A stretch of 64,000 nucleotides of DNA from Nitrospirota bacterium (GTDB lineage Bacteria; Nitrospirota; UBA9217): positions 96,001 through 160,000 of the forward strand of contig CAWBNQ010000011.1 in the NCBI GenBank assembly GCA_963790205.1. Reading direction: 5' to 3'. The notes under the pieces were generated by a model. It did no database searches. It was given only the letters and a program-made list of their open reading frames with translations, and was not told where the DNA came from. Every line of letters begins with the position of its first letter. Position 1 is the stretch's first letter. Both the position numbers and the translations under genes were made by a program. Of this stretch, positions 1-64,000 are shown in pieces.

Positions 1-30
1 GTGCTGGGACGGAAGAACAGGGACAAATAA
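1..30 (+). CDS. 3' end of a gene entering the window (probably a CbiM/CbiN-type ECF component)
   Basis: Reads VLGRKNRDK* to TAA at 28-30, just before cbiQ; identity from context only. Confidence 0.3.
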   Translation: MLGRKNRDK

Positions 31-37
31 TTTTTTT

Positions 38-928
38 TTGGAGTTGACGGTGTCTCAGGCCAGATTTCTTGATAAGACGTTACTCGCCGTTGCGAATGTC
101 GCGGAACAGTCCTTGTTCTCCGAGGCCTATGCCCTGCGTCGGGGTTTTTTGCAATTGCTGGACGTACGGATCAAGCTTGTTACGTTTTTGTACATCCTGG
201 TGGTCATCAGCTTCCTTCACCGGCCTCAGGCAGTATGGCTCCTGTACGGACTCAGCCTCGTGCTAGCCGTTGTGTCCCGCGTGTCGCTTGTTTTCTTCCT
301 GAAGCGTGTCTGGCTGTTCGTGCCGCTCTTCTCCGCGGCGATCGTACTGCCTGCTCTCCTGAACATCGTCACGCCGGGAGATCCGGTCTGGGTGCTGGTG
401 AAGCTCGGCCGCGCCTGTTCGTGGGGCCCCTACACGGTGCCTTCTGAGATCGCCGTCACCCGCCAGGGGCTCTGGGGAGGGATCGTTTTCGTCTCGCGCG
501 TTGCAGCCTCGGTATCGTTCGCCGTTCTGTTCACGCTTACGACCAAATGGGCCGAGGTCTTTTCGGGCCTGCGCTCGCTTTTCGTTCCGCGCGTGTTTGT
601 CGTGACCCTGGGCATGACCTATCGATATCTCTTCGTCTTTCTGCGTCTGATCCAGGACATGTACCGCGCACGGAAGAGCAGGACCATCCGGCCGCTTTCG
701 CCCGCGGCCGAGCGCAACTGGATCGCGTCCCGTATCGGGGCCACCTTTAAGAAATCCGTGGACATGAGCGAGGACATCTACAAGGCGATGCTCTCCCGCG
801 GGTTTCACGGCGAGTTCCGTTCGACCGACCGCTTTCATGCCGCGGCGGCAGACGCTATCTGGCTCGTGACAGTCTTCTTGTTTGGTGGTATACTCATCCT
901 GGTCGAGAGGGGTTTCCTTCATCTATGA
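38..928 (+). CDS. cbiQ: Cobalt/nickel ECF transporter T component CbiQ
   Basis: Hydrophobic; LDVRIKL, MTYRYLF, ARKSR and AMLSRGF coupling motifs; ATGA overlap with ATPase. Confidence 0.88.
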   Translation: MELTVSQARFLDKTLLAVANVAEQSLFSEAYALRRGFLQLLDVRIKLVTFLYILVVISFLHRPQAVWLLYGLSLVLAVVSRVSLVFFLKRVWLFVPLFSAAIVLPALLNIVTPGDPVWVLVKLGRACSWGPYTVPSEIAVTRQGLWGGIVFVSRVAASVSFAVLFTLTTKWAEVFSGLRSLFVPRVFVVTLGMTYRYLFVFLRLIQDMYRARKSRTIRPLSPAAERNWIASRIGATFKKSVDMSEDIYKAMLSRGFHGEFRSTDRFHAAAADAIWLVTVFLFGGILILVERGFLHL

Positions 929-2031
929 ATGTATTCAGCCTGAAAAATATCTTCTATTCCTATGCCGGGTCTTCGCCGGTCCTGAATAACCTGGACCTCG
1001 ATTTTAAGGCCGGTGAACGCGCGGTCATTCTCGGCGCGAACGGGACGGGCAAGTCGACGCTGCTCGCCATGCTCGACGGGCTCGTGTTCCCGACGGGCGG
1101 GAGTATTCACGCCTTCGGCAAGGTCTTGTCCGAAGACTCGCTCGAAGACCGCGCTTTCTCCATGGATTTCAGAAAACGGGTGGCCTTCGTGTTCCAGAAT
1201 CCCGACGTGCAGCTTTTTTCGGCCACGGTCCGGGACGAGATCGCTTTCGGGCCGCTCCAGCTCGACTATCCGAAGGACCGGATCGAGGAAACTGTCGAAG
1301 GGTTGCTGAGGACGCTCCGCATCGCAGACATCAGGGACCGCGCGCCCCATGCCTTGTCGGACGGCCAGAAAAAGAAGGTCGCCATCGCGTCGAGCCTCGC
1401 GACCGATCCGGACGTGCTCCTGCTCGACGAGCCCACCAATGGTCTCGATCCGAGGACCCAGGTCTGGCTGATCGAGCTGTTGCATGACCTGCATCAGAAG
1501 GGCAAGACCATTATCTCGGCGACCCACGATCTCGCGATCGCCGGCGACATTGCGGAGCGGGCCGTGGTCTTTTCCGAAGACCATACGGTGACCGCCGACG
1601 GGCCGTTTCAGGATATCATCGCGAATGATGAACTCCTGCTCGGGGTAAACCTGATCCACGAGCATGCCCACTACCACGGCGATACGGCCCATGTCCACCG
1701 CCACGGCCACTATGGACATTACCACGCGAACGGAGGCAGCATGCACGACAACCACAAGGGACGTCATTCACACGACCGTGTCCACGGGCACGAGCACGAC
1801 CAAGGCGAAACGGAAACGCTGCGCAAACTGCACCTGGTGCTCGAACACTGGATCGAACACGGTGACAGCCATGCCGAGAGCTACCGGGAGTGGGCCGGGA
1901 AAGCGGGCGAGGCCGGCGAGGACGAGATCGCGAAAGAGATCTACCTCGCGATCAACGACAATGAGGCGGTCAAGAGCCACTTGAAGCGGGCAAAGGCGAT
2001 CCTCGCGGCGAAGCTCGTGCTGAAGAGATAG
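925..2031 (+). CDS. cbiO: ECF ATPase CbiO with His-rich tail and fused C-terminal His-rich helical domain
   Basis: Walker A GANGTGKST, FQNPDVQLF, LSDGQKKK, LLLDEPT; C-terminal LEHWIEHGDSHAESYREWA domain. Confidence 0.85.
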   Translation: MNVFSLKNIFYSYAGSSPVLNNLDLDFKAGERAVILGANGTGKSTLLAMLDGLVFPTGGSIHAFGKVLSEDSLEDRAFSMDFRKRVAFVFQNPDVQLFSATVRDEIAFGPLQLDYPKDRIEETVEGLLRTLRIADIRDRAPHALSDGQKKKVAIASSLATDPDVLLLDEPTNGLDPRTQVWLIELLHDLHQKGKTIISATHDLAIAGDIAERAVVFSEDHTVTADGPFQDIIANDELLLGVNLIHEHAHYHGDTAHVHRHGHYGHYHANGGSMHDNHKGRHSHDRVHGHEHDQGETETLRKLHLVLEHWIEHGDSHAESYREWAGKAGEAGEDEIAKEIYLAINDNEAVKSHLKRAKAILAAKLVLKR

Positions 2032-2143
2032 GAGAGCCGAGGGACGATAAAGTCAAATGCTTTTGCGTCCATCGTCCTCGTGAGCGCAGCGAATAGTCAT
2101 CCCTCGTCCCTCAAAGGCGACGCATGGCGAAGGGGAGTGCAAT

Positions 2144-2734
2144 ATGGAGATGGTAAATGAGAACGATTTGAGAGAGGCTATACAGTTCCACGGTCACCTC
2201 TGCCCGGGCCTCGCGCTGGGATACCGGGTCGCCAAAGCGGCGCTTCGGGAGCTCAAGGCCGACCGGCCGCGTGATGAAGAGCTTGTTGCGATCGTGGAAA
2301 ACGATTCCTGCGCCGCCGACGCTGTCCAGTTCGTTACCGGAGCCACGTTCGGCAAAGGAAACCTTATTTTCCGCGATTATGGCAAACACGTCTATACTTT
2401 TTTCAACCGCAGGACGGGGCTCGGGGTCCGCATTTCCGAAGATTACCGCGGGTTCGAAGCCGATGGCCGGTTCGCCGAGCTCAGGAAGCGGCAGGAGGCG
2501 GGAGAGGACGTGGCCCGCGAGCTGCACGCCTGCAAAATGGAAAAAGCGGCGGCGATTTTGAAGGCGGATGAAAAAGAAATGTTGACGATCACACCGGTCG
2601 TCGATCTGCCGCCGAGGGAAGCGGCTATCCGGGGGTCCGTACGCTGCGCCGTCTGCGGCGAGAAGTTCATGGAATCCCGCGGCCGCGTAAAGAACGGCGC
2701 AATCGTCTGCATTCCCTGTTTTGAAAGGGAATAA
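2144..2734 (+). CDS. FmdE-family protein with C-terminal zinc finger
   Basis: FHGHLCPGLALG, ENDSCAADAVQ, CAVCGE...CIPC. Confidence 0.85.
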   Translation: MEMVNENDLREAIQFHGHLCPGLALGYRVAKAALRELKADRPRDEELVAIVENDSCAADAVQFVTGATFGKGNLIFRDYGKHVYTFFNRRTGLGVRISEDYRGFEADGRFAELRKRQEAGEDVARELHACKMEKAAAILKADEKEMLTITPVVDLPPREAAIRGSVRCAVCGEKFMESRGRVKNGAIVCIPCFERE

Positions 2735-2840
2735 GTTCTTCACTTTGCTACAATATTCTTGACAATAACTGCCGCTGAAGTTATTATAACCCTGCCTCAC
2801 TGTCCGCACTATGCCTTGTTGCAATAATAAGGAGAAATCG

Positions 2841-3567
2841 ATGATTAAACAGCTTGTTTTTCCGCTGGTTGCCTTATTGTTGGTTGTCGGATGCGTATCA
2901 CAGGCAACGTATAACAGCAAGGCCAAGGAAACGGAATCGCTTGCGGCGCAGAATGACAGCTTGCAAGCGCAAGTGAAGGGCCTTACCGCGGATGTCGCAT
3001 CGCTCAAGAAAGAACAGGAAATGACGCGGATGGAGAAGGAGGCCCTGCAGGCGAAGGTGGACGAGTTGTCGCAGAAGGCGGAGAAGGCCGAGACAGCTTG
3101 AGAAGGCCACCCAGACCTATCAGGACCTGCAGAAGAAGCTTGAGAAGGAAATCCAGGAAGGCCAGGTGCAGATCAAGGAGATGAAGGACCGTCTTACCGT
3201 GACCATGGTGGACCAGATCCTGTTCCCTTCGGGGAGCGCTGAGGTCGGCAAGAAGGGGAAGGCGGTGCTCGACAAGGTGGTCACCATCCTGAAGGACGTG
3301 AAGGACAAGCGGATCGAGGTTGATGGTCATACGGACAATGTGCCGATCGTGAGCTCGCTCAAGAAACGTTTCCCCACGAACTGGGAGCTCTCGACCGCCC
3401 GGGCAACCGAGGTGGTCAGATATCTTCAGGAGACCGGGGCCATCGACCCGCATTTGCTCTCTGCCACGGGCTTTGGGGAGTATATGCCGGTCGCCCCGAA
3501 TGATACGGAAGAGGGAAAACACAAGAACCGCAGGATTGAGATCGTGCTGCTGCCGCTCCTGAAATAG
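2841..3567 (+). CDS. OmpA/MotB-family peptidoglycan-binding lipoprotein (one frameshift near 3093)
   Basis: Lipobox LVVGC and coiled coil; removing the A at 3093 joins it to the domain with ILFPSGSA, DGHTDN, NWELSTARA, NRRIEI. Confidence 0.8.
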
Positions 3568-3570
3568 GAT

Positions 3571-4210
3571 ATGTTCACCGGGATCATAGAAGAAATGGGG
3601 AGCGTGAAGGCGCTCAGGCATGAGGCGGGCGCGGCGCGTCTTGCCGTTTCCGCCTCCACGGTGCTCGGAGGCACGGCGCTCGGAGACAGCATTTGCGTGA
3701 ACGGTGTCTGTCTCACCGTCGTCGAGCTGGATAAAAGCGGGTTTTCGGCCGACGTTGCGGTCGAGACCCTGAAGGTCACGAATCTCGGAGAATTGAAAAA
3801 CGGCGCGAAGGTGAACCTGGAACGGGCGCTGCAGCTTTCCGCCCGGATCGGCGGCCACCTCGTAAGCGGCCATGTGGATGCCGTGGGACGCATCCGCGAA
3901 AAGCGTGAAGAGGGAAACGGCTGGCGGATATTCATCGATGCGCCGGATACGGTGCTCACGGTATGTGATCAAGAAAGGCTCCATCGCCATAGACGGCATC
4001 AGCCTGACCGTCGCCGACGTGGACAAAAAGGGGTTTTCCATCGCCATGATACCCCACACGGCAAAACTGACGACGCTCGGTTTCAAATCCGCGGGAGACA
4101 GCGTAAACCTGGAAGCGGACCTAATCGGCAAGTATGTCGAACGGCTTCTTGCCGGGCGCGTTGAAGGCGGCGTGAGCCTGGAACTGCTGAGGAAGAGTGG
4201 ATTTGCATAA
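3571..4210 (+). CDS. ribE: Riboflavin synthase (frameshift at ~3958, likely sequencing error)
   Basis: [29 protein letters not shown]; removing A3958 continues into [18 protein letters not shown]...VNLEAD. Confidence 0.92.
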
Positions 4211-4274
4211 GATAGATGCATGATGCAGAACATGCAGGTATTGCGTGACATTTGCATGATGAAAGGGTGATGTT

Positions 4275-5480
4275 ATGAAGTTCAATACGATCGAAGAGGC
4301 CATCGAAGAAATCCGAAAGGGAAAGATGGTCATTCTCGTCGATGACGAGGACCGGGAGAACGAGGGCGACCTCACCATGGCGGCGGAGGCGGTGACGCCC
4401 GAGGCCATCAATTTCATGGCCAAGCACGGACGCGGGCTTATCTGTCTTTCCCTCACGCCCGAGCGCGTGGACCACCTGCAGCTTCCCATGATGACCACGG
4501 ACAACACCTCGTCCTTCGGCACGGCGTTCACCATCTCCATCGAGGCGAAAAAGGGCGTGACCACGGGCATTTCAGCCGCAGACCGGGCCATGACGATCAA
4601 GACCGCCATCAACCCGAAGTCCGGACCTGAAGACCTGGCGCGGCCGGGGCATGTGTTTCCGCTCCGCGCACGGACAGGCGGCGTGCTTCAGCGGGCCGGC
4701 CAGACCGAGGGCTCGGTCGATCTTGCGCGGCTTGCGGGGCTCTACCCCGCAGGCGTGATCTGCGAGATCATGAACGACGACGGCACGATGTCGCGCGTGC
4801 CGCAGCTCATGGAATTCGCCAAAAAATTCGGGCTCAAGATCATCACGGTCAAGGACCTGATCGCCTACCGGGTGACGAAGGAGTCGCTCGTGCGCAGGGT
4901 GGCGGTCACGAAACTGCCGACCAGCTACGGGAGCGATTTTACGGCCATTCTCTACGCCAACGATATTGACCGCATGAACCACATCGCCCTGGTCAAGGGC
5001 GACATCAAGCCCGATGACGAGGTCCTCGTACGGGTCCATTCGGAATGTCTTACCGGCGACGTGTTCGGTTCGCTCCGCTGCGACTGCGGCGAGCAGCTCC
5101 ATAACGCCATGAAGATAATCGAAGACGAGGGAAAAGGCGTGATCCTCTATATGCGCCAGGAGGGCCGCGGCATCGGCCTCGAAGGCAAGCTCAAGGCCTA
5201 TGAGCTCCAGGACAAGGGCAAGGACACCGTTGAAGCGAACCTTGCGCTCGGATACAAGGCGGATCTCAGGGATTACGGCGTCGGCGCCCAGATCCTGCGC
5301 GACCTCGGCGTGCGCAAGATCAGGCTCCTTACGAACAATCCGAAGAAGATCGTCGGCCTCGAAGGATACGGACTTGTCGTAGTCGCCCGTATGCCGATCG
5401 AGATGCATCCTCATGCAAAGAACATCCATTATCTCAAGGTCAAGAAGAACAAGCTCGGCCATATGCTGGAAAAGGTCTAA
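4275..5480 (+). CDS. ribBA: Bifunctional DHBP synthase / GTP cyclohydrolase II
   Basis: [46 protein letters not shown]. Confidence 0.97.
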
Positions 5481-5533
5481 TAAAGTTTATAGTTCATCGT
5501 TCAGAGTGGAAAATTCAATATTCGGAGGGGACG

Positions 5534-6001
5534 ATGGCGAAAATGATCCAGGGAGATCTGACAGCGAAAGGACTCAAGTTCGGGATCGTTGCCGCACGGT
5601 TTAACGATTTTATCACGAGCCGGCTCCTCGACGGCGCTCTCGATGCTCTCCAGCGGCATGGCGCTGCGGACGGGGACATCGAGGTTGTCAAGGTCCCCGG
5701 GTCATATGAAATCCCGCTTGCCGCGAAGATGCTGGCCCAGTCAAAGAAATATAATGCCGTCATCTGTCTCGGGGCGGTGATCCGCGGCGCCACGCCGCAT
5801 TTCGAGTACGTGAGCGCCGAGGTGAGCAAGGGTGTTGCCGCGGTCTCCATGGAATCCGGCCTGCCGGTCATCTTCGGCGTGCTTACGACCGACACCATCG
5901 AGCAGGCGATCGAGCGAGCCGGCACGAAGAGCGGGAACAAGGGCTGGGACGCGGCCCTCTCCGCCATCGAGATGGCAAACGTCATGCGGCAGATCGCGTA
6001 G
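5534..6001 (+). CDS. ribH: Lumazine synthase
   Basis: [30 protein letters not shown]. Confidence 0.97.
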
Positions 6002-6040
6002 CATAAGGATGCCACAAAAGGCCGTCAAGCGGCGATACGT

Positions 6041-6472
6041 ATGAAAAGACGCAAAGCCAGGGAGCATGCTCTTCAGATATTGTTCCAGCTCGACATCAGA
6101 AAAGAGAAGCCTTCGGCTGCTGTTCTGAAGCATTTCTGGGCTGAGTACGATCCGGACGAGGAAGTCAAAGCTTTCTCCGAAGAGATCGTCAAGGGGACCT
6201 ATAAGCACATCGCCAGGATCAACGAGCTGCTCCACCAGTGCGCGAAGAACTGGAGCCTCGACCGGATGGCCGTGGTCGACCGGAACGTGCTCCGGATGGC
6301 GGTGTACGAGATTCTTTACCGCATCGATATCCCCACCAGTGTTACGATCAACGAGGCCATAGAAATAGCAAAGAAGTACGGTACAGACGAATCAGGGTCT
6401 TTCGTGAACGGCATCCTTGACCGTGCGGCGAGGCTGACCGGGAAACTCGACGAAGCAAAAATAGAAGAGTAA
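6041..6472 (+). CDS. nusB: Transcription antitermination factor NusB
   Basis: RRKARE, NWSLDRMAVVDR, INEAIEIAKKY, FVNGILD; follows ribH. Confidence 0.96.
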   Translation: MKRRKAREHALQILFQLDIRKEKPSAAVLKHFWAEYDPDEEVKAFSEEIVKGTYKHIARINELLHQCAKNWSLDRMAVVDRNVLRMAVYEILYRIDIPTSVTINEAIEIAKKYGTDESGSFVNGILDRAARLTGKLDEAKIEE

Positions 6473-6483
6473 AGGTTGGGGAA

Positions 6484-6981
6484 ATGCCCGGTTTAACGCT
6501 GACGGTAATCCTGCAAGACATAAAAAAACTCGAAACAGAGGCCCTGATCGTCGGTTTTTATGAAGACGTCCGGCCGCTCAAAGGCCTTGCAGGAGAACTC
6601 GACTGGCTGCTCTGCGGGTCCCTTTCCAGTCTGATCATCAAAAACAAACTGCGCGGCTCGCTCGGGGATGTTGCGCTGCTGACGTCCAGGGCAAAGGTGC
6701 CGGCGAAAAAGATATTCATGGTCGGCCTCGGCCCGAAGGAAGGACTCTCTCCGTCATCGCTGCGCAGCGCCGTCAGGGACGCCGTCTCCAGCGCGCTTGA
6801 TGCCGGCGTGAAAAACACTGCTATCGAATATTTTCAGCCGTTAAACCTGTCCTCCCAGGAAGAAGTATCTGCCTTCCAGGCGGGACTGTCCGAGGGCGCC
6901 CGCGGGCGCAGCGTCGACATTGCCCTTCTTGCGCCGGACGCTTCCGCCTATGAAAAGATTTCGAGATTGGTGAAGGGATGA
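6484..6981 (+). CDS. Stand-alone protein resembling the M17 leucyl aminopeptidase N-terminal domain
   Basis: EDVRPLKGLAGELDWLLCGSLS, GSLGDVALL, IFMVGLG; no catalytic domain. Confidence 0.6.
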   Translation: MPGLTLTVILQDIKKLETEALIVGFYEDVRPLKGLAGELDWLLCGSLSSLIIKNKLRGSLGDVALLTSRAKVPAKKIFMVGLGPKEGLSPSSLRSAVRDAVSSALDAGVKNTAIEYFQPLNLSSQEEVSAFQAGLSEGARGRSVDIALLAPDASAYEKISRLVKG

Positions 6982-7099
6982 TCGCAGTCTGTAGAGCAGG
7001 CACCCCGCGGGTATGCCGGTGTCCAATGCAAAAAGGCGGCACCAGGAAGCGGGAATTTATTAATCGCAGTATGGATTCCTACCAGGAGAACGTACATAA

Positions 7100-8404
7100 A
7101 TGATCCCTCGCTACAGCAGGCCGGAAATGGCCGGCCTCTGGGAACCGGAACATAGATACCGCGCATGGCTCGAAGTGGAACTCCTCGCCTGCGAGGCGAA
7201 CGCCAGACTCGGGCTGATACCGGCAAAGGCGCTCGCGAACATCAGGAAAAAGGCGGACTTCAGCGTCAAGCGGATCGACGCCCTCGAGAAAATCGTAAAG
7301 CACGATGTCATAGCGTTTCTCACGGCCGTGGGTGAACAGGTGGGGCCCGATTCCCGCTACATCCATCTGGGCCTTACCTCGTCCGATGTTCTTGATACAT
7401 CCCTTGCCGCTCTGATGCGGAAAGCCTCTGACCTTATCATCGGCGATATCAACACTCTTCTCAAAACCCTCAGGAAAAAAGCGCTGCAGCATAAAAATAC
7501 GGTCATGATCGGCCGCTCGCACGGAGTGCACGCCGAACCGGTCACCTTCGGTCTGAAGATGGCGCTCTGGTACGAGGAGATGGGGCGCGCGCTCGAACGC
7601 ATGCTGCGGGCGCGGGACGTGATCAGCGTGGGCAAGGTCTCCGGCGCGGTGGGTACCTTCGCGAACATCGATCCCTCCGTGGAAACCCATGTCTGCCGCA
7701 AGCTCGGGCTCAAGCCGGAGCCGGTCGCGACCCAGGTGGTGCAACGCGACCGGCATGCCGAATTTCTCTCAACGCTCGCGCTGATCGCATCGTCGATCGA
7801 AAAATTCTCCATCGAGCTCCGCCATCTTCAGCGGACCGAGGTGCTCGAAGCGGAAGAGTATTTTTCCGAGGGACAGAAGGGCTCGTCGGCCATGCCGCAC
7901 AAGCGCAACCCCATATCGGCCGAGAACCTCTCCGGCCTTGCCCGCGTTGTGCGGGCCAACGCGGTGGCGGCCATGGAGAACGTGGCATTATGGCACGAGC
8001 GGGACATCAGCCACTCGTCGGTCGAGCGTATCATCATTCCCGACAGCACGATCCTTATCGACTACATGCTCGCACGGTTCAACAACCTCGTGGACCGTCT
8101 CTTCGTGTACCCGAAAAACATGCAGCGCAACATGGAAATCTCGAAGGGACTGTTCCATTCCGAGACCGTGATGCTCGCGCTCGTCGAAAAGGGGATCGCG
8201 CGCGAGACCGCTTATTCCTACGTTCAACGGAACGCCATGAAAGTCTGGAAGAGCGGTGACGATTTCAAGCAGCTTCTGAAAAATGATCCTGACATCCGTA
8301 AATACCTGGACAAAAAAGAGATTGACGACTGCTTCGATATTTCACATACACTGAAGAAGGTGGATTACATTTTCAAGAGGGTGTTTGAGAAAAAGAACAA
8401 ATAA
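7100..8404 (+). CDS. purB: Adenylosuccinate lyase
   Basis: MIPRY, HDVIAF, GLTSSD, GRSHGVHAEP, GSSAMPHKRNP. Confidence 0.97.
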   Translation: MIPRYSRPEMAGLWEPEHRYRAWLEVELLACEANARLGLIPAKALANIRKKADFSVKRIDALEKIVKHDVIAFLTAVGEQVGPDSRYIHLGLTSSDVLDTSLAALMRKASDLIIGDINTLLKTLRKKALQHKNTVMIGRSHGVHAEPVTFGLKMALWYEEMGRALERMLRARDVISVGKVSGAVGTFANIDPSVETHVCRKLGLKPEPVATQVVQRDRHAEFLSTLALIASSIEKFSIELRHLQRTEVLEAEEYFSEGQKGSSAMPHKRNPISAENLSGLARVVRANAVAAMENVALWHERDISHSSVERIIIPDSTILIDYMLARFNNLVDRLFVYPKNMQRNMEISKGLFHSETVMLALVEKGIARETAYSYVQRNAMKVWKSGDDFKQLLKNDPDIRKYLDKKEIDDCFDISHTLKKVDYIFKRVFEKKNK

Positions 8405-8495
8405 CTGGCCACGAGGCACAAAGTCGCGAAAAAGGACTTGGAGCTTCTTTTCTTAGTGCCGTAGCGTCCTCGTGGCAAAAGGAAGTGTATCGGGT

Positions 8496-9893
8496 ATGTT
8501 CGACAAGTTTCATGAAGAGTGCGGCGTATTTGGGATATTCGGCCATCCGGACGCGGCGAATCTCACGTATCTGGGGCTCTACGCGCTTCAGCATCGCGGA
8601 CAGGAGTCGGCCGGCATCGTATCGTCCGACGGCAAACAGCTTTACAACGTGAAGTCCATGGGCCTGGTCGCGGACATCTTCGATGAAGAACAGATAAAAA
8701 AACTTCCCGGCCATATGGCCATCGGACACAACCGGTATTCGACCACGGGCGACAGTATCGCGATCAATATCCAGCCTATCCTCGTGAACTTCGCGCTCGG
8801 CGGCCTCGCCGTCGCCCATAACGGCAACCTGGTCAACGCCGGCATCCTCAAGGACGAGCTCGAGGCCTACGGTTCCATCTTCCAGTCGACGATGGACAGC
8901 GAGGTGATCGTCCATCTTATCGCCCAGTCCCGCATGGCCACGCTTCACGAGCGGATCGTGGACGCCCTGAGTCATGTCCAGGGGTCGTACAGCCTGCTCC
9001 TCATTACCGAGGATGAGCTTATTGCGGTGCGCGACCCGAACGGGTTCCGGCCGCTTTCACTCGCGGAGCTGGACGGGGCCTATGTGGCGGCGTCCGAGAC
9101 CTGCGCCTTCGACCTGATCGAGGCGACCTATATCCGCGAGGTCGCGCCCGGAGAAATGGTGGTGATCAACAGCAAGGGTATCACCTCCACGTTTCCCTTC
9201 AAGCGCGCGGAACCTTCGCATTGCATCTTCGAATTTATCTACTTCGCCCGGCCCGACAGCATGGTCTTCGGTCAGAACGTGTATTCTATCCGCAAGGAGT
9301 TCGGGAGGCAGCTTGCGCGGGAGACCGGGGTGGAGGCCGATGTAGTGGTCCCGGTGCCGGACTCGGGTGTGCCCGCCGCCCTGGGATACGCCGAGGAAGC
9401 CGGGATTCCCTTTGACTTCGGTCTGATCAGAAATCATTATGTCGGCCGCACCTTTATCGAGCCGCGCCAGACCATCAGGCACTTCGGCGTCAAGATCAAG
9501 CTCAACCCGGTCAAGGACGCCCTCAAGGGCAAGCGTGTGGTCGTCGTGGACGATTCCATCGTGCGCGGCACGACGAGCAAAAAGATCATCAAGATGATCA
9601 GGAACGCGGGCGCGTCGGAGATCCACATGCGTATCAGCTCGCCGCCTACCTCCTATCCCTGTTTCTACGGCATCGACACGCCCACGAGACAGGAATTGAT
9701 CGCATCCACGCACAGTGTCGAGGAAATCCGGAAGTATATCACCGCCGACACCCTCGGGTATATCAGCATGGACGGGATCCAGAAAGTAGTGCCGCACCGG
9801 ATGAACTATTGCGCGGCCTGCTTCGACGGCGGGTACCCCGTGCCGTTCCCGGGGGAGAAGATGCTGCAGCTGGGGTTGTTCGATAAAGAATGA
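8496..9893 (+). CDS. purF: Amidophosphoribosyltransferase
   Basis: [42 protein letters not shown]. Confidence 0.97.
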
Positions 9894-9917
9894 ACCGATA
9901 CGGAATGATTGAAAAAA

Positions 9918-9993
9918 TGGTGCCGAGGCGCAGAATCGAACTGCGGACACGAGGCTTTTCAGGCCTCTGCTCTACCAACTGAGCTACCTCGGC
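9918..9993 (-). tRNA. tRNA-Phe(GAA)
   Basis: Reverse complement GCCGAGGTAGCTCAGTTGGTAGAGC...CTGAAAA...GTTCGATTC...CTCGGCACCA. Confidence 0.97.
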
Positions 9994-10139
9994 GTAGGGC
10001 GGGCTCAACTCAACAGGACGATAAAATAACAGAGTGGGGGGTTGATTGTCAAGCGATTTTTCTCTTCCGATGGCCATTCGAGCGGTACGCGTATTTTTTT
10101 GATAAAGAGAAGTACGTAACGGCATTTATCAGGTCTTCT

Positions 10140-10148
10140 TGGTATAAT
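10140..10148 (+). promoter_or_regulatory. Extended -10 promoter (TGnTATAAT) for the oxidoreductase genes
   Basis: TGGTATAAT about 37 nt before the ATG at 10185. Confidence 0.5.
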
Positions 10149-10184
10149 AATCTTCATTAAGAACGTTTTTTCTCAAAGCGACCT

Positions 10185-10928
10185 ATGAATAAAATTTTCT
10201 CACGACCTTCCTGCTTAAAAGACAAGGCATTCCGTTATTGTCCCGGGTGCAGCCACGGCGTTCTGCACAGGATCGTTGCGGAGACCATCGATCTCTTCGA
10301 CGTGCGCGACAGGACGATCGGGATCGCGCCGGTCGGATGCGCGGTCTTTGCGTATGACTATTTCGATATCGACATGATCGAGGTGCCCCACGGCAGGCCA
10401 CCGGCGATCGCCACCGGCATGAAACGGTCCAGGCCGCAGTCGGTGGTCTTCAGTTATCAGGGCGACGGCGATCTTGCCGCCATTGGTACGGCAGAGATCG
10501 TCCATGCTGCGGCACGCGGCGAGAACATTACCGTCATATTCGTCAACAACGGGAACTATGGCATGACCGGCGGACAGATGGCGCCTACGACGCTTCCCGG
10601 CCAAAAAACGACGACGACGCCTTTGGGCAGGGACGTGAAAGAAGCGGGCCATCCGATCAGGGTTTGCGAGATGCTCGCCACGCTCGACGGACCTGTCTAT
10701 ATCGAACGGGTCTCGGTTGATAGTCCCAAAAACGTTCTTGCTGCAAAGAAGGCCATTCGAAAGGCGTTTAAAAACCAGATCGACGGCGCCGGGTTCTCGT
10801 TTGTCGAGACCCTTTCCATGTGCCCCACGGACTGGGGAATGACCCCGAGTCAGGCCCTGGATTGGGTCCGAAACAACATGATGAAATACTACCCTCTGGG
10901 AGTCTTTAAAGACGAGAGGCGAGGGTAG
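10185..10928 (+). CDS. 2-oxoacid:ferredoxin oxidoreductase beta (TPP-binding) subunit
   Basis: YCPGCSHG, HGRPPA, YQGDGDLAAIG, NNGNYGMTGGQ, CPTDW. Confidence 0.92.
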   Translation: MNKIFSRPSCLKDKAFRYCPGCSHGVLHRIVAETIDLFDVRDRTIGIAPVGCAVFAYDYFDIDMIEVPHGRPPAIATGMKRSRPQSVVFSYQGDGDLAAIGTAEIVHAAARGENITVIFVNNGNYGMTGGQMAPTTLPGQKTTTTPLGRDVKEAGHPIRVCEMLATLDGPVYIERVSVDSPKNVLAAKKAIRKAFKNQIDGAGFSFVETLSMCPTDWGMTPSQALDWVRNNMMKYYPLGVFKDERRG

Positions 10929-11010
10929 AGGCACGAGAGACGAAGGACGAAGGACGTAAAGATTTTTCGTCCGTCGTCCCAGCGAACGAAGTGAGCGGTC
11001 GTCCATCGTG
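10911..11010. repeat. Heptamer-periodic inverted repeat (GACGAAG units / TCGTCC units)
   Basis: Tandem 7-mers facing their complements; related copy at 2039-2112. Confidence 0.65.
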
Positions 11011-11049
11011 AAGCAGAAGAGCGGTCGCCATCGCGCCGGGAGGTTTAAG

Positions 11050-11598
11050 ATGTACCAGGACGTCATGATAGCGGGTTTCGGAGGGCAGGGGGTGCTTCTC
11101 GCAGGGAAGCTCCTCGCGTACGCCGGCATGCTCGAGGGCAAGCACGTAACCTGGTTCCCGTCCTACGGAGCGGAGATCCGAGGCGGGACGGCGAATTGCA
11201 CGGTCATCATATCAAGCGATGAAATCGGCTCGCCCGTGGTCCAGAACCCGTCGGCCATGCTGATATTCAATGATGCATCGTTCAAGAAATTCGAGAAGAA
11301 GATCAAACAGGGCGGTCAGCTCTTTCTGAACACGTCGCTGGTACACGAACCCCCGACCCGGACGGACATCAGCAGGATCGAGGTCAAGGCAAACGACATC
11401 GCCGGTGAACTCGGCGATATCCGCATAGCGAACATGGTCATGCTCGGAACCTTTCTCAAGAAGACCGAAGTTGTAGCGCTCGAGTCGGTGCTGGCCGCGC
11501 TGAAACAGGTACTGCCGGCCCGCCGGCATTCGCTGATACCGGCGAATGAAAGAGCCCTCAAACGCGGAGCGGACGTGTGTTCCCAATGTGCCGCATAG
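11050..11598 (+). CDS. 2-oxoacid:ferredoxin oxidoreductase gamma subunit
   Basis: AGFGGQG, PSYGAEIRGGTA, NMVMLG; SD GGGAGG. Confidence 0.92.
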   Translation: MYQDVMIAGFGGQGVLLAGKLLAYAGMLEGKHVTWFPSYGAEIRGGTANCTVIISSDEIGSPVVQNPSAMLIFNDASFKKFEKKIKQGGQLFLNTSLVHEPPTRTDISRIEVKANDIAGELGDIRIANMVMLGTFLKKTEVVALESVLAALKQVLPARRHSLIPANERALKRGADVCSQCAA

Positions 11599-11777
11599 AT
11601 TTCTCCGCGTTGTTTTTTATCGCTGTCCTGCAAAACACAGTGCTGCTCATACCTTCCTGAGATAGCGGACCGTCTTGCCCGCTGTCCACGCCATCAATCC
11701 GAACAGCGTAAAAATTGACTTGAACCAATACTGCCGGTGACATGGCATTCTTCCCACGGCTCAAGCCTTTCATTTTA

Positions 11778-11821
11778 TTGACAAACAATGCTATTTCTTG
11801 TATCTTGGGTGATAATTATCA
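11778..11821 (+). promoter_or_regulatory. Sigma70 promoter with downstream palindrome TGATAATTATCA
   Basis: TTGACA(11778)-17-TATCTT(11801); palindrome at 11810-11821. Confidence 0.5.
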
Positions 11822-11909
11822 TTGATTTATCTTGATAGCGGACGTGCGACACCCTGCTCGCTGCGGACGTGAGTAGTACGGGATTCAAGCCGGATACCGG
11901 AGCCATGAT

Positions 11910-12608
11910 TTGATCCCGCTAAAAGACATTAACCCGACGGAGCGTTTTCCGGTGGTGACGGCTTTTTTTATTGCCGTCAACATCGCTGTCTTTATCTACG
12001 AACTGTTGCTCGGTGCGGGAGCGCGGGAAACCTTCGTATCGTCCTTTGCCCTTGTTCCGCAAAGGCTGTTTTCCCGGGGGGCAGCGGCCCAAGGCTCGGT
12101 CCCGGTCGAAGCAACCCTGTTCACGTCGATGTTCGTGCACGGAGGGTTTCTCCATATTGCCGGCAACATGCTGTACCTCTGGATATTCGGCAACAACGTG
12201 GAAGACTCCATGGGCCGCATGCGTTTTATTTTATTTTATTTTTTCTGCGGCATTATTGCGGCGTATAGCCATGTTCTGGCGAACGCTTCTTCCGTGGTGC
12301 CCATGATCGGCGCGAGCGGCGCAATTTCAGGGGTCCTGGGCGCGTACCTGATGCTTTACCCGCGCGCCCGCGTACTGACACTGGTTGCCTTCGGCTTTTA
12401 CGTGCGGACCGTTGAACTTCCGGCGATGTTCGTCCTGGGGTTCTGGTTTGTGCTTCAGTTCCTCAGCGCGCTGGTATCGGCCGGGACCGGCGAAGGAGTT
12501 GCCTGGTATGCGCACGTCGGAGGGTTCGTGGCAGGCATTGCGTTTATCGGGTTATTCAAACGGAAAAAAGTGCCTTTTTGGGGCAGGAAGAGAGAAAGTG
12601 ATTTATGA
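11910..12608 (+). CDS. Rhomboid-family intramembrane serine protease
   Basis: SMFVHGGFLHIAGNMLYLWIFGNNVED, GASGA, AHVGGF. Confidence 0.93.
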   Translation: MIPLKDINPTERFPVVTAFFIAVNIAVFIYELLLGAGARETFVSSFALVPQRLFSRGAAAQGSVPVEATLFTSMFVHGGFLHIAGNMLYLWIFGNNVEDSMGRMRFILFYFFCGIIAAYSHVLANASSVVPMIGASGAISGVLGAYLMLYPRARVLTLVAFGFYVRTVELPAMFVLGFWFVLQFLSALVSAGTGEGVAWYAHVGGFVAGIAFIGLFKRKKVPFWGRKRESDL

Positions 12609-13681
12609 TCGTCCCGTGCGAATGCGGAGCAAAACTCAGGATCGATGATGCGAAGATAGGAGACCGGGGAGTAAGGGTGCGCTGTCCGCGCTGCGGCAAC
12701 ATATTGACTGCGCGCAGGGAAACAGCGGCCCCGGGGACGTCCGTACTGCCGAAGGCCGGGTTCCCCGCAGCAGCGACCTTACCGGTGGTCCTCGTGGCGC
12801 ATGACAGCGCTGTGGTCAGGGACACGATATGCGGCGTGGTGGCGGAGGCCGGTTTCGCGGCGGACACTGCGACCGACGGCGTTGAGGCCCTGAAAAAAGC
12901 CATGGAAAACAGGCCCCGGGCCATTGTGCTCGATGTGGGGCTTCCCGGCATTTACGGCTTTGAGCTCTGTGAGCGGCTGAAAGGGAGCCGGGAGACCAGC
13001 GATATCAAGATCATCCTTCTTTCATCCGTCTACGACATGAGACGGTATAAGCGGACCCCGGTAAGTCTTTACGGCGCCGACGACTATATTGAAAAACACC
13101 ATATTCCCGATTTTCTCCCGGCGAAACTGCAGAAGCTGATATACCCCGAACAATATGCATCCATACCGGCAACGCCGCCGGGGCATTCCCCGGGTGAGCT
13201 TCCTGAATCGGTGAAACCGCCGGCGCGGGAGTTTCAGCCGGCACTCCTGAGGCCGGAACAGCTTGCGCGAATGGAAGGGGATGCGCCGCAATTCCCACCC
13301 GTTCAGGATGCGATCCCGAAAGCGGCGGCGACGGACATCAGCGAAAGTCCTGCGATAATACCGGAGTCCTTCAGCCTTGATGCGTCCATCTTTCAGAAAG
13401 AGGAATGTGACATCCCCCGGGTGGATGAACTGGACCCCGAGGCGGTGGAGAAAGCGCGGCGGTTCGCCCGGATCATCGTGTCGGATATAGCGCTCTACAA
13501 CCAGGACGCGGTGGCAGAGGGGCTCCAAAGCGGCACGTTCTATGAACTACTCAAGACCGACGTGGATGAAGGCCGGGAACTCTATGAAAATAGGGTGCCG
13601 ACGGCCATCAGGGCGAAGAAAGATTATTATCAGGAGGCCTTTGATAATTTTATCTCCGCCCAGGGGAAGAATGTCCGTTGA
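12605..13681 (+). CDS. Zinc-ribbon / receiver / conserved C-terminal helical domain protein
   Basis: CECG...CPRC; receiver LDVGLPGIYG, GADDYIEK; Pro-rich linker; ARRFARIIVSDIALYN. Confidence 0.8.
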   Translation: MIVPCECGAKLRIDDAKIGDRGVRVRCPRCGNILTARRETAAPGTSVLPKAGFPAAATLPVVLVAHDSAVVRDTICGVVAEAGFAADTATDGVEALKKAMENRPRAIVLDVGLPGIYGFELCERLKGSRETSDIKIILLSSVYDMRRYKRTPVSLYGADDYIEKHHIPDFLPAKLQKLIYPEQYASIPATPPGHSPGELPESVKPPAREFQPALLRPEQLARMEGDAPQFPPVQDAIPKAAATDISESPAIIPESFSLDASIFQKEECDIPRVDELDPEAVEKARRFARIIVSDIALYNQDAVAEGLQSGTFYELLKTDVDEGRELYENRVPTAIRAKKDYYQEAFDNFISAQGKNVR

Positions 13682-13706
13682 CAGGGGGAAAAAGTTAGTA
13701 TATTAT
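13678..13706 (+). promoter_or_regulatory. Sigma70 promoter of tRNA-Pro
   Basis: TTGACA(13678)-17-TATTAT(13701); the -35 overlaps the upstream stop codon. Confidence 0.75.
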
Positions 13707-13715
13707 ACGGCCTTG

Positions 13716-13793
<78 letters not shown>

Positions 13794-13947
13794 TTTTTTA
13801 CAATGTCATGACCGGGAGAGACTGGCAAAAGAAGCATCTCCCGGAGCGGCAGGGGACGATCGGGAAAGAGGAAAAACCGGCGCCCCTTCGATAGGAAAAG
13901 CATGGCGCACCCGGAGATCCTATTGTTTTTTGCCCGAAGAGGTATTC

Positions 13948-14919
13948 ATGAGTGAAAGGGAAAGACCTGTTGACGATCTGATGGACGCGCAGTCCTATAA
14001 TGGCAACCAAGAGGAACCCGAAGAAAAAGAAGAAACAGAAAAAACAAGTAACAGTAATAACGAAACTGCCGAAGGCGGCCCAGCCCAACGCGGGCTGGAC
14101 GCAATAAAGTATTACCTCAAGGAAATCAGGAAGACCCCTCTTCTTACCTTTGAGCAGGAACAGGAACTGGCCAAACGGATCGAAAAAGGCGACCAGGAAG
14201 CCCGGGCCAGGATGATAGAAGCCAACCTGCGGCTTGTCGTGGCGATCGGCAAAAAGTATATCAACCGGGGGCTGCAGTTTTCGGACATCATTGAAGAAGG
14301 CAACCTCGGCCTCATCAGGGCCGTCGAGAAGTTCCAGTACGAACGCGGTTTCAAATTCAGCACCTACGCCTCGTGGTGGATAAAGCAATCGATAGAAAGG
14401 GCCATCGTCAATCAAACGCGCACGATCCGCCTGCCAGTTCATATCGCCGAGATTGTCAATTCATACCTGCGCACCGTACGCCAGCTTACCCAATCGCTGG
14501 GGCGTGAGCCGCAAATAGAAGAAATCGCAAAAAAAATGAAGGTCACCGTCGACAAGGTGAGGAGCGTGTCCCAGGTCGTGCGGGAGACCTACTCGCTGGA
14601 CATGCTCATCGGCGATCAGGAAGAAGACACCCTTAAGGACATCCTGCAGGACGCGAATGCCGTGTCCCCGGCGAGTTTTTCCGATGAAATACGCAGGAAA
14701 GAATTCATCGATGAGTGGCTTCATCAGCTTTCGGTAAGCGAGCGCAGGGTCATCGAGCTGCGGTTCGGACTGGTTGACGGAGAGCCGAGGACGCTCGATG
14801 CTATCGGCAGGGAGTTCGGGATCACGCGGGAGCGCGTGCGGCAGATCGAAACGCAGGCGCTCAATAAACTCAGGGCCATTACCAAGCGGAAGAAGATCGA
14901 TTTCGAGGGAATGGTGTAA
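13948..14919 (+). CDS. Sigma-70 family factor, RpoS/RpoD-like, without a full region 1.1
   Basis: [52 protein letters not shown]. Confidence 0.9.
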
Positions 14920-14920
14920 C

Positions 14921-15005
14921 AAATTCGGAATGCGGAATAGAGAATGAGAAGCCGGGAGCTTCAGATTTTTTTTAATTCCGCACTCCGCATTCGACATTCC
15001 GCATT
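14921..15005. repeat. Heptamer-periodic inverted repeat (AATGCGG / ATTCCGC)
   Basis: AATTCGGAATGCGGAAT ... ATTCCGCACTCCGCATTCGACATTCCGCATT. Confidence 0.7.
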
Positions 15006-15013
15006 GAAAAATC

Positions 15014-15090
15014 GCCCCTGTAGCTCAGGTGGATAGAGCAGCGGTTTCCTAAACCGCGTGCCGGGTGTTCGAATCACCCCAGGGGCACCA
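15014..15090 (+). tRNA. tRNA-Arg(CCT)
   Basis: GCCCCTGTAGCTCAG; arm GCGGT-TTCCTAA-ACCGC; GTTCGAATC; CCA end. Confidence 0.97.
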
Positions 15091-15105
15091 TAAAATCAAT
15101 ACGTT

Positions 15106-15133
15106 AAGGCCGTCATGATGACCGGCCTTTTTT
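15106..15133 (+). terminator. Intrinsic terminator after tRNA-Arg
   Basis: AAGGCCG...CGGCCTT hairpin followed by a T run. Confidence 0.7.
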
Positions 15134-15217
15134 CATGTCAGGCTGGCTGATAATAAAGCTGTGCCGAAACTGCCGGGGGAAAACCTATAAATTGTATGGG
15201 AGGAAGGGTTTTTATTC

Positions 15218-15246
15218 TTGACAAACCCTCTGAAATCTCATACAAT
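15218..15246 (+). promoter_or_regulatory. Sigma70 promoter of tRNA-Val/thrS
   Basis: TTGACA(15218)-17-TACAAT(15241). Confidence 0.8.
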
Positions 15247-15274
15247 TCGCTCTTGTTACGGAAATCATAACTAT

Positions 15275-15349
15275 AGGCTCGTAGCTCAGTGGGAGAGCGC
15301 TACCTTGACACGGTAGAGGTCGGCGGTTCGAAACCGCCCGGGCCTACCA
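15275..15349 (+). tRNA. tRNA-Val(GAC)
   Basis: AGGCTCGTAGCTCAG; arm CTACC-TTGACAC-GGTAG; GGTTCGAAACC; CCA end. Confidence 0.97.
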
Positions 15350-15392
15350 TGATTTTTTTGCCGTACGGTTATCCATCTATGTCATCTATCTT

Positions 15393-17328
15393 ATGAGTGA
15401 AATACAACTCAGGCTGCCTGACGGTCAGGTGAAAAGTATGCCAGCAGGCATCACCGGTCAGGAAGTTGCCGAGAAAATCGGCTCTCGCCTCGCTAAAGAC
15501 GCGCTTGCCATAAAATTAGACGGTCAACTTCAGGATCTCAACGTCCCCGTTGATCACCACGCCGCGATAGAGATCGTTACCTTTACCGCGCCGGAGGGCC
15601 GCGAAGTGTACTGGCACAGTACTTCGCACCTCATGGCGCAGGCGGTAAAACAGCTCTTTCCGCAGGCGAAGCTTGCGATCGGTCCGTCGATCGAAGAAGG
15701 GTTCTACTACGACTTCGATCTCGATCGTCCCTTTACGCCGGAAGATCTCGTTAAGATCGAGAAGAAGATGGCGGAGCTGGTCAAGTCGGCCATGCCGATC
15801 ACCCGGAAAGTTATTTCCAAGGCGGATGCCTTGTCGTTCTTTCAAAAGCTGGGTGAGACCTACAAGGTCGAACTGATCAGCGAGTTGCCCGATGACGGCA
15901 CGATCTCGCTCTACGAGCAAGGCGATTTTGCGGACCTCTGCCGAGGGCCGCATGTGTCGTCGACATCGAAGATAAAGTCCTTCAAGCTCCTCTCCATTGC
16001 CGGCGCCTACTGGCGCGGCAGCGAGAAGAACAGGATGCTCCAGCGGATCTACGGCATCTCGTTTCCCGCGAAGGAAGCGCTGGACGCGTACCTTGCGAGG
16101 CTCGAGGAGATCAAGCGGCGTGATCACCGCAAGCTCGGCAAGGACCTGGACCTGTTCTCCGTATCCGACGAGGTGGGAGGCGGACTGGTCCTGTGGCACC
16201 CGCGGGGCGCGCTCATCAGAAAAACGATCGAGGACTTCTGGCGCGACGAACATCAGAAGAGCGGCTACGATTTTGTGTACTCGCCCCACGTCGGGCGGGG
16301 CGTCCTCTGGGAGACCTCGGGCCATCTCGGTTTTTACAGGGAGAACATGTATTCTTCCATGGACGTGGAGGGGCAGGAGTATTACGTGAAGCCCATGAAC
16401 TGCCCCTTCCACATCATGATCTATAAGAACAAGCTCCGTTCGTACCGGGAATTGCCCCTGCGCTACGCGGAGCTCGGCACGGTGTACCGGTTTGAGCGCT
16501 CCGGCGTGCTGCACGGGCTTTTGCGCGTTCGCGGCTTCACCCAGGACGACGCCCATATCTTCGTTGCCCCCGAGCAGATGGAAGCAGAGGTCATACGGGT
16601 CATCGAGTTCGTCGTAAAAATGCTTCGGACGTTTGGATTTGATGATTTCAAAGCATACATCGCGACTCGCCCGGAGAAATCGGTCGGCGAGAACGCCCTG
16701 TGGGAACAGGCTACGCAGGCACTCAAGGTCGCTGCTGATAAGGTCGGCCTTGGATACGAGATTGATGAAGGCGGCGGTGCCTTTTACGGCCCGAAGATAG
16801 ACATCAAGATCAAGGACGCCCTGGGACGGTTATGGCAGTGTTCCACGGTCCAGTTCGACTTCAACATGTCCGAACGGTTCGACATGACCTTTGTCGGGGT
16901 CGACAACCAGGCCCATCGGCCGTACATGATCCACCGGGCGCTGCTTGGGCTCGATCGAGCGGTTTTTCGGCATGTTGATCGAGCACTATGCCGGCGCGTT
17001 CCCGGTCTGGCTTGCGCCGGTCCAGGCAAAGGTTATGTCCATCACTGACAAGCAGTTCGAGTACGCCAAGGGTGTTCGCGAAAAACTGCTCGCCGCGGGG
17101 ATCAGAACGGAACTCGACACCCGGTCGGAAAAAATCGGGTTCAAGATCCGTGAGGCTGCCCTTGAAAAGGTGCCGTACGTACTGGTAGCCGGGGACAAGG
17201 AAGTGGAACAGAATGGAGTTGCGGTAAGGGAACGCGGGGGAAAAGACCTCGGCGTGATGCCGCTCCAGGATTTCATCGACAAAGTTCAAAAGAAAATTAA
17301 AGATAAAAGCATAACCATCGAAATCTAA
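15393..17328 (+). CDS. thrS: Threonine--tRNA ligase (extra G at 16947-16949, likely sequencing error)
   Basis: [36 protein letters not shown]; removing one G restores HRALLGSIERF. Confidence 0.96.
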
Positions 17329-17342
17329 GGGGGTGATCGTTT

Positions 17343-17864
17343 ATCACTAAAATTACTACCAGAATTAATTTCATGATCAAGGTGAAAGAGGTCCGTGTCA
17401 TCTCTTCGGAAGGCGAACAGCTGGGGGTCCTGGACACGAGGGAAGCGATCAAAAAAGCCGAAGAAGCCGGGCTCGACCTGGTTGAAGTGGCTCCCACGGC
17501 CAAGCCGCCGGTCTGCCGCATCATGGACTTCGGGAAATACAAGTATGAGCTTGCCAAGAAGGCCCACGAGTCCAAAAAACATCAGACCGTCATTCTCGTC
17601 AAGGAAGTCAAGCTGAGGCCGCGGACCGACGAACACGATGTCCAGTTCAAAACGAACAACATCAAGCGGTTTCTCGCAGACGGGCACAAGGTCAAGGTGA
17701 GCGTCATGTTCCGCGGCAGGGAAATGGCGCATACTTCCCACGGCAGGGCGGTCCTCGACCGTATCGTCGTGGACCTGCAAAATGAGGCCGTTGTCGAGCA
17801 GTCGCCCCGCATGGAAGGCAGGAACATGATGCTGTTGCTCGGGCCCAAGGCTGCCAAGGCGTAA
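17343..17864 (+). CDS. infC: Translation initiation factor IF-3, non-canonical ATC start
   Basis: SD GGGGGTGA then in-frame ATC giving ITKITTRINFMI (conserved RIN); LDLVEV, PPVCRIMDFGK. Confidence 0.93.
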   Translation: MTKITTRINFMIKVKEVRVISSEGEQLGVLDTREAIKKAEEAGLDLVEVAPTAKPPVCRIMDFGKYKYELAKKAHESKKHQTVILVKEVKLRPRTDEHDVQFKTNNIKRFLADGHKVKVSVMFRGREMAHTSHGRAVLDRIVVDLQNEAVVEQSPRMEGRNMMLLLGPKAAKA

Positions 17865-17972
17865 GAGCGGTCCGGTTGACGATTGAGGTGGAACATCCTG
17901 CGGAAAATTTTTCCGCTGTTCATAAGCTATGTCAAGACATCTAATATAAATTTGCAGGAAGGGGAAACGATA

Positions 17973-18191
17973 ATGGCGAAAGTGAAAAAAATAAAATTAA
18001 AGACCAATCGCAGCGCCGCCAAGAGACTGAAGATAACCGGCACAGGCAAGATTACGAGGCACAAGGGCTGGAAGGGACATTTGCTGTCCGGCAAGAACGC
18101 TTCGCGCAGGAGACGCCTGACCGGTTCGTTCGAGGTGGACAAGGACAATCAGAAAAATATGAAACAGTTGCTCCCGTACGGAAAGAAGTAA
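17973..18191 (+). CDS. rpmI: 50S ribosomal protein L35
   Basis: KLKTNRSAAKRLKITGTGK, LLPY; lies between infC and rplT. Confidence 0.93.
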   Translation: MAKVKKIKLKTNRSAAKRLKITGTGKITRHKGWKGHLLSGKNASRRRRLTGSFEVDKDNQKNMKQLLPYGKK

Positions 18192-18295
18192 AAAAGATTC
18201 GGATGCAGGATGCACGATGCAGGATAATCGCAGATACCTCTTTTATCTTGAATCATGGATCACGCATCGTGTAAATTCAAGGAGGTCATTGAAAA

Positions 18296-18649
18296 ATGCC
18301 GAGAGCAAAAGGCGGCCCCAAGACAAGGGCCAGAAGAAAACGGGTGCTCAACCTGGCCGAAGGCTACTGGGGAGCAAAATCGAAACTATTCAGGAGCGCC
18401 ACAGAGGCCGTTGACCGCGCGCTCAAGTACGCTTACCGCGACCGGAAGGCCCGCAAGAGGGATTTTCGAAGGCTCTGGATCGCGCGCATCAACGCGGCGG
18501 CCAGGCTGAACGGCGTGACCTACAGCAGGTTCATTGCAGGCCTCGCCAAAAATGGCGTGGCAATCGACCGGAAGATCCTTTCCGATCTCGCGATCTCCGA
18601 CCCGGCGGGTTTCACCAAACTGGTTGAAACGGCCAAGACAGCATCATAA
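18296..18649 (+). CDS. rplT: 50S ribosomal protein L20
   Basis: [26 protein letters not shown]. Confidence 0.97.
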
Positions 18650-18711
18650 GGACCCGACCGGCAAGCCGCTTGCCGTAACCGGACGTATGCTGCAGCGGTA
18701 AAGAAAAATTT

Positions 18712-18747
18712 GAGGCCCCGGATTTTTCCCGGGGCCTTTCTTTTTAT
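18712..18747 (+). terminator. Intrinsic terminator after rplT
   Basis: GAGGCCCCGG-loop-CCGGGGCCTT followed by TCTTTTT. Confidence 0.8.
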
Positions 18748-18787
18748 ATTGACATATAGAGCTAATTCGGTTAAAAAACGGACAGAA

Positions 18788-20632
18788 ATGATGATATACG
18801 GCCGTTCATTTATCACGGCGTTCATCACTTGCGCCATCCTAGTATCGGTTCCGCAATCAGCGCTCCCGTCTTATAACTCCGAGGCCGGGCATAAGTATGC
18901 TGTCGCCTCCCAGCGTCTCGCCGACCTCAGAAAATCCCGCACGAAAAAGAAATACCGGTCCTACTGGGTGGATTGCATCCGCACCTTCGAAGCCGTTGAA
19001 AAGAAGTATCCCAAAAGCCCCAACGCAGCCGAGGCCTGTTTTGACCGGGCAGGGCTCTACTTCGAACTTTACCAGTTCAATAAATATTCCCGCGACCTCG
19101 ATGCATCCATTCAATCCTACGGAAAGTGCCAGTCCGCGTATCCGAAACACGCGAAGGCTCCCGAAGGGCTCTACCGGGCGCTGGAACTGTCCCTCGATTA
19201 CAAAAAGAACAATGCCGCCGCAATGAAGACCTATGCAAAGCTTGCCGGGACCTACCCGGGAAGCGCCTGGTCCGTGCGGGCAAGGACCCGTCTCGGCGCT
19301 TCCGTGCGCAACAACAAGCCGGAACCGGAGATCAGAAGGATGCCTGGGCCGGAGATTACTTCTGGAAAAAAGACGCCGGCCGGCGTGGTGAAGACCATCC
19401 GCCACTGGTCGCAAGGGGCATATACGCGTATTGTGATCGACCAGAACACGCCGGTCAAGTTCCTGGCGCGGGAACTTAAGAACCCCGACCGACTGGTTTT
19501 CGATCTTCTTCATGCGCATGTTGACGCGTCGCTGCATAAGGAACCGCTCGTCATCAATAATGGCATCCTGAAACAGGTGCGCGCCAGTCAAAATACTCCG
19601 GATACGGTTCGGGTCGTGCTTGACCTGGCAAGCATCAAGAGCTATGCCGCGTTTCCTCTCCGTGATCCGAATCGCCTCGTCATCGATGTGACCGGTGATG
19701 AAGGGAGAACAGCGGAAAACGGCTCCACGAGCGCGGAAACATCTACACTAAGTGAGCCTGGAGATGCGGGGCAGCAGAAGACGGACTCGCAAGCAGAGTC
19801 CGGACCTACTGCATCAGTGCACCCTAAAACAGGGCTGAATGCTCCCGTGGTTCCCCCTGTGCAGAGGCCGGCGGTCAATAATGACAACGAACGGCTGACA
19901 CTGTCTCGACAATTGGGGCTAAAGGTGAGGACGATCGCGATTGATGCGGGCCACGGCGGTCACGATCCAGGAGCAATTGGAGGGGGCGGTTTAAAGGAAA
20001 AAAATGTTACCCTCGATATCGCCAAGCGTTTGGCGGTCTTGGTAAAAGATCGGCTGGGTTGCAAGGTAGTCATGACGCGTGACAGGGACGTTTTTATTCC
20101 CCTTGACCGAAGGCCGTTCATTGCCAAAGCAAGTAATGCCGACCTTTTCGTTTCTATTCATATAAATTCCAACCGAAAACGGAAAGCGAGGGGAATTGAA
20201 ACCTACGTTCAGGGTCTTAAGGCATCCGATCGCGAGGCAATGGCAACAGCGGCGAGGGAAAACGCAATGTCGACTAAAAGCTTAAGCGAGTTGAATTCCG
20301 ATGTTGAAGTTGACAGGATGTTGCGTGATCTGAGGTCTGACAACAAAATCGAAGAGTCCATCGACCTTGCGGGGAATGTACAGAACTCGCTGGTAGGATC
20401 GATTAAACCGATGCGGAAGCAGGTTGTCAACCTGGGTATAAAACGAGCTTTCTTTTATGTCTTAATGAACACAAATATACCGAGTATTCTTGCTGAGGTC
20501 GGATTTATCAGCAACCCGGATGAGGAAAAATTATTGAAAAAGGATTCCTACCGGCAGTCAATCGCCGAGGCGCTGTACCGCGGTATAAAAAACTACATAG
20601 ATTCTCGTTCCCCGCATATGATGGGAACATGA
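18788..20632 (+). CDS. N-acetylmuramoyl-L-alanine amidase (TPR-like + AMIN + Amidase_3)
   Basis: Signal peptide; YPKSP TPR-like repeats; AMIN motifs PDRLVFDL, VRVVLDL; IDAGHGGHDPGA, FVSIHIN, LAEVGFISN. Confidence 0.9.
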   Translation: MMIYGRSFITAFITCAILVSVPQSALPSYNSEAGHKYAVASQRLADLRKSRTKKKYRSYWVDCIRTFEAVEKKYPKSPNAAEACFDRAGLYFELYQFNKYSRDLDASIQSYGKCQSAYPKHAKAPEGLYRALELSLDYKKNNAAAMKTYAKLAGTYPGSAWSVRARTRLGASVRNNKPEPEIRRMPGPEITSGKKTPAGVVKTIRHWSQGAYTRIVIDQNTPVKFLARELKNPDRLVFDLLHAHVDASLHKEPLVINNGILKQVRASQNTPDTVRVVLDLASIKSYAAFPLRDPNRLVIDVTGDEGRTAENGSTSAETSTLSEPGDAGQQKTDSQAESGPTASVHPKTGLNAPVVPPVQRPAVNNDNERLTLSRQLGLKVRTIAIDAGHGGHDPGAIGGGGLKEKNVTLDIAKRLAVLVKDRLGCKVVMTRDRDVFIPLDRRPFIAKASNADLFVSIHINSNRKRKARGIETYVQGLKASDREAMATAARENAMSTKSLSELNSDVEVDRMLRDLRSDNKIEESIDLAGNVQNSLVGSIKPMRKQVVNLGIKRAFFYVLMNTNIPSILAEVGFISNPDEEKLLKKDSYRQSIAEALYRGIKNYIDSRSPHMMGT

Positions 20633-20725
20633 TACGCCGGCTGACCGCAAAGAGTAAACAGTATGGAGTATGCAGCACGCGGAGAACGATTTACGCCTCT
20701 CCTGTCCGCACCGTCTGTTTACCGG

Positions 20726-21857
20726 CTACTTCCTGTCTGCTGTCTTTTCTTCCTTCACCCCGCTGCCCGCAATCAAATACGCCTCGATGAACTGATCGAT
20801 ATCGCCGTCCATCACGGCGTTCACATTTCCCGACTCCGTGGCCGTGCGATGGTCCTTCACCAGCTGGTACGGCTGAAACACGTACGACCTGATCTGGCTC
20901 CCCCAGGCGATGTCCTTCTTCTCACTCACCAGTTTTCCGAGCTTCTCGTCATGTTCTTTTTTCCGCAGTTCATACAAGCGGGAGCGCAGCACCTTCATGG
21001 CAACGTTCTTGTTTTTGAGCTGGGACCGCTCGTTCTGGCACTGCACGACGATATTGGTTGGTAAATGGGTGATCCGCACCGCTGAGTCGGTTTTGTTCAC
21101 ATGCTGGCCGCCGGCGCTCGAGGAGCGGTAGGTGTCGATGCGCAGCTCTTTTTCGTCGATGGTGATATCGATATCGTCCTCGACCTCAGGATACACGTAG
21201 ACCGAAACGAAGGAAGTGTGCCTGCGCTTGTTGGCATCAAAAGGGGAGATGCGTACGAGGCGGTGTACGCCGGCCTCGGCTTTCATCCTTCCGTAGGCAT
21301 AGTCGCCCGATATCGTGAAGGTCACGGACTTGACGCCCGCTTCTTCGCCGTTCTGGTAATCAAGGATTTCCGTTTTGTAACCGTGTTTTTCGGCCCAGCG
21401 CAGGTACATGCGCATCAGCATCTCCGCCCAGTCCTGGGCCTCGGTGCCGCCGGCTCCGGGATGGATGGAGAGGATGGCGTTCGCGGCGTCCTGCTCTCCC
21501 GAGAGGAGCGCCGCAACCTCGGCGGAGGATATGTCCCGCAGGATGACGGCGATCTCCCTCTCCAGCTCTGCGCGCATGGACTCGCCGCCTTCTTCAGAGG
21601 CGAGTTCGGCCATGGCCTCGAGATCGCTCAGGCGCTTTGCGAGCGATCCCCAGTCCTTGAGCGACCGTTCGATCCCTGCTTTCTCTTTCAAAACGACATT
21701 TGCTTTGTCTTTATTGTCCCAGAACCCGGTGGTTTCCGTGAGGCGGTTCAGTTCGGCAAGTTTCGATTCCTTGGCAGGGGTGTCAAAGATGCCTCCGCAG
21801 GAGCTCAATCCTGTTTTTGACGTTCTCGAGGCGCTGTTTCAGGTCTTCTAAAAGCAT
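20726..21857 (-). CDS. prfB: Peptide chain release factor 2 with programmed +1 frameshift
   Basis: MLLEDLKQ...LRRHL then CTT TGA C at 21788-21782 behind internal SD GGAGG; SPF and GGQ motifs. Confidence 0.97.
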
Positions 21858-21973
21858 GTAAAACTCTCCCGGTTGTTTGATTCGACGCGCTGGGCCGCTG
21901 CCGTGTAAATCCTCTGAAGTCAAACGGATTATAGCTCAGAGAACAAAAAAATGAAAGATAAAAAGGGGAAGCC

Positions 21974-23506
21974 TTATTTGACCCGTTTTTCAGGAATAAT
22001 GACAAGCAGAACGATGCTGAGAAATACGCAGGCGTAGGAGAAAATGTCGCCATACCGGGTGTAAAAGGTTTTCGTGTTGCCGGGGACAAGCGTCTGCGTC
22101 AGATATGCTTCGGTGAATATGCCGGAGGCGGCCAGTATCCTTCCTTTTGCGTCGATGAAGCCGGAGATCCCGGTATTCGCGGCGCGCGCTATTGGAACGC
22201 GGTTCTCCACGGCGCGAAACACGGCCATGGAAAAATGCTGGTACGGGGCGGCGCTCTTTCCGAACCAGGCGTCGTTCGTGATCGTTGTTACGACTTGAGC
22301 TCCCCGGTCCACGAATCTTCGCACCAGATCGGGAAAGATGATCTCGTAGCAGATCACGGTGCTGAGCCTGACCTCATGCGGGGGCGAGTTCCCATCCGGA
22401 ACGGTCATGATCGTGTAGTCTTTCCCCGGTTCGAAATCGCCGATGGCCTGCACCATTTTCCCTACAAAAAACAGCACGTCTTTAAGCGGCACATATTCGC
22501 CAAAAGGAACCAGGTGGATCTTGTGGTACCGGGCAAGTATCCTGCCCTCTCCTGACAGCAGGAATGCAGAGTTGCGCAGAATGACCGTTCTCAGTGATTT
22601 TACCTGATAGGTCGGGCTGCCGAAGAGGAGGGGCGTCCCGTTCTTTTTTACGAACTCGATGAGGTCCGTTGTCAGCGCCCGGTCCTCAGGGTTGTTCCCG
22701 TTAAAGTAGAACGGCACCGCGGTCTCTGGCCAGATCACGAGGGCCGGGTGCTGTTTGAGCGCTTCGTTGGTCAGTCTCTCGTAGATCGCAATCGTTTCCG
22801 CCTGGTACGCCGGGTCCCACTTCTTGTCCTGCTCGATGTTTCCCTGGACGACCGAGATCGTGACGGCGCCCGGTCCTTCGGGCGCCCGGAGGCGTACGAA
22901 CCCGTAGCCGAGAACGAATGTCATGGCGAGCGCGGCGATGCTCATGCCCTGATATTGTTTTCTGTCCGTGATGAATTCCGCAATTGCGGCATTTACCAGG
23001 ACGATCAAAAACGACACCCCGTAGACACCGGTGATGTCCGATATCTGGATGACCGGCAAGGCCCGGTACTGGGAGTAGCCGAGCAGGGACCAGGGAAAGC
23101 CGCTGAAAACGTAGGTCCGCGCAAGCTCGAGTGCCGTCCAGAGCGCCGGGGCGGCAAGGACGAGAAGGGAAGGATGATACCGTTTGACATGGACAACGGC
23201 CGCGCCGAAGAGGGCAGGGTAGAGCGCCAGGTAGGCGCAGAGCAGCAGGGTGATGAGCGAGGCCGGGATGAGCGGAATGCCGCCGTAAAAGTGGACCGAG
23301 TTCGTGACCCAGTGGACCGTGCCTGCGAAAAATACGATGCCGGAAATGCCGCCAAGCCAAAAGCCGTTTTTGACGGTCTGTCCCTGAAGGGCGAGGAACA
23401 GCGGGATGAGGCCGATCCAGGCGAGCAGGTGGAAGTCGATATTAGGGAATGCAAGGGTGAGCAGCAGGCCTGAAGCCGCGGCGAGCGCAGGGGAGCGGAG
23501 GGTCAT
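21974..23506 (-). CDS. lnt: Apolipoprotein N-acyltransferase
   Basis: GFPW, VQGNI, WPET, KIHLVPFGEY, ICYE, TNDAWF, RAANTGIS. Confidence 0.96.
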   Translation of the reverse strand: MTLRSPALAAASGLLLTLAFPNIDFHLLAWIGLIPLFLALQGQTVKNGFWLGGISGIVFFAGTVHWVTNSVHFYGGIPLIPASLITLLLCAYLALYPALFGAAVVHVKRYHPSLLVLAAPALWTALELARTYVFSGFPWSLLGYSQYRALPVIQISDITGVYGVSFLIVLVNAAIAEFITDRKQYQGMSIAALAMTFVLGYGFVRLRAPEGPGAVTISVVQGNIEQDKKWDPAYQAETIAIYERLTNEALKQHPALVIWPETAVPFYFNGNNPEDRALTTDLIEFVKKNGTPLLFGSPTYQVKSLRTVILRNSAFLLSGEGRILARYHKIHLVPFGEYVPLKDVLFFVGKMVQAIGDFEPGKDYTIMTVPDGNSPPHEVRLSTVICYEIIFPDLVRRFVDRGAQVVTTITNDAWFGKSAAPYQHFSMAVFRAVENRVPIARAANTGISGFIDAKGRILAASGIFTEAYLTQTLVPGNTKTFYTRYGDIFSYACVFLSIVLLVIIPEKRVK

Positions 23507-23507
23507 G

Positions 23508-23909
23508 CTATTTTGCCGCTTTCTGTTCCTGCATCCACTTGAGAAGGCCTTCCTTCATGCCGTTGTTGATGCCCGACTCTCCGGCGGTTGCGGAGAGCAT
23601 GGTCTGCGGTTGACGGTACCCGGGCTTTTGCGTTGATGATCTTACCGGTCTGGCAGCGGGCTTCGCTTGGGCCGGTCTGGGTCTGGGCGCCTGCGTTGGG
23701 TGTTTTTGTTCATCCGGCGCATACGCGGCGAGGCAGGAGACGGCATGGCGGTACAGGATCTCGCGTTTCTGGCCTTCCATGACGATGACGTAACTGTCGA
23801 ACGCCTTGATTTTGCCCGACACGCGTATTTTGTTCTGGAGAGTAACGGTGACAGCCGTTTGTTCAGACTGGTAGGTGTTCAGCATTCTATCGAGGAGATT
23901 TGTCTCCAT
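23508..23909 (-). CDS. Divergent Hfq paralogue with Pro/Gln-rich tail
   Basis: VTLQNKIRVSGKIKAFDSYVIV...ILYRHAVS aligns with Hfq Sm1/Sm2 ([21 protein letters not shown]...YKHAIS). Confidence 0.8.
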   Translation of the reverse strand: METNLLDRMLNTYQSEQTAVTVTLQNKIRVSGKIKAFDSYVIVMEGQKREILYRHAVSCLAAYAPDEQKHPTQAPRPRPAQAKPAARPVRSSTQKPGYRQPQTMLSATAGESGINNGMKEGLLKWMQEQKAAK

Positions 23910-24057
23910 GGTTCCACCTTAGGCAGCTCATTGGGAAATTGGATCTTGGAAATTGAAGATCCCGATAATAATCACAGTATCGCGAATCAGATTCCGATTT
24001 TTTTCAATTTTAAATTTCTCATTTTCAACTCCCGATTCGGTATGAGGAGCATATCAT

Positions 24058-24510
24058 TCATCGGTTGATCGTGGTGATCGAGTGCTTATAATATAAATGC
24101 TGTTTGCCGCCTTCTTTGAGCAGCAGTGTGAAATTATCGTAGGCTTCGATGGTCGCCTTGATCCGCTGCCCATTGATGAGAAAAAGGGTAAGGAACTGGT
24201 TCTCTTTGATCGCTTTGTCGAGGAATTCCTGCTGGACGTTCGGTCTGCCTGCCGGATCTGCGGGCCCCGGCGGCGGAGGGACCGAAAGGACCGGATAGGG
24301 CGCGGAGAGGTAGGAAATCTCCTGTTTCAGAAGGGTGACGATCTTGCCGTTCTCTTCGACGTTGATCTCATACCGGCCGATGTCGCGGATGGTCCCATCC
24401 TGCTCGGTTTTGTTCATCTGGCCGATATGGAGCTTGATGCCGCTTGCCAGGGCCTGTGACAGGAACTGAGGTTCGATGCCTTGCCGGGACTCTTCGTTCA
24501 TTACTTCCAT
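24058..24510 (-). CDS. hfq: Hfq-family protein with two tandem Sm-like domains
   Basis: C-domain VQQEFL...LFLING...YDNFTLLL...YKHSITTI; degenerate N-domain IEPQFL...LKQEISYL; poly-Pro linker. Confidence 0.8.
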   Translation of the reverse strand: MEVMNEESRQGIEPQFLSQALASGIKLHIGQMNKTEQDGTIRDIGRYEINVEENGKIVTLLKQEISYLSAPYPVLSVPPPPGPADPAGRPNVQQEFLDKAIKENQFLTLFLINGQRIKATIEAYDNFTLLLKEGGKQHLYYKHSITTINR

Positions 24511-24518
24511 TGAGTAAA

Positions 24519-24547
24519 ATCATATACGAAATACAATTCTTTTGCAA
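24519..24547 (-). promoter_or_regulatory. Sigma70 promoter for the hfq pair
   Basis: Minus strand TTGCAA-17-TATGAT, ending 8 nt before ATG 24510. Confidence 0.65.
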
Positions 24548-24561
24548 GAAATTTTTATCTG

Positions 24562-24590
24562 TTGACTTTTGCCGGCTTATGCCATATTAT
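24562..24590 (+). promoter_or_regulatory. Sigma70 promoter for queD
   Basis: TTGACT-17-TATTAT, ending 8 nt before ATG 24599. Confidence 0.7.
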
Positions 24591-24598
24591 TTTCCACC

Positions 24599-24967
24599 AT
24601 GTATGAACTGATGATCGAATCCAAATTCGCGGCTGCCCACCAGCTGCGCGGCTATGAGGGCAAATGCGAGAGACTTCACGGCCACAACTGGCGCGTGTCC
24701 GTAGCCGTGACCGCCGAGCGACTGAACGAGCAGGGGCTGGCCATCGACTTCCTTGACCTCAAAAAGTCGCTCAGGGAAGTGCTCGACCAGCTTGAGCATA
24801 CCTTCTTGAACGATATCTTTCCTTTCACCCAGATCAACCCTTCATCGGAGAACCTGGCCAAGTGGATCTACGACACCATGGCCAAGAAGATCAACGACGA
24901 CGACCTCGAAGTCAGCAGCGTCACGGTATGGGAATCGGACACCGCATCGGCGAGCTATTTCGAGTAA
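24599..24967 (+). CDS. queD: 6-carboxytetrahydropterin synthase
   Basis: FAAAHQL, CERLHGHNW, HTFLND, NPSSENLA, VWES. Confidence 0.95.
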   Translation: MYELMIESKFAAAHQLRGYEGKCERLHGHNWRVSVAVTAERLNEQGLAIDFLDLKKSLREVLDQLEHTFLNDIFPFTQINPSSENLAKWIYDTMAKKINDDDLEVSSVTVWESDTASASYFE

Positions 24968-25032
24968 GACGAAAAACCCTTTTACCACAGAGAGCTCAGA
25001 GGTCACAGAAAAAATCAATCCCGCATTCAGCT

Positions 25033-26376
25033 ATGAATATTGATAAACACATCGCGGAAAAGATACTCTTCCATGCAACGGCTCTCAAAGCCGACGCGGC
25101 CGATGTCTTCTTACGGTCCTTCAACGCCACGACCGTCGAAGTAAAGGACCAGAAGGTCGATGCCTTCGAGCGGGCCAAGGACATCGGAGCCGGACTGCGC
25201 GTGCTCAAGAGCGGGCGGCTGGGCTTCGCCTTTACCACGGACCTTTCGGAAGCAGCGCTCAAGGCCCTGGCCCTGGCAGCGGTCACGAACGCGCAGAATA
25301 CCGAGCCCGATCCCTTTCAGTCCATTCCCGCGAAAGATCAAACACCCTCTCATCCCGTCGCTATCCACGATCCCGAGCTCGTACGCCTGACCGAAAAAGA
25401 GAAGATCGACCGGGTCATGGCCATGGAGCGCGAGGCCTTCAGCGTAGACCCGCGAATAAAGCGCATCCGCAAGGCGCAGGCGAGCTTCTCCGAATCCGAG
25501 ACCGTGATCTTGAACACCAACGGAAGCGAGGTCGCGTACAAAGGCACTGCCTGCTCGTCGAGCATCGAGGTGGTTGCCGAGGACAAAGGGGAGTCGCAGG
25601 CGGGTTCCGAGTTCGACGTGAACCGTTTTTACCGCAAGCTTTTGATCGAGGAAGTGGGACGGAGGGCAGCGCAGCGGGCGCTCGACCTGCTCGGGGCACG
25701 GCATATCGATTCGGTAAAGGCGCCGGTGGTCCTCGAAGCCACGGTGGCGCAGGAGTTCCTTTCCATGCTGGCCAGCGGGTTCTCGGCCGAGAGCGTCCAG
25801 AAGAAACGCTCGCTTTTCATCGGGAAGCTGGATACGGCAGTCGTATCTCCCACGATCACCGTGCTCGACGACGGCCTCCTCGAAGGCGGCCTCGGCACGG
25901 CGCCCTCAGATGACGAGACCGTGCCCATGAAGAAAAAAACGATCATCGAACAGGGCAGGCTCGCCATGTTCCTCTATAATACCTACACGGCAAACAAGGA
26001 CAAGACAGCATCGACCGGGAACGGCATGCGGGGCGGGTTCAAAGGCCTTCCCGGAGTGGGTGTGACGAACCTCTATATAGAACCCGGGAAGAGCACGCTC
26101 CGGGAACTCATGGCATCGGCCGGCAGGGGCCTGTATATTACCGAGGTCATGGGCATGCATACGGCCAATCCCATCTCCGGCGATTTCTCCGTCGGCGCCA
26201 CCGGGTTCTGGATCGAGAAGGGGGAAAAGGCTTACCCCGTGCGCGAGATCACGATCGCGGGAAACATCCTCGACCTCATGAAAAACGTCGCTGCCGTTGG
26301 CAGCGATATCCGCTTCTCCGGCCGGATCGGCAGCCCGTCGCTTTTGATCAAAGAGCTTTCGGTCGGGGGGAAGTGA
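25033..26376 (+). CDS. pmbA: TldD/PmbA-family protein (PmbA/TldE type)
   Basis: DDETVP, TGNG, NPISGDFS, EITIAGN, SPSL; no HExxxH. Confidence 0.88.
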   Translation: MNIDKHIAEKILFHATALKADAADVFLRSFNATTVEVKDQKVDAFERAKDIGAGLRVLKSGRLGFAFTTDLSEAALKALALAAVTNAQNTEPDPFQSIPAKDQTPSHPVAIHDPELVRLTEKEKIDRVMAMEREAFSVDPRIKRIRKAQASFSESETVILNTNGSEVAYKGTACSSSIEVVAEDKGESQAGSEFDVNRFYRKLLIEEVGRRAAQRALDLLGARHIDSVKAPVVLEATVAQEFLSMLASGFSAESVQKKRSLFIGKLDTAVVSPTITVLDDGLLEGGLGTAPSDDETVPMKKKTIIEQGRLAMFLYNTYTANKDKTASTGNGMRGGFKGLPGVGVTNLYIEPGKSTLRELMASAGRGLYITEVMGMHTANPISGDFSVGATGFWIEKGEKAYPVREITIAGNILDLMKNVAAVGSDIRFSGRIGSPSLLIKELSVGGK

Positions 26377-27048
26377 TAACTTCTTCCTGAAGTCCGCGAC
26401 AGTTTCATTCTTCCGAATTTGCATACTTCATGTAGTACTCTTCAATCGAATAGTCAAAGATCTTCGTCTCGCGCTTTCAGTTTTGTCTCTTGCGGGGATG
26501 ACGAATAAGGCGAGCCCTTCACCGATTTGGAAATAGATCATTGAAACATCCGAGACCAACAGCGCAAGCTCAGTCACGGCAAGAGCAATGGAATCGAAAC
26601 AGCTTTTTTTGGGTTTTTGGGATTTTTCCAAAAAAGTCTAAGGTTTTTCGAAGCCAAAACTCAGGGTTTCCCCGATTGACATTCTGGTTCTAAAGTATTA
26701 TGGTTGCTGGACAAAAGCGCAGGTTGTTCAAACCATAACGGTCTTCCTTTTTACAGATACCCCATCCGCTCGCTGCGGGGATGTTCATTTAACATACTAT
26801 GGAGGTAGTCATGCTATACGGATCAGAGAAACACTCCTCAATTATATCTCAAAACATGCGTGTTCTCATTGCTGCTTTTCTTGCCGTCTTTTTTTTCTGC
26901 TTGGTTACTTCCGCTCATGCTCAGCAATGGATCTATGCCGATTTAATTGGAGTGTGTCAGAATACGGATGGTACGACTTTTAAAGGTCTTACAATTCCAA
27001 ATTATTATTCTACTTGTGCTAATTATGTCGAGATGAGTCAGCAGTTAT

Positions 27049-28649
27049 CGGGCTGTTGCCCAAATGATATTGAGAAAGCCACTCAGTAATGCTATATTGC
27101 TGCGACGTCAATCACGACATCAGGAGCCAATAGCCATGATGGGATTGCAGCAACCGCCTCAAAGCAGCTTGTTCTATATCGGCATCAATATAGAAAAACG
27201 GGTTCGTGAGAACCATCCTTTGAGAAAAGTCAATACGCTGATCGATTTCAACTTCGCCTATGACGAAGTCAAGGACTTGTACGGCAACAACGGCAACGTT
27301 TCAGTGCCACCACCAATTATCCTGAAACTGATGCTACTCCTGATCTTTTATAATGTCCGCTCGGAGCGGGAGCTGATGGACACCCTGCCAGAGCGTATGG
27401 ATTGGCTCTGGTTTCTCGGGTATGACCTTGATTCTGAAATTCCCAACCATAGCGTGCTATCCAAGGCCCGCAAAAAATGGGGCCTCGATGTTTTTCAAAG
27501 GTTCTTCGAACGTATTGTTCTGCAGTGCGCGGAAGCCGGTCTTATTGACGGCCGCAAGATCTTCGTCGACTCCAGTCTGGTGGATGCAAATGCCTCCAAC
27601 AGTTCGGTTCTCGATACCCGGAACCTGAAACATCAGTTGCACAAAAATTATAAAAAGCTGGAAGCCCGCTTGGAAGAACGCACCGAAAGCACTGATCCTT
27701 CCAGGACCTACGAAAAAAAGAACAACCGCTATATCTCCACCACCGACCCGGACGCGGCCCTGGTGAACCGGGGGAAATCCAAACTTTCCTACCAAGTGCA
27801 TCGGGCCGTTGACGGTAAAAAAGAAATCATCACTGCAACCGACGTAGCGCCCGGCGATGTGAACGAAGCCCATCTGATGCTTTCGCTGCTTGAGCAACAC
27901 CACGCAACAACGGAAGTCGAGGCCGAAACGGTTGTTGCGGACAGTAAGTACGGAACGATCGACAACTTCCTTGCCTGCCATGACAAGGGCATAAAGGCGC
28001 ATATCCCGGATTTACGAGACGTGGCGATCAATCGCATAGCGAAAACCGACATCTTTATGGAAGATAGATTTTCCTATGATCCTGCCACCGACTCCTATAT
28101 GTGCCCGGCAGGAACTCAGCTCAAGCCGAAGTCGCTGCATATAGCCAGACAAAGCCGGGATTACGCAGCGCCCAGGAAAGTCTGCGCAGCGTGCCAGCTT
28201 AGAGAGCAATGCACGAAAAACAAGTCCGGCCGAACGATCAAGCGTCATCTCCGGCAGAATGTTCTGGAGCGCATGCGTGCAATCAGTCGATCAGCCAATG
28301 CACGGTACGACATCAAAACCAGACAACACCTGATGGAGCGATCCTTTGCCAGGGGCACCCGATACGGCTTCGATCAAGCACGCTGGCGAGGCCTTTGGCG
28401 AATGCGGGTCCAGGAATATATGACCTGTGCCATCCAGAACATGCAAGTGCTAATAGCGCATGCTTCCAAGCCGAAGAAAGCAGCTGCGGTACGGCTGCTC
28501 GTTGTTCAAAGAACAGTGGCAAAGGCTTTCGGATCGCTCATTTTGCATGTTCCCTTGAGACAGAACCGATATTGCCCGTCATTAGCTTAGACCTCTTTAC
28601 GCATCAAGGCGCTTGATCGTTCGCGGGAAGTCCTTTGGGCAACAGCCCG
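27049..28649 (+). mobile_element. IS1182-family insertion sequence, 1601 bp
   Basis: Perfect 16-bp terminal IR CGGGCTGTTGCCCAAA; 4-bp target duplication TTAT (27045-48 and 28650-53). Confidence 0.93.
27136..28590 (+). CDS. IS1182-family DDE transposase
   Basis: NHPLR, SERELM, PNHSVLS, VDSSLVDANAS, STTDPDA, ADSKYG, CPAG, ERSFA; SD AGGAG. Confidence 0.9.
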   Translation: MMGLQQPPQSSLFYIGINIEKRVRENHPLRKVNTLIDFNFAYDEVKDLYGNNGNVSVPPPIILKLMLLLIFYNVRSERELMDTLPERMDWLWFLGYDLDSEIPNHSVLSKARKKWGLDVFQRFFERIVLQCAEAGLIDGRKIFVDSSLVDANASNSSVLDTRNLKHQLHKNYKKLEARLEERTESTDPSRTYEKKNNRYISTTDPDAALVNRGKSKLSYQVHRAVDGKKEIITATDVAPGDVNEAHLMLSLLEQHHATTEVEAETVVADSKYGTIDNFLACHDKGIKAHIPDLRDVAINRIAKTDIFMEDRFSYDPATDSYMCPAGTQLKPKSLHIARQSRDYAAPRKVCAACQLREQCTKNKSGRTIKRHLRQNVLERMRAISRSANARYDIKTRQHLMERSFARGTRYGFDQARWRGLWRMRVQEYMTCAIQNMQVLIAHASKPKKAAAVRLLVVQRTVAKAFGSLILHVPLRQNRYCPSLA

Positions 28650-31600
28650 TTATGTTCTGACGATATAGGGCCGACGCCTCCTATTCCTGTATATTCTATG
28701 ACTTATACATATATAGGTAGACAGCAGGTTTCGTGTTCGGGAAATATTTTTTGTATTTATTTATACGCCGACAATACTACTCCTCCCGGATGTACTGATC
28801 CCGACTATGTAACGCAACCAACGCAAACATTTTCACCAAGTGCTGAATGTTCTGTGGATGATACGATAATTTGTGTCCTTCCCGGCTGGACAACGGCTTT
28901 TAATAAATATGGCGTTGCTTCTTGTGTTAATGGTGTTTGGTCTGCGTGTGTTCCTCCTCCTTATATTCCTCCTGTTACTGGTGTTTGTATACCCGGTCAG
29001 GTTGCTGGTTGTGATAATATTCCTACTGCTGACGCGAGTGCTTATGATAATTCTGACGCTGGCAACGCGTGTAATTTTTACGGTATCTCGGTTTGTAGTT
29101 ACGTTACCGGTTCCGGGGGTCAGTGGGGTCCGTGTCACTGTCCGCAGGATATTACTTATGGTTGTCCAGCCGGTGCAAAGATATCTTGTTTCCCTTATCT
29201 CAATTCTGACGGTACATATGATTTGAGTTTTAATCTTTCCGATGATACCGGTTGTCCTTCTGGGCCTTATAGTGACGCTTACGGTTCTGGTTCGATGCGT
29301 TGTGATAATAATCTATGGTCTAATTGCATGTGCGGTATCAATGAGTGCCAGCCACCTGAAACCTATACTGCGGATTCTATGTGTGTAGATGGTCCCTTGA
29401 TTCAGCAATGTGTAAATGGTGTATATACGGGAACGTGTAATGAAGTAGTTAGTTGTTCTTTATCTGACTGCGGCGACAGCTGTAATACCACATCCGTCGG
29501 TTCGTCGGCAAATCTTAAAAGTGGCAATCTTAACCATAATCAAGACGTAATTACAACGCCAAAGAGCTTGCCTTTTGCATTAACCTACAACAGCAACGAC
29601 TTTACTGCGGGAGCGTTTGGGCGCGGCTGGACACATACGTACAACCTGCTGGCAGTAGTATCAGGTTCGTCACTCATGCTTACAGACGGTAGCGGCAAGA
29701 AAATAAACTTCACTCTTTCCGGCAACTTATATTCCCCTGATGCGAGCAGCGGGGACACATCAACCATAGCCGTAAATGCCGACGGTACTTATACCCGTAC
29801 CCTGAAAGACGGGACCCTGCAAACATTCGCTGCTTCAGGCATCCTCACCTCAATCAAGGACCTGAATAACAACACAACAACGCTGTCCTACAGCGGCAAT
29901 AATCTGGTTGCTATAACCGATTCCACAGGACGAGCACTCAGTATTACCGCAGCAAGCGGCCAGATAACCTCAATCACTGATCCAGCGGGACAGACATACA
30001 GCTTTACTTATGCCGGCAATCTGCTGACGACAGTCTCTGATCCTTCGGGCAATGCTTGGAACTACACCTATGATACTAACGGCAGAATGCTTACCAAGAC
30101 AGACCCGGCAGGCTTCCAGACGACCTACGCCTACGATGCCAGTGGTATGCTTGCCAGTGCAACAGACACCAATGGACTGACAAAGACCCTGACCTATGAC
30201 AAAACCAACAGCGCAGCGCAGTTTGTAGAAAAAGACGGCGGGGTATGGAACCAGACGTATGATCCCGGTCTCAATCTGCCGCTGACAAAGACCGATCCGT
30301 TGGGCAATCACACCTCCTACACCTATGATAACAAGGGCGACATGCTCACCAAGACGGACCCGGATGCAAGCGTCACCACATACACCTATGACGCAAAGAG
30401 CAATGTTACTTCAATAACAGATGCCCTTGGCCGGGCCACGACCTACACATACAATAACTTCTCCGAAATCACGTCCATGCGCGACCCCCTGGGGAATACC
30501 ACCACGTATGCCTACGATGCCAATGGAAATCGTTTATCCACAACCGACCCCCTGGGAGCCGTCACCACATATCAGTACGACGCCAAGGGCAATGTGACGA
30601 ATATAACGGATGCATTGGGCAAGACAACGACTTTGGCTTACGATCAATACAATAACATCGATTTAATTACCGATCCAACGGGCTCTACGACCGGGTTCAC
30701 CTATGATATAAACGGCAACATGACAAGCCGGATCGACGCTAATGGCAATGCCACGACGTTTGTATACAACAACCTGAACCAGCTGACCCAGGTCACGGAC
30801 CCGAACGGCAATACGACCGCTTACACTTATGATAAGAACGGGAATAAGGCTTCCGTGACCGATGCCAACGGCAATACGACAGTCTATACATATACCTACA
30901 GAGGTCAGGTCGCTCAGACAAAAGATGCCTTGAATGCCATAACGAACTACACCTACGGCGCTACGGGCTGTCCAGCCTGCGGCGGCGGTGTGGACAAGCT
31001 GACTGCTCTCACGGACGCGAAGGGAAATACTACCCGCTATCAGTACGATACGCTCGGCAGGCTGATAAACGAAACGGACCCCCTGGGTAATGTGATATCG
31101 TATACTTATGATGTAAACGGCAGGCTTACAGCAAGGACCGACGCGAATGGAAACACCATCACCTACGCCTATGACGTCACCGGAAGGCTGCTCACCAAGA
31201 CCTATCCAGACGCCACAACAGTTTCCTTCACCTATGATGCCAACGGGAACATCCTCACTGCGGCCAACCTGAATACTTCCTACACTTTCAGTTATGACAC
31301 CGATGGCAGGGTTGCCACCGTCACGGATTCCAGCAACAAGACCGTGAGCTATACGTATAACCTTGTCGGAAACAGGACCCAACTGACTTATCCCGACGGC
31401 TCCACGCTCGCCTATACCTACGACACCGCAAACAGGCTCAGCACGATTGTAGACGGTACGGCAAAGACTTATACCTACAGCTACGACAGCCTCGGCAGAA
31501 AAACGAACCTCACCTACCCCAATAATGCCAATAACACATATAGTTACGATAATGACGGCAGGCTTACGGGGCTCACCAATAAACTGGGCTCCTACACCTA

Positions 31601-33265
31601 TCAATACGACAATATCATAAGTCGCACAACCGCCACTGATCCCAACGGGACGCATAATTACACCTATGACAAAGCGTACCAGCTTCTCACGGCAACCCAT
31701 ACCACCACGCCCACCGAGCAGTTCACTTATGACCTCCTTGGCAACAGGACCGGCACCACCGTCAATAGCGGCAACAGACTCCTTAATGACGGCACATATA
31801 CCTACACCTACGACAACAACGGAAACCAGATAACCAGGACCACCATAGCAACCGGAGACGTCAGGTCCTATACCTGGGACAGCGAAAACAGGCTCATAAG
31901 CGTAACTGGGAGCGGCCTGATCGCCCAGTACCAGTATGACCCCTTTGGAAGAAGAATCCAGAAAAACGTCAATAACGCCATAACAAACTATGTCTACGAC
32001 GGACCGAACATCATAGCGGAATACGACGGAAACAATCAGCTCATCACCCGGTACGTACAAGGGGCGGGGACCGACGAGCATCTGGGGATGCAGAGGAATG
32101 GCCAAGCATGGTATTACCATACAGATGGTTTGGGTTCAGTCACGGCTATGACGGACGATACCGGCGCTGTAGTTCAGAGCTACACTTATGACAGCTTCGG
32201 CAACATAAACTCAAATTCAGCAAGCACGGTGGCAAGTCAAGTGGGTTATTACACAATAAATGATGGGACACACTTTTCGCGATCGCTAACTCCCACGAGC
32301 ATACCTGTTGGGAACGGTACTGTGTCACAGACAATCAACACAGATGGTTCAGTTAAATTAACCATCAGCAATTCTCCTGGTTATGCGGATGACGGTTTCT
32401 ATCTTCGCGTTGGAACGCTCGGAGATTTCAATGGTCTCAAGATTACGACCTCTCCGGGTACCAATCCGGCCAGCGTCAATATTTGGTTCGACGTTGACAA
32501 TAACGGCGAGTTCTTCGTATGGAACGGAAACGTTCTATCGGGTTTAGGTAACGATGCTTATATCTTAGGCCCCTCCAGTGTCCAAAATGTCCTTAGTGTC
32601 AATGCGAACAGCAATTTCACTTCGCTGATTCCCGGCGGCGGGAATTATACCCTGGCGCAATTGAAAAACGGCGCCGTAGCGGGGATAACCAGCGCTACAA
32701 AAATTGCGATCTGGGTTGGTATTGCCACCAATGGAGGCAGTTTAAGCGCAACGATAAGCTCAATACAGAATTCCGGCTTCACTCAGCCATTTACCTATAC
32801 CGGAAGGGAATATGACCCGGAGACCGGACTGTACTACTACCGGGCGAGGTATTATGATACAATTGCAGGGAGGTTCATCAGCAAAGACCCGATTGGGTTT
32901 ACTGGTAGGGATACAAATCTCTTCAGGTATGTGGGAAATAATCCGGTGAACAGGATTGATCCTAAAGGGAAAGAGATGTGTTTGGTTAGGCCACCGGTAA
33001 TTCCCGAAGCAGAATGGTTTAAATGGACAGAGTACAATTTACCAGCAGACCAATATCCTCCACCACCAATGCCTATTCCTTGGTATGAACAGTGGGATCC
33101 TCAACCATGGACGCCAGATCCACCTGATCCTGAACCAAATGAAGAAAGCCCCTACTTCACCTAAAACATAAGGTGTACAGATTTGGGAGCTTGGAAGATG
33201 TATGATAACTTCAAAGTGTAAGGGGAAAAGGGTTTACCAAAAAGCGCGCTTAGTGGATGAAAGCG

Positions 33266-33485
33266 TACCAGCGGTAGGTTGGTAATTTTTTAATGTTACA
33301 ATGGCAGCATGGAAATTCGACATAGTGCCATGATGCCTATCATCACCCGTACCGCATAAGTATGGACACCCAAGTATTGGAAGCGAATATTAAATGGGAG
33401 TTGAAGCTGTTTGTAGAAAAATGGCTGAAGGATATTGAAACGTATCATCCCGACATAGAAATCGAACGGTATAGCATTCGAAACA
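33266..33485 (+). pseudogene. Frameshifted 5' remnant of an IS200/IS605 TnpA with end hairpin
   Basis: Across frames: MEIRHS-HDAYHHPYRI-VWTPKYWKRIL-ELKLFVEKWLKDIETYHPDIEIERYSI; upstream hairpin TACCAGC/GTTGGTA. Confidence 0.65.
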
Positions 33486-33566
33486 AAAGCACTTTAAGAC
33501 AGCAATTTACTTTCACTGCAGTGAGTTAGACGATATCCATTGAACTGCACCCCTGAGTTTGGACAG

Positions 33567-34388
33567 TTAGCTTAGAGTAATCGGACAGGGTGCTTTTTGA
33601 ATCTGATTTATCAGCATTGCCTCGTATTCAGTTGGAGGAACGTAATCCAGTGAGGCATGTAGTCGTTCCTGATTATACACTTGCTCGATGAAGTATGGAA
33701 GCCGTCTGAGAACGTCATCCAGGGTCCGGTATTCCCAGAGATAGACTTCCTCGGTCTTTACGGTTTTCATGAAGCTTTCGGCGAAGGCGTTGTCGTACGG
33801 ATTGCCACTCCGAGACATGCTAATCTGGAAACCATGGCTTTTTAGCTCGTCGATGTAGTCATGAGCTGCATACTGTACTCCTCGGTCCGAATGGTGAATC
33901 GCGCCGGGAAGGGGGTTTCTGCTCTGGATCGCCATCCGAAGCGCTGAGAGGCTCAATGCCGTGTCGATATTCCGTGAGATGGCATATCCGATTGCTTTCC
34001 GCGAACAGAGATCCAGAATAACCGCCAGGTATACGAAGCCGACTGCGATCCGGATATAGGTGATATCGGCAACCCATACCTGATTGAGGCTGGTTACCCG
34101 CAGGTCTTTAGTCAGGTTCGGATATACGGGATAAGGATGGTTGCTGTCAGTGGTTCTGACGAAGCGCCTGGTTTTCTTGACCAGAAGGCCCTTTTCCCGC
34201 ATGATCCGGTGCACTTTTTTGTGGTTTACCGGGACAGCTTCCCGATGCAGCTGACGAGTGACTTTCCGATACCCGGCTTTCGGGAACTCTTCGGTGATTT
34301 CCTCGATCCGGTTGACCAGGACCTGGTCCTCAGGGAGCAGTTCCTGTTTCTTTGAATTATAATAGTAGCTGCTTCGAGGGAGCTTCAT
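33567..34388 (-). CDS. IS3 OrfB (DDE integrase core)
   Basis: RSSYYY, GYRKV, WVADITYI, HHSDRGVQY, DNAFAESF, YNQERLHASL. Confidence 0.94.
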   Translation of the reverse strand: MKLPRSSYYYNSKKQELLPEDQVLVNRIEEITEEFPKAGYRKVTRQLHREAVPVNHKKVHRIMREKGLLVKKTRRFVRTTDSNHPYPVYPNLTKDLRVTSLNQVWVADITYIRIAVGFVYLAVILDLCSRKAIGYAISRNIDTALSLSALRMAIQSRNPLPGAIHHSDRGVQYAAHDYIDELKSHGFQISMSRSGNPYDNAFAESFMKTVKTEEVYLWEYRTLDDVLRRLPYFIEQVYNQERLHASLDYVPPTEYEAMLINQIQKAPCPITLS

Positions 34389-34738
34389 GAGTTCGCACCC
34401 CCTCGTGACGGTTTTGATAAGGTCTCGGTGGTCGGTAATGAACTGCCTTTTTTTCGGGACTGATCGAAGCTCTGATGCAGCGCTTTTTTTAAAAACTCAT
34501 TTTCCAGGTGAGCTTTTCCGAGCGCCTGCTCCAACTGGCCGATACGTTCTTCCAAAGCAGCTTCTTTGGCAGAGTCGGCCTCGAAGCTGTTTTTGATAAA
34601 CTGCTTCCTCCAATGATACAGAAGCCCGGAGGAAATGCTGTGTCTCCGGCAGAGCTGGGCCGCAGTGCTGACCCCGCTCAAGTATTCTTCAACAACTTGG
34701 CGCTTGAATTCGGTACTGAACTTCCTCTGTTTGCTCAT
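34385..34738 (-). CDS. IS3 OrfA (HTH); A7G -1 frameshift site at 34447-34454
   Basis: RKFSTEFK, LYHWRK, ENEFLKKA; -1 frame stays open into OrfB. Confidence 0.9.
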   Translation of the reverse strand: MSKQRKFSTEFKRQVVEEYLSGVSTAAQLCRRHSISSGLLYHWRKQFIKNSFEADSAKEAALEERIGQLEQALGKAHLENEFLKKALHQSFDQSRKKGSSLPTTETLSKPSRGGANS

Positions 34739-34824
34739 GACAAGATCCTTTCTGCCCCTCGGGGCTGAAGATCCTGTCCGACATTCTAACATATTTGTCT
34801 AAACGGAGGGGGTCAGTTCACATA

Positions 34825-35484
34825 ATGATAATTCTCATATTAAAAATTATTAGCACAATATATCATATGTTCATGACTGGAGAGAAAATTAGTAACATAA
34901 AATCAATGTGCCTTGTTGAATATGCAAATTATTTGCATCATAAAAGGAATATTGAGAAAGCGATAAAGTATTACAACCAAGCAATTAGTTTAAACTCTTA
35001 TAATTATTACGCATATGGTGGCCTTGCCGCTGCTCTTCTAGCAGAAAAACAGTTTAAACAAGCTTTAGAGTATTGCAAAAAAGCCTATTCTATTAAATCG
35101 AACCTTTGGGGCAATATCACCTTATTTGTTATTTATAACTCTTTAGGAGAAGCTATTTCCGCAAATGAAATGCTACGGAAAATATTTAAATATTTTAATA
35201 ATAATGTAGCAGCTGCATATGATCGATTGTCCTATACTTATTTTCAGTTTGGTATGCACAAAGAAGCAGAGTACTATTGTAAAGAAGCTGTCAAGATTCT
35301 TCCCATCGAGGCTGGCATCCATTATAATCTGGCCAACATATATTTAGCTCAAGAAAAATTTCAAGCAGCAAGAGACGAGTTTCAAAATGTATTAGAACTT
35401 ACCAATGATAAACGATACAAGAAAAAAGCTATCAAAAAAATAGAAAGCTTAAACAGAGTTATAACAACCAAGCTATCTTCATAG
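34825..35484 (+). CDS. Tetratricopeptide-repeat protein (very AT-rich)
   Basis: AIKYYNQAI, ALEYCKKA, IHYNLANIY. Confidence 0.75.
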   Translation: MIILILKIISTIYHMFMTGEKISNIKSMCLVEYANYLHHKRNIEKAIKYYNQAISLNSYNYYAYGGLAAALLAEKQFKQALEYCKKAYSIKSNLWGNITLFVIYNSLGEAISANEMLRKIFKYFNNNVAAAYDRLSYTYFQFGMHKEAEYYCKEAVKILPIEAGIHYNLANIYLAQEKFQAARDEFQNVLELTNDKRYKKKAIKKIESLNRVITTKLSS

Positions 35485-35787
35485 ATTACGAATCAAGTAG
35501 CAATATCAGTGACCGCTTCCATATATCTAAGATAGACGAATCGTTTGAAGTCATTCTCAGTGTGTTTGTATTATAGAGAGCAACATAAGTAATGCAACGC
35601 ATTGCCACTATGAAAAGCGCGTAAACACTGGATAAAAAGGTAAGGGGCCGTTGCATTACTTTTGCGATCCTCAATAGCTGACCGGGCGGTTGTCGTGACT
35701 TTTGTCAGGATCTTGACATGCAATGATTGAACCGGAATTCGTTAGAGTTTCTACTCATCGAAACTCGCATGATTGTAGGTGTACTCC

Positions 35788-36033
35788 TCAATCTATGGCT
35801 GCCGCTTCTTCTTTTTGAGACCGTTCCTCCGGCCAAGCCCTTTTTTCAATTTCCTTCAACAAATCCCCGAACGTCCCCGGATTGATCGCCGAGCACACGA
35901 CGCCGTTAAAGCGCGCTGCCACGGCCCTGGCCCAGAGCGCGTTCACGAGGTCCGCCTTGTTGAACACAGCGAGCTTGGGGATCGTGTCGAGGCCGAGCTC
36001 GATCAATAGATTATCGACCGACTCCATCTGCTG
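35788..36033 (-). repeat. Diverged duplicate of the hflX 3' end (matches 36538-36780)
   Basis: Near-identical ~245 bp encoding QQMESVDNLL...EERSQKEEAA. Confidence 0.92.
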
Positions 36034-36140
36034 TCGAACCAATATTAAATATTTCCTTGGCGTTCCTCGCGCCTTCGCGAAGAAAATTCCTTGCATAAAA
36101 AAGCCTTGCGCTTTTACACCACAAAAGGCATAATAGTGGC

Positions 36141-36476
36141 ATGAAAGTGGTGGAAAAAGACAAGGTCATCAGTGGCATGCTCCGGGACGAGCTCAAACGT
36201 TGCGAAGAGATATTAGACGGTCTCCAGAAGTCCATAGCACGGCTTCCCAAAGGCGTTCTGAGCGAGCGAAAGAAGCGCTACAAGGAAAAAACCTATTCGT
36301 ATTACTCACTGAAATACCGCGACGGGAAAAAGGTCGTCAATAGGCACATCCCCAACGATGAAGCCCCGGCACTGCTTAAAAAACTGGAGCAAAGAAAAAA
36401 GTTCGAAAGGGAAGGGCAGGCGTATAAGAAAAAAATCGAATATATATCGAAAATCCTGAAAGCCGGCAAGGGATGA
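36141..36476 (+). CDS. Small basic protein, possible antitoxin or DNA-binding protein
   Basis: LPKGVL...YYSLKYRDGKKVV; promoter TTGCGC-17-CATAAT directly upstream. Confidence 0.6.
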   Translation: MKVVEKDKVISGMLRDELKRCEEILDGLQKSIARLPKGVLSERKKRYKEKTYSYYSLKYRDGKKVVNRHIPNDEAPALLKKLEQRKKFEREGQAYKKKIEYISKILKAGKG

Positions 36477-36537
36477 ATAAGATGCTTTTGTCGATCTCGC
36501 ATAAGGATACCTGGGGTCTTAGCTGCTTGCGATGACA

Positions 36538-38193
36538 TCAATCCATGGCCGCTTCTTCTTTTTGAGACCGTTCCTCCGGCCACGCCCTTTTTTCAATTTC
36601 CTTCAGCAGATCCCCGAATGTCCCCGGATTGATCGCCGAGCACACGACGCCGTTGAAGCGCGCTGCCACGGCCCTGGCCCAGAGGGCGTTCACGAGGTCC
36701 GCCTTGTTGAACACCGGGAGCTTGGGGATCGTGTCGAGGCCGAGCTCGATCAACAGATTATCGACCGATTCCATCTGCTGCTCGAAGCGCGGGTTGCTGA
36801 TGTCCACCACGTGCAGGATGAGGTCCGCGTCCTGCATCTCGTCGAGGGTCGCTTTAAAGGCGCCGAGGAGGTCCTTGGGCAGGTCCTTGATGAACCCGAC
36901 GGTGTCGGTGATGACCACCTCGCGGTCGCGCGGGAAGCGCAGCCTCCGGGTGGCCGTGTCCAGGGTCGCGAACAGGAGATTTTCCGCCTTGACGTCCGAT
37001 TTCGTAAGCATGTTAAAGAGCGTGGATTTTCCGGCGTTCGTGTACCCGGCGATCGAGACGATGGGGATCTCGCTTTTGACGCGCCGTTCACGGCGCTGGT
37101 CCCTGGCCCTGCCGAGGGCGTCGAGCTGCTTTTCGAGACGCCGTATCCTGTCCCGGGCCCGGCGCATGTCGATCTCGAGCCGCGTTTCTCCCGGTCCTCT
37201 GCCGCCGATGCCGCCCGTGAGGCGGGAGAGCGCGGTGGAACGCTCCGACAGCCTGGGCAGGCGGTACTTGAGCTGGGCAAGCTCGACCTGCACCTTGCCG
37301 TCCCCGCTGTGCGCCCTTCGTGCAAAAATGTCGAGGATGAGCTGCGTGCGGTCTATGACGCGCATCTCGGTAATGTCCCCGATGGCCTTGACCTGGGCCG
37401 GGGTGAGGTTCTGGTCGAAGACGATCAAATCCGCGCCGAGCTGCTGGGAGCGGATGATGAGCTCCTTGAGCTTGCCTTCGCCGAGAAGGTACTTGGGATT
37501 GATGTCATGCAGCCGCTGAACCACGGTGTCGAGGACCGTGATGCCGTCGGAGCGGGTAAGCTCTTTCAGCTCTTCGATGGATTCTTCCTGCTCATGTTTG
37601 CTCTTTTTCGAGACGCTCACGAGGATCGCCCGGTCCTTCTTTGCAACCTCGATGGCGCTCTGCGCGCGCTCCATCTCCCGTTCGAGATCGGCGATGAAAT
37701 TCGCGGCATCTATATCCACCCCATGGACGGCCCGCGGCGGGAGTACCTCGTACAGCTTCTCTGCAGGATTAGGCGGGAGCAGGTGCGCGATGGAAATACT
37801 GCCCGGCAAGCCGTCGGGCCGGGCGGCAAGCGCAGCGATCATATCCAGTCTCAACAGCGCCAGGTCCGTGAGGTCCTCCTGGTTCAGGGGCATTTCCTTA
37901 AGGTGGGTGTGAATGAACCTGACTCCGCGAAGACGCTTCGAGCCGAGCCGGTGTTCCGAGAGGTCGGGAATGAGAATGTCCTTATTCGTGCCGACGAGAA
38001 CGGTTCGGATGCTTCCGGAACGGTCCATGATGAGCCCGACCTGCCTGCCGATCTCCGCGGAAACTTCGGTCAAAGCGCGGGCGGCTTCGGGTGTGATGAT
38101 CATATTCGGCGGCGTTTTTCTGCGGTAGAGGCGCTCGAGCATGCGAAGCTCGGCGGGTTTGAGGCCGGTGGTATTGCCGTATACAGTAGGGAT
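36538..38193 (-). CDS. hflX: GTPase HflX (long form), probable ATC start
   Basis: DRTQLILDIF, QVELAQL, GRGPGETRLE, GYTNAGKST, LFATLD, DTVGF, NKAD; SD AAGGAG 6 nt before ATC 38193. Confidence 0.93.
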   Translation of the reverse strand: MPTVYGNTTGLKPAELRMLERLYRRKTPPNMIITPEAARALTEVSAEIGRQVGLIMDRSGSIRTVLVGTNKDILIPDLSEHRLGSKRLRGVRFIHTHLKEMPLNQEDLTDLALLRLDMIAALAARPDGLPGSISIAHLLPPNPAEKLYEVLPPRAVHGVDIDAANFIADLEREMERAQSAIEVAKKDRAILVSVSKKSKHEQEESIEELKELTRSDGITVLDTVVQRLHDINPKYLLGEGKLKELIIRSQQLGADLIVFDQNLTPAQVKAIGDITEMRVIDRTQLILDIFARRAHSGDGKVQVELAQLKYRLPRLSERSTALSRLTGGIGGRGPGETRLEIDMRRARDRIRRLEKQLDALGRARDQRRERRVKSEIPIVSIAGYTNAGKSTLFNMLTKSDVKAENLLFATLDTATRRLRFPRDREVVITDTVGFIKDLPKDLLGAFKATLDEMQDADLILHVVDISNPRFEQQMESVDNLLIELGLDTIPKLPVFNKADLVNALWARAVAARFNGVVCSAINPGTFGDLLKEIEKRAWPEERSQKEEAAMD

Positions 38194-38329
38194 GAGAGGC
38201 TCCTTGAGTAAAATCACTCCGCACCTCTTGGAGAGATGCCGGGTGAGGGAATTTTGGATACGAGCAAACACAGCGCAGGCATGAGTACCTGCCCTGTGTA
38301 GATTATAGCATAATCGTGTGCGATACCCG

Positions 38330-38866
38330 TTACTTCACCAGGTACACGATGTCATGCTCCCGCGCGTGGTCCGTCACCTTGAGGCCCACGCTTTGGCCCG
38401 CGCCGGCCTGATCAACATGCTGGTGCTCGTACTCCATGGATTCGACCTCCTGGGTAAAATCGGTGCTATGGCCTTTGACGCGGATCATATCGCCCGTTTT
38501 AAGCGTTCCCTTGTTGAGTTGTACCACGACCACGCCGAGATGGCTGTAGTAATGGGTCACGGTGCCGAGCGCCTCTTCGTTCGCAGCCGGCTCTTCCACG
38601 GGCGGGTTGCCGCTTGGCGGCGGACCCGGTTCTACCATGGCCGATTTTGGCGGGAGCGGGGGCTTGGCCTTAGGTGCGGCCTTCTTTGCGGATTTTTCCC
38701 GGGCTGCTTTCTTTTTTAAGACTGTCTTTTTGGCGGCTTTTTTCTTGGCTTTTTTCTTTTTTGTGATTTTCTTCTTCGGAGTTTTCTTTTTCGAGGCTTT
38801 CTTCCGAACGGGTTTGCGGGAAGCCGATTTTTTTGCTTTGCTTTTACCTTTTGTTTTTTTAGGCAT
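38330..38866 (-). CDS. Lys/Ala-rich N-terminus fused to a translation-factor-type beta-barrel
   Basis: KKAAKK repeats; GTVTHYYSHLGV, GDMIRVKGHSTDFTQEVESM, GQSVGLKV; SD GAGGAGG. Confidence 0.75.
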   Translation of the reverse strand: MPKKTKGKSKAKKSASRKPVRKKASKKKTPKKKITKKKKAKKKAAKKTVLKKKAAREKSAKKAAPKAKPPLPPKSAMVEPGPPPSGNPPVEEPAANEEALGTVTHYYSHLGVVVVQLNKGTLKTGDMIRVKGHSTDFTQEVESMEYEHQHVDQAGAGQSVGLKVTDHAREHDIVYLVK

Positions 38867-38900
38867 GAAGACCTCCTCTAAAAATGGGTTGAATATCTTT

Positions 38901-39073
38901 ACCACAAAGACACCAAGACACGAAGAAGATCTTTAAACACGCAAGTAAACAAATCCCAAAGGCATTCAGGTATTACTTCGTGCCTTCGCCTGCACCCAGC
39001 GGTTACGAGTGGTAACGTAGCCTGCTCTTGCGAAGACGCGGCCATAAACGAGTGCAGGGTATGACTTCGTGGT
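38901..39073. repeat. Octamer-periodic inverted repeat with an inserted mini-element
   Basis: ACCACAAAGACACCAAGACACGAAG pairs with CTTCGTGCCTTCG|TGACTTCGTGGT; related copy at 8408-8476. Confidence 0.7.
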
Positions 39074-39471
39074 GGATTTTATTCTGACTTGTCCAGGTTA
39101 GGAAAATTGTAGCAAAGATTAAGGAAAATGCAAGAAATTTATGTTTTTTTGCATCTTTTGGCCATTCAGGCGCTTGAATCGTCCGGATTTGTGCCTGCGG
39201 TAATTGCTGTTGCCCGTAATGATGGCTGGTTTTCAGTATAATATGTCATTCATTATTATTTTCACTTATGCTATAGTAGTCCAACGAAGGTCACTAGATG
39301 AGGATGCGGGAAAATCCCCTGTGTTACCGCGAGGCGTCTGTCCTCGGAATTTTACCGGAAAGCTCGATTAACTATGGCTTGTAATTGCACGCTCTATCGG
39401 GTAAAATTCGTCTCATCTCAGCGCCGCGTTGCTCAGGTGCCTCCGGATTGAACGCCCTCACGGAACGAACC

Positions 39472-40497
39472 ATGAAAATCCTTGTTATCAAACTTTCCGC
39501 CATCGGCGACGTGGTACAGACGCTGCCCGCGCTCGAGGCGATCAAGAAGCTCTACCCGGCCGGTGAAGTAACCTGGATCGTCGAGGAAGCGGCGGCAGGT
39601 ATCCTCGAAGGCCATCCGCTTATCGACAGGGTATTGGTCTCGCGAAGAAAAGCGCTGACCGGGATGCTGAAAAATCCCCGTACGTTCATGAAAGGGCTGG
39701 GCGGTATTATCGGTTTTTTTCGGGAACTGCGGTCTACCCGGTATGACATTGCCGTCGATTTTCAAGGACTCTTGAAGAGCGGCATCCTCATGGGCCTGGC
39801 CCGTGCAAAGCGCAAGATCGGCTTTGACCGCACTCGCGAGCTTTCCTACCTGTTCCTGAATGAACGCCTGCCTGCTTACGATATCGAGAAGCATGCGCTG
39901 GAACGGTATCTCGATATTGCGCGCTATCTCGGTGCACACGACCCGGCGCCGGTCTGCACGCTGCCGATCGAACGGGAAATTGCGAGGATGCGCCAGAGGA
40001 CGGCGGTCATGAAAGGAGCGGGAAAGCCGCTTGTTGTCATAAATCCGGTGGCGCGCTGGAAGACCAAGCTTTGGAGGGAAAGTAACTTTGCGGAGTTGGC
40101 GGACAGGCTCGTGCTGGAGAAGAAGGCCGTGGTGATCTTTACCGGCAGCGCCGCAGATCGGGACGTGAACCAAAGGATCATATCCAGAATGAAGCAGCCC
40201 GCGGAGAACTGGGCGGGAGAGACCTCTCTCAAGGAACTGGCGGCACTTGCCGCGCTTTCAGACCTGTTCATCACCACGGACACGGGTCCCATGCATCTGG
40301 CCGCGGCGGCAGGCGCGAAGGTCCTGGCGCTGTTCGGTCCCACGGCGCCCTGGCGGACCGGGCCTTACGGGAAGTCACCGGTCACTGTGCGAGCGGGAAT
40401 TGAATGCTCTCCCTGTTTTAAGCGAACCTGTGAAGACAACATCAGCTGTATGGAAGGGATATCGGTCGAGGACGTGATGAGTAAGATCGCATGGTGA
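39472..40497 (+). CDS. LPS heptosyltransferase (GT9, WaaC/WaaF-like)
   Basis: LSAIGDVV, DFQGLLKS, DTGPMHLAAA, LFGPT. Confidence 0.92.
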   Translation: MKILVIKLSAIGDVVQTLPALEAIKKLYPAGEVTWIVEEAAAGILEGHPLIDRVLVSRRKALTGMLKNPRTFMKGLGGIIGFFRELRSTRYDIAVDFQGLLKSGILMGLARAKRKIGFDRTRELSYLFLNERLPAYDIEKHALERYLDIARYLGAHDPAPVCTLPIEREIARMRQRTAVMKGAGKPLVVINPVARWKTKLWRESNFAELADRLVLEKKAVVIFTGSAADRDVNQRIISRMKQPAENWAGETSLKELAALAALSDLFITTDTGPMHLAAAAGAKVLALFGPTAPWRTGPYGKSPVTVRAGIECSPCFKRTCEDNISCMEGISVEDVMSKIAW

Positions 40498-40585
40498 ACT
40501 GAAAACCGTTCAACCCGAGCACTACCGGCTTGATCACCTTAGTATCATGCGCCTATCGTCTCAGCTCATGCCTGCACGGAAGTAT

Positions 40586-41035
40586 TTATCGGCAGGGCAT
40601 CGCCATCGTCTTCTCGATATAGTTCACGATCTGTTCCAACGCCAGCCTTCGGTCGTCAAGTCCCCAGAAGAAAAAATCGTCAACGGACTTGAACGGCCCA
40701 TAGGCCTCACGATGGTCAGCGATAATGGACGTGGCAAGCTTGTCGTTACCTTCACCTCCGGCCGAAATGATTTCGTCCATGAGTTTTGGAAAGCTTGCAT
40801 ACCAGGCAGAATAATGCTTTCCCAGGCCGGACCTCACCTTGTCCTTGACCAGATCAAGGACTTTCCGGTAGTAGTGGGCTTGGTCATATATCATATGCTG
40901 GGGATCGGTCAGAATGGAATACATGCCGATGGCCTGGGTGAGCTCGACGTAACGGCCTCTTTTGAAATAGTCCTCGATCGAGGCCATAAGGCCCTGATCA
41001 TTTTCGATGGTTGAAACCCTTACAACTTCGGGCAT
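40586..41035 (-). CDS. Hypothetical protein
   Basis: 149-aa ORF with strong SD AGGAGG; no motif recognised. Confidence 0.65.
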   Translation of the reverse strand: MPEVVRVSTIENDQGLMASIEDYFKRGRYVELTQAIGMYSILTDPQHMIYDQAHYYRKVLDLVKDKVRSGLGKHYSAWYASFPKLMDEIISAGGEGNDKLATSIIADHREAYGPFKSVDDFFFWGLDDRRLALEQIVNYIEKTMAMPCR

Positions 41036-41200
41036 GAACGATTTCCTCCTTTGGTAATGAGCAGCTTAAACTCCACGGAAAAATAGTATAACAATTCCGG
41101 GAAGGAAGCAAGATATTTATTTAAGTCCGTCCTGCCTGCAAGAATCAAGGTTGGACGAAAACTGCGCCGATCTCATGAGTTCGGAGGAAGGGGGAACAAT

Positions 41201-41686
41201 ATGATCAAGCGATGCGTGAAAGCCGACGTAGTCTTCCTTACAGCGCTCATGGCATTTTTGATGAGTGGTTGTCATGCCGGTACGGAGCAGGATAAGGTTA
41301 CAAAGGTCGTTCATAGGGTTCAACGAGCAGCAGAGGGCAAGGATATCAAACAGGTTCTTGCTCACGTATCTAAAATCTATAAGGACCCTCAGGGGAACGA
41401 TTATAACGACATTAAGGATCTGCTGATCTACTACTTTATCAGGCACGCGAAAGTGTCGGTCTTCATAACTAATCTTGAAGTCCACGTCGATGGCTCCTTG
41501 GCTACAGCGAGGTTCCAGTCGGTGCTGTCAGGCAGAAATAAGATGGATTCAGCCGACGACGTCCTTCCTGAAGCAACCGGCGCATATAACTTCGACGTGA
41601 CTCTGGCTCTGGAGTCGGGTGAGTGGCGGATCGTTTCAGCGAAATGGGACCGGACAGGAAAAGGGTCGTTCGATAAAATGCCGTAA
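41201..41686 (+). CDS. Lipoprotein with NTF2/SnoaL-like fold
   Basis: Lipobox LMSGC; ends GEWRIVSAKW. Confidence 0.65.
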   Translation: MIKRCVKADVVFLTALMAFLMSGCHAGTEQDKVTKVVHRVQRAAEGKDIKQVLAHVSKIYKDPQGNDYNDIKDLLIYYFIRHAKVSVFITNLEVHVDGSLATARFQSVLSGRNKMDSADDVLPEATGAYNFDVTLALESGEWRIVSAKWDRTGKGSFDKMP

Positions 41687-41769
41687 AACAAAATGCCCTG
41701 CGCGTTGTCCGGTCTCCTTCAACAATGCCTTGATATCCTCGTATCTTTATGAGATAATCATGTCTTGTT

Positions 41770-42924
41770 ATGGTCTTTTTCCCGGCAGCGATCAAGAGAT
41801 TTACACATGCGCTCACCATACCTCTGTGGGCGGGTCTGCTCGCGCTGCCCTTTGCCGGCCTCGGGAGCGCTTTCCGCGTTGTTGCGACAACTGGCGTCCT
41901 CATTGTTTTGTGGAAACTGATAACGCTTGACTCCATAACGGCGCTCCGAATATCGCTAAAGGGGAAAGTCTCCCGTCTGCGTGCCGTATCGTCATTTATC
42001 AGCTTCCATGCCGACTCTCCGGTAATCCTTTCGTGTCTTGTCCTCTTCCTTATCGTCTTCCCTCTTTTTACCAACGATTATTATCGGGATGTTATGACGA
42101 TCACGGGCATGTACATCGTCCTTGCCCTGGGCCTGAATCTCGTCGTGGGCCAGGCAGGCTTGCTGAACCTGGGCTACGTGGCCTTTTACGCGATCGGGGC
42201 CTACACCTATGCTATTCTCTCCACGCTCTACGGGCTCTCATTCTGGCCCGGCATGGCGCTCGGCCCTCTTGTTGCCGCCTGCTTTGCGGTGCTCCTCGGA
42301 TCGCCGATACTGAAATTGCGGGGCGATTACTTCGCGATCGTGACCCTGGGCCTGGGGGAAATCACCCGTATAGTCCTGAACAACTGGGACGCGATGACCG
42401 GTGGACCGAACGGGCTCGCGAAGATCAACAGGCCGGTGATCGCGGGATATACGCTTCATACGACCCTCGATTATTATTATCTTATTCTGGTGATTGTCAT
42501 TATAACCATATTTGCCATGCACAGGCTCATCTCATCGCGCATAGGCAGGGCGTGGATCGCGATCCGCGAGGACGAGGTCGCGGCCGAGGCAATGGGAATC
42601 AATACGTTCAGGCTGAAATTGCTTGCTTTCGTGCTCGGCTCGGCATGGGCGGGGTTGGCCGGCGTGTTCTTTGCCGCCAAAATGGCCTTTGTATCGCCCG
42701 AGAGCTTCACCTTTTTTGAATCGGTCCTGATCCTCTGCATGGTAGTGCTCGGCGGCATGGGCAGCATCCCCGGTATTATACTGGGGGCGGTGCTTCTGAT
42801 CGGACTTCCGGAAGTGTTTCGCGATTTTCAGGACTACCGGATGCTGGCTTTCGGCGCGGCGCTGGTCCTTATGATGATATTCAGGCCGCAGGGGCTGTTG
42901 GGGTCGGTGAAAAAATCAGTTTGA
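41770..42924 (+). CDS. livM: Branched-chain amino acid ABC permease
   Basis: GLNLVVGQAGLLNLG, LRGDYFAIVTLG, GRAWIAIREDE, VLGGMGS. Confidence 0.92.
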   Translation: MVFFPAAIKRFTHALTIPLWAGLLALPFAGLGSAFRVVATTGVLIVLWKLITLDSITALRISLKGKVSRLRAVSSFISFHADSPVILSCLVLFLIVFPLFTNDYYRDVMTITGMYIVLALGLNLVVGQAGLLNLGYVAFYAIGAYTYAILSTLYGLSFWPGMALGPLVAACFAVLLGSPILKLRGDYFAIVTLGLGEITRIVLNNWDAMTGGPNGLAKINRPVIAGYTLHTTLDYYYLILVIVIITIFAMHRLISSRIGRAWIAIREDEVAAEAMGINTFRLKLLAFVLGSAWAGLAGVFFAAKMAFVSPESFTFFESVLILCMVVLGGMGSIPGIILGAVLLIGLPEVFRDFQDYRMLAFGAALVLMMIFRPQGLLGSVKKSV

Positions 42925-42957
42925 ACCGTTCAAACGGTTTAAACGGCTTGAACGAAT

Positions 42958-43728
42958 ATGCTGTTATTAGAGACCAAAAACCTGACCAAACACTTCGGCG
43001 GACTCAAGGCGCTCGAGGGCATCGATATGCGTGTCGAACGAGAGAGGATCGTAAGCGTCATCGGCCCGAACGGGGCAGGGAAAACCACGTTCTTTAATTG
43101 CATTACGGGCATTTATCAGCCGACAGCCGGAAACGCGATATTCCACGACCGGGACGTCACGAACATGCCGCCGCACGCTATTACGGGAATGGGCATCGCG
43201 AGGACATTCCAGAACATCCGCCTCTTCGGCGGCATGACCTGCGTCGAGAACGTCATGGTGGCGGCGCACTGCCGCACCCAGGCAGGTGTGTTCGGCGCAA
43301 TCTTCCGACCGCGCAGGGTGATTAAGGAAGAGCGGGACATGGGCTTCCGGGCCATGGACATCCTGAAATTCGTCGGCCTTGAAAGCAGACACGGCGTTCT
43401 CGCGGCGAACCTCTCCTACGGCGACCAGCGACGGCTTGAGATCGCGCGGGCGCTTGGGACTGAACCGCATCTCTTGCTTCTTGATGAGCCTGCTGCGGGC
43501 ATGAATCCCCTGGAAACGCAGGAGTTGATGGCGTTGATCCGTAAAATACGCGATAACGGCGTGGCGATCCTTCTGATAGAACATGATATGAAAGTGGTCA
43601 TGGGCATATCGGACAGGGTGCTCGTGCTGGACCACGGCGTGAAGATTGCCGAAGGTTTACCGAAAGACATACAGGCCAACCCCCAGGTGGTAGAAGCCTA
43701 TCTCGGCAAGGAGAACGCCCATGCTTGA
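42958..43728 (+). CDS. livG: Branched-chain amino acid ABC ATPase
   Basis: FGGLKAL, GPNGAGKTT, RTFQNIRLF, LDEPAAG, EAYLG. Confidence 0.94.
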   Translation: MLLLETKNLTKHFGGLKALEGIDMRVERERIVSVIGPNGAGKTTFFNCITGIYQPTAGNAIFHDRDVTNMPPHAITGMGIARTFQNIRLFGGMTCVENVMVAAHCRTQAGVFGAIFRPRRVIKEERDMGFRAMDILKFVGLESRHGVLAANLSYGDQRRLEIARALGTEPHLLLLDEPAAGMNPLETQELMALIRKIRDNGVAILLIEHDMKVVMGISDRVLVLDHGVKIAEGLPKDIQANPQVVEAYLGKENAHA

Positions 43729-44422
43729 ACTCAGGGATGTGACCGTCTCCTATGGCATGATCGATGCGCTCAAGGGCATCAGCCTGAACGTGAAGCAGGG
43801 AGAGATTGTCGCCTTGATCGGTGCGAACGGGGCCGGCAAGTCGACGACTCTGATGTCTGTCTCGGGCGTTGCTCCCCTGCGTTCCGGCAAGATTATTTAT
43901 GAAGGCAGAGAGACATCCACCCTCCCGGCCCACGAGATCGTCCGGCTGGGAATATCGCAGGTCCCGGAAGGCAGACGCATATTCCCCCGGATGACCGTGC
44001 GGGAAAATCTGGAAATGGGGGCATTCCGCGAAAAGAAGCATGAGTTCGTCCGGCATATCGCTCAGGTATACGATATGTTTCCTGCGCTCGCGGAGCGGGA
44101 TAAACAGCTCGGCGGTACACTCTCGGGAGGTGAGCAGCAGATGCTCGCCATCGGCAGGGCTCTCATGTCAAAGCCGCGGCTTTTGCTCCTGGACGAGCCT
44201 TCTCTCGGCCTTGCCCCAATTATCGTGGGCCGGATCTTCAAGATCATCAAAGAGATCAATGACCAGGGGACGACCGTCCTTCTGGTGGAGCAGAACGCAA
44301 AAGCCGCCCTCCGTCTGGCTCACCGAGCCTATGTGATGGAGACCGGAAAGATCGTGATGCAGGGCGATGCCGCGGTGCTCGAAAAGGACCCGGGGATCAA
44401 AAAAGCGTATCTGGGAGAATGA
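43721..44422 (+). CDS. livF: Branched-chain amino acid ABC ATPase
   Basis: VPEGRRIF, LSGGEQQM, LDEPSLGLAP, VEQNA. Confidence 0.95.
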   Translation: MLELRDVTVSYGMIDALKGISLNVKQGEIVALIGANGAGKSTTLMSVSGVAPLRSGKIIYEGRETSTLPAHEIVRLGISQVPEGRRIFPRMTVRENLEMGAFREKKHEFVRHIAQVYDMFPALAERDKQLGGTLSGGEQQMLAIGRALMSKPRLLLLDEPSLGLAPIIVGRIFKIIKEINDQGTTVLLVEQNAKAALRLAHRAYVMETGKIVMQGDAAVLEKDPGIKKAYLGE

Positions 44423-44446
44423 TCAGAATGCTGACGAAGGAATCGC

Positions 44447-44536
44447 CCCTCACCCCGGCCCTCTTCCCGACAGGAGGAGGGAGAATAGGAGCAAAACCTC
44501 CTCTCCCCGTGGGGGAGGGGATTGAAGTGAGAGGGG
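44447..44536. repeat. REP-like palindrome CCCTCACCC...CTCTCCC...GGGAGGG...GTGAGAGGGG
   Basis: Nested inverted repeats between livF and truA. Confidence 0.7.
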
Positions 44537-44537
44537 C

Positions 44538-45281
44538 ATGAGAAACATAAAAATCATCCTCGAATACGACGGCACAAACTATCACGGCTGGCAGTCGCAG
44601 GCCGGGACCGAAAATCCGACAATACAGGACGCGCTTGAACATGCCCTCAAAACACTCACGAAGGCAGATTGCCAAACCTCTTCTTCGGGACGTACGGATG
44701 CGGGTGTGCATGCTTTCGGACACGTGGCCAACTTCAAGACCGGGAGCAGCATCCCGGCTGAGGCCTGGGCGCCTGCGCTCAATCATCTGCTGCCCGGCGA
44801 TATCAGGGTGTTGGTATCCGGAGAGGCGCCTGAAGACTTCCATGCGCGCTACAGTGCACTGAGCAAGGTCTACAAATACCGTATATTGAACAGGCGCGCA
44901 CCGACCGCGTTGTATCGTAACTATGCCTGGCACATCAATGCGCCCCTGAATCTTAAGAAGATGAGGCAGGCTGCCTCTTGTCTTCCGGGCAAGCACGATT
45001 TTTCAACCTTTCGCAGTTCGGGGTGCGGGGCCAAAACACCGGTGAGGACGCTTAAAAGAGTAGAGATAGACAAAAGAGGAGACTTCATCGAGATATGGTT
45101 TGAAGCCGATTCTTTTCTTCAGTACATGGTGAGAAATATAACGGGAACGCTTGTCGAAGTAGGCCTCGGCAGATTTAGCCCTGATGACGTGGAGCGGATG
45201 CTCAAGTCTTGCGACCGGACCTTGGCAGGCCGCACAGCCCCGCCGCAGGGTCTCTACCTGGTGAAAGTGTATTACCCATGA
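44538..45281 (+). CDS. truA: tRNA pseudouridine(38-40) synthase
   Basis: YDGTNYHGWQ, GRTDAGVHA, FHARYSA, FLQYMVR, APPQGLYL. Confidence 0.97.
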   Translation: MRNIKIILEYDGTNYHGWQSQAGTENPTIQDALEHALKTLTKADCQTSSSGRTDAGVHAFGHVANFKTGSSIPAEAWAPALNHLLPGDIRVLVSGEAPEDFHARYSALSKVYKYRILNRRAPTALYRNYAWHINAPLNLKKMRQAASCLPGKHDFSTFRSSGCGAKTPVRTLKRVEIDKRGDFIEIWFEADSFLQYMVRNITGTLVEVGLGRFSPDDVERMLKSCDRTLAGRTAPPQGLYLVKVYYP

Positions 45282-45388
45282 AGGCGAATATCAACCAGGT
45301 GTTTGCAAATGTGTAAGCTCCAAAAGGGCAATTCTCATTTTTGCAAAAATCCGGTGTTAGTTTATTTCATAAAATCAAAAGGTTCTGG

Positions 45389-45405
45389 TTGGCATAGGAA
45401 CTGCA
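45389..45405 (+). promoter_or_regulatory. Sigma54 -24/-12 promoter
   Basis: TTGGCATAGGAACTGCA (GG-N10-GC); IHF-like AATCAAAAGGTTC just upstream. Confidence 0.65.
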
Positions 45406-45484
45406 TATCTTAAATACTTAAGTTATAATAATTATTCTTGTTCCAGACGAGGCTCTCTTTATGTATTATAATAGGGCTTAGGCC

Positions 45485-45655
45485 ATGACGTATATCGGCG
45501 CCGAAGTCGGCCTCGTCATTTTCGCTTTTTTTTGGTTGCTGCCGAGCAGTTTCCTCCGGAGCAATTGGGCTCAACCTCGCAGGAAAAATGTCCGGCAGTC
45601 CTCTTGCACCCTTGCTCTTTCCCAAGATTATAGGAGCGTGTGGTGGGTTCTGATA
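45485..45655 (+). pseudogene. Degraded Gly-rich small membrane protein gene
   Basis: Across frameshifts: MTYIGAEVGLVIFAFFG-LLPSSFL-GAIGLNLAGKMSGSPLAPLLFPKII. Confidence 0.4.
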
Positions 45656-45979
45656 CCCCGCCTGCTGAAACTGCTCATCTTAATTCAAGGAAATAGTTTG
45701 ACGGAACGTGGAAAATCGATGAGAATATGCCGGTGATGATAGGTGCTCGGGCCACAGCGTTTGCTCTGTCCCCGGGTGGTCGAAGCGTAACCGGCATAAG
45801 TTTGATGTTCAGAAATAAAGATTTTCGAAATACCGCATAAATACTATTGATCGAAAGGAGAAGGCCGACGGTAACACGTGTAATCAGGCGTCACTGGTAT
45901 TATCGTACTATGCAGCAAGGAACATCTTAAATCAGCTCCTGATTTCAAATTTTTAGAATTGAAAGGAGAACGTAAAAGT

Positions 45980-46885
45980 ATGAGGAATCGGTGGAACGCG
46001 CTATCATTGCTGCTGTTGCTCGCCTTCGTGCTAGTCCCTGCTGCCGGTGCGGCACCCGACGCGGCGGCATGCCTCGGTTGTCACGGTTCAATGGAAGGGG
46101 CGGTGAATGTCAACCAGGAAAAATTTTCAAAGTCCGTCCATGGATCGTTTGATTGCGTCACGTGCCATATGACCCTGAAAGGAGCACAGCACGCCGGGCT
46201 CTCCGGCAAAGCCGACGCGGCGACCAGGGCACTGGCCTCCCAGATCTCCCCGAAGAGCAAAATCGATCCTATTGCGCAGGCGGCGTGCGCCCAATGCCAT
46301 GGTGATATTTACCAGGCCTATAAGGGGAGCGTTCATGGGAAGAATGTCATCGATAAAAAATCGACCGACGGTCCTGTCTGTACGAGCTGTCACGGTTCCC
46401 CGCACTATATTCAGCCGAAGGAGAGCAAGGAGTCGGCGGTAAACCACTTCAATGTCGTGCAGACCTGCGGCAAGTGCCATGAAGAAAAATTCATGTCCGA
46501 AAAATACGGCTTCAGCGAACAAGTCATGGAACGGTACAAGGAAAGTTTCCACGGCAGAAAGCTGAAGCTCGGTCACCCCAACGCGCCTTCTTGCGTTGAT
46601 TGTCACGGTTCCCATGATATCATAAGCGATAAGGACCCCGCTTCGCCGGTGGTAGGAGCGAATAAGATAAAGACCTGCAGCAAGTGCCACGCGGGAGCGA
46701 ATGCGAAGTTTGTGGCAGCCATTACCCATCAGCCCCCTCGCCCGATAGCGCATTTCACGGAAATCGCCCTGATCATCCTCACGGTGAGTGTGTTTCTGTT
46801 CATCTGCATCCATGTGCTTTTGGATATCTACGCGGACGTCCGCGACCGTTTGTTCAGGAAAGGAAAAGGAGGCAGCCATGAATAA
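45980..46885 (+). CDS. Seven-heme cytochrome c with C-terminal membrane anchor (CbcA-like)
   Basis: Signal peptide; CLGCH, CVTCH, CAQCH, CTSCH, CGKCH, CVDCH, CSKCH; terminal TM helix with His. Confidence 0.92.
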   Translation: MRNRWNALSLLLLLAFVLVPAAGAAPDAAACLGCHGSMEGAVNVNQEKFSKSVHGSFDCVTCHMTLKGAQHAGLSGKADAATRALASQISPKSKIDPIAQAACAQCHGDIYQAYKGSVHGKNVIDKKSTDGPVCTSCHGSPHYIQPKESKESAVNHFNVVQTCGKCHEEKFMSEKYGFSEQVMERYKESFHGRKLKLGHPNAPSCVDCHGSHDIISDKDPASPVVGANKIKTCSKCHAGANAKFVAAITHQPPRPIAHFTEIALIILTVSVFLFICIHVLLDIYADVRDRLFRKGKGGSHE

Positions 46886-47585
46886 TAAAAATATTCCCAC
46901 GGAGATAGAGAGGTTCGACCTTTCTGCGAGGATCCAGCACGTCATCATGTTCACGACGTTTTTGCTCCTGTCCTTCACCGGATGGGGACTCAAGTATGCG
47001 TATCAGGATCCGGCGAGCGCCTGGATACGGTTCTGGGGCGGCGCGAAGACGGCGGGGATCATACACCGGGCGGCGGGAATCACGATGCTCCTGGATTTCA
47101 TCTACCATCAGTTCTACCTCATCAACCAGGCACGCAAGGGAGGATTTAGGCTGAGCCTTGTTCCCATGCCCAAGGACGTCGTCGATGCGTTCCACAATTT
47201 CATGTACTTCTTCGGCTTCAGGAAGGAAAAACCGTACTTCGGAAAGTTCAACTACATGCAGAAGTTCGACTACTGGGCGGTATATTGGGGCATGTTCATC
47301 ATCGGAGCTTCCGGGTTCTTCCTGGCTTTTCCGGTGACGGTTTCATCGCTTTTTCCCATGTGGTCTATCCAATGGATCTGGGACGTCATCTTTGTCATGC
47401 ACAGCGATGAGGCGCTTCTTGCCATCGTATTCATTCTCATTTTCCATTTCTACAACGAACACCTGCGGTCAGAGGTGTTCCCGATGAACTGGATGTGGCT
47501 GACCGGGAAGATGTCTATTGAACAGCTCAAACATCATCATCCTGCCGAATACGATTATCTTTACGGAGACAAAAAGAAGAAGTAG
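46878..47585 (+). CDS. Di-heme cytochrome b, FdnI/CbcB-like
   Basis: RIQH, IIHR, KFNYMQKFDYWAVYWG, HSDEALLA, HFYNEH. Confidence 0.88.
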   Translation: MNNKNIPTEIERFDLSARIQHVIMFTTFLLLSFTGWGLKYAYQDPASAWIRFWGGAKTAGIIHRAAGITMLLDFIYHQFYLINQARKGGFRLSLVPMPKDVVDAFHNFMYFFGFRKEKPYFGKFNYMQKFDYWAVYWGMFIIGASGFFLAFPVTVSSLFPMWSIQWIWDVIFVMHSDEALLAIVFILIFHFYNEHLRSEVFPMNWMWLTGKMSIEQLKHHHPAEYDYLYGDKKKK

Positions 47586-47597
47586 CGTGACGATGAG

Positions 47598-47631
47598 AAA
47601 AAAACGGCGGCCGGTGAGGCCGCCGTTTTTT
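47598..47631. terminator. Bidirectional terminator between convergent operons
   Basis: A7-CGGCGGCC-loop-GGCCGCCG-T6. Confidence 0.88.
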
Positions 47632-47651
47632 ATTGAGGGAGAGGGGAACCG

Positions 47652-48314
47652 TCACGCCAGTTTCTCGAGGGTTCCTTGTTTCATCCTGAACCGCGTAACG
47701 GCCCGAAGGGCAATCTCGGAGCTGTGGGTCACCATGATCATCGTGACCTTCTTCTCGCGGTTGATCTTCTCGAAGAAGGCCATGATCTCGGCCTCCGTTT
47801 CCTCATCGAGGTCACCGGTGGGCTCGTCAGCCAGGATGATCTCGGGTTCGTGAATGAACGCACGGGCAATCGCCACCCGCTGCTGCTCGCCGCCGGAGAG
47901 CTCGGAAGGGTACCGGTCAGCCTTATCTCCGAGTCCGACGAGACGAAGCAGCCGGACCGCGTCGTCCCTCTTTTTTTTGCCGCCGAACACGGTCGGCAGG
48001 AGGACGTTCTCGGTCGCGGTGAGGGTAGGGATGAGGCTGGCGAACTGATATATAAAACCGATCTTCTCGTTCCTCAGTTTCGAGAGTCCTCTGTCGTCAT
48101 AGCTCCGGATGTCGGTCCCATCAAGGATGACCGTGCCCGTATCAGGCCTGGCGATGCCTCCGACAAGGCTCAAAAACGTGCTCTTGCCGGACCCCGAGTG
48201 CCCGACGATCGAGACGAACTTCCCCTGCTCGATGGAGAGATCGACAGGCTGAAGCGCCTGTATGGTTTTTCCGGAGACGGTGTAGCTCTTCGATAATCCT
48301 TTCAGCTCAATCAT
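47652..48314 (-). CDS. ABC ATPase (LolD/MacB-like)
   Basis: MIELKGL, GHSGSGKST, LSGGEQQRVAIARA, ADEPTGDLD, VTH. Confidence 0.92.
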   Translation of the reverse strand: MIELKGLSKSYTVSGKTIQALQPVDLSIEQGKFVSIVGHSGSGKSTFLSLVGGIARPDTGTVILDGTDIRSYDDRGLSKLRNEKIGFIYQFASLIPTLTATENVLLPTVFGGKKKRDDAVRLLRLVGLGDKADRYPSELSGGEQQRVAIARAFIHEPEIILADEPTGDLDEETEAEIMAFFEKINREKKVTMIMVTHSSEIALRAVTRFRMKQGTLEKLA

Positions 48315-48715
48315 GAATTTCCCTTCTTTCTGGTTGATATCACGGTCCCGACAGCGGCTCCGCACATAATGACCGCAGAAACAACGGCGACGAACCGGAT
48401 GCCCGGCACCATGCCGTAATTGCACGGCATCCGGCTGCTGCGGCAGTAGCCGAACTTGTCCGGGAGCAGGAACGCGACGATATATAAAACAATCGACACC
48501 GCCGCGCAGATGATATCGACCGGCCTCCATTTTAAAAAAGCCGTCGCGCTCCCGAGCACGATAAGCAGCGCGCCGACCACGTACTCCGCACGCGCCGTGT
48601 CCGAGCAGTGCATCGCGGGGAATCCCAGGTAGCCGCAGGCGGGAAGAATGAATCGCGGCACCAGAATGAAGAGGAGGCCGCTTACGACGGCGGTTATGAA
48701 GATCAGTTTTTTCAT
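48311..48715 (-). CDS. Cys-containing membrane protein (DUF4418-like)
   Basis: Four hydrophobic segments; PAC...MHC and GYC...MPC. Confidence 0.7.
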   Translation of the reverse strand: MKKLIFITAVVSGLLFILVPRFILPACGYLGFPAMHCSDTARAEYVVGALLIVLGSATAFLKWRPVDIICAAVSIVLYIVAFLLPDKFGYCRSSRMPCNYGMVPGIRFVAVVSAVIMCGAAVGTVISTRKKGNS

Positions 48716-49116
48716 TTGAGCGCTGTTGCAGTTCCGTCGAAATCCATTGCCGCGCCGTACTCCAAAGCCTTGCCTTTATCCGCAAAGGGTGCAATACCCC
48801 ACCCCATGGGAGTTTTGAATTTTTTTTCGGAATGCACGTAGTATGCTTTATGGGCGTCGATCCATTCGCCGGTGTTGTAGTCTTTGACTTCTACGCGAGT
48901 CGCGGACGGCTTTTTTCTTTTCAGATAGGAAAAGAGGTCCCCGATATCGCAGAAATAGAGCGTCTGATCGCCCTGGATGATCCGAGACGTGAATTTTGCG
49001 GCAACATCGCAGGTCATGCCGCATTCAGAGCAATTGACCGTCTCCGCAAACGCTGGTGACGCAATTACGGAAAACCATATCAGGACAACCAGGGCTTTTT
49101 TCGTTACTATGGGCAT
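48712..49116 (-). CDS. nosL: NosL-family metal (Cu) chaperone
   Basis: Signal peptide; CSECGM, YFCDIGD, WIDA, TPMG. Confidence 0.85.
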   Translation of the reverse strand: MPIVTKKALVVLIWFSVIASPAFAETVNCSECGMTCDVAAKFTSRIIQGDQTLYFCDIGDLFSYLKRKKPSATRVEVKDYNTGEWIDAHKAYYVHSEKKFKTPMGWGIAPFADKGKALEYGAAMDFDGTATALK

Positions 49117-49148
49117 AGTGCGCTTCCCTTGCAAATTACAAAAAATAT

Positions 49149-49748
49149 TTACTTCCCCTTTGCATCGATTTCCTTCTTGAGGGCCTGAGCGGTCCCTTCA
49201 TCGAATTTTTTGATTTCGTTGTACTGCTTCAGGGCTTCCGCGCGCCGCCCCTTGTTGAGCAATACGACGCCGAGGTTATAGCGGGCTGTTGCGTAATGCG
49301 GACGCAGGGAGATGGCTTTTTCGAGCGCGGCGATCTGTTCATTTGTTTTTCCCACCATGCCGTATGACGCCGCGAGGTTATTGTAAATCACCGGGTTCTT
49401 TGGGGAATATTTCCCCGCCTTCAGGAAAGGCTTTATCGCTTCCCGGTACTTGCCGAGCCTGTTATAGGCCGTGCCAAGTTGCTCATAGGCGTAGCCGATT
49501 TCTTTCGGTTTGAGGGCGATGACTTTCTTGAGGGCGTCGACCTCCTCCGGGTACATACCGGCCCGGTCGTAGAGATCCGCAAGGTGAAACCATGCGTCCG
49601 TGTCGCGGGGATTGCTTGCGACCCGTTCCCTGAGCACCTGGATATCGGATTTTTGCGGGGCGATCTGGACGGAAGGTCTTTCGTTATCCTTGGAGCAAGC
49701 GGTGAGCATCGTCAGGATTATCAACAGTATGGAAATCCTCCATCGCAT
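49149..49748 (-). CDS. TPR lipoprotein
   Basis: Lipobox LTAC; TPR repeats AWFHLA, YNNLA, ARYNLG. Confidence 0.85.
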   Translation of the reverse strand: MRWRISILLIILTMLTACSKDNERPSVQIAPQKSDIQVLRERVASNPRDTDAWFHLADLYDRAGMYPEEVDALKKVIALKPKEIGYAYEQLGTAYNRLGKYREAIKPFLKAGKYSPKNPVIYNNLAASYGMVGKTNEQIAALEKAISLRPHYATARYNLGVVLLNKGRRAEALKQYNEIKKFDEGTAQALKKEIDAKGK

Positions 49749-50944
49749 TATTCTTCTCTCCTTATGGCTTCATACGGTTCCATCTTTAAAATGGCAAGGG
49801 ACGGCAGGAGGGCGGAAAGCAGACCGGTGGCAAGGGAAAAAATTACCGCGCCGACGATCAGAACGGTCAGATCCGCGGGCGAAGGGAACAGATACGGGAG
49901 TTTTAAATAGTGCAACATAAGGTCTTTAAAGCTCATGAGCAATCCGAAACCGAGAACGACACCGGTTGCGCCGCCGCCTGCCGACAACAGCGATGCCTCA
50001 GACAGAAGGATTGCGGAAATATGGTTTTTATTCGCGCCCATCGCCCGGAGGAGGCCGATTTCACGACGCCGTTCGTTTACGATCATATAAAACGCGAAAG
50101 CCATGATTAAAAGAACGATAAACCAGAGGACGATGCTGATGATGATTATCGCGCGAATAAGACCGGAGAGCTGATTTCTCACCGTGCTGATGACCCTGTC
50201 GGACACCAGGGCCTTTACGCCGCTGATGGCATATTCGATCCTGACGGCTACCCGGTCCGGCGTAATATCGTCGTCCACCTGCACCAGGACCGTTGAGATT
50301 TTGTCCCTTCCGATCTCAATGGGTTGAAGAGCTTTCGTCTTCGATTCCTCGGCCATCTTATAGGCCGCATCGAGGCTCATGAAAACCGCACGATCGAAAA
50401 AGTCCATGCCGGTCGGTTCCATGGTCCCCGCGACCCTGAAATTGGTACCGAAAAAGGGGATCATGTCCCCGACGATGACGGGGACCGACCGGCCGGTGAT
50501 GATCTCGTTGATCCCCAGTTTTCGATTAAGGTTTTTTTCGAGCCAGGGCTTAACCGTAAAGTCGGTTTCCGGGTCGAAGGCCACCAGGAATACGTCTACA
50601 TTGAAGCAGCAGGAAAAACTCGTCGGTTTAATAAAGAGCTGGGGCGTGGCGGCCTTTACCCCCTCAACATGTCTAACACGATCGAGGACCGATCTGTCCA
50701 TCAGAAACTGGGTTGGCTCTCCCGAGAGGAGCGCAGACTTCGCCTTGGCTTCAGCGCTCGCGGGGACCACGAGAATATCGGCGCCGAGACGATAGGTCCC
50801 GATTTTAAGCGCATTATTTATGCTTTTCAGGAAGAGGGTCGCCGTAAACAATGTACACGACACGACGGCGACGATGGCAAATAAAAGCCATGTCCTTGTC
50901 AGCTTTCTCTTCAGGTTCTTAATTGCAACATAGGGAATGTTCAT
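49748..50944 (-). CDS. ABC permease (FtsX/MacB type) with periplasmic SCC motif
   Basis: RLGADILVVP, SFSCC, ERRREIGLLRAMGA, EPYEAIR. Confidence 0.88.
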   Translation of the reverse strand: MNIPYVAIKNLKRKLTRTWLLFAIVAVVSCTLFTATLFLKSINNALKIGTYRLGADILVVPASAEAKAKSALLSGEPTQFLMDRSVLDRVRHVEGVKAATPQLFIKPTSFSCCFNVDVFLVAFDPETDFTVKPWLEKNLNRKLGINEIITGRSVPVIVGDMIPFFGTNFRVAGTMEPTGMDFFDRAVFMSLDAAYKMAEESKTKALQPIEIGRDKISTVLVQVDDDITPDRVAVRIEYAISGVKALVSDRVISTVRNQLSGLIRAIIIISIVLWFIVLLIMAFAFYMIVNERRREIGLLRAMGANKNHISAILLSEASLLSAGGGATGVVLGFGLLMSFKDLMLHYLKLPYLFPSPADLTVLIVGAVIFSLATGLLSALLPSLAILKMEPYEAIRREE

Positions 50945-51033
50945 AATGGCAGTGATTTTTCCTTCGGAGCGGTAAAATTAGGAACGTAGGAACGAAATTA
51001 TTATACCACAAAGCAGGCGGGCAAGTAAAGAGT

Positions 51034-51059
51034 CCGGAGGGCGGGCTGCCGCCCTCCGG
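51034..51059 (-). terminator. Strong hairpin after the propeller gene (partial terminator or stabiliser)
   Basis: CCGGAGGGCGG-loop-CCGCCCTCCGG with weak U tract. Confidence 0.6.
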
Positions 51060-51076
51060 CGTAACTGAAGAAACGG

Positions 51077-52210
51077 TTATTTCTTCCAATCTACGGTAAT
51101 GCCGCAGAGCAGAGGGGATCCTGAATCGATCGCAACCTTTATTCCGTTAGCATTATGGCATGATGCGCACAGGGATACTTCTTCGACGATGGTGTCATCT
51201 TTCATATTCATGACCGCCAGCAAGCTGTCGTCGCTGCCGTACGATCTGGATGCGAGAAGCGCATACCCGTTCTTGGTGAAGGCGAAGTCATGAGGACTGA
51301 GGTTGTTCGGGAGCACAATGCGCTTCACAATGGAGTCCGTCTTTGTGCTGATGATGATCACCTGGTGCGCCTTGGTGCCGCCTTTCAGCACACTCGCGGT
51401 ACCGGCCGTACCGGTCGGATTCAGCTCGAATTCATTCGGAGCGCTCACCCAGAGATATTTGCCGTCCGGCGTCATGCGATCCTGATGGATGAAGGTCATC
51501 TCGGGGCTCGTGATCTCCTTAATTTTCTTCTTCGTCTTCCAGTCATACACGTATACCTTGCCTGCCGGCATGTCGGTGATGTATGCTTTTTTGTCGTTCT
51601 TGGTCCACTGAATGCCGCAGACCGCCATACCAACCGGCATTTTGTCCACGAGCTTGAGCTTTTCCGGGTTCCACACATAGACGTTTCCGTCGGTCATGTC
51701 TTCGAAATAGACGTTGCCGTCCGGACCGGTGATGGCTCCGCAGAACTTCTCGCCGACCTTAAAGGGACCTTCCTTTTTAGCGGCCCTGCCGTTCGCATCG
51801 AGCTCGACCTTGTACACGTTTCCGGCCAGCGTGCCGGCGATCAGGACTTTCTTCCCATGTTCCATCATGAGGGTCTGTCCGTGAGAACCGCCGGACTTTT
51901 TGGCTTGTTCAAAGCTGATGCCCGCGACCTTGCCTTCCATCTCGGAGCCGGCCTCGGTAAGGACGATTCTGTCTTTTTCAACATCGGTCGGCGACTTCAT
52001 GGTCCTCAGATCGAGGATCGCCAGGTGCCCGCCGTGGCCGGCAATGTATGCTATCCCGTCAAAAGTCACGGGTTTGGCCTCTTTCACCACTTTTGCATCG
52101 ACGACGGTCTCAGATGCGGCATTGACTGACGAGCGCAGGGACATGACCATGAAAAGAGCCAAGACGCACACTCCAACGAGACTGATGACTACACTTTTTT
52201 TGAAACTCAT
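51077..52210 (-). CDS. Exported YVTN/YncE-like beta-propeller with His/Cys ring and C-terminal CxxCH
   Basis: Hydrophobic N-terminus; blade motifs GPDGNVY, TKNDKKAYI, TPDGKYLWV; CASCH; SD GGAGG. Confidence 0.75.
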   Translation of the reverse strand: MSFKKSVVISLVGVCVLALFMVMSLRSSVNAASETVVDAKVVKEAKPVTFDGIAYIAGHGGHLAILDLRTMKSPTDVEKDRIVLTEAGSEMEGKVAGISFEQAKKSGGSHGQTLMMEHGKKVLIAGTLAGNVYKVELDANGRAAKKEGPFKVGEKFCGAITGPDGNVYFEDMTDGNVYVWNPEKLKLVDKMPVGMAVCGIQWTKNDKKAYITDMPAGKVYVYDWKTKKKIKEITSPEMTFIHQDRMTPDGKYLWVSAPNEFELNPTGTAGTASVLKGGTKAHQVIIISTKTDSIVKRIVLPNNLSPHDFAFTKNGYALLASRSYGSDDSLLAVMNMKDDTIVEEVSLCASCHNANGIKVAIDSGSPLLCGITVDWKK

Positions 52211-52650
52211 AGTTCCTCCCCTTTAATGAAAGTTGAGCACGATGCGTGCTCAGATTACTCTCTGGATCTCATGCTGACATGTATTCAAATAAGAATCTAC
52301 TTCGTTCTTTATCTGGCCACCTCCTTCTCCGCTTCACACGGAAAAAATGAGTACCCATGGCTTCATTTTTCGAGGCTTCACATTTAAAGAATCAATGGCA
52401 TAATCAATATAGTATAAGTGCACGCAGGGTGTCAACTTCAAATTGTAATTTTACACGTTGCGCTTGTTGCAACTTGCTGTAACAATCAAAAATAATTATG
52501 CATTAATTATGCCGTGGTGAATAGGTGTCAGCGCAAGGATTAAGAAGTGGATCAGGATAGGTTAGCTCAGGCCATACCGTGTAAGCCTCCTTGTGCAACT
52601 GTCGGAGATGCGCGCCTGTATATGCCTGGGGAAGGGGAGAATATGTTGAG

Positions 52651-52692
52651 AAAAAAAAGGCATCCCCCCTGAAAGTTGAGAGGATGCCTTTT
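52651..52692. terminator. Terminator after rpmB
   Basis: AAAAGGCATCC...GGATGCCTTTT. Confidence 0.8.
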
Positions 52693-52699
52693 AACTGTT

Positions 52700-52894
52700 T
52701 TAGCTGACTTTCTTTACTTTGCCCGAGCGTATACAGCGCGTGCATGCCTTTATCCGGACATGGGACCCGTGAGGTCCTACAGCCTTTACACTCTGGATGT
52801 TCGGCTTCGATACTTTCTTTGTTTTGTTATTGGCATGGCTCACCTGGTTACCGCTGAGCTTGCCCTTGCCGCAAATTTCACATGTTCCCGCCAC
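52700..52894 (-). CDS. rpmB: 50S ribosomal protein L28 (Zn-ribbon type)
   Basis: [29 protein letters not shown]. Confidence 0.95.
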
Positions 52895-53005
52895 AGTACC
52901 GTCCTCCGCTTAGTTAAAATTAGGATTAACATTTAAAAGCAGGCGTACGATATCATAAGAACAGGCGGTTTGCAAGGGGAAAATGTGGACAGCCTATTTA
53001 AATAC

Positions 53006-53049
53006 TTGACATCCTTTATCGATTGATATAATGTAAGTACATACTTACA
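53006..53049 (+). promoter_or_regulatory. Promoter plus perfect palindromic operator TGTAAGTA-CA-TACTTACA (53032-53049)
   Basis: TTGACA at 53006, TATAATGT at 53027; palindrome covers the -10/start region of tetR. Confidence 0.8.
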
Positions 53050-53065
53050 AGGATTTCAACAAAGG

Positions 53066-53689
53066 ATGAAAACGTCAAATACAAGAGAGCAGCTCCTGAA
53101 AGCAACCCTGAAGCTCATTTCGGAGAAGGGGTATCTCGGCGCCACGACAAGGGAGATCGCCCATGAGGCGGGCGTGACCGAGCTGACCCTGTTTAGGCAC
53201 TTCGGGTCGAAGGAGCATCTTTTCGAGGAACTGCTGAAGGGCTATACGTTCCTTCCGATGTTGAAAGAGCTCCTGCCCGAGTTGGAGGGGCTTTCCTGCA
53301 AAGAGGCCCTTACGCTGATCGCTACGCGGTTTCTCCTGTCGCTCAAAGAGCGGAAATCCATTGTCAAGATCATGTATTCCGAGGTTACCAGTTATCCCGA
53401 AAAGATCAGGGAAGTCTATAATAAAGTCATAGATGAGATGAGAATAACGCTTGCACGTTACTTCGAGTCCCAGCAGAATCGCGGCGACTTCAGAAAAAAC
53501 ATATCGCCTGAAATGGCTGCCCGTGTGTTCCTGTGGATACTTTTTTCCTATTTCAGATCTGAAGAAATCATGCGTTCCGCAGGAATGAAGAAAAAAGTCA
53601 TGGAAAAAGATGTGCGGGAGATCATTGATATTTTCATGCATGGAACATTGACGGATAACAGTAACCTGTTCAAGGGAGAAATGCCATGA
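53066..53689 (+). CDS. TetR/AcrR-family regulator
   Basis: GYLGATTREIAHEAGVTELTLFRHFGSKEHL. Confidence 0.95.
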   Translation: MKTSNTREQLLKATLKLISEKGYLGATTREIAHEAGVTELTLFRHFGSKEHLFEELLKGYTFLPMLKELLPELEGLSCKEALTLIATRFLLSLKERKSIVKIMYSEVTSYPEKIREVYNKVIDEMRITLARYFESQQNRGDFRKNISPEMAARVFLWILFSYFRSEEIMRSAGMKKKVMEKDVREIIDIFMHGTLTDNSNLFKGEMP

Positions 53690-55251
53690 GGGGGAAGATC
53701 AAACTGAAAATACGACGTATAGCGTTTGCAACTGTCTTCATCCTGGCCCTTACGATCGCTCGGTTTCATCTTGTATATGCGGAAGTGCCGGCGCAGGCGG
53801 ATCAAAATACGACGGTCCCTGAGCAAAAGGCTGAAGAGCCGGCGCTGACGGACCGGAATGCAGCGGTTCCAGCGCAGAAGGCTGAGGCGCCGGCGCAGAC
53901 GAACCAGAAAACTCCGGCCCCGGAACAGAAGGCGGAAGGACCGGCACAGTCAATTCAAAATACGGCAGTCCCTGAGCAGTCGGAAAAGAGTGATCGTTCG
54001 GGTGAAGGCATGATCGCCAAGGATGAGATGCTGACGTTGAGCCGCTGTATCGAGATCGCACTCAAGAAAAACCCGACTATCGTTGCCGCGGTGAATACGG
54101 TGGGCGTCAATCGGAGCAGGGTGGGCGAAGCGCGTTCGGCCTATTACCCGCAGATCAGCGCCACGGGGGCTTACAGCAGGTCTAAATCCGTTACCGTACC
54201 GCAGGTCAATCCGTTCGCGGCAACTGCACCGGTCAATGAATCTTCCGGCACGGTTACACTTAACCAGAACATATATGATTTCGGCAGGACGTCGTCGTCG
54301 GTCGGCATCTCGAAGTATAATCTGGAGTCCTCCCGGTCAGACCTTTCTACAACGGAGGATGTCGCGATCCTGAGCGTAAAACAGGCGTATTACGGAGTGC
54401 TCCAAGCCAGGAGGAACCGGGACGTGGCAGCAGACGTCATAAAACAGTTTCAATTGCACCTGGACCAGGCGCAGGGTTTTTACGCCGTCGGCACGAATGC
54501 GAAAATCGATGTGATCAAGGCTGAAGTGGACCTGAGCAACGCGAAGCTCAGTCTCATCAATGCCGAGAATGCGCTTAAAATAGCATGGGTGACCCTGAAC
54601 AATGTCATGGGGGTCCCTGACGCGCCTGAGTACTCCATTGAGGATAACCTCTCATTCCAGAAGTATCCGATAACCCTGGAGGAAGCGACGGCGAAGGCGT
54701 TTGAGAACAGGCCGGACCTCAAGTCGATCGTCGCCAAAAGGCAGGCCGCAGAAGCGAATATCAGTTTGCAAAGATCAGGTTATTATCCCTTTTTATCGGG
54801 GAACGCAAATTACACCAAGTCCGAATCAACGGTGGATATAGAACCCAGGACATCGAGCAATACCAATTCCTGGGATGTGGGTGTGGCACTTACCTTTCCC
54901 TTGTTCAATGGATTTTTAACCAGTCATCAGGTGGCCGAGGCAAAGTCCTCCTTCTACGTTCTTAAAGCGACTGAAGAAACGGTACGGCAGCAGATACTGC
55001 TCGATGTCCGCCAGGCGTACTTGAACCTGCAGGCGGCGGAGGCCAGCATAGCGACCTCCGAACTTGCATCCAAGCAGGCCAAAGAGAACCTGGATCTTGC
55101 AAACGGCAGATACTCGGCCGGAGTGGGAAGCCCTATCGAGGTTTCCGATGCGTTCGCCACGTATGTCACCGCCCAGGCGAACTATACGAGCGCGCTGGCT
55201 AATTACAAAATCGCCCAGGCGAGTATTGAAAAGGCGATGGGTGCACGGTAG
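53686..55251 (+). CDS. TolC-family outer membrane factor
   Basis: ALKKNP, YYPQI, VKQAYY, RPDL, PLFNG, RYSAGV. Confidence 0.92.
   Translation: MRGKIKLKIRRIAFATVFILALTIARFHLVYAEVPAQADQNTTVPEQKAEEPALTDRNAAVPAQKAEAPAQTNQKTPAPEQKAEGPAQSIQNTAVPEQSEKSDRSGEGMIAKDEMLTLSRCIEIALKKNPTIVAAVNTVGVNRSRVGEARSAYYPQISATGAYSRSKSVTVPQVNPFAATAPVNESSGTVTLNQNIYDFGRTSSSVGISKYNLESSRSDLSTTEDVAILSVKQAYYGVLQARRNRDVAADVIKQFQLHLDQAQGFYAVGTNAKIDVIKAEVDLSNAKLSLINAENALKIAWVTLNNVMGVPDAPEYSIEDNLSFQKYPITLEEATAKAFENRPDLKSIVAKRQAAEANISLQRSGYYPFLSGNANYTKSESTVDIEPRTSSNTNSWDVGVALTFPLFNGFLTSHQVAEAKSSFYVLKATEETVRQQILLDVRQAYLNLQAAEASIATSELASKQAKENLDLANGRYSAGVGSPIEVSDAFATYVTAQANYTSALANYKIAQASIEKAMGAR
53788..53991 (+). repeat. Four 51-bp (17-aa) tandem repeats in the TolC N-terminus
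   Basis: PAQADQNTTVPEQKAEE / PALTDRNAAVPAQKAEA / PAQTNQKTPAPEQKAEG / PAQSIQNTAVPEQSEKS. Confidence 0.85.
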
Positions 55252-55359
55252 TATAAAAATAAATTTGTCGGCAAAAGTGTTATAATATTTTTGCTTAAAA
55301 AGCATATGAGCTTGAGAAAACATGATTTAAAAATGAACAACGAAAGGCTTACAAGAGAC

Positions 55360-56520
55360 ATGAAGTTCAGACCATTAAGCGGCATAGGCATATATGTAAT
55401 CGTTGTTTTACTGCTCTCCCTTTTCATCAGCGCCTGCAATGACAGCAAGGCTAAACAGACGGGACAACGAGTTGTGCCGGTGAAAATAGGGGATGTGACG
55501 CAACAAAACATACCCTTGCAGATCAATGCCATCGGCAATGTAGAAGCCTATAATACCGTTTCAGTGAAAGCCATGGTCGGCGGAGAAGTGACTGGAGTGC
55601 ATTTTAAAGAAGGCCAGGACGTCAAGCAGGGAAGCCTGCTCTTCCAGATAGATCCTCGTCCCTACGATGCCGCGCTCAAGCAGGCCGAAGCACAGCTGGC
55701 ACGGGACGTGGCGCAGGCAAAAAATGCCGAAGATCAGGCCAAGCGGTACGAAATCCTGGTCCAAAAAGACTACGTCTCCAGGGACCAATACGACCAGCTT
55801 CGCGCCAACGCCGATGCTTTGGCGGCCGCTGTCCAGGCGGACAAGGCCAATGTCGAGAACAGCCGTCTTCAACTGGCCTATTGCACCATCAGGTCGCCTA
55901 TCGACGGCCGCGTCGGAAGCGTTCTTATCAACAAGGGCAACGTAATTAAGGCAAACGATCTGGTGATGGTAACCATCAACAAGATAACGCCTATCTATGT
56001 GACCTTTTCCATACCGGAACAGAACCTTTCAGATATAAAAAAGTATATGGCAGCAGGGTCACTGAAGGTGGAGGCCGTCGTTCCTGGAGACGAGAAACGA
56101 CCGGCGCAAGGAGTGCTTACGTTTGTCAATAATGCGGTGGACACAACTACGGGGACCATCCAGCTCAAGGGCACGTTCGAGAACAGGGACAAGAGGCTCT
56201 GGCCCGGACAGTTCGTTAATGTGATAGTAACGCTCACGATCCAAAGGAACGCCGTGGTCATGCCGTCCGCGGCCTTGCAGACAGGACAACAAGGACAGTA
56301 TGTCTTTGTTGTCAAACCAGACTTTACGGTCGAGTCCCGGCCCGTGACGGTCGCGCGGACGTTCGGCGACCTCTCCGTCGTCGCACAAGGGGTGAAGTCA
56401 GGAGAAAAAGTGGTGACCGACGGCCAGCTGCAGCTGATTCCCGGAACGCGAGTAGAACTTAAGGGAGACCAGATGCAACAAGAGGGAAATGACAAATTCC
56501 AAACGCCCGATCACAAATAA
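55360..56520 (+). CDS. RND adaptor subunit (MdtA-like)
   Basis: Lipobox ISAC; FQIDPRPY, IRSPIDG, DTTTGT, LWPGQF; start uncertain. Confidence 0.9.
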   Translation: MKFRPLSGIGIYVIVVLLLSLFISACNDSKAKQTGQRVVPVKIGDVTQQNIPLQINAIGNVEAYNTVSVKAMVGGEVTGVHFKEGQDVKQGSLLFQIDPRPYDAALKQAEAQLARDVAQAKNAEDQAKRYEILVQKDYVSRDQYDQLRANADALAAAVQADKANVENSRLQLAYCTIRSPIDGRVGSVLINKGNVIKANDLVMVTINKITPIYVTFSIPEQNLSDIKKYMAAGSLKVEAVVPGDEKRPAQGVLTFVNNAVDTTTGTIQLKGTFENRDKRLWPGQFVNVIVTLTIQRNAVVMPSAALQTGQQGQYVFVVKPDFTVESRPVTVARTFGDLSVVAQGVKSGEKVVTDGQLQLIPGTRVELKGDQMQQEGNDKFQTPDHK

Positions 56521-56619
56521 ATGCGTAATGTCGATGAATCAATGATTAAATATTCGATCAGCGGCGTACTGCATTTATTTGATTTTTGATGCGTAAGAAT
56601 TGGAGCTTGAACTAAGACT

Positions 56620-59600
56620 ATGAACTTAGCGGAACCCTTCATACGCAGGCCGGTCATGACGACGCTGGTCATGTCTGCGATTCTGCTGTTCGGTATCATG
56701 GCATACCGGCTGCTTCCGGTGAGCGATCTGCCGAACGTCGATTTCCCGACCATCCTGGTGAACGCAAGTCTTCCCGGAGGGAGCCCGGAGACCATGGCCT
56801 CGGCAGTGGCGACGCCGCTGGAGCAGCAGTTCTCGACCATAGCAGGCCTCGACAACATGACGTCCACGAGCGCGCTCGGGTCGACTCAGATAACGCTCCA
56901 GTTCAACCTGAGCCGGAACATCGACGGCGCGGCCCAGGATGTCCAAGCCATGATCGCAAAGGCCGCGCCTCTTCTTCCCCCGGACATGCCGACTCCGCCG
57001 ACCTATCAAAAGGTCAACCCAGCGGATCAGCCGATTCTCTATCTCGCGATTAATTCTCCGACGCTCCAGCTTTCGGCCGTGGACGAATACGCCGAGACGA
57101 CGATGTCCCAGCGGATATCGATGATAAGCGGCGTGGCCCAGGTGCAGGTGTTCGGTTCCCAGAAGTACGCCGTGCGCGCCCAGCTCGACCCGCGCGCTCT
57201 TGCTTCACGCGGCATAGGGATCGATGATGTATCGAAAGCGGTCGCGAGCGGGAACGTGAATCTGCCCACGGGGACCCTGCAGGGTTCCTCGAAGTCATTT
57301 ACCATATTAGCGAGCGGACAGCTCATGGATGCGGCGGCCTACCGTCCTCTCATCGTGGCGTACCGCAACGGCAATCCCGTCAGGCTCCAGGAACTCGGCA
57401 GGGTAATTGACAGCGTGGAGAACGACAAGATCGCGAGTTGGTTCAACACGAGCACCAGGAGCACAAGGGCCGTGATTCTGGCGATCCAGCGTCAGCCCGG
57501 CACCAATACCGTTGAAGTGGTCGACTCCATCAAGAAACTTCTGCCGACGTTCCGGTCAGAGATGCCGGCATCGGTGAATCTCGACGTCCTCTACGACCGG
57601 TCGCTGTCCATCAGGGATTCGGTGAATGACGTGAAGTTCACGCTGGGACTGGCAATCGTCCTCGTCGTGCTCGTCATCTTCCTGTTTTTGCGCAATCTCT
57701 CGGCAACGATCATCCCGAGCCTGGCGCTCCCCATGTCGATTATCGGCACATTCACGGTGATGTTCCTGCTCGGTTACAGCGTGGACAACCTTTCTCTCAT
57801 GGCCATGATTCTCGCTGTCGGATTCGTGGTCGACGACGCCATTGTGATGCTCGAAAACATCGTGCGCCATATGGAGCAGGGAGAACCGGTGCTTCAGGCA
57901 TCTCTCAACGGATCGAAAGAGATCGGTTTTACCATCCTTTCCATGACGTTCTCGCTGGTCGCGGTCTTTATCCCCGTGCTCTTCATGGGCGGAATTCTCG
58001 GCCGGCTGCTGCATGAATTCGCCGTGGTGATCAGCGTGGCCATCCTCGTGTCGGGAGTCGTGTCGCTTACGCTTACACCCATGCTCAGCAGCCGGTTTCT
58101 CCGGCCTCATGGCAAGGAACGACACGGCAGGCTTTATATGGCCCTGGAACATTTTTTCGACAATATGCTGAACAGCTACGAAACCAGCCTGCAGTGGGTG
58201 CTCGGACACCGCAGGATGATGCTTATCATCACCGCCGCGCTTTTCTTCGTGACGATTATCCTTTTTTACCTCATCCCAAAAGGATTTCTTCCTACCGAGG
58301 ACACGGGCCAGATCTTCGCCTTTACCGAGGCGCAGCAGGGAATTTCCTTTGACGACATGGCGAAACACCAGAAGGAGCTCATGGCAATCGTGGCCAAGGA
58401 CCCGAACATTGACGAGTTCATGTCGAGCATCGGAGCCGGGGGGCCGAATGCAGCCGCCAACACCGGACGCATGTTCATCAGACTGAAGCCCCGTTCGGAA
58501 CGCAAGCTCTCCGCCGACGAGATCATCCAGGAACTGCGGAAAAAAACGGCCGGCGTCATAGGCATCGGGATGTTCATGCAGAACCTGCCTCCCATCCGCA
58601 TCGGCGGCACGCTCACCAAGAGCCAGTATCAGTACACGCTTCAGAGCCCGGATACGAACGAGCTGTATAAGGCCGCTCCCGCACTGGAAGCGAAGCTGCG
58701 CGCCATCCCGCAACTCCAGGATGTGACCAGCGATCTGCAGATCAAGAACCCGCAGGTGAGCCTTGACATAGACCGCGACAAGGCGGCTGCCCTGGGCGTC
58801 ACGGCCCAGCAGATCGAAAACGCGCTCAGCACTGCTTATAGCACGCTCCAGGTATCGAACATCCTTGCGCCCACGAACCAGTACAAGGTCATCATGGAAC
58901 TGTTACCCCAGTATCAGACGGATCCGTCCGCGCTCGCCATGCTGTATATCCGTTCGTCTTCGGGGGCTCTCGTGCCGCTTACGGTGGTTACCAAACCTTC
59001 CGTGGGCACGGGCCCGCTCCTCATCAACCACCTCGGCCAGCTCCCTGCCGTGACCCTTTCCTTTAACCTGAGGCCGGGCGTTTCGCTCAGCGAGGCCGTT
59101 GCCGCTGTTGACAAAGCCTCCAAGGCGACGCTGCCGGCTTCGATCACAACCAGTTTCCAGGGGACGGCGCAGGCATTCCAGTCGTCCACGCAGGGACTGT
59201 TCCTCCTCCTGATTTTGGCCGTCCTGGTCATCTACATCGTGCTCGGCATCCTGTATGAGAGCTTCATCCATCCGCTTACGATACTCTCCGGATTGCCTGC
59301 CGCAGGCGTGGGGGCGCTTGTGACGCTCCTCCTTTTCGGAAAGGAACTCAATATTTACGGTTATGTGGGGGTCATCATGCTCATAGGGATCGTGAAAAAG
59401 AACGCCATCATGATGATCGACTTCGCGCTCGAGGCCGAACGCAAACACGGTAAAAGTCCCCAGGACGCAATCTACGAAGGGGCGGTCGTCCGTTTTCGCC
59501 CCATTATGATGACCACCATGTCGGCCTTGATGGGGACACTCCCGATCGCGATCGGGTTCGGCGCCGGCGCCGAAGCGCGTCGGCCGCTGGGTCTTGCAGT

Positions 59601-59763
59601 GGTCGGGGGCCTGGTCTTTTCTCAATTGCTGACCCTCTATATTACGCCGGTTATCTATATATACCTGGATACGTTCCAGCAGAGATTCGGCAAACTTGCT
59701 CTTTTCCGCACCAGAGAGGAACAGGGGCCTAAGTCTCAGGAAAGAACACGTCCAGCACTATAG
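56620..59763 (+). CDS. RND permease (MdtB/MdtC-like)
   Basis: FIRRPVMT, LPNVDFPTI, GFVVDDAIV, GIVKKNAIMM, RFRPIMMTT. Confidence 0.95.
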   Translation: MNLAEPFIRRPVMTTLVMSAILLFGIMAYRLLPVSDLPNVDFPTILVNASLPGGSPETMASAVATPLEQQFSTIAGLDNMTSTSALGSTQITLQFNLSRNIDGAAQDVQAMIAKAAPLLPPDMPTPPTYQKVNPADQPILYLAINSPTLQLSAVDEYAETTMSQRISMISGVAQVQVFGSQKYAVRAQLDPRALASRGIGIDDVSKAVASGNVNLPTGTLQGSSKSFTILASGQLMDAAAYRPLIVAYRNGNPVRLQELGRVIDSVENDKIASWFNTSTRSTRAVILAIQRQPGTNTVEVVDSIKKLLPTFRSEMPASVNLDVLYDRSLSIRDSVNDVKFTLGLAIVLVVLVIFLFLRNLSATIIPSLALPMSIIGTFTVMFLLGYSVDNLSLMAMILAVGFVVDDAIVMLENIVRHMEQGEPVLQASLNGSKEIGFTILSMTFSLVAVFIPVLFMGGILGRLLHEFAVVISVAILVSGVVSLTLTPMLSSRFLRPHGKERHGRLYMALEHFFDNMLNSYETSLQWVLGHRRMMLIITAALFFVTIILFYLIPKGFLPTEDTGQIFAFTEAQQGISFDDMAKHQKELMAIVAKDPNIDEFMSSIGAGGPNAAANTGRMFIRLKPRSERKLSADEIIQELRKKTAGVIGIGMFMQNLPPIRIGGTLTKSQYQYTLQSPDTNELYKAAPALEAKLRAIPQLQDVTSDLQIKNPQVSLDIDRDKAAALGVTAQQIENALSTAYSTLQVSNILAPTNQYKVIMELLPQYQTDPSALAMLYIRSSSGALVPLTVVTKPSVGTGPLLINHLGQLPAVTLSFNLRPGVSLSEAVAAVDKASKATLPASITTSFQGTAQAFQSSTQGLFLLLILAVLVIYIVLGILYESFIHPLTILSGLPAAGVGALVTLLLFGKELNIYGYVGVIMLIGIVKKNAIMMIDFALEAERKHGKSPQDAIYEGAVVRFRPIMMTTMSALMGTLPIAIGFGAGAEARRPLGLAVVGGLVFSQLLTLYITPVIYIYLDTFQQRFGKLALFRTREEQGPKSQERTRPAL

Positions 59764-59784
59764 TAATATCATAAAGGAACTCAT

Positions 59785-60956
59785 ATGACAGGTCAGATAG
59801 CGAACGTTCATCGCAGTGTTTTCATTGTTACTATTTTCACGGCGCTGCTCATGTTCGGCTGTAAAGGTGATAGCCCTTCCTATAGGACCGACCCGGTCAC
59901 GCGCGGCGATATCCAGCAGACGGTGACGGCGACGGGCACGGTCAACGCGGTGACGACGGTCCAGGTCGGCACTCAGGTCTCGGGGACGATAAAAACTCTC
60001 TATGTGGATTTTAATTCCCGCGTGAAAAAGGGGAAGCTCATCGCCCAGATCGACCCCTCGACCTTCGAGTCCCAGGTGCAGCAGGCGCAGGCGAATCTGC
60101 TCTCGGCCCAGGCAAACCTTGAAAAGGCGCAGACTGCGCTCGCGAATGATAAAAAGACCTTTGACCGGAACAAGGAACTGTTGTCAAAAAATCTCATTGC
60201 CCAGAGCGACCTGGACACGGCGGAGACGAACTACCAGTCCGACAAGGCCCAGGTGGCCTCGGCCAAGGCGCTGATCGAGCAGGCAAAGGCTTCGCTCGAT
60301 TACGCCAGGCAGAACCTTGCCTACACGAGGATCGTCTCTCCGGTCGACGGTGTCGTGATCTCCCGGAATGTTGACGTGGGCCAGACCGTGGCCGCGAGCT
60401 TCCAGACGCCGACGCTCTTTACGATCGCCCAGGACCTTACCAAGATGCAGATCGACACGAACGTGGCCGAGTCGGACATCGGCGTGGTGAAGCTCGGGCA
60501 GGAGGTGGACTTCACCGTTGACGCCTATCCCGATACCACGTTCAAGGGAAAAGTCTGGCAGATCAGGCAGGCCCCCATAACCGTGCAGAACGTCGTCACC
60601 TACGACGTCGTGATCCAGGTAAACAATCGGGATTTAAAGCTCATGCCGGGCATGACCGCCAATGTCTCCATCGTCATACAGACGAGACATGACGTGCTCA
60701 GGATCACGAATGCGGCGCTCCGGTTCCGCTTCTCCGACAAGCCAGCCGGCGCGGGCGGCTGCGGGCGAGAAGAAGGGGCCGTCCGTCTGGGTCCTCGAAA
60801 ACAACAAGCCGAAACGCGTCGGCATCACGCCGGGAATCAGCGACGGAAACGTATACTGAGGTCGTATCAGGTGATCTGAAAGAAGGACAGCAGGTGATCG
60901 TAGAAGCTCTGCAAAAAGGCAAAGGACGCAGCGACCTCGGTCCGAGGATGTTCTAA
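59785..60956 (+). CDS. MacA-like adaptor (indels near the 3' end)
   Basis: VGTQVSG, GQTVAASFQTP, FTVDAYP, QNVVTY, PGMTAN; tail GISDGN-YTEV is split over frames. Confidence 0.85.
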
Positions 60957-60957
60957 C

Positions 60958-61679
60958 ATGGCGCTTATCGAGGCACGGGACATCACCAAGGTCTATCAGT
61001 CTCGGCGATATCGACCTGCGAAGCGTTGATCGGCATATCCACGACCATCGAGAAAGGCGAATTCGTCGCCATCATGGGGCCGTCGGGCTCGGGCAAGTCC
61101 ACGTTCATGAATATTCTGGGCTGTCTCGACACCGCCGACCGGAGGCGTACTATCTTCTTGACGGAGTTGATATCGGGCAGGCTTTCCCGCGACGAACTTG
61201 CCGAGATCGGAATAAAAAGCTCGGCTTCGTGTTCCAGGGGTTCAATCTTCTTTCACGGACTTCGGCCATTGAGAACGTCGAACTTCCCATGCTGTATGAC
61301 GGCCATCCGGCGCAGGGAACGTCGCGAACGGGCGCTGGCGGCGCTCAAGAGCGTCGGGCTCGAGGGCAGGGAAGACCATCATCCGAACCAGCTTTCCGGA
61401 GGGCAGCAGCAGCGGGTCGCCATCGCCCGGGCGCTCGTGAACGAGGCCCCCATCATCCTGGCGGACGAGCCCACGGGCAACCTCGACACGAAAACGAGTG
61501 TCGAGATCATGGAGCTCTTTGTGAAACTGAACCGTGAATCGGGCATTACGGTCATCCTCGTGACCCATGAGCCGGATATCGCGACGTACAGCAAGCGGAT
61601 CATAAAATTCCTCGACGGCCGTATCGTGAGCGATGAGTCCGGAGAAGACAAAAATATCGATCGATTCATAAAAAGTTGA
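60958..61679 (+). CDS. MacB-type ABC ATPase (several indels)
   Basis: MALIEA, GPSGSGKST, FQGFNLL (alternate frame), LSGGQQQR, ADEPTGNLD. Confidence 0.85.
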
Positions 61680-61692
61680 AAAATTAACCGGC

Positions 61693-62922
61693 ATGATCAA
61701 CATACCTTCCACCATAAAAATATCGTTCCGGGCGCTCTGGGTGAATAAGATGCGTTCCTCCCTCACCATGCTCGGCATCATCATCGGCGTGGGCGCCGTG
61801 ATCGCCATGGTCGCCGTGGGCACCGGCGCTAGCCAGAAGATTGCCGCGCAGATCTCGAGCATGGGGAGTAACCTTCTTATTATTCTGCCCGGATCGACGA
61901 CGTCTGGCGGCGTCAGGATGGGCGCAGGCTCGCAACCCACGCTGTCCCTGTTCGATGCTGAAGCCATTGTCAAGGAATGTCCTTCCGTGGCGGATGACGC
62001 CCCCATGCTGGGCGGCGTGGCGCAGATCGTGGCCGGTCACATGAACTGGTCCACCGGCGTGAACGGCACGACGCCGGGTTATCTGAACGTGAGGGACTGG
62101 GACCTCTCTTCCGGCAGGTCATTCACGCAGCAGGACGTAAAAAGCGCGACCAAGGTGGCCTTGCTCGGCCAGACCGTTGTGGATAATCTTTTCGGGGACC
62201 AGAACCCCGTGGGGCAGACCATCAGGATCAAGAATGTTCCCTTTACCGTGATCGGGGTGCTGGCTCCCAAGGGCCAGTCCGCGCAGGGCACGGACCAGGA
62301 CGATACGGTCCTCATTCCGGTCACAACGTCCCAGAAGAAACTTTTCGGGACCCAGTTCCCCGGCATGGTCCGGATCATTTTGGTCAAGGCAAAAAGCGCC
62401 CAGGATCTTGCTCCTGCCGAGCAGCAGATAGACGAGCTTTTAAGGCAACGGCACCACGTGGGCCAGAAACAGGATAACGACTTTACAGTCAGAAATCTCA
62501 CCCAGATCATGCAGGCCGCGGAACAGTCCTCGAAAGTGATGACCCTGCTCCTGGGGGCCATCGCTTCCGTATCGCTCCTGGTCGGCGGGATCGGGATCAT
62601 GAACATCATGCTGGTGAGTGTAACCGAGCGCACCCGCGAGATAGGCATCCGCATGGCCATTGGCGCAAAAACCTGGGACATCCGGCTCCAGTTCATCATC
62701 GAGGCGCTCACGCTCTCTCTGATCGGCGGGGTCATGGGTATCATCATCGGCGTGTCCACGGCTGTGATCCTCTCGTCCGTCTCGGGCTGGCCCACTGTCG
62801 TATCGATCCTCTCCATTCTATTGGCATTCAGTTTTTCGGGATTCATCGGCATATTCTTCGGATTTTATCCTGCCTACAAGGCCTCGCTTTTGAACCCCAT
62901 CGATGCCCTGCGATACGAATAG
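61693..62922 (+). CDS. MacB-type ABC permease
   Basis: NKMRSSLTMLGIIIG, GGIGIMNIMLVSVTERTREIG, PIDALRYE. Confidence 0.95.
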   Translation: MINIPSTIKISFRALWVNKMRSSLTMLGIIIGVGAVIAMVAVGTGASQKIAAQISSMGSNLLIILPGSTTSGGVRMGAGSQPTLSLFDAEAIVKECPSVADDAPMLGGVAQIVAGHMNWSTGVNGTTPGYLNVRDWDLSSGRSFTQQDVKSATKVALLGQTVVDNLFGDQNPVGQTIRIKNVPFTVIGVLAPKGQSAQGTDQDDTVLIPVTTSQKKLFGTQFPGMVRIILVKAKSAQDLAPAEQQIDELLRQRHHVGQKQDNDFTVRNLTQIMQAAEQSSKVMTLLLGAIASVSLLVGGIGIMNIMLVSVTERTREIGIRMAIGAKTWDIRLQFIIEALTLSLIGGVMGIIIGVSTAVILSSVSGWPTVVSILSILLAFSFSGFIGIFFGFYPAYKASLLNPIDALRYE

Positions 62923-62992
62923 ACCATGCATTAATCGAGAAACGTCATTGTCTCTAAAAACGAATAATATTATCGAAGGAGAAGTACAAGGT

Positions 62993-64000
62993 ATGGAAGC
63001 GCGCAATAGTTCAGAACAGGATTCAAGATTTAACCGTCGCGGTCCGGCTGCAACCTGGGGCATCAGGGCGGTCATTGCCGTCCTGGTCCTCGCGGGTGGC
63101 GTCTATACGGCGCACAAGGTGTCTTATTCGCTGTCTCACGAAAGCACGGACGATGCTTTCGTAGACGGCGTTGTTGTGCCGATCAGCTCCGAGGTCAAGG
63201 GCAGGGTGATGAAGGTCCTGGTGACGGACAACCAGATCGTCAAAGCAGGCGATACGCTTCTCGAGATAGCGCCTGATGATTATACTAATATGGTGCAGGC
63301 GCGTCAAGACGCCACAGCGCGCCTGACCGCGGAACAGCAGGAGACCCATGCTTTGATCAAGGTAAAAACCATGTCTCTTGCCCGCGCCCGCGCCGAGCTC
63401 GAAGCAGCGCAAACGGACGCCGCCCTGGCGGAAAAGGAACTGAAACGGAGCACCGAACTGCGGAACAAGGAGGTCATTTCCCAGAGCCAGTACGACCAGG
63501 CGGAATCCCGGTGCAGGGCCATGGCCGCACGCAGGAACTCGGCGACCGCGTCCGTGGCAGAGATCGAAGCGGCAATCGAGGCGTTGAAGGCCCAGCTCAC
63601 GACCCAGAACTATAGGATCAAGGAGTCGGGGACAGCCCTGGACCTCGCCCGGATCGACCTCAAGCGGACGGTAATCACCGCGCCGGTGGACGGAAGAGTC
63701 GCCAAAAAGAACGTGGAGGAAGGCAAGTACGTTCAGCCGGGCCTCCCGCTCCTTTCGATCGTTGATGACCGCGCCTTGTGGGTCGTGGCAAATTTTAAGG
63801 AAACACAGATCGCCCATATGAGGCCCGGCCAGGACGTTGAAATCACGGTCGACGCCTATCCCGGGGCAACGTTTGCCGGCCACGTGGACAGTTTCCAACC
63901 CGGCACGGGCGCGGTATTCAGCCTCCTGCCGCCCCAGAACGCAACGGGTAATTTCGTAAAAGTTGTTCAGCGCGTTCCTGTCAAGATCCTCATCGACTCG
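62993..64000 (+). CDS. emrA: EmrA/HlyD-family adaptor (runs off the window; absent from ORF track)
   Basis: ESTDDAFVDG, WVVANFKETQ, VDAYPG, FSLLPPQNATGNFVKVVQRVPV. Confidence 0.9.
   Translation, partial: MEARNSSEQDSRFNRRGPAATWGIRAVIAVLVLAGGVYTAHKVSYSLSHESTDDAFVDGVVVPISSEVKGRVMKVLVTDNQIVKAGDTLLEIAPDDYTNMVQARQDATARLTAEQQETHALIKVKTMSLARARAELEAAQTDAALAEKELKRSTELRNKEVISQSQYDQAESRCRAMAARRNSATASVAEIEAAIEALKAQLTTQNYRIKESGTALDLARIDLKRTVITAPVDGRVAKKNVEEGKYVQPGLPLLSIVDDRALWVVANFKETQIAHMRPGQDVEITVDAYPGATFAGHVDSFQPGTGAVFSLLPPQNATGNFVKVVQRVPVKILIDS

Follow-up and report, generated by a model that had tools for sequence, protein, structure and literature searches.

What does a six-gene locus in a Nitrospirota bacterium do when its lead protein, predicted to be exported, combines a predicted β-propeller with a haem c motif, and how would the metal site of such a protein be filled? 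Databases label homologues of this protein 'YncE' or 'hypothetical', as do current metabolic reconstructions, from which its reaction is probably missing. The locus offers a small, intact six-gene test case for a possible new copper ligand set that joins Cys, His and Met residues with haem c.

A six-gene operon led by a predicted exported propeller

The six intact open reading frames all lie on the minus strand, as do the features described below unless stated otherwise, and span 47652..52210 of the window, the 64,000-nt stretch of DNA that we analyzed. The lead gene (51077..52210) encodes P0001, a protein of 377 aa with a Sec-type N terminus and a predicted six-bladed β-propeller fold, which we treat as a candidate haem c–copper enzyme. 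Behind it lie genes for a MacB/FtsX-type ABC permease (P0002, 49748..50944; Pfam and NCBIfam), a lipoprotein with Pfam TPR repeats and the lipobox LTAC (P0003, 49149..49748), a NosL-family copper chaperone of the soluble type without a lipobox (P0004, 48712..49116; Pfam), a DUF4418 membrane protein (P0005, 48311..48715; Pfam) and a LolD/FtsE-like ABC ATPase (P0006, 47652..48314; Pfam and NCBIfam). No NosD is encoded in the cluster. The five accessory genes overlap by 1–4 nt or stand 32 nt apart, and a hairpin separates them from the lead gene. An earlier note on this DNA had drawn attention to this packing and to the hairpin, and also to the motifs SHG, FCG, VCG, IHQ, PHD, LCG, GHGGH and CASCH in the lead protein and to Cys clusters in three accessory proteins; all are present, the clusters as SCC in the permease, CxxCGM, FCDxxD and TPMG in NosL, and PAC, MHC, YC and PC in the DUF4418 protein.

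Upstream of the lead gene, a σ70-type promoter-like site (TTGACA-18-TATATT, 52406..52435) agrees with 11/12 positions, a consensus match only, and its GTTGACAC is kept in 9/16 aligned upstream regions. About 110 nt before the lead start, the 3′ arm of a hairpin holds a Shine–Dalgarno-like element, AAGGAGGTG (52318..52326), that is followed by no start codon. An element of this type occurs in 16/16 near upstream regions and at 37/70 genome loci, at 30 of them without a following start codon, as against 15/1614 control ORFs of the host genome, and is possibly an mRNA-stabilizing site. The GC-rich hairpin behind the lead gene (51034..51059; 11 pairs, 10 of them GC) may be a weak terminator or a 3′ stabilizer. 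Its spacer gives z = -2.85, and the first 70 nt of 56 homologous spacers have a median of -27.3 kcal/mol vs -16.5 kcal/mol for shuffles; we rely on medians because 86% of shuffles pass a hairpin threshold of -12 kcal/mol. An extended -10 promoter-like site precedes the permease gene (51000..51029), with a similar motif in 15/56 spacers, a count made without a control.

Beyond the last gene, a hairpin with an A run on one side and a T run on the other (47598..47631, assigned to neither strand; a plus-strand site is also predicted) is likely a two-way terminator between the operon and convergent genes for a multihaem cytochrome and a cytochrome b. We rejected this pair as part of the system, as it lies on the other strand and occurs at 15/79 loci and at 0/26 sister-clade loci; it is a candidate electron partner.

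Conserved Cys, His and haem c motifs of the lead protein

The predicted structure of P0001 is a six-bladed propeller (pLDDT 90.4, pTM 0.86), and its N-terminal helix is signal-like; a Tat motif occurs in 0/138 homologues. In this model, each blade has one of six His or Cys residues on its first strand or immediately ahead of it. His110 (SHG, 51881..51883), Cys157 (FCG, 51740..51742), Cys198 (VCG, 51617..51619), His242 (IHQ, 51485..51487) and His307 (PHD, with Asp308; 51290..51292) mark the starts of blades 2 to 6, and Cys369 (LCG, 51104..51106) marks the closing strand of blade 1. These blade positions suggest that the residues would converge on a metal site. A GGH loop contributes His62 (52025..52027; H59 and H62 in GHGGH), and a short helix after blade 6 carries the haem c motif CASCH at residues 348–352 (C348, C351 and H352; 51155..51169). 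The chain stops 8 residues past C369, and Pfam shows no CuA cupredoxin domain. P0001 has the sequence and genomic attributes expected of a c-type cytochrome, namely a CxxCH motif, an exported-type sequence and a host with a maturation system (matches to Cytochrom_C_asm, the CcsA family, over the cut-off).

The six residues, His62 and CxxCH are retained in 137–138 of 138 close homologues, a degree of invariance that argues against chance. The x positions of CxxCH are free to vary, and C369 and CxxCH, 17 residues apart, form the most conserved pair. Four residues of second-shell type, D213, D308, R322 and D328, are also invariant. The ring of three His and three Cys proposed in the earlier note is complete only in the near family; beyond it, H110 may be replaced, usually by Asp, and the expectation that the residues would be conserved in homologues holds in part. 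At 30% identity, the three Cys, His62, His242, His307 and CxxCH are kept and His59 and His110 are not; in a wider alignment of 23 sequences, H110 is lost in 7 and H59 in 5. All 138/138 near homologues have H110, as does the sister clade, whereas one distant group mostly has Asp in its place.

The sister clade consists of propellers related to P0001 (hhalign probability 99.8, E 7e-30), in which C198 aligns with the His of an FxHG motif and H242 falls in an Arg region, whereas C157 and C369 are kept. His62 is invariant in all three clades compared, as is Cys157 across the near, distant and sister clades; His307 and Cys369 are likewise invariant. With C157 and C369 unchanged, the exchange of C198 for His is easier to reconcile with metal binding than with a disulfide, and with three non-haem Cys in the protein we disfavor structural disulfides as the reason for these residues. 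Five Cys lie within the last 335 residues in 126/138 homologues.

Six more distant relatives retain CxxCH and have lost the ring; one relative, P0136, carries an extra cytochrome c insert. A fused form occurs as a single protein of 2470 aa (P0140), found by a full HMM search, whereas a weak word-indexed search gave none. Some relatives end in C-terminal Gly-Cys tails; selenocysteine was rejected for these, three readable tails ending in TAA or TAG. The two best ESM Atlas clusters come from Nitrospirota, offer no functional lead and probably belong to the P0001 family. As the earlier note had anticipated, curated models, solved sequences and fold searches yielded no characterized full-length match among those listed.

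A Cys-Cys permease is the constant partner

The permease P0002 matches the Pfam models FtsX (77.8 bits) and MacB_PCD (33.9 bits) and stays under the cut-offs of all named members (LolC/E, MacB and FtsX); P0006 matches ABC_tran with 119.6 bits. In its predicted periplasmic domain, P0002 carries a Cys112–Cys113 pair (SCC, 50606..50611) that is invariant in 93 alignment rows and kept in 132/133 permeases, but present in only 1 of the 13 MacB-like permeases of the host genome. Across three locus sets the permease follows the propeller at 54/58, 27/27 and 19/19 loci, and in the sister clade at 25/26. The genes also co-occur by genome, with the permease in 63/66 propeller genomes and the propeller in 63/65 permease genomes; eight Cys-Cys permease loci have no adjoining propeller.

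Permeases of the P0002 clade, with the Cys-Cys pair, also stand behind homologues of thiocyanate dehydrogenase (TcDH) at three Nitrospirota loci, a clade assignment that comes from a quick tree with long outgroup branches. TcDH is a known copper propeller, and this shared partner is one ground for reading the P0001 site as copper. Judged from these sequences, the permease and its neighbors are likely P0001's own copper-loading machinery. The accessory genes had been described as a nos-like kit; that label does not hold for the core of the kit, since what constantly accompanies the propeller is an ABC system of MacB type with the Cys-Cys pair, common to TcDH loci and not of the NosY type. The supposed conservation of a NosL/DUF4418/ABC neighborhood stands for the ABC permease and fails for NosL and DUF4418, found at 20/58 and 19/58 loci, respectively.

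Two unrelated copper chaperones accompany two clades

P0004 is a member of the NosL family (PF05573, 46.3 bits vs a cut-off of 24). By motif and spacing, its C29, C32, M34, C56, D60 and M105 correspond to the six intrachain metal ligands of Shewanella NosL (C59, C62, M64, C88, D92 and M145, the Zn/Cu ligands in S. denitrificans). P0004 has no lipoprotein anchor; its signal ends AFA-ET without a lipobox Cys. In the other two locus sets NosL adjoins the propeller at 14/27 and 4/19 loci, and NosL is known to serve non-nos clusters too. The sister propeller has instead PCuAC, a copper chaperone unrelated to NosL, beside it at 17/26 loci; PCuAC also occurs at 2 distant loci, and all 19 sequences exceed the Pfam cut-off. 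The PCuAC genes and the retention of all six NosL ligands further support the copper reading, as does the near-exclusion of the two propeller types in the host family: among 44 sampled genomes they occur in 21 and 18, both in 2 and one or the other in 37, as would interchangeable forms.

Of the remaining partners, P0005 matches PF14387 over 110/117 positions (66.4 bits vs a cut-off of 27), with conserved C27, M35-x-C37, C91 and M96-x-C98. A lipobox-like Cys is present in 84/111 homologues of the TPR protein, which distant clades lack.

Proposed function and assembly

On balance, we lean toward P0001 being a periplasmic haem c–copper redox enzyme whose copper is loaded by a dedicated ABC machine. 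Residue conservation and gene linkage support the earlier inference of a periplasmic haem-plus-metal propeller with dedicated loading machinery. In the assembly that we propose, the apo-protein would be exported via Sec and loaded with haem by a CcsA-type system. NosL, or PCuAC in the sister clade, would deliver Cu(I) to the paired Cys of the MacB-type permease, whose ATP-driven movement would insert it into the propeller hub; DUF4418 may keep thiols reduced or relay Cu(I), and the TPR lipoprotein may hold the apo-protein near the membrane. The finished site would comprise conserved Cys, His and Met at the mouth of the central channel, with one covalent haem c. During catalysis, the copper site would take up a small substrate while the haem would exchange electrons with periplasmic cytochromes, a role we liken to that of CuA in NosZ and of cytochrome c552 for TcDH. 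Cys112–Cys113 provides a specific residue pair for asking whether a MacB-type transporter inserts copper.

The ligand set varies at H59, H110, C198 and H242, and six relatives have lost the ring, which makes it looser than a usual catalytic cluster. Such variability between clades, together with the soft Cys/His/Met character of the set, would suit a non-catalytic protein that carries or stores Cu(I) in the periplasm. The ABC system would then move copper across or along the membrane, so that other cuproenzymes are supplied in a sulfidic habitat, and the haem would do no more than set the copper redox state. Two unrelated chaperones, along with FtrD-like, CusF-like (below cut-off) and thioredoxin-like neighbors, are consistent with this, as are the two COX1-family genes of the host genome, which could need copper, and the permease–NosL–DUF4418 kits at two loci (L209 and L210) without an adjoining propeller. 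We nevertheless consider a carrier or store unlikely: the TcDH homologues served by the same permease clade are enzymes, the invariant D213, D308, R322 and D328 suit a catalytic pocket, and a store would not usually have a fixed haem motif.

Sulfur context and distribution

If P0001 is a haem c–copper enzyme, the substrate that we favor, tentatively, is inorganic sulfur in the form of thiosulfate, polysulfide or sulfide. Sulfur or selenium transport genes recur at part of the loci. The gene immediately upstream encodes a YeeE/YedE transporter at 5/68 and 7/20 loci and at 0/41 metagenome loci, and the 64-kb window has no such gene; rhodanese-like and ExtI/ExtKL-like genes are further neighbors. 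The cluster is conserved among Nitrospirota of the sulfate-reducer type, and the gene dsrA is present in 65/66 propeller genomes, an association confounded by kinship, and 37/102 dsrA genomes have neither propeller type. Among 301 genomes of a second sampled phylum, the propeller occurs only in the seed genome. Because most sampled genomes of the host family carry one of the two propeller forms, the reaction probably has a central role in these bacteria of sediment and soil.

In TsdA and SoxA, the distal haem ligand is a Cys that also carries sulfur. The YeeE, rhodanese-like and ExtI/ExtKL-like neighbors point to sulfur transfer and could indicate that the haem itself is such an active site in P0001, or else a hub that binds Fe, Zn or Ni, with the copper chaperones incidental. 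The proximity and strict conservation of C369 and CxxCH, the Gly-Cys tails of some relatives and the nearby FtrD-like genes would agree with this. Two unrelated copper-chaperone families beside two clades independently speak against it, as do five or six further ligands, more than one haem can use, and we regard it as distinctly improbable.

More speculative than the sulfur substrate itself, and doubtful as a whole, is a wider extension of the haem c–copper reading: P0001 might represent a new family in which a six-bladed propeller holds a multi-copper cluster rich in thiolates, possibly a copper-sulfide one, and carries out an as yet unassigned periplasmic step of sulfur metabolism in most members of a major uncultured family of Nitrospirota. 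The MacB-type transporter with the Cys-Cys pair might be a general copper inserter for propeller enzymes (this family, TcDH, perhaps L-NosZ), parallel to NosDFY. According to a passage in a 2026 review (PMC13685413), only a single enzyme is so far known to have the tetranuclear copper-sulfur cluster.

Comparison with known systems

No description of a haem–copper six-bladed propeller system was found in the literature searched, and term look-ups in PMC13657043 and PMC13510729 returned no passage on a P0001-type protein. The best solved-sequence matches are 1L0Q and 3BWS and the best fold match is 1NPE (Z 24.7, rmsd 2.8, 253 aligned residues, 12% identity). Among the matches listed, Foldseek and VIA-align returned generic propellers only, and a family's absence there does not amount to exclusion. 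YncE/YVTN and YWTD propellers, hydrazine synthase β and NirF/NirN resemble P0001 in repeat type and fold only; the Cys/His set is absent from the two generic-propeller alignments compared, and all scores fall far under the curated cut-offs, so that membership of the hydrazine synthase β and YncE families was rejected.

NosZ is, as we propose for P0001, assembled in the periplasm by an ABC system and NosL. In NosZ and L-NosZ the metal-binding residues occupy the first strands of consecutive blades, as the candidate ligands of P0001 do, and both NosZ and TcDH hold copper in the propeller hub; the P0001 residues share the register of the PHG His of NosZ and L-NosZ, His307 aligning with that of L-NosZ and His242 with its HH motif. 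NosZ, however, is seven-bladed, with seven His ligands and a CuA domain, whereas P0001 has six blades, three Cys and a haem c motif, and the NosZ system employs NosDFY, whereas here nosD is absent from the cluster, the permease is of MacB/FtsX type and the ATPase is LolD-like. That P0001 is not NosZ, being far shorter and without CuA, had been recognized earlier; its six-bladed model and the lack of a NosZ family model over cut-off agree. No NosZ model in NCBIfam matched P0001 at E <= 0.05, which rejects clades I and II, and its best NCBIfam match, the L-NosZ model NF052460, reached 35.3 bits vs a cut-off of 700 over just 120 columns; true L-NosZ in the phylum (~580 aa) scores 748–751 bits. 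The host genome, 98% complete, has no match to TIGR04244 (NosZ) and encodes neither NosZ nor L-NosZ, and no Cys-Cys permease stands close to the L-NosZ loci examined from Nitrospirota. A passage in the same review (PMC13685413) includes a MacB-type transporter in clade III nosZ clusters, its role open.

A compact NosZ analogue in which haem c replaces CuA, reducing N2O, NO, hydroxylamine or O2, would find NosL in the operon, a hub position common to CuZ ligands, a weak best match to L-NosZ, a clade III precedent for the transporter and an open niche in the genome, yet it is the least probable reading, given the L-NosZ score, the six blades, the missing CuA, the three Cys replacing His and the neighbors of 79 loci, among which no nitrogen-cycle gene recurs and sulfur/selenium transport genes do at part.

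Methanethiol oxidase (SBP56) is a copper-dependent propeller acting on a sulfur compound, and MccA contains a Cu(I) with Cys ligation. P0001 was rejected as a methanethiol oxidase: NF052453 gave no match to it, and a distant relative at L181 scored 37.9 bits vs a cut-off of 650. MccA, by its published title, resembles the proposed P0001 enzyme in joining haem c and copper in a sulfur-compound reductase; it is an octahaem cytochrome and not a propeller, with no sequence or fold match to P0001 among the matches listed.

The remaining comparison is with TcDH (PDB 5F75, 5OEX and 8Q9X), a periplasmic propeller with copper in a central tunnel and a cytochrome c electron partner. P0001 is not itself a TcDH, as no solved TcDH matched at E <= 1 and its profile aligns over 67 positions with E about 4e-5, vs 1e-153 to 1e-198 for real TcDH homologues. 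Published TcDH clusters have ABC genes directly downstream, whose role is only a guess in PMC5328954. The blade-position residues of P0001 share the register of the PAHQ His in TcDH homologues. TcDH, however, is a seven-bladed protein of about 500 aa that usually bears a Tat signal and lacks CxxCH, whereas P0001 has a Cys-rich set of candidate ligands and its own haem motif.

Organization of the propeller operon

Six intact genes, all on the minus strand, fill the span that the earlier note had singled out, as judged from an open-reading-frame reading of the window. The lead gene (51077-52210, minus strand) encodes P0001, a 377-aa protein with weak family matches only. It is followed by genes that Pfam and NCBIfam assign to a MacB/FtsX-type permease (P0002), a TPR lipoprotein (P0003), a NosL-family protein (P0004), a DUF4418 protein (P0005) and a LolD-like ATPase (P0006). 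Every motif that the note had listed for these genes is present in the translated sequences, and the GC-rich hairpin that it had described does stand between the lead gene and the accessory genes. Hairpins in 56 homologous lead/permease spacers have a median of -27.3 kcal/mol, versus -16.5 kcal/mol for shuffles. About 110 nt upstream of the lead gene, in the 3' arm of a hairpin, lies a perfect Shine-Dalgarno-like sequence, AAGGAGGTG (window 52318-52326, minus strand). This site also precedes many homologues, mostly without a subsequent start codon, and such an element was found in 37 of 70 propeller loci versus 15 of 1614 control ORFs. It resembles STAB-SD elements, which stabilise mRNA, and could alternatively be a regulatory switch; combined with the hairpin 3' of the lead gene, it would be in keeping with higher mRNA levels for the lead gene than for the accessory genes.

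The operon is flanked by a convergent gene pair for a multihaem cytochrome c (302-308 aa) and a cytochrome b (window 45959-47585, plus strand), syntenic at 15 of 79 loci and possibly the quinol-linked electron partner of the propeller. On the other side, TetR regulator, TolC-like, membrane-fusion and RND genes (window 53066-59763, plus strand, opposite to the propeller operon) show upstream synteny in 14-17 of 79 loci and form an ordinary efflux operon.

Predicted fold and ligand register of the lead protein

The best family match of P0001, L-NosZ (NCBIfam), scores 35 bits where the cut-off is 700. A word-indexed search returned 546 homologues at E <= 0.001, which, among the 120 matches listed, are called 'hypothetical' or, where named, 'YncE'. 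An AlphaFold2 model built on a 138-sequence alignment (pLDDT 90.4, pTM 0.86) predicts six blades closed by a C-terminal strand, with the CxxCH motif on a short helix that follows blade 6. Its top structural matches are YWTD/NHL propellers, which are six-bladed as well (1NPE: Z 24.7, rmsd 2.8, 253 aligned, 12% identity). The earlier note had raised the prospect of a full-length match to a characterised enzyme; none emerged, and no close enzyme appeared among the sequence, profile or structure matches listed. When tested for membership, P0001 fell outside NosZ, L-NosZ, TcDH (thiocyanate dehydrogenase) and methanethiol oxidase.

In the model, H110, C157, C198, H242, H307 and C369, hereafter the ring, are each found on the first strand of their blade or immediately ahead of it, six residues before the turn. 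This register is that of the PHG His in NosZ and L-NosZ and of the PAHQ His in a TcDH homologue, by a sequence-pattern comparison that caught only part of the NosZ, L-NosZ and TcDH His residues; hhalign pairs the IHQ and PHD of P0001 with the IHH and PHG of L-NosZ. PMC8457098, PMC13685413 and PMC9456337 describe copper held in the propeller hub of both NosZ and TcDH. Given this common blade register and the copper in those hubs, we infer that the ring side chains of P0001 would converge on its hub.

Conservation of the putative metal site

Conservation of the six His/Cys residues, which the earlier note had proposed as a test, is complete among near homologues and loosens further out. Every one of the 138 near homologues (55-93% identity) has the six ring residues, CxxCH, D171, D213, M214, N259, E260, D308 and R322, and 137 retain each of H59, H62 and M172. 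A wider set of 23 sequences, down to 30% identity, retains H62, C157, M172, C198, D213, M214, H242, H307, D308, R322, D328, C348, C351, H352 and C369 throughout, with H59 lost in 5 and H110 in 7.

A sister clade of propellers can be aligned end to end with the P0001 family (probability 99.8, E 7e-30); it retains H62, H110, C157, H307-D308, CxxCH and C369, with His (FxHG) at C198 and Arg near H242. Disulfide pairing of the cysteines, which the note had named as a possible objection, is argued against by this comparison: a Cys-to-His exchange with the other two Cys retained would favor metal binding over a C157-C198 disulfide.

An HMM search of 1.84 billion representative sequences found the HD..CxxCH..CG pattern in 10 of the best 150 rows. 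Among relatives, P0136 carries an extra cytochrome c domain within its propeller, and in P0140 the propeller, which has another residue in place of C369, is embedded in a surface-type fusion protein of 2470 aa. Six others (P0141, P0175, P0188, P0207, P0230 and P0239) retain CxxCH, have lost most ring ligands and may form a haem-only or non-catalytic branch. Flexible C-terminal Gly-Cys tails, absent from P0001, occur in distant relatives (P0130, P0135, P0137, P0148 and loci L062-L064) and recall sulfur-carrier arms. Circularly permuted, lipoprotein-like versions are encoded at L215:5887-7071, behind an ExtI-family porin gene, and at L216:5586-6845. No Tat motif was found in any of the 138 near homologues and the host genome has CcsA-family genes, a combination that agrees with export of P0001 through Sec and attachment of haem c to it.

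Accessory genes and copper chaperones

Partners were counted where 4.5 kb or more of downstream sequence was present, in three sets that overlap in part and contain kin that are not independent. After the propeller, the 27 metagenome loci have permease in 27, TPR in 27, ATPase in 26 and NosL and DUF4418 in 14 each; the 19 handle loci, the third set, have permease in 19, TPR in 6, ATPase in 14, NosL in 4 and DUF4418 in 8. In the 58 genome loci, the NosL/DUF4418/ABC neighborhood of the earlier note stands for the transporter (permease 54, ATPase 52, with TPR in 53) and not for NosL (20) or DUF4418 (19). The four permease-less genome loci are second copies, each, judging from record titles, from an isolate with another propeller locus; three of these companion loci have the permease and the fourth is cut off.

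The permease carries a Cys-Cys pair in 132 of 133 sequences, versus 1 of 13 MacB-like permeases of the host genome. P0004 has all six intrachain Zn/Cu-site ligands of Shewanella NosL, in motif and spacing, and no lipobox. In the DUF4418 protein, four Cys and two Met are conserved in the form of two C..MxC motifs, with the Cys in 44-48 of 48 homologues. Sister-clade loci (L222-L227 and L229-L248; n = 26) have an adjacent Cys-Cys permease in 25, PCuAC in 17 and a NosL-like gene in 3, and all 19 PCuAC assignments, of which two are at distant loci, lie above the Pfam cut-off. With NosL beside the P0001 type and PCuAC beside the sister type, two unrelated copper-chaperone families accompany the two propeller clades. 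Elsewhere in the host genome lie a single PCuAC-like gene (C3:440418-440933) and a second NosL-family gene (contig C5, about 344000-350000), the latter clustered with thioredoxin-like, CC-tipped barrel-like and FtrD-like genes.

The permease links the propeller to thiocyanate dehydrogenase

A P0002-like permease occurs in 65 of 201 genomes of the phylum (E <= 1e-30). Twenty permease loci for which a window-type propeller does not account were fetched; 19 have the Cys-Cys pair, and upstream lies a sister propeller in six, a permuted propeller in two, a TcDH-like protein in three and no propeller in eight. Two of the three TcDH-like proteins were tested, and both match solved TcDH over nearly the whole length (E 1e-153 to 1e-198). 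At these three loci (L218:5299-8961, L220:5744-9383 and L221:5266-8939), all from dsrA-bearing Nitrospirota, the TcDH homologue is followed by the Cys-Cys permease and ATPase; a twin-arginine start is present in the L220 and L221 homologues and absent from the part of the L218 protein that was read. In TcDH clusters of Thioalkalivibrio, genes for an ABC permease and its ATPase come immediately downstream according to PMC5328954, which guesses at a role in copper acquisition.

In a quick maximum-likelihood tree (SH-aLRT support, no bootstrap, long outgroup branches), one branch (99) separates 60 Cys-Cys-type permeases from eight other permeases of the host genome. The three TcDH-linked permeases fall inside the Cys-Cys group, where they and P0002 share one side of a branch (97). 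Permease groups track the type of upstream propeller. The transporter is common to P0001-type propellers and a known copper propeller, TcDH. Counting against its being general, no Cys-Cys-type permease stands beside L-NosZ in eleven regions fetched around L-NosZ matches and other leads; according to a review (PMC13685413), however, clade III nosZ clusters do include a MacB-type transporter. The permease kit also occurs without an adjacent propeller at L209, L210 (with NosL/DUF4418), L211 and L212, in the last two downstream of YeeE and a small Met-rich protein, with a CcsA-family gene in L211 and a NosL-like gene in L212.

Distribution and sulfur-related neighbors

The window's propeller type is found in 41 of 201 genomes of the phylum (44 matches minus three weak ones, E 1e-9 to 1e-11), the sister type in 29 and either type in 66. 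The permease is present in 63 of the 66 propeller genomes, and a propeller in 63 of the 65 permease genomes. In the host family (44 genomes, including kin that are not independent, so that the p-value is overstated), 21 have the window type and 18 the sister type, with a union of 37 and both in 2 versus 8.6 expected; this near mutual exclusion fits two forms of one job. In a second phylum (301 genomes), the propeller was found in the seed genome only.

Propeller carriers have dsrA in 65 of 66 cases, but so do 37 non-carriers. A YeeE/YedE gene lies directly upstream of the propeller in 5 of 68 genome, 0 of 41 metagenome and 7 of 20 handle loci; other sulfur or selenium neighbor genes are at single loci each. 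L186-L191 have YeeE directly upstream with a divergent substrate-binding protein, TPR, YedE selenium-type transporter and cysteine desulfurase-like gene, and Cys-tipped beta-barrel-like and FtrD-like genes downstream. By eye, from sequence starts, five-haem proteins resembling ExtKL/MccSep adjoin propeller loci at L072:2650-3930 and L227:9744-11078, and a rhodanese-like gene lies near one at L071:805-1797. In the host genome (4.34 Mb, 98% complete), no NosZ, L-NosZ or TcDH homologue was found, and there are two COX1-family genes. Its dsrA (contig C14:63709-64855) is split across two frames, by a frameshift or an assembly error.

Proposed function

From the observed motifs, conservation and gene linkage, and from the predicted fold and blade register, we lean towards P0001 being a haem c-copper redox enzyme. 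A non-catalytic copper carrier seems unlikely; a haem-Cys or other-metal site is more doubtful still; and least probable is a NosZ-like reductase of a nitrogen oxide or of oxygen. For the favored redox enzyme, we tentatively pick a sulfur compound as the substrate because of the host type, the YeeE genes linked to some of the loci and the resemblance to the TcDH case, and this is the weakest step of the proposal.

In the scheme we infer, the apo-propeller would be exported via Sec and receive its haem, NosL or PCuAC would supply Cu(I), and transfer through the permease's Cys-Cys pair would insert copper into the propeller hub at the expense of ATP. DUF4418 may act as a thiol-redox or copper relay and the TPR lipoprotein as a holder, and the haem could be an electron relay, the counterpart of CuA in NosZ.

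The propeller system is real and conserved, and apparently undescribed: we found no description of it in the literature covered, in which subscription papers are thinly represented and which includes PMC13477213, PMC13657043, PMC6504805 and PMC13510729. It would be a novel form of copper beta-propeller enzyme, of proposed metal, geometry and reaction, that has a haem motif of its own and ligands rich in Cys, and it would give a MacB-type transporter a new, testable role. Among known systems, it would work most like TcDH and NosZ, though it is a member of neither.
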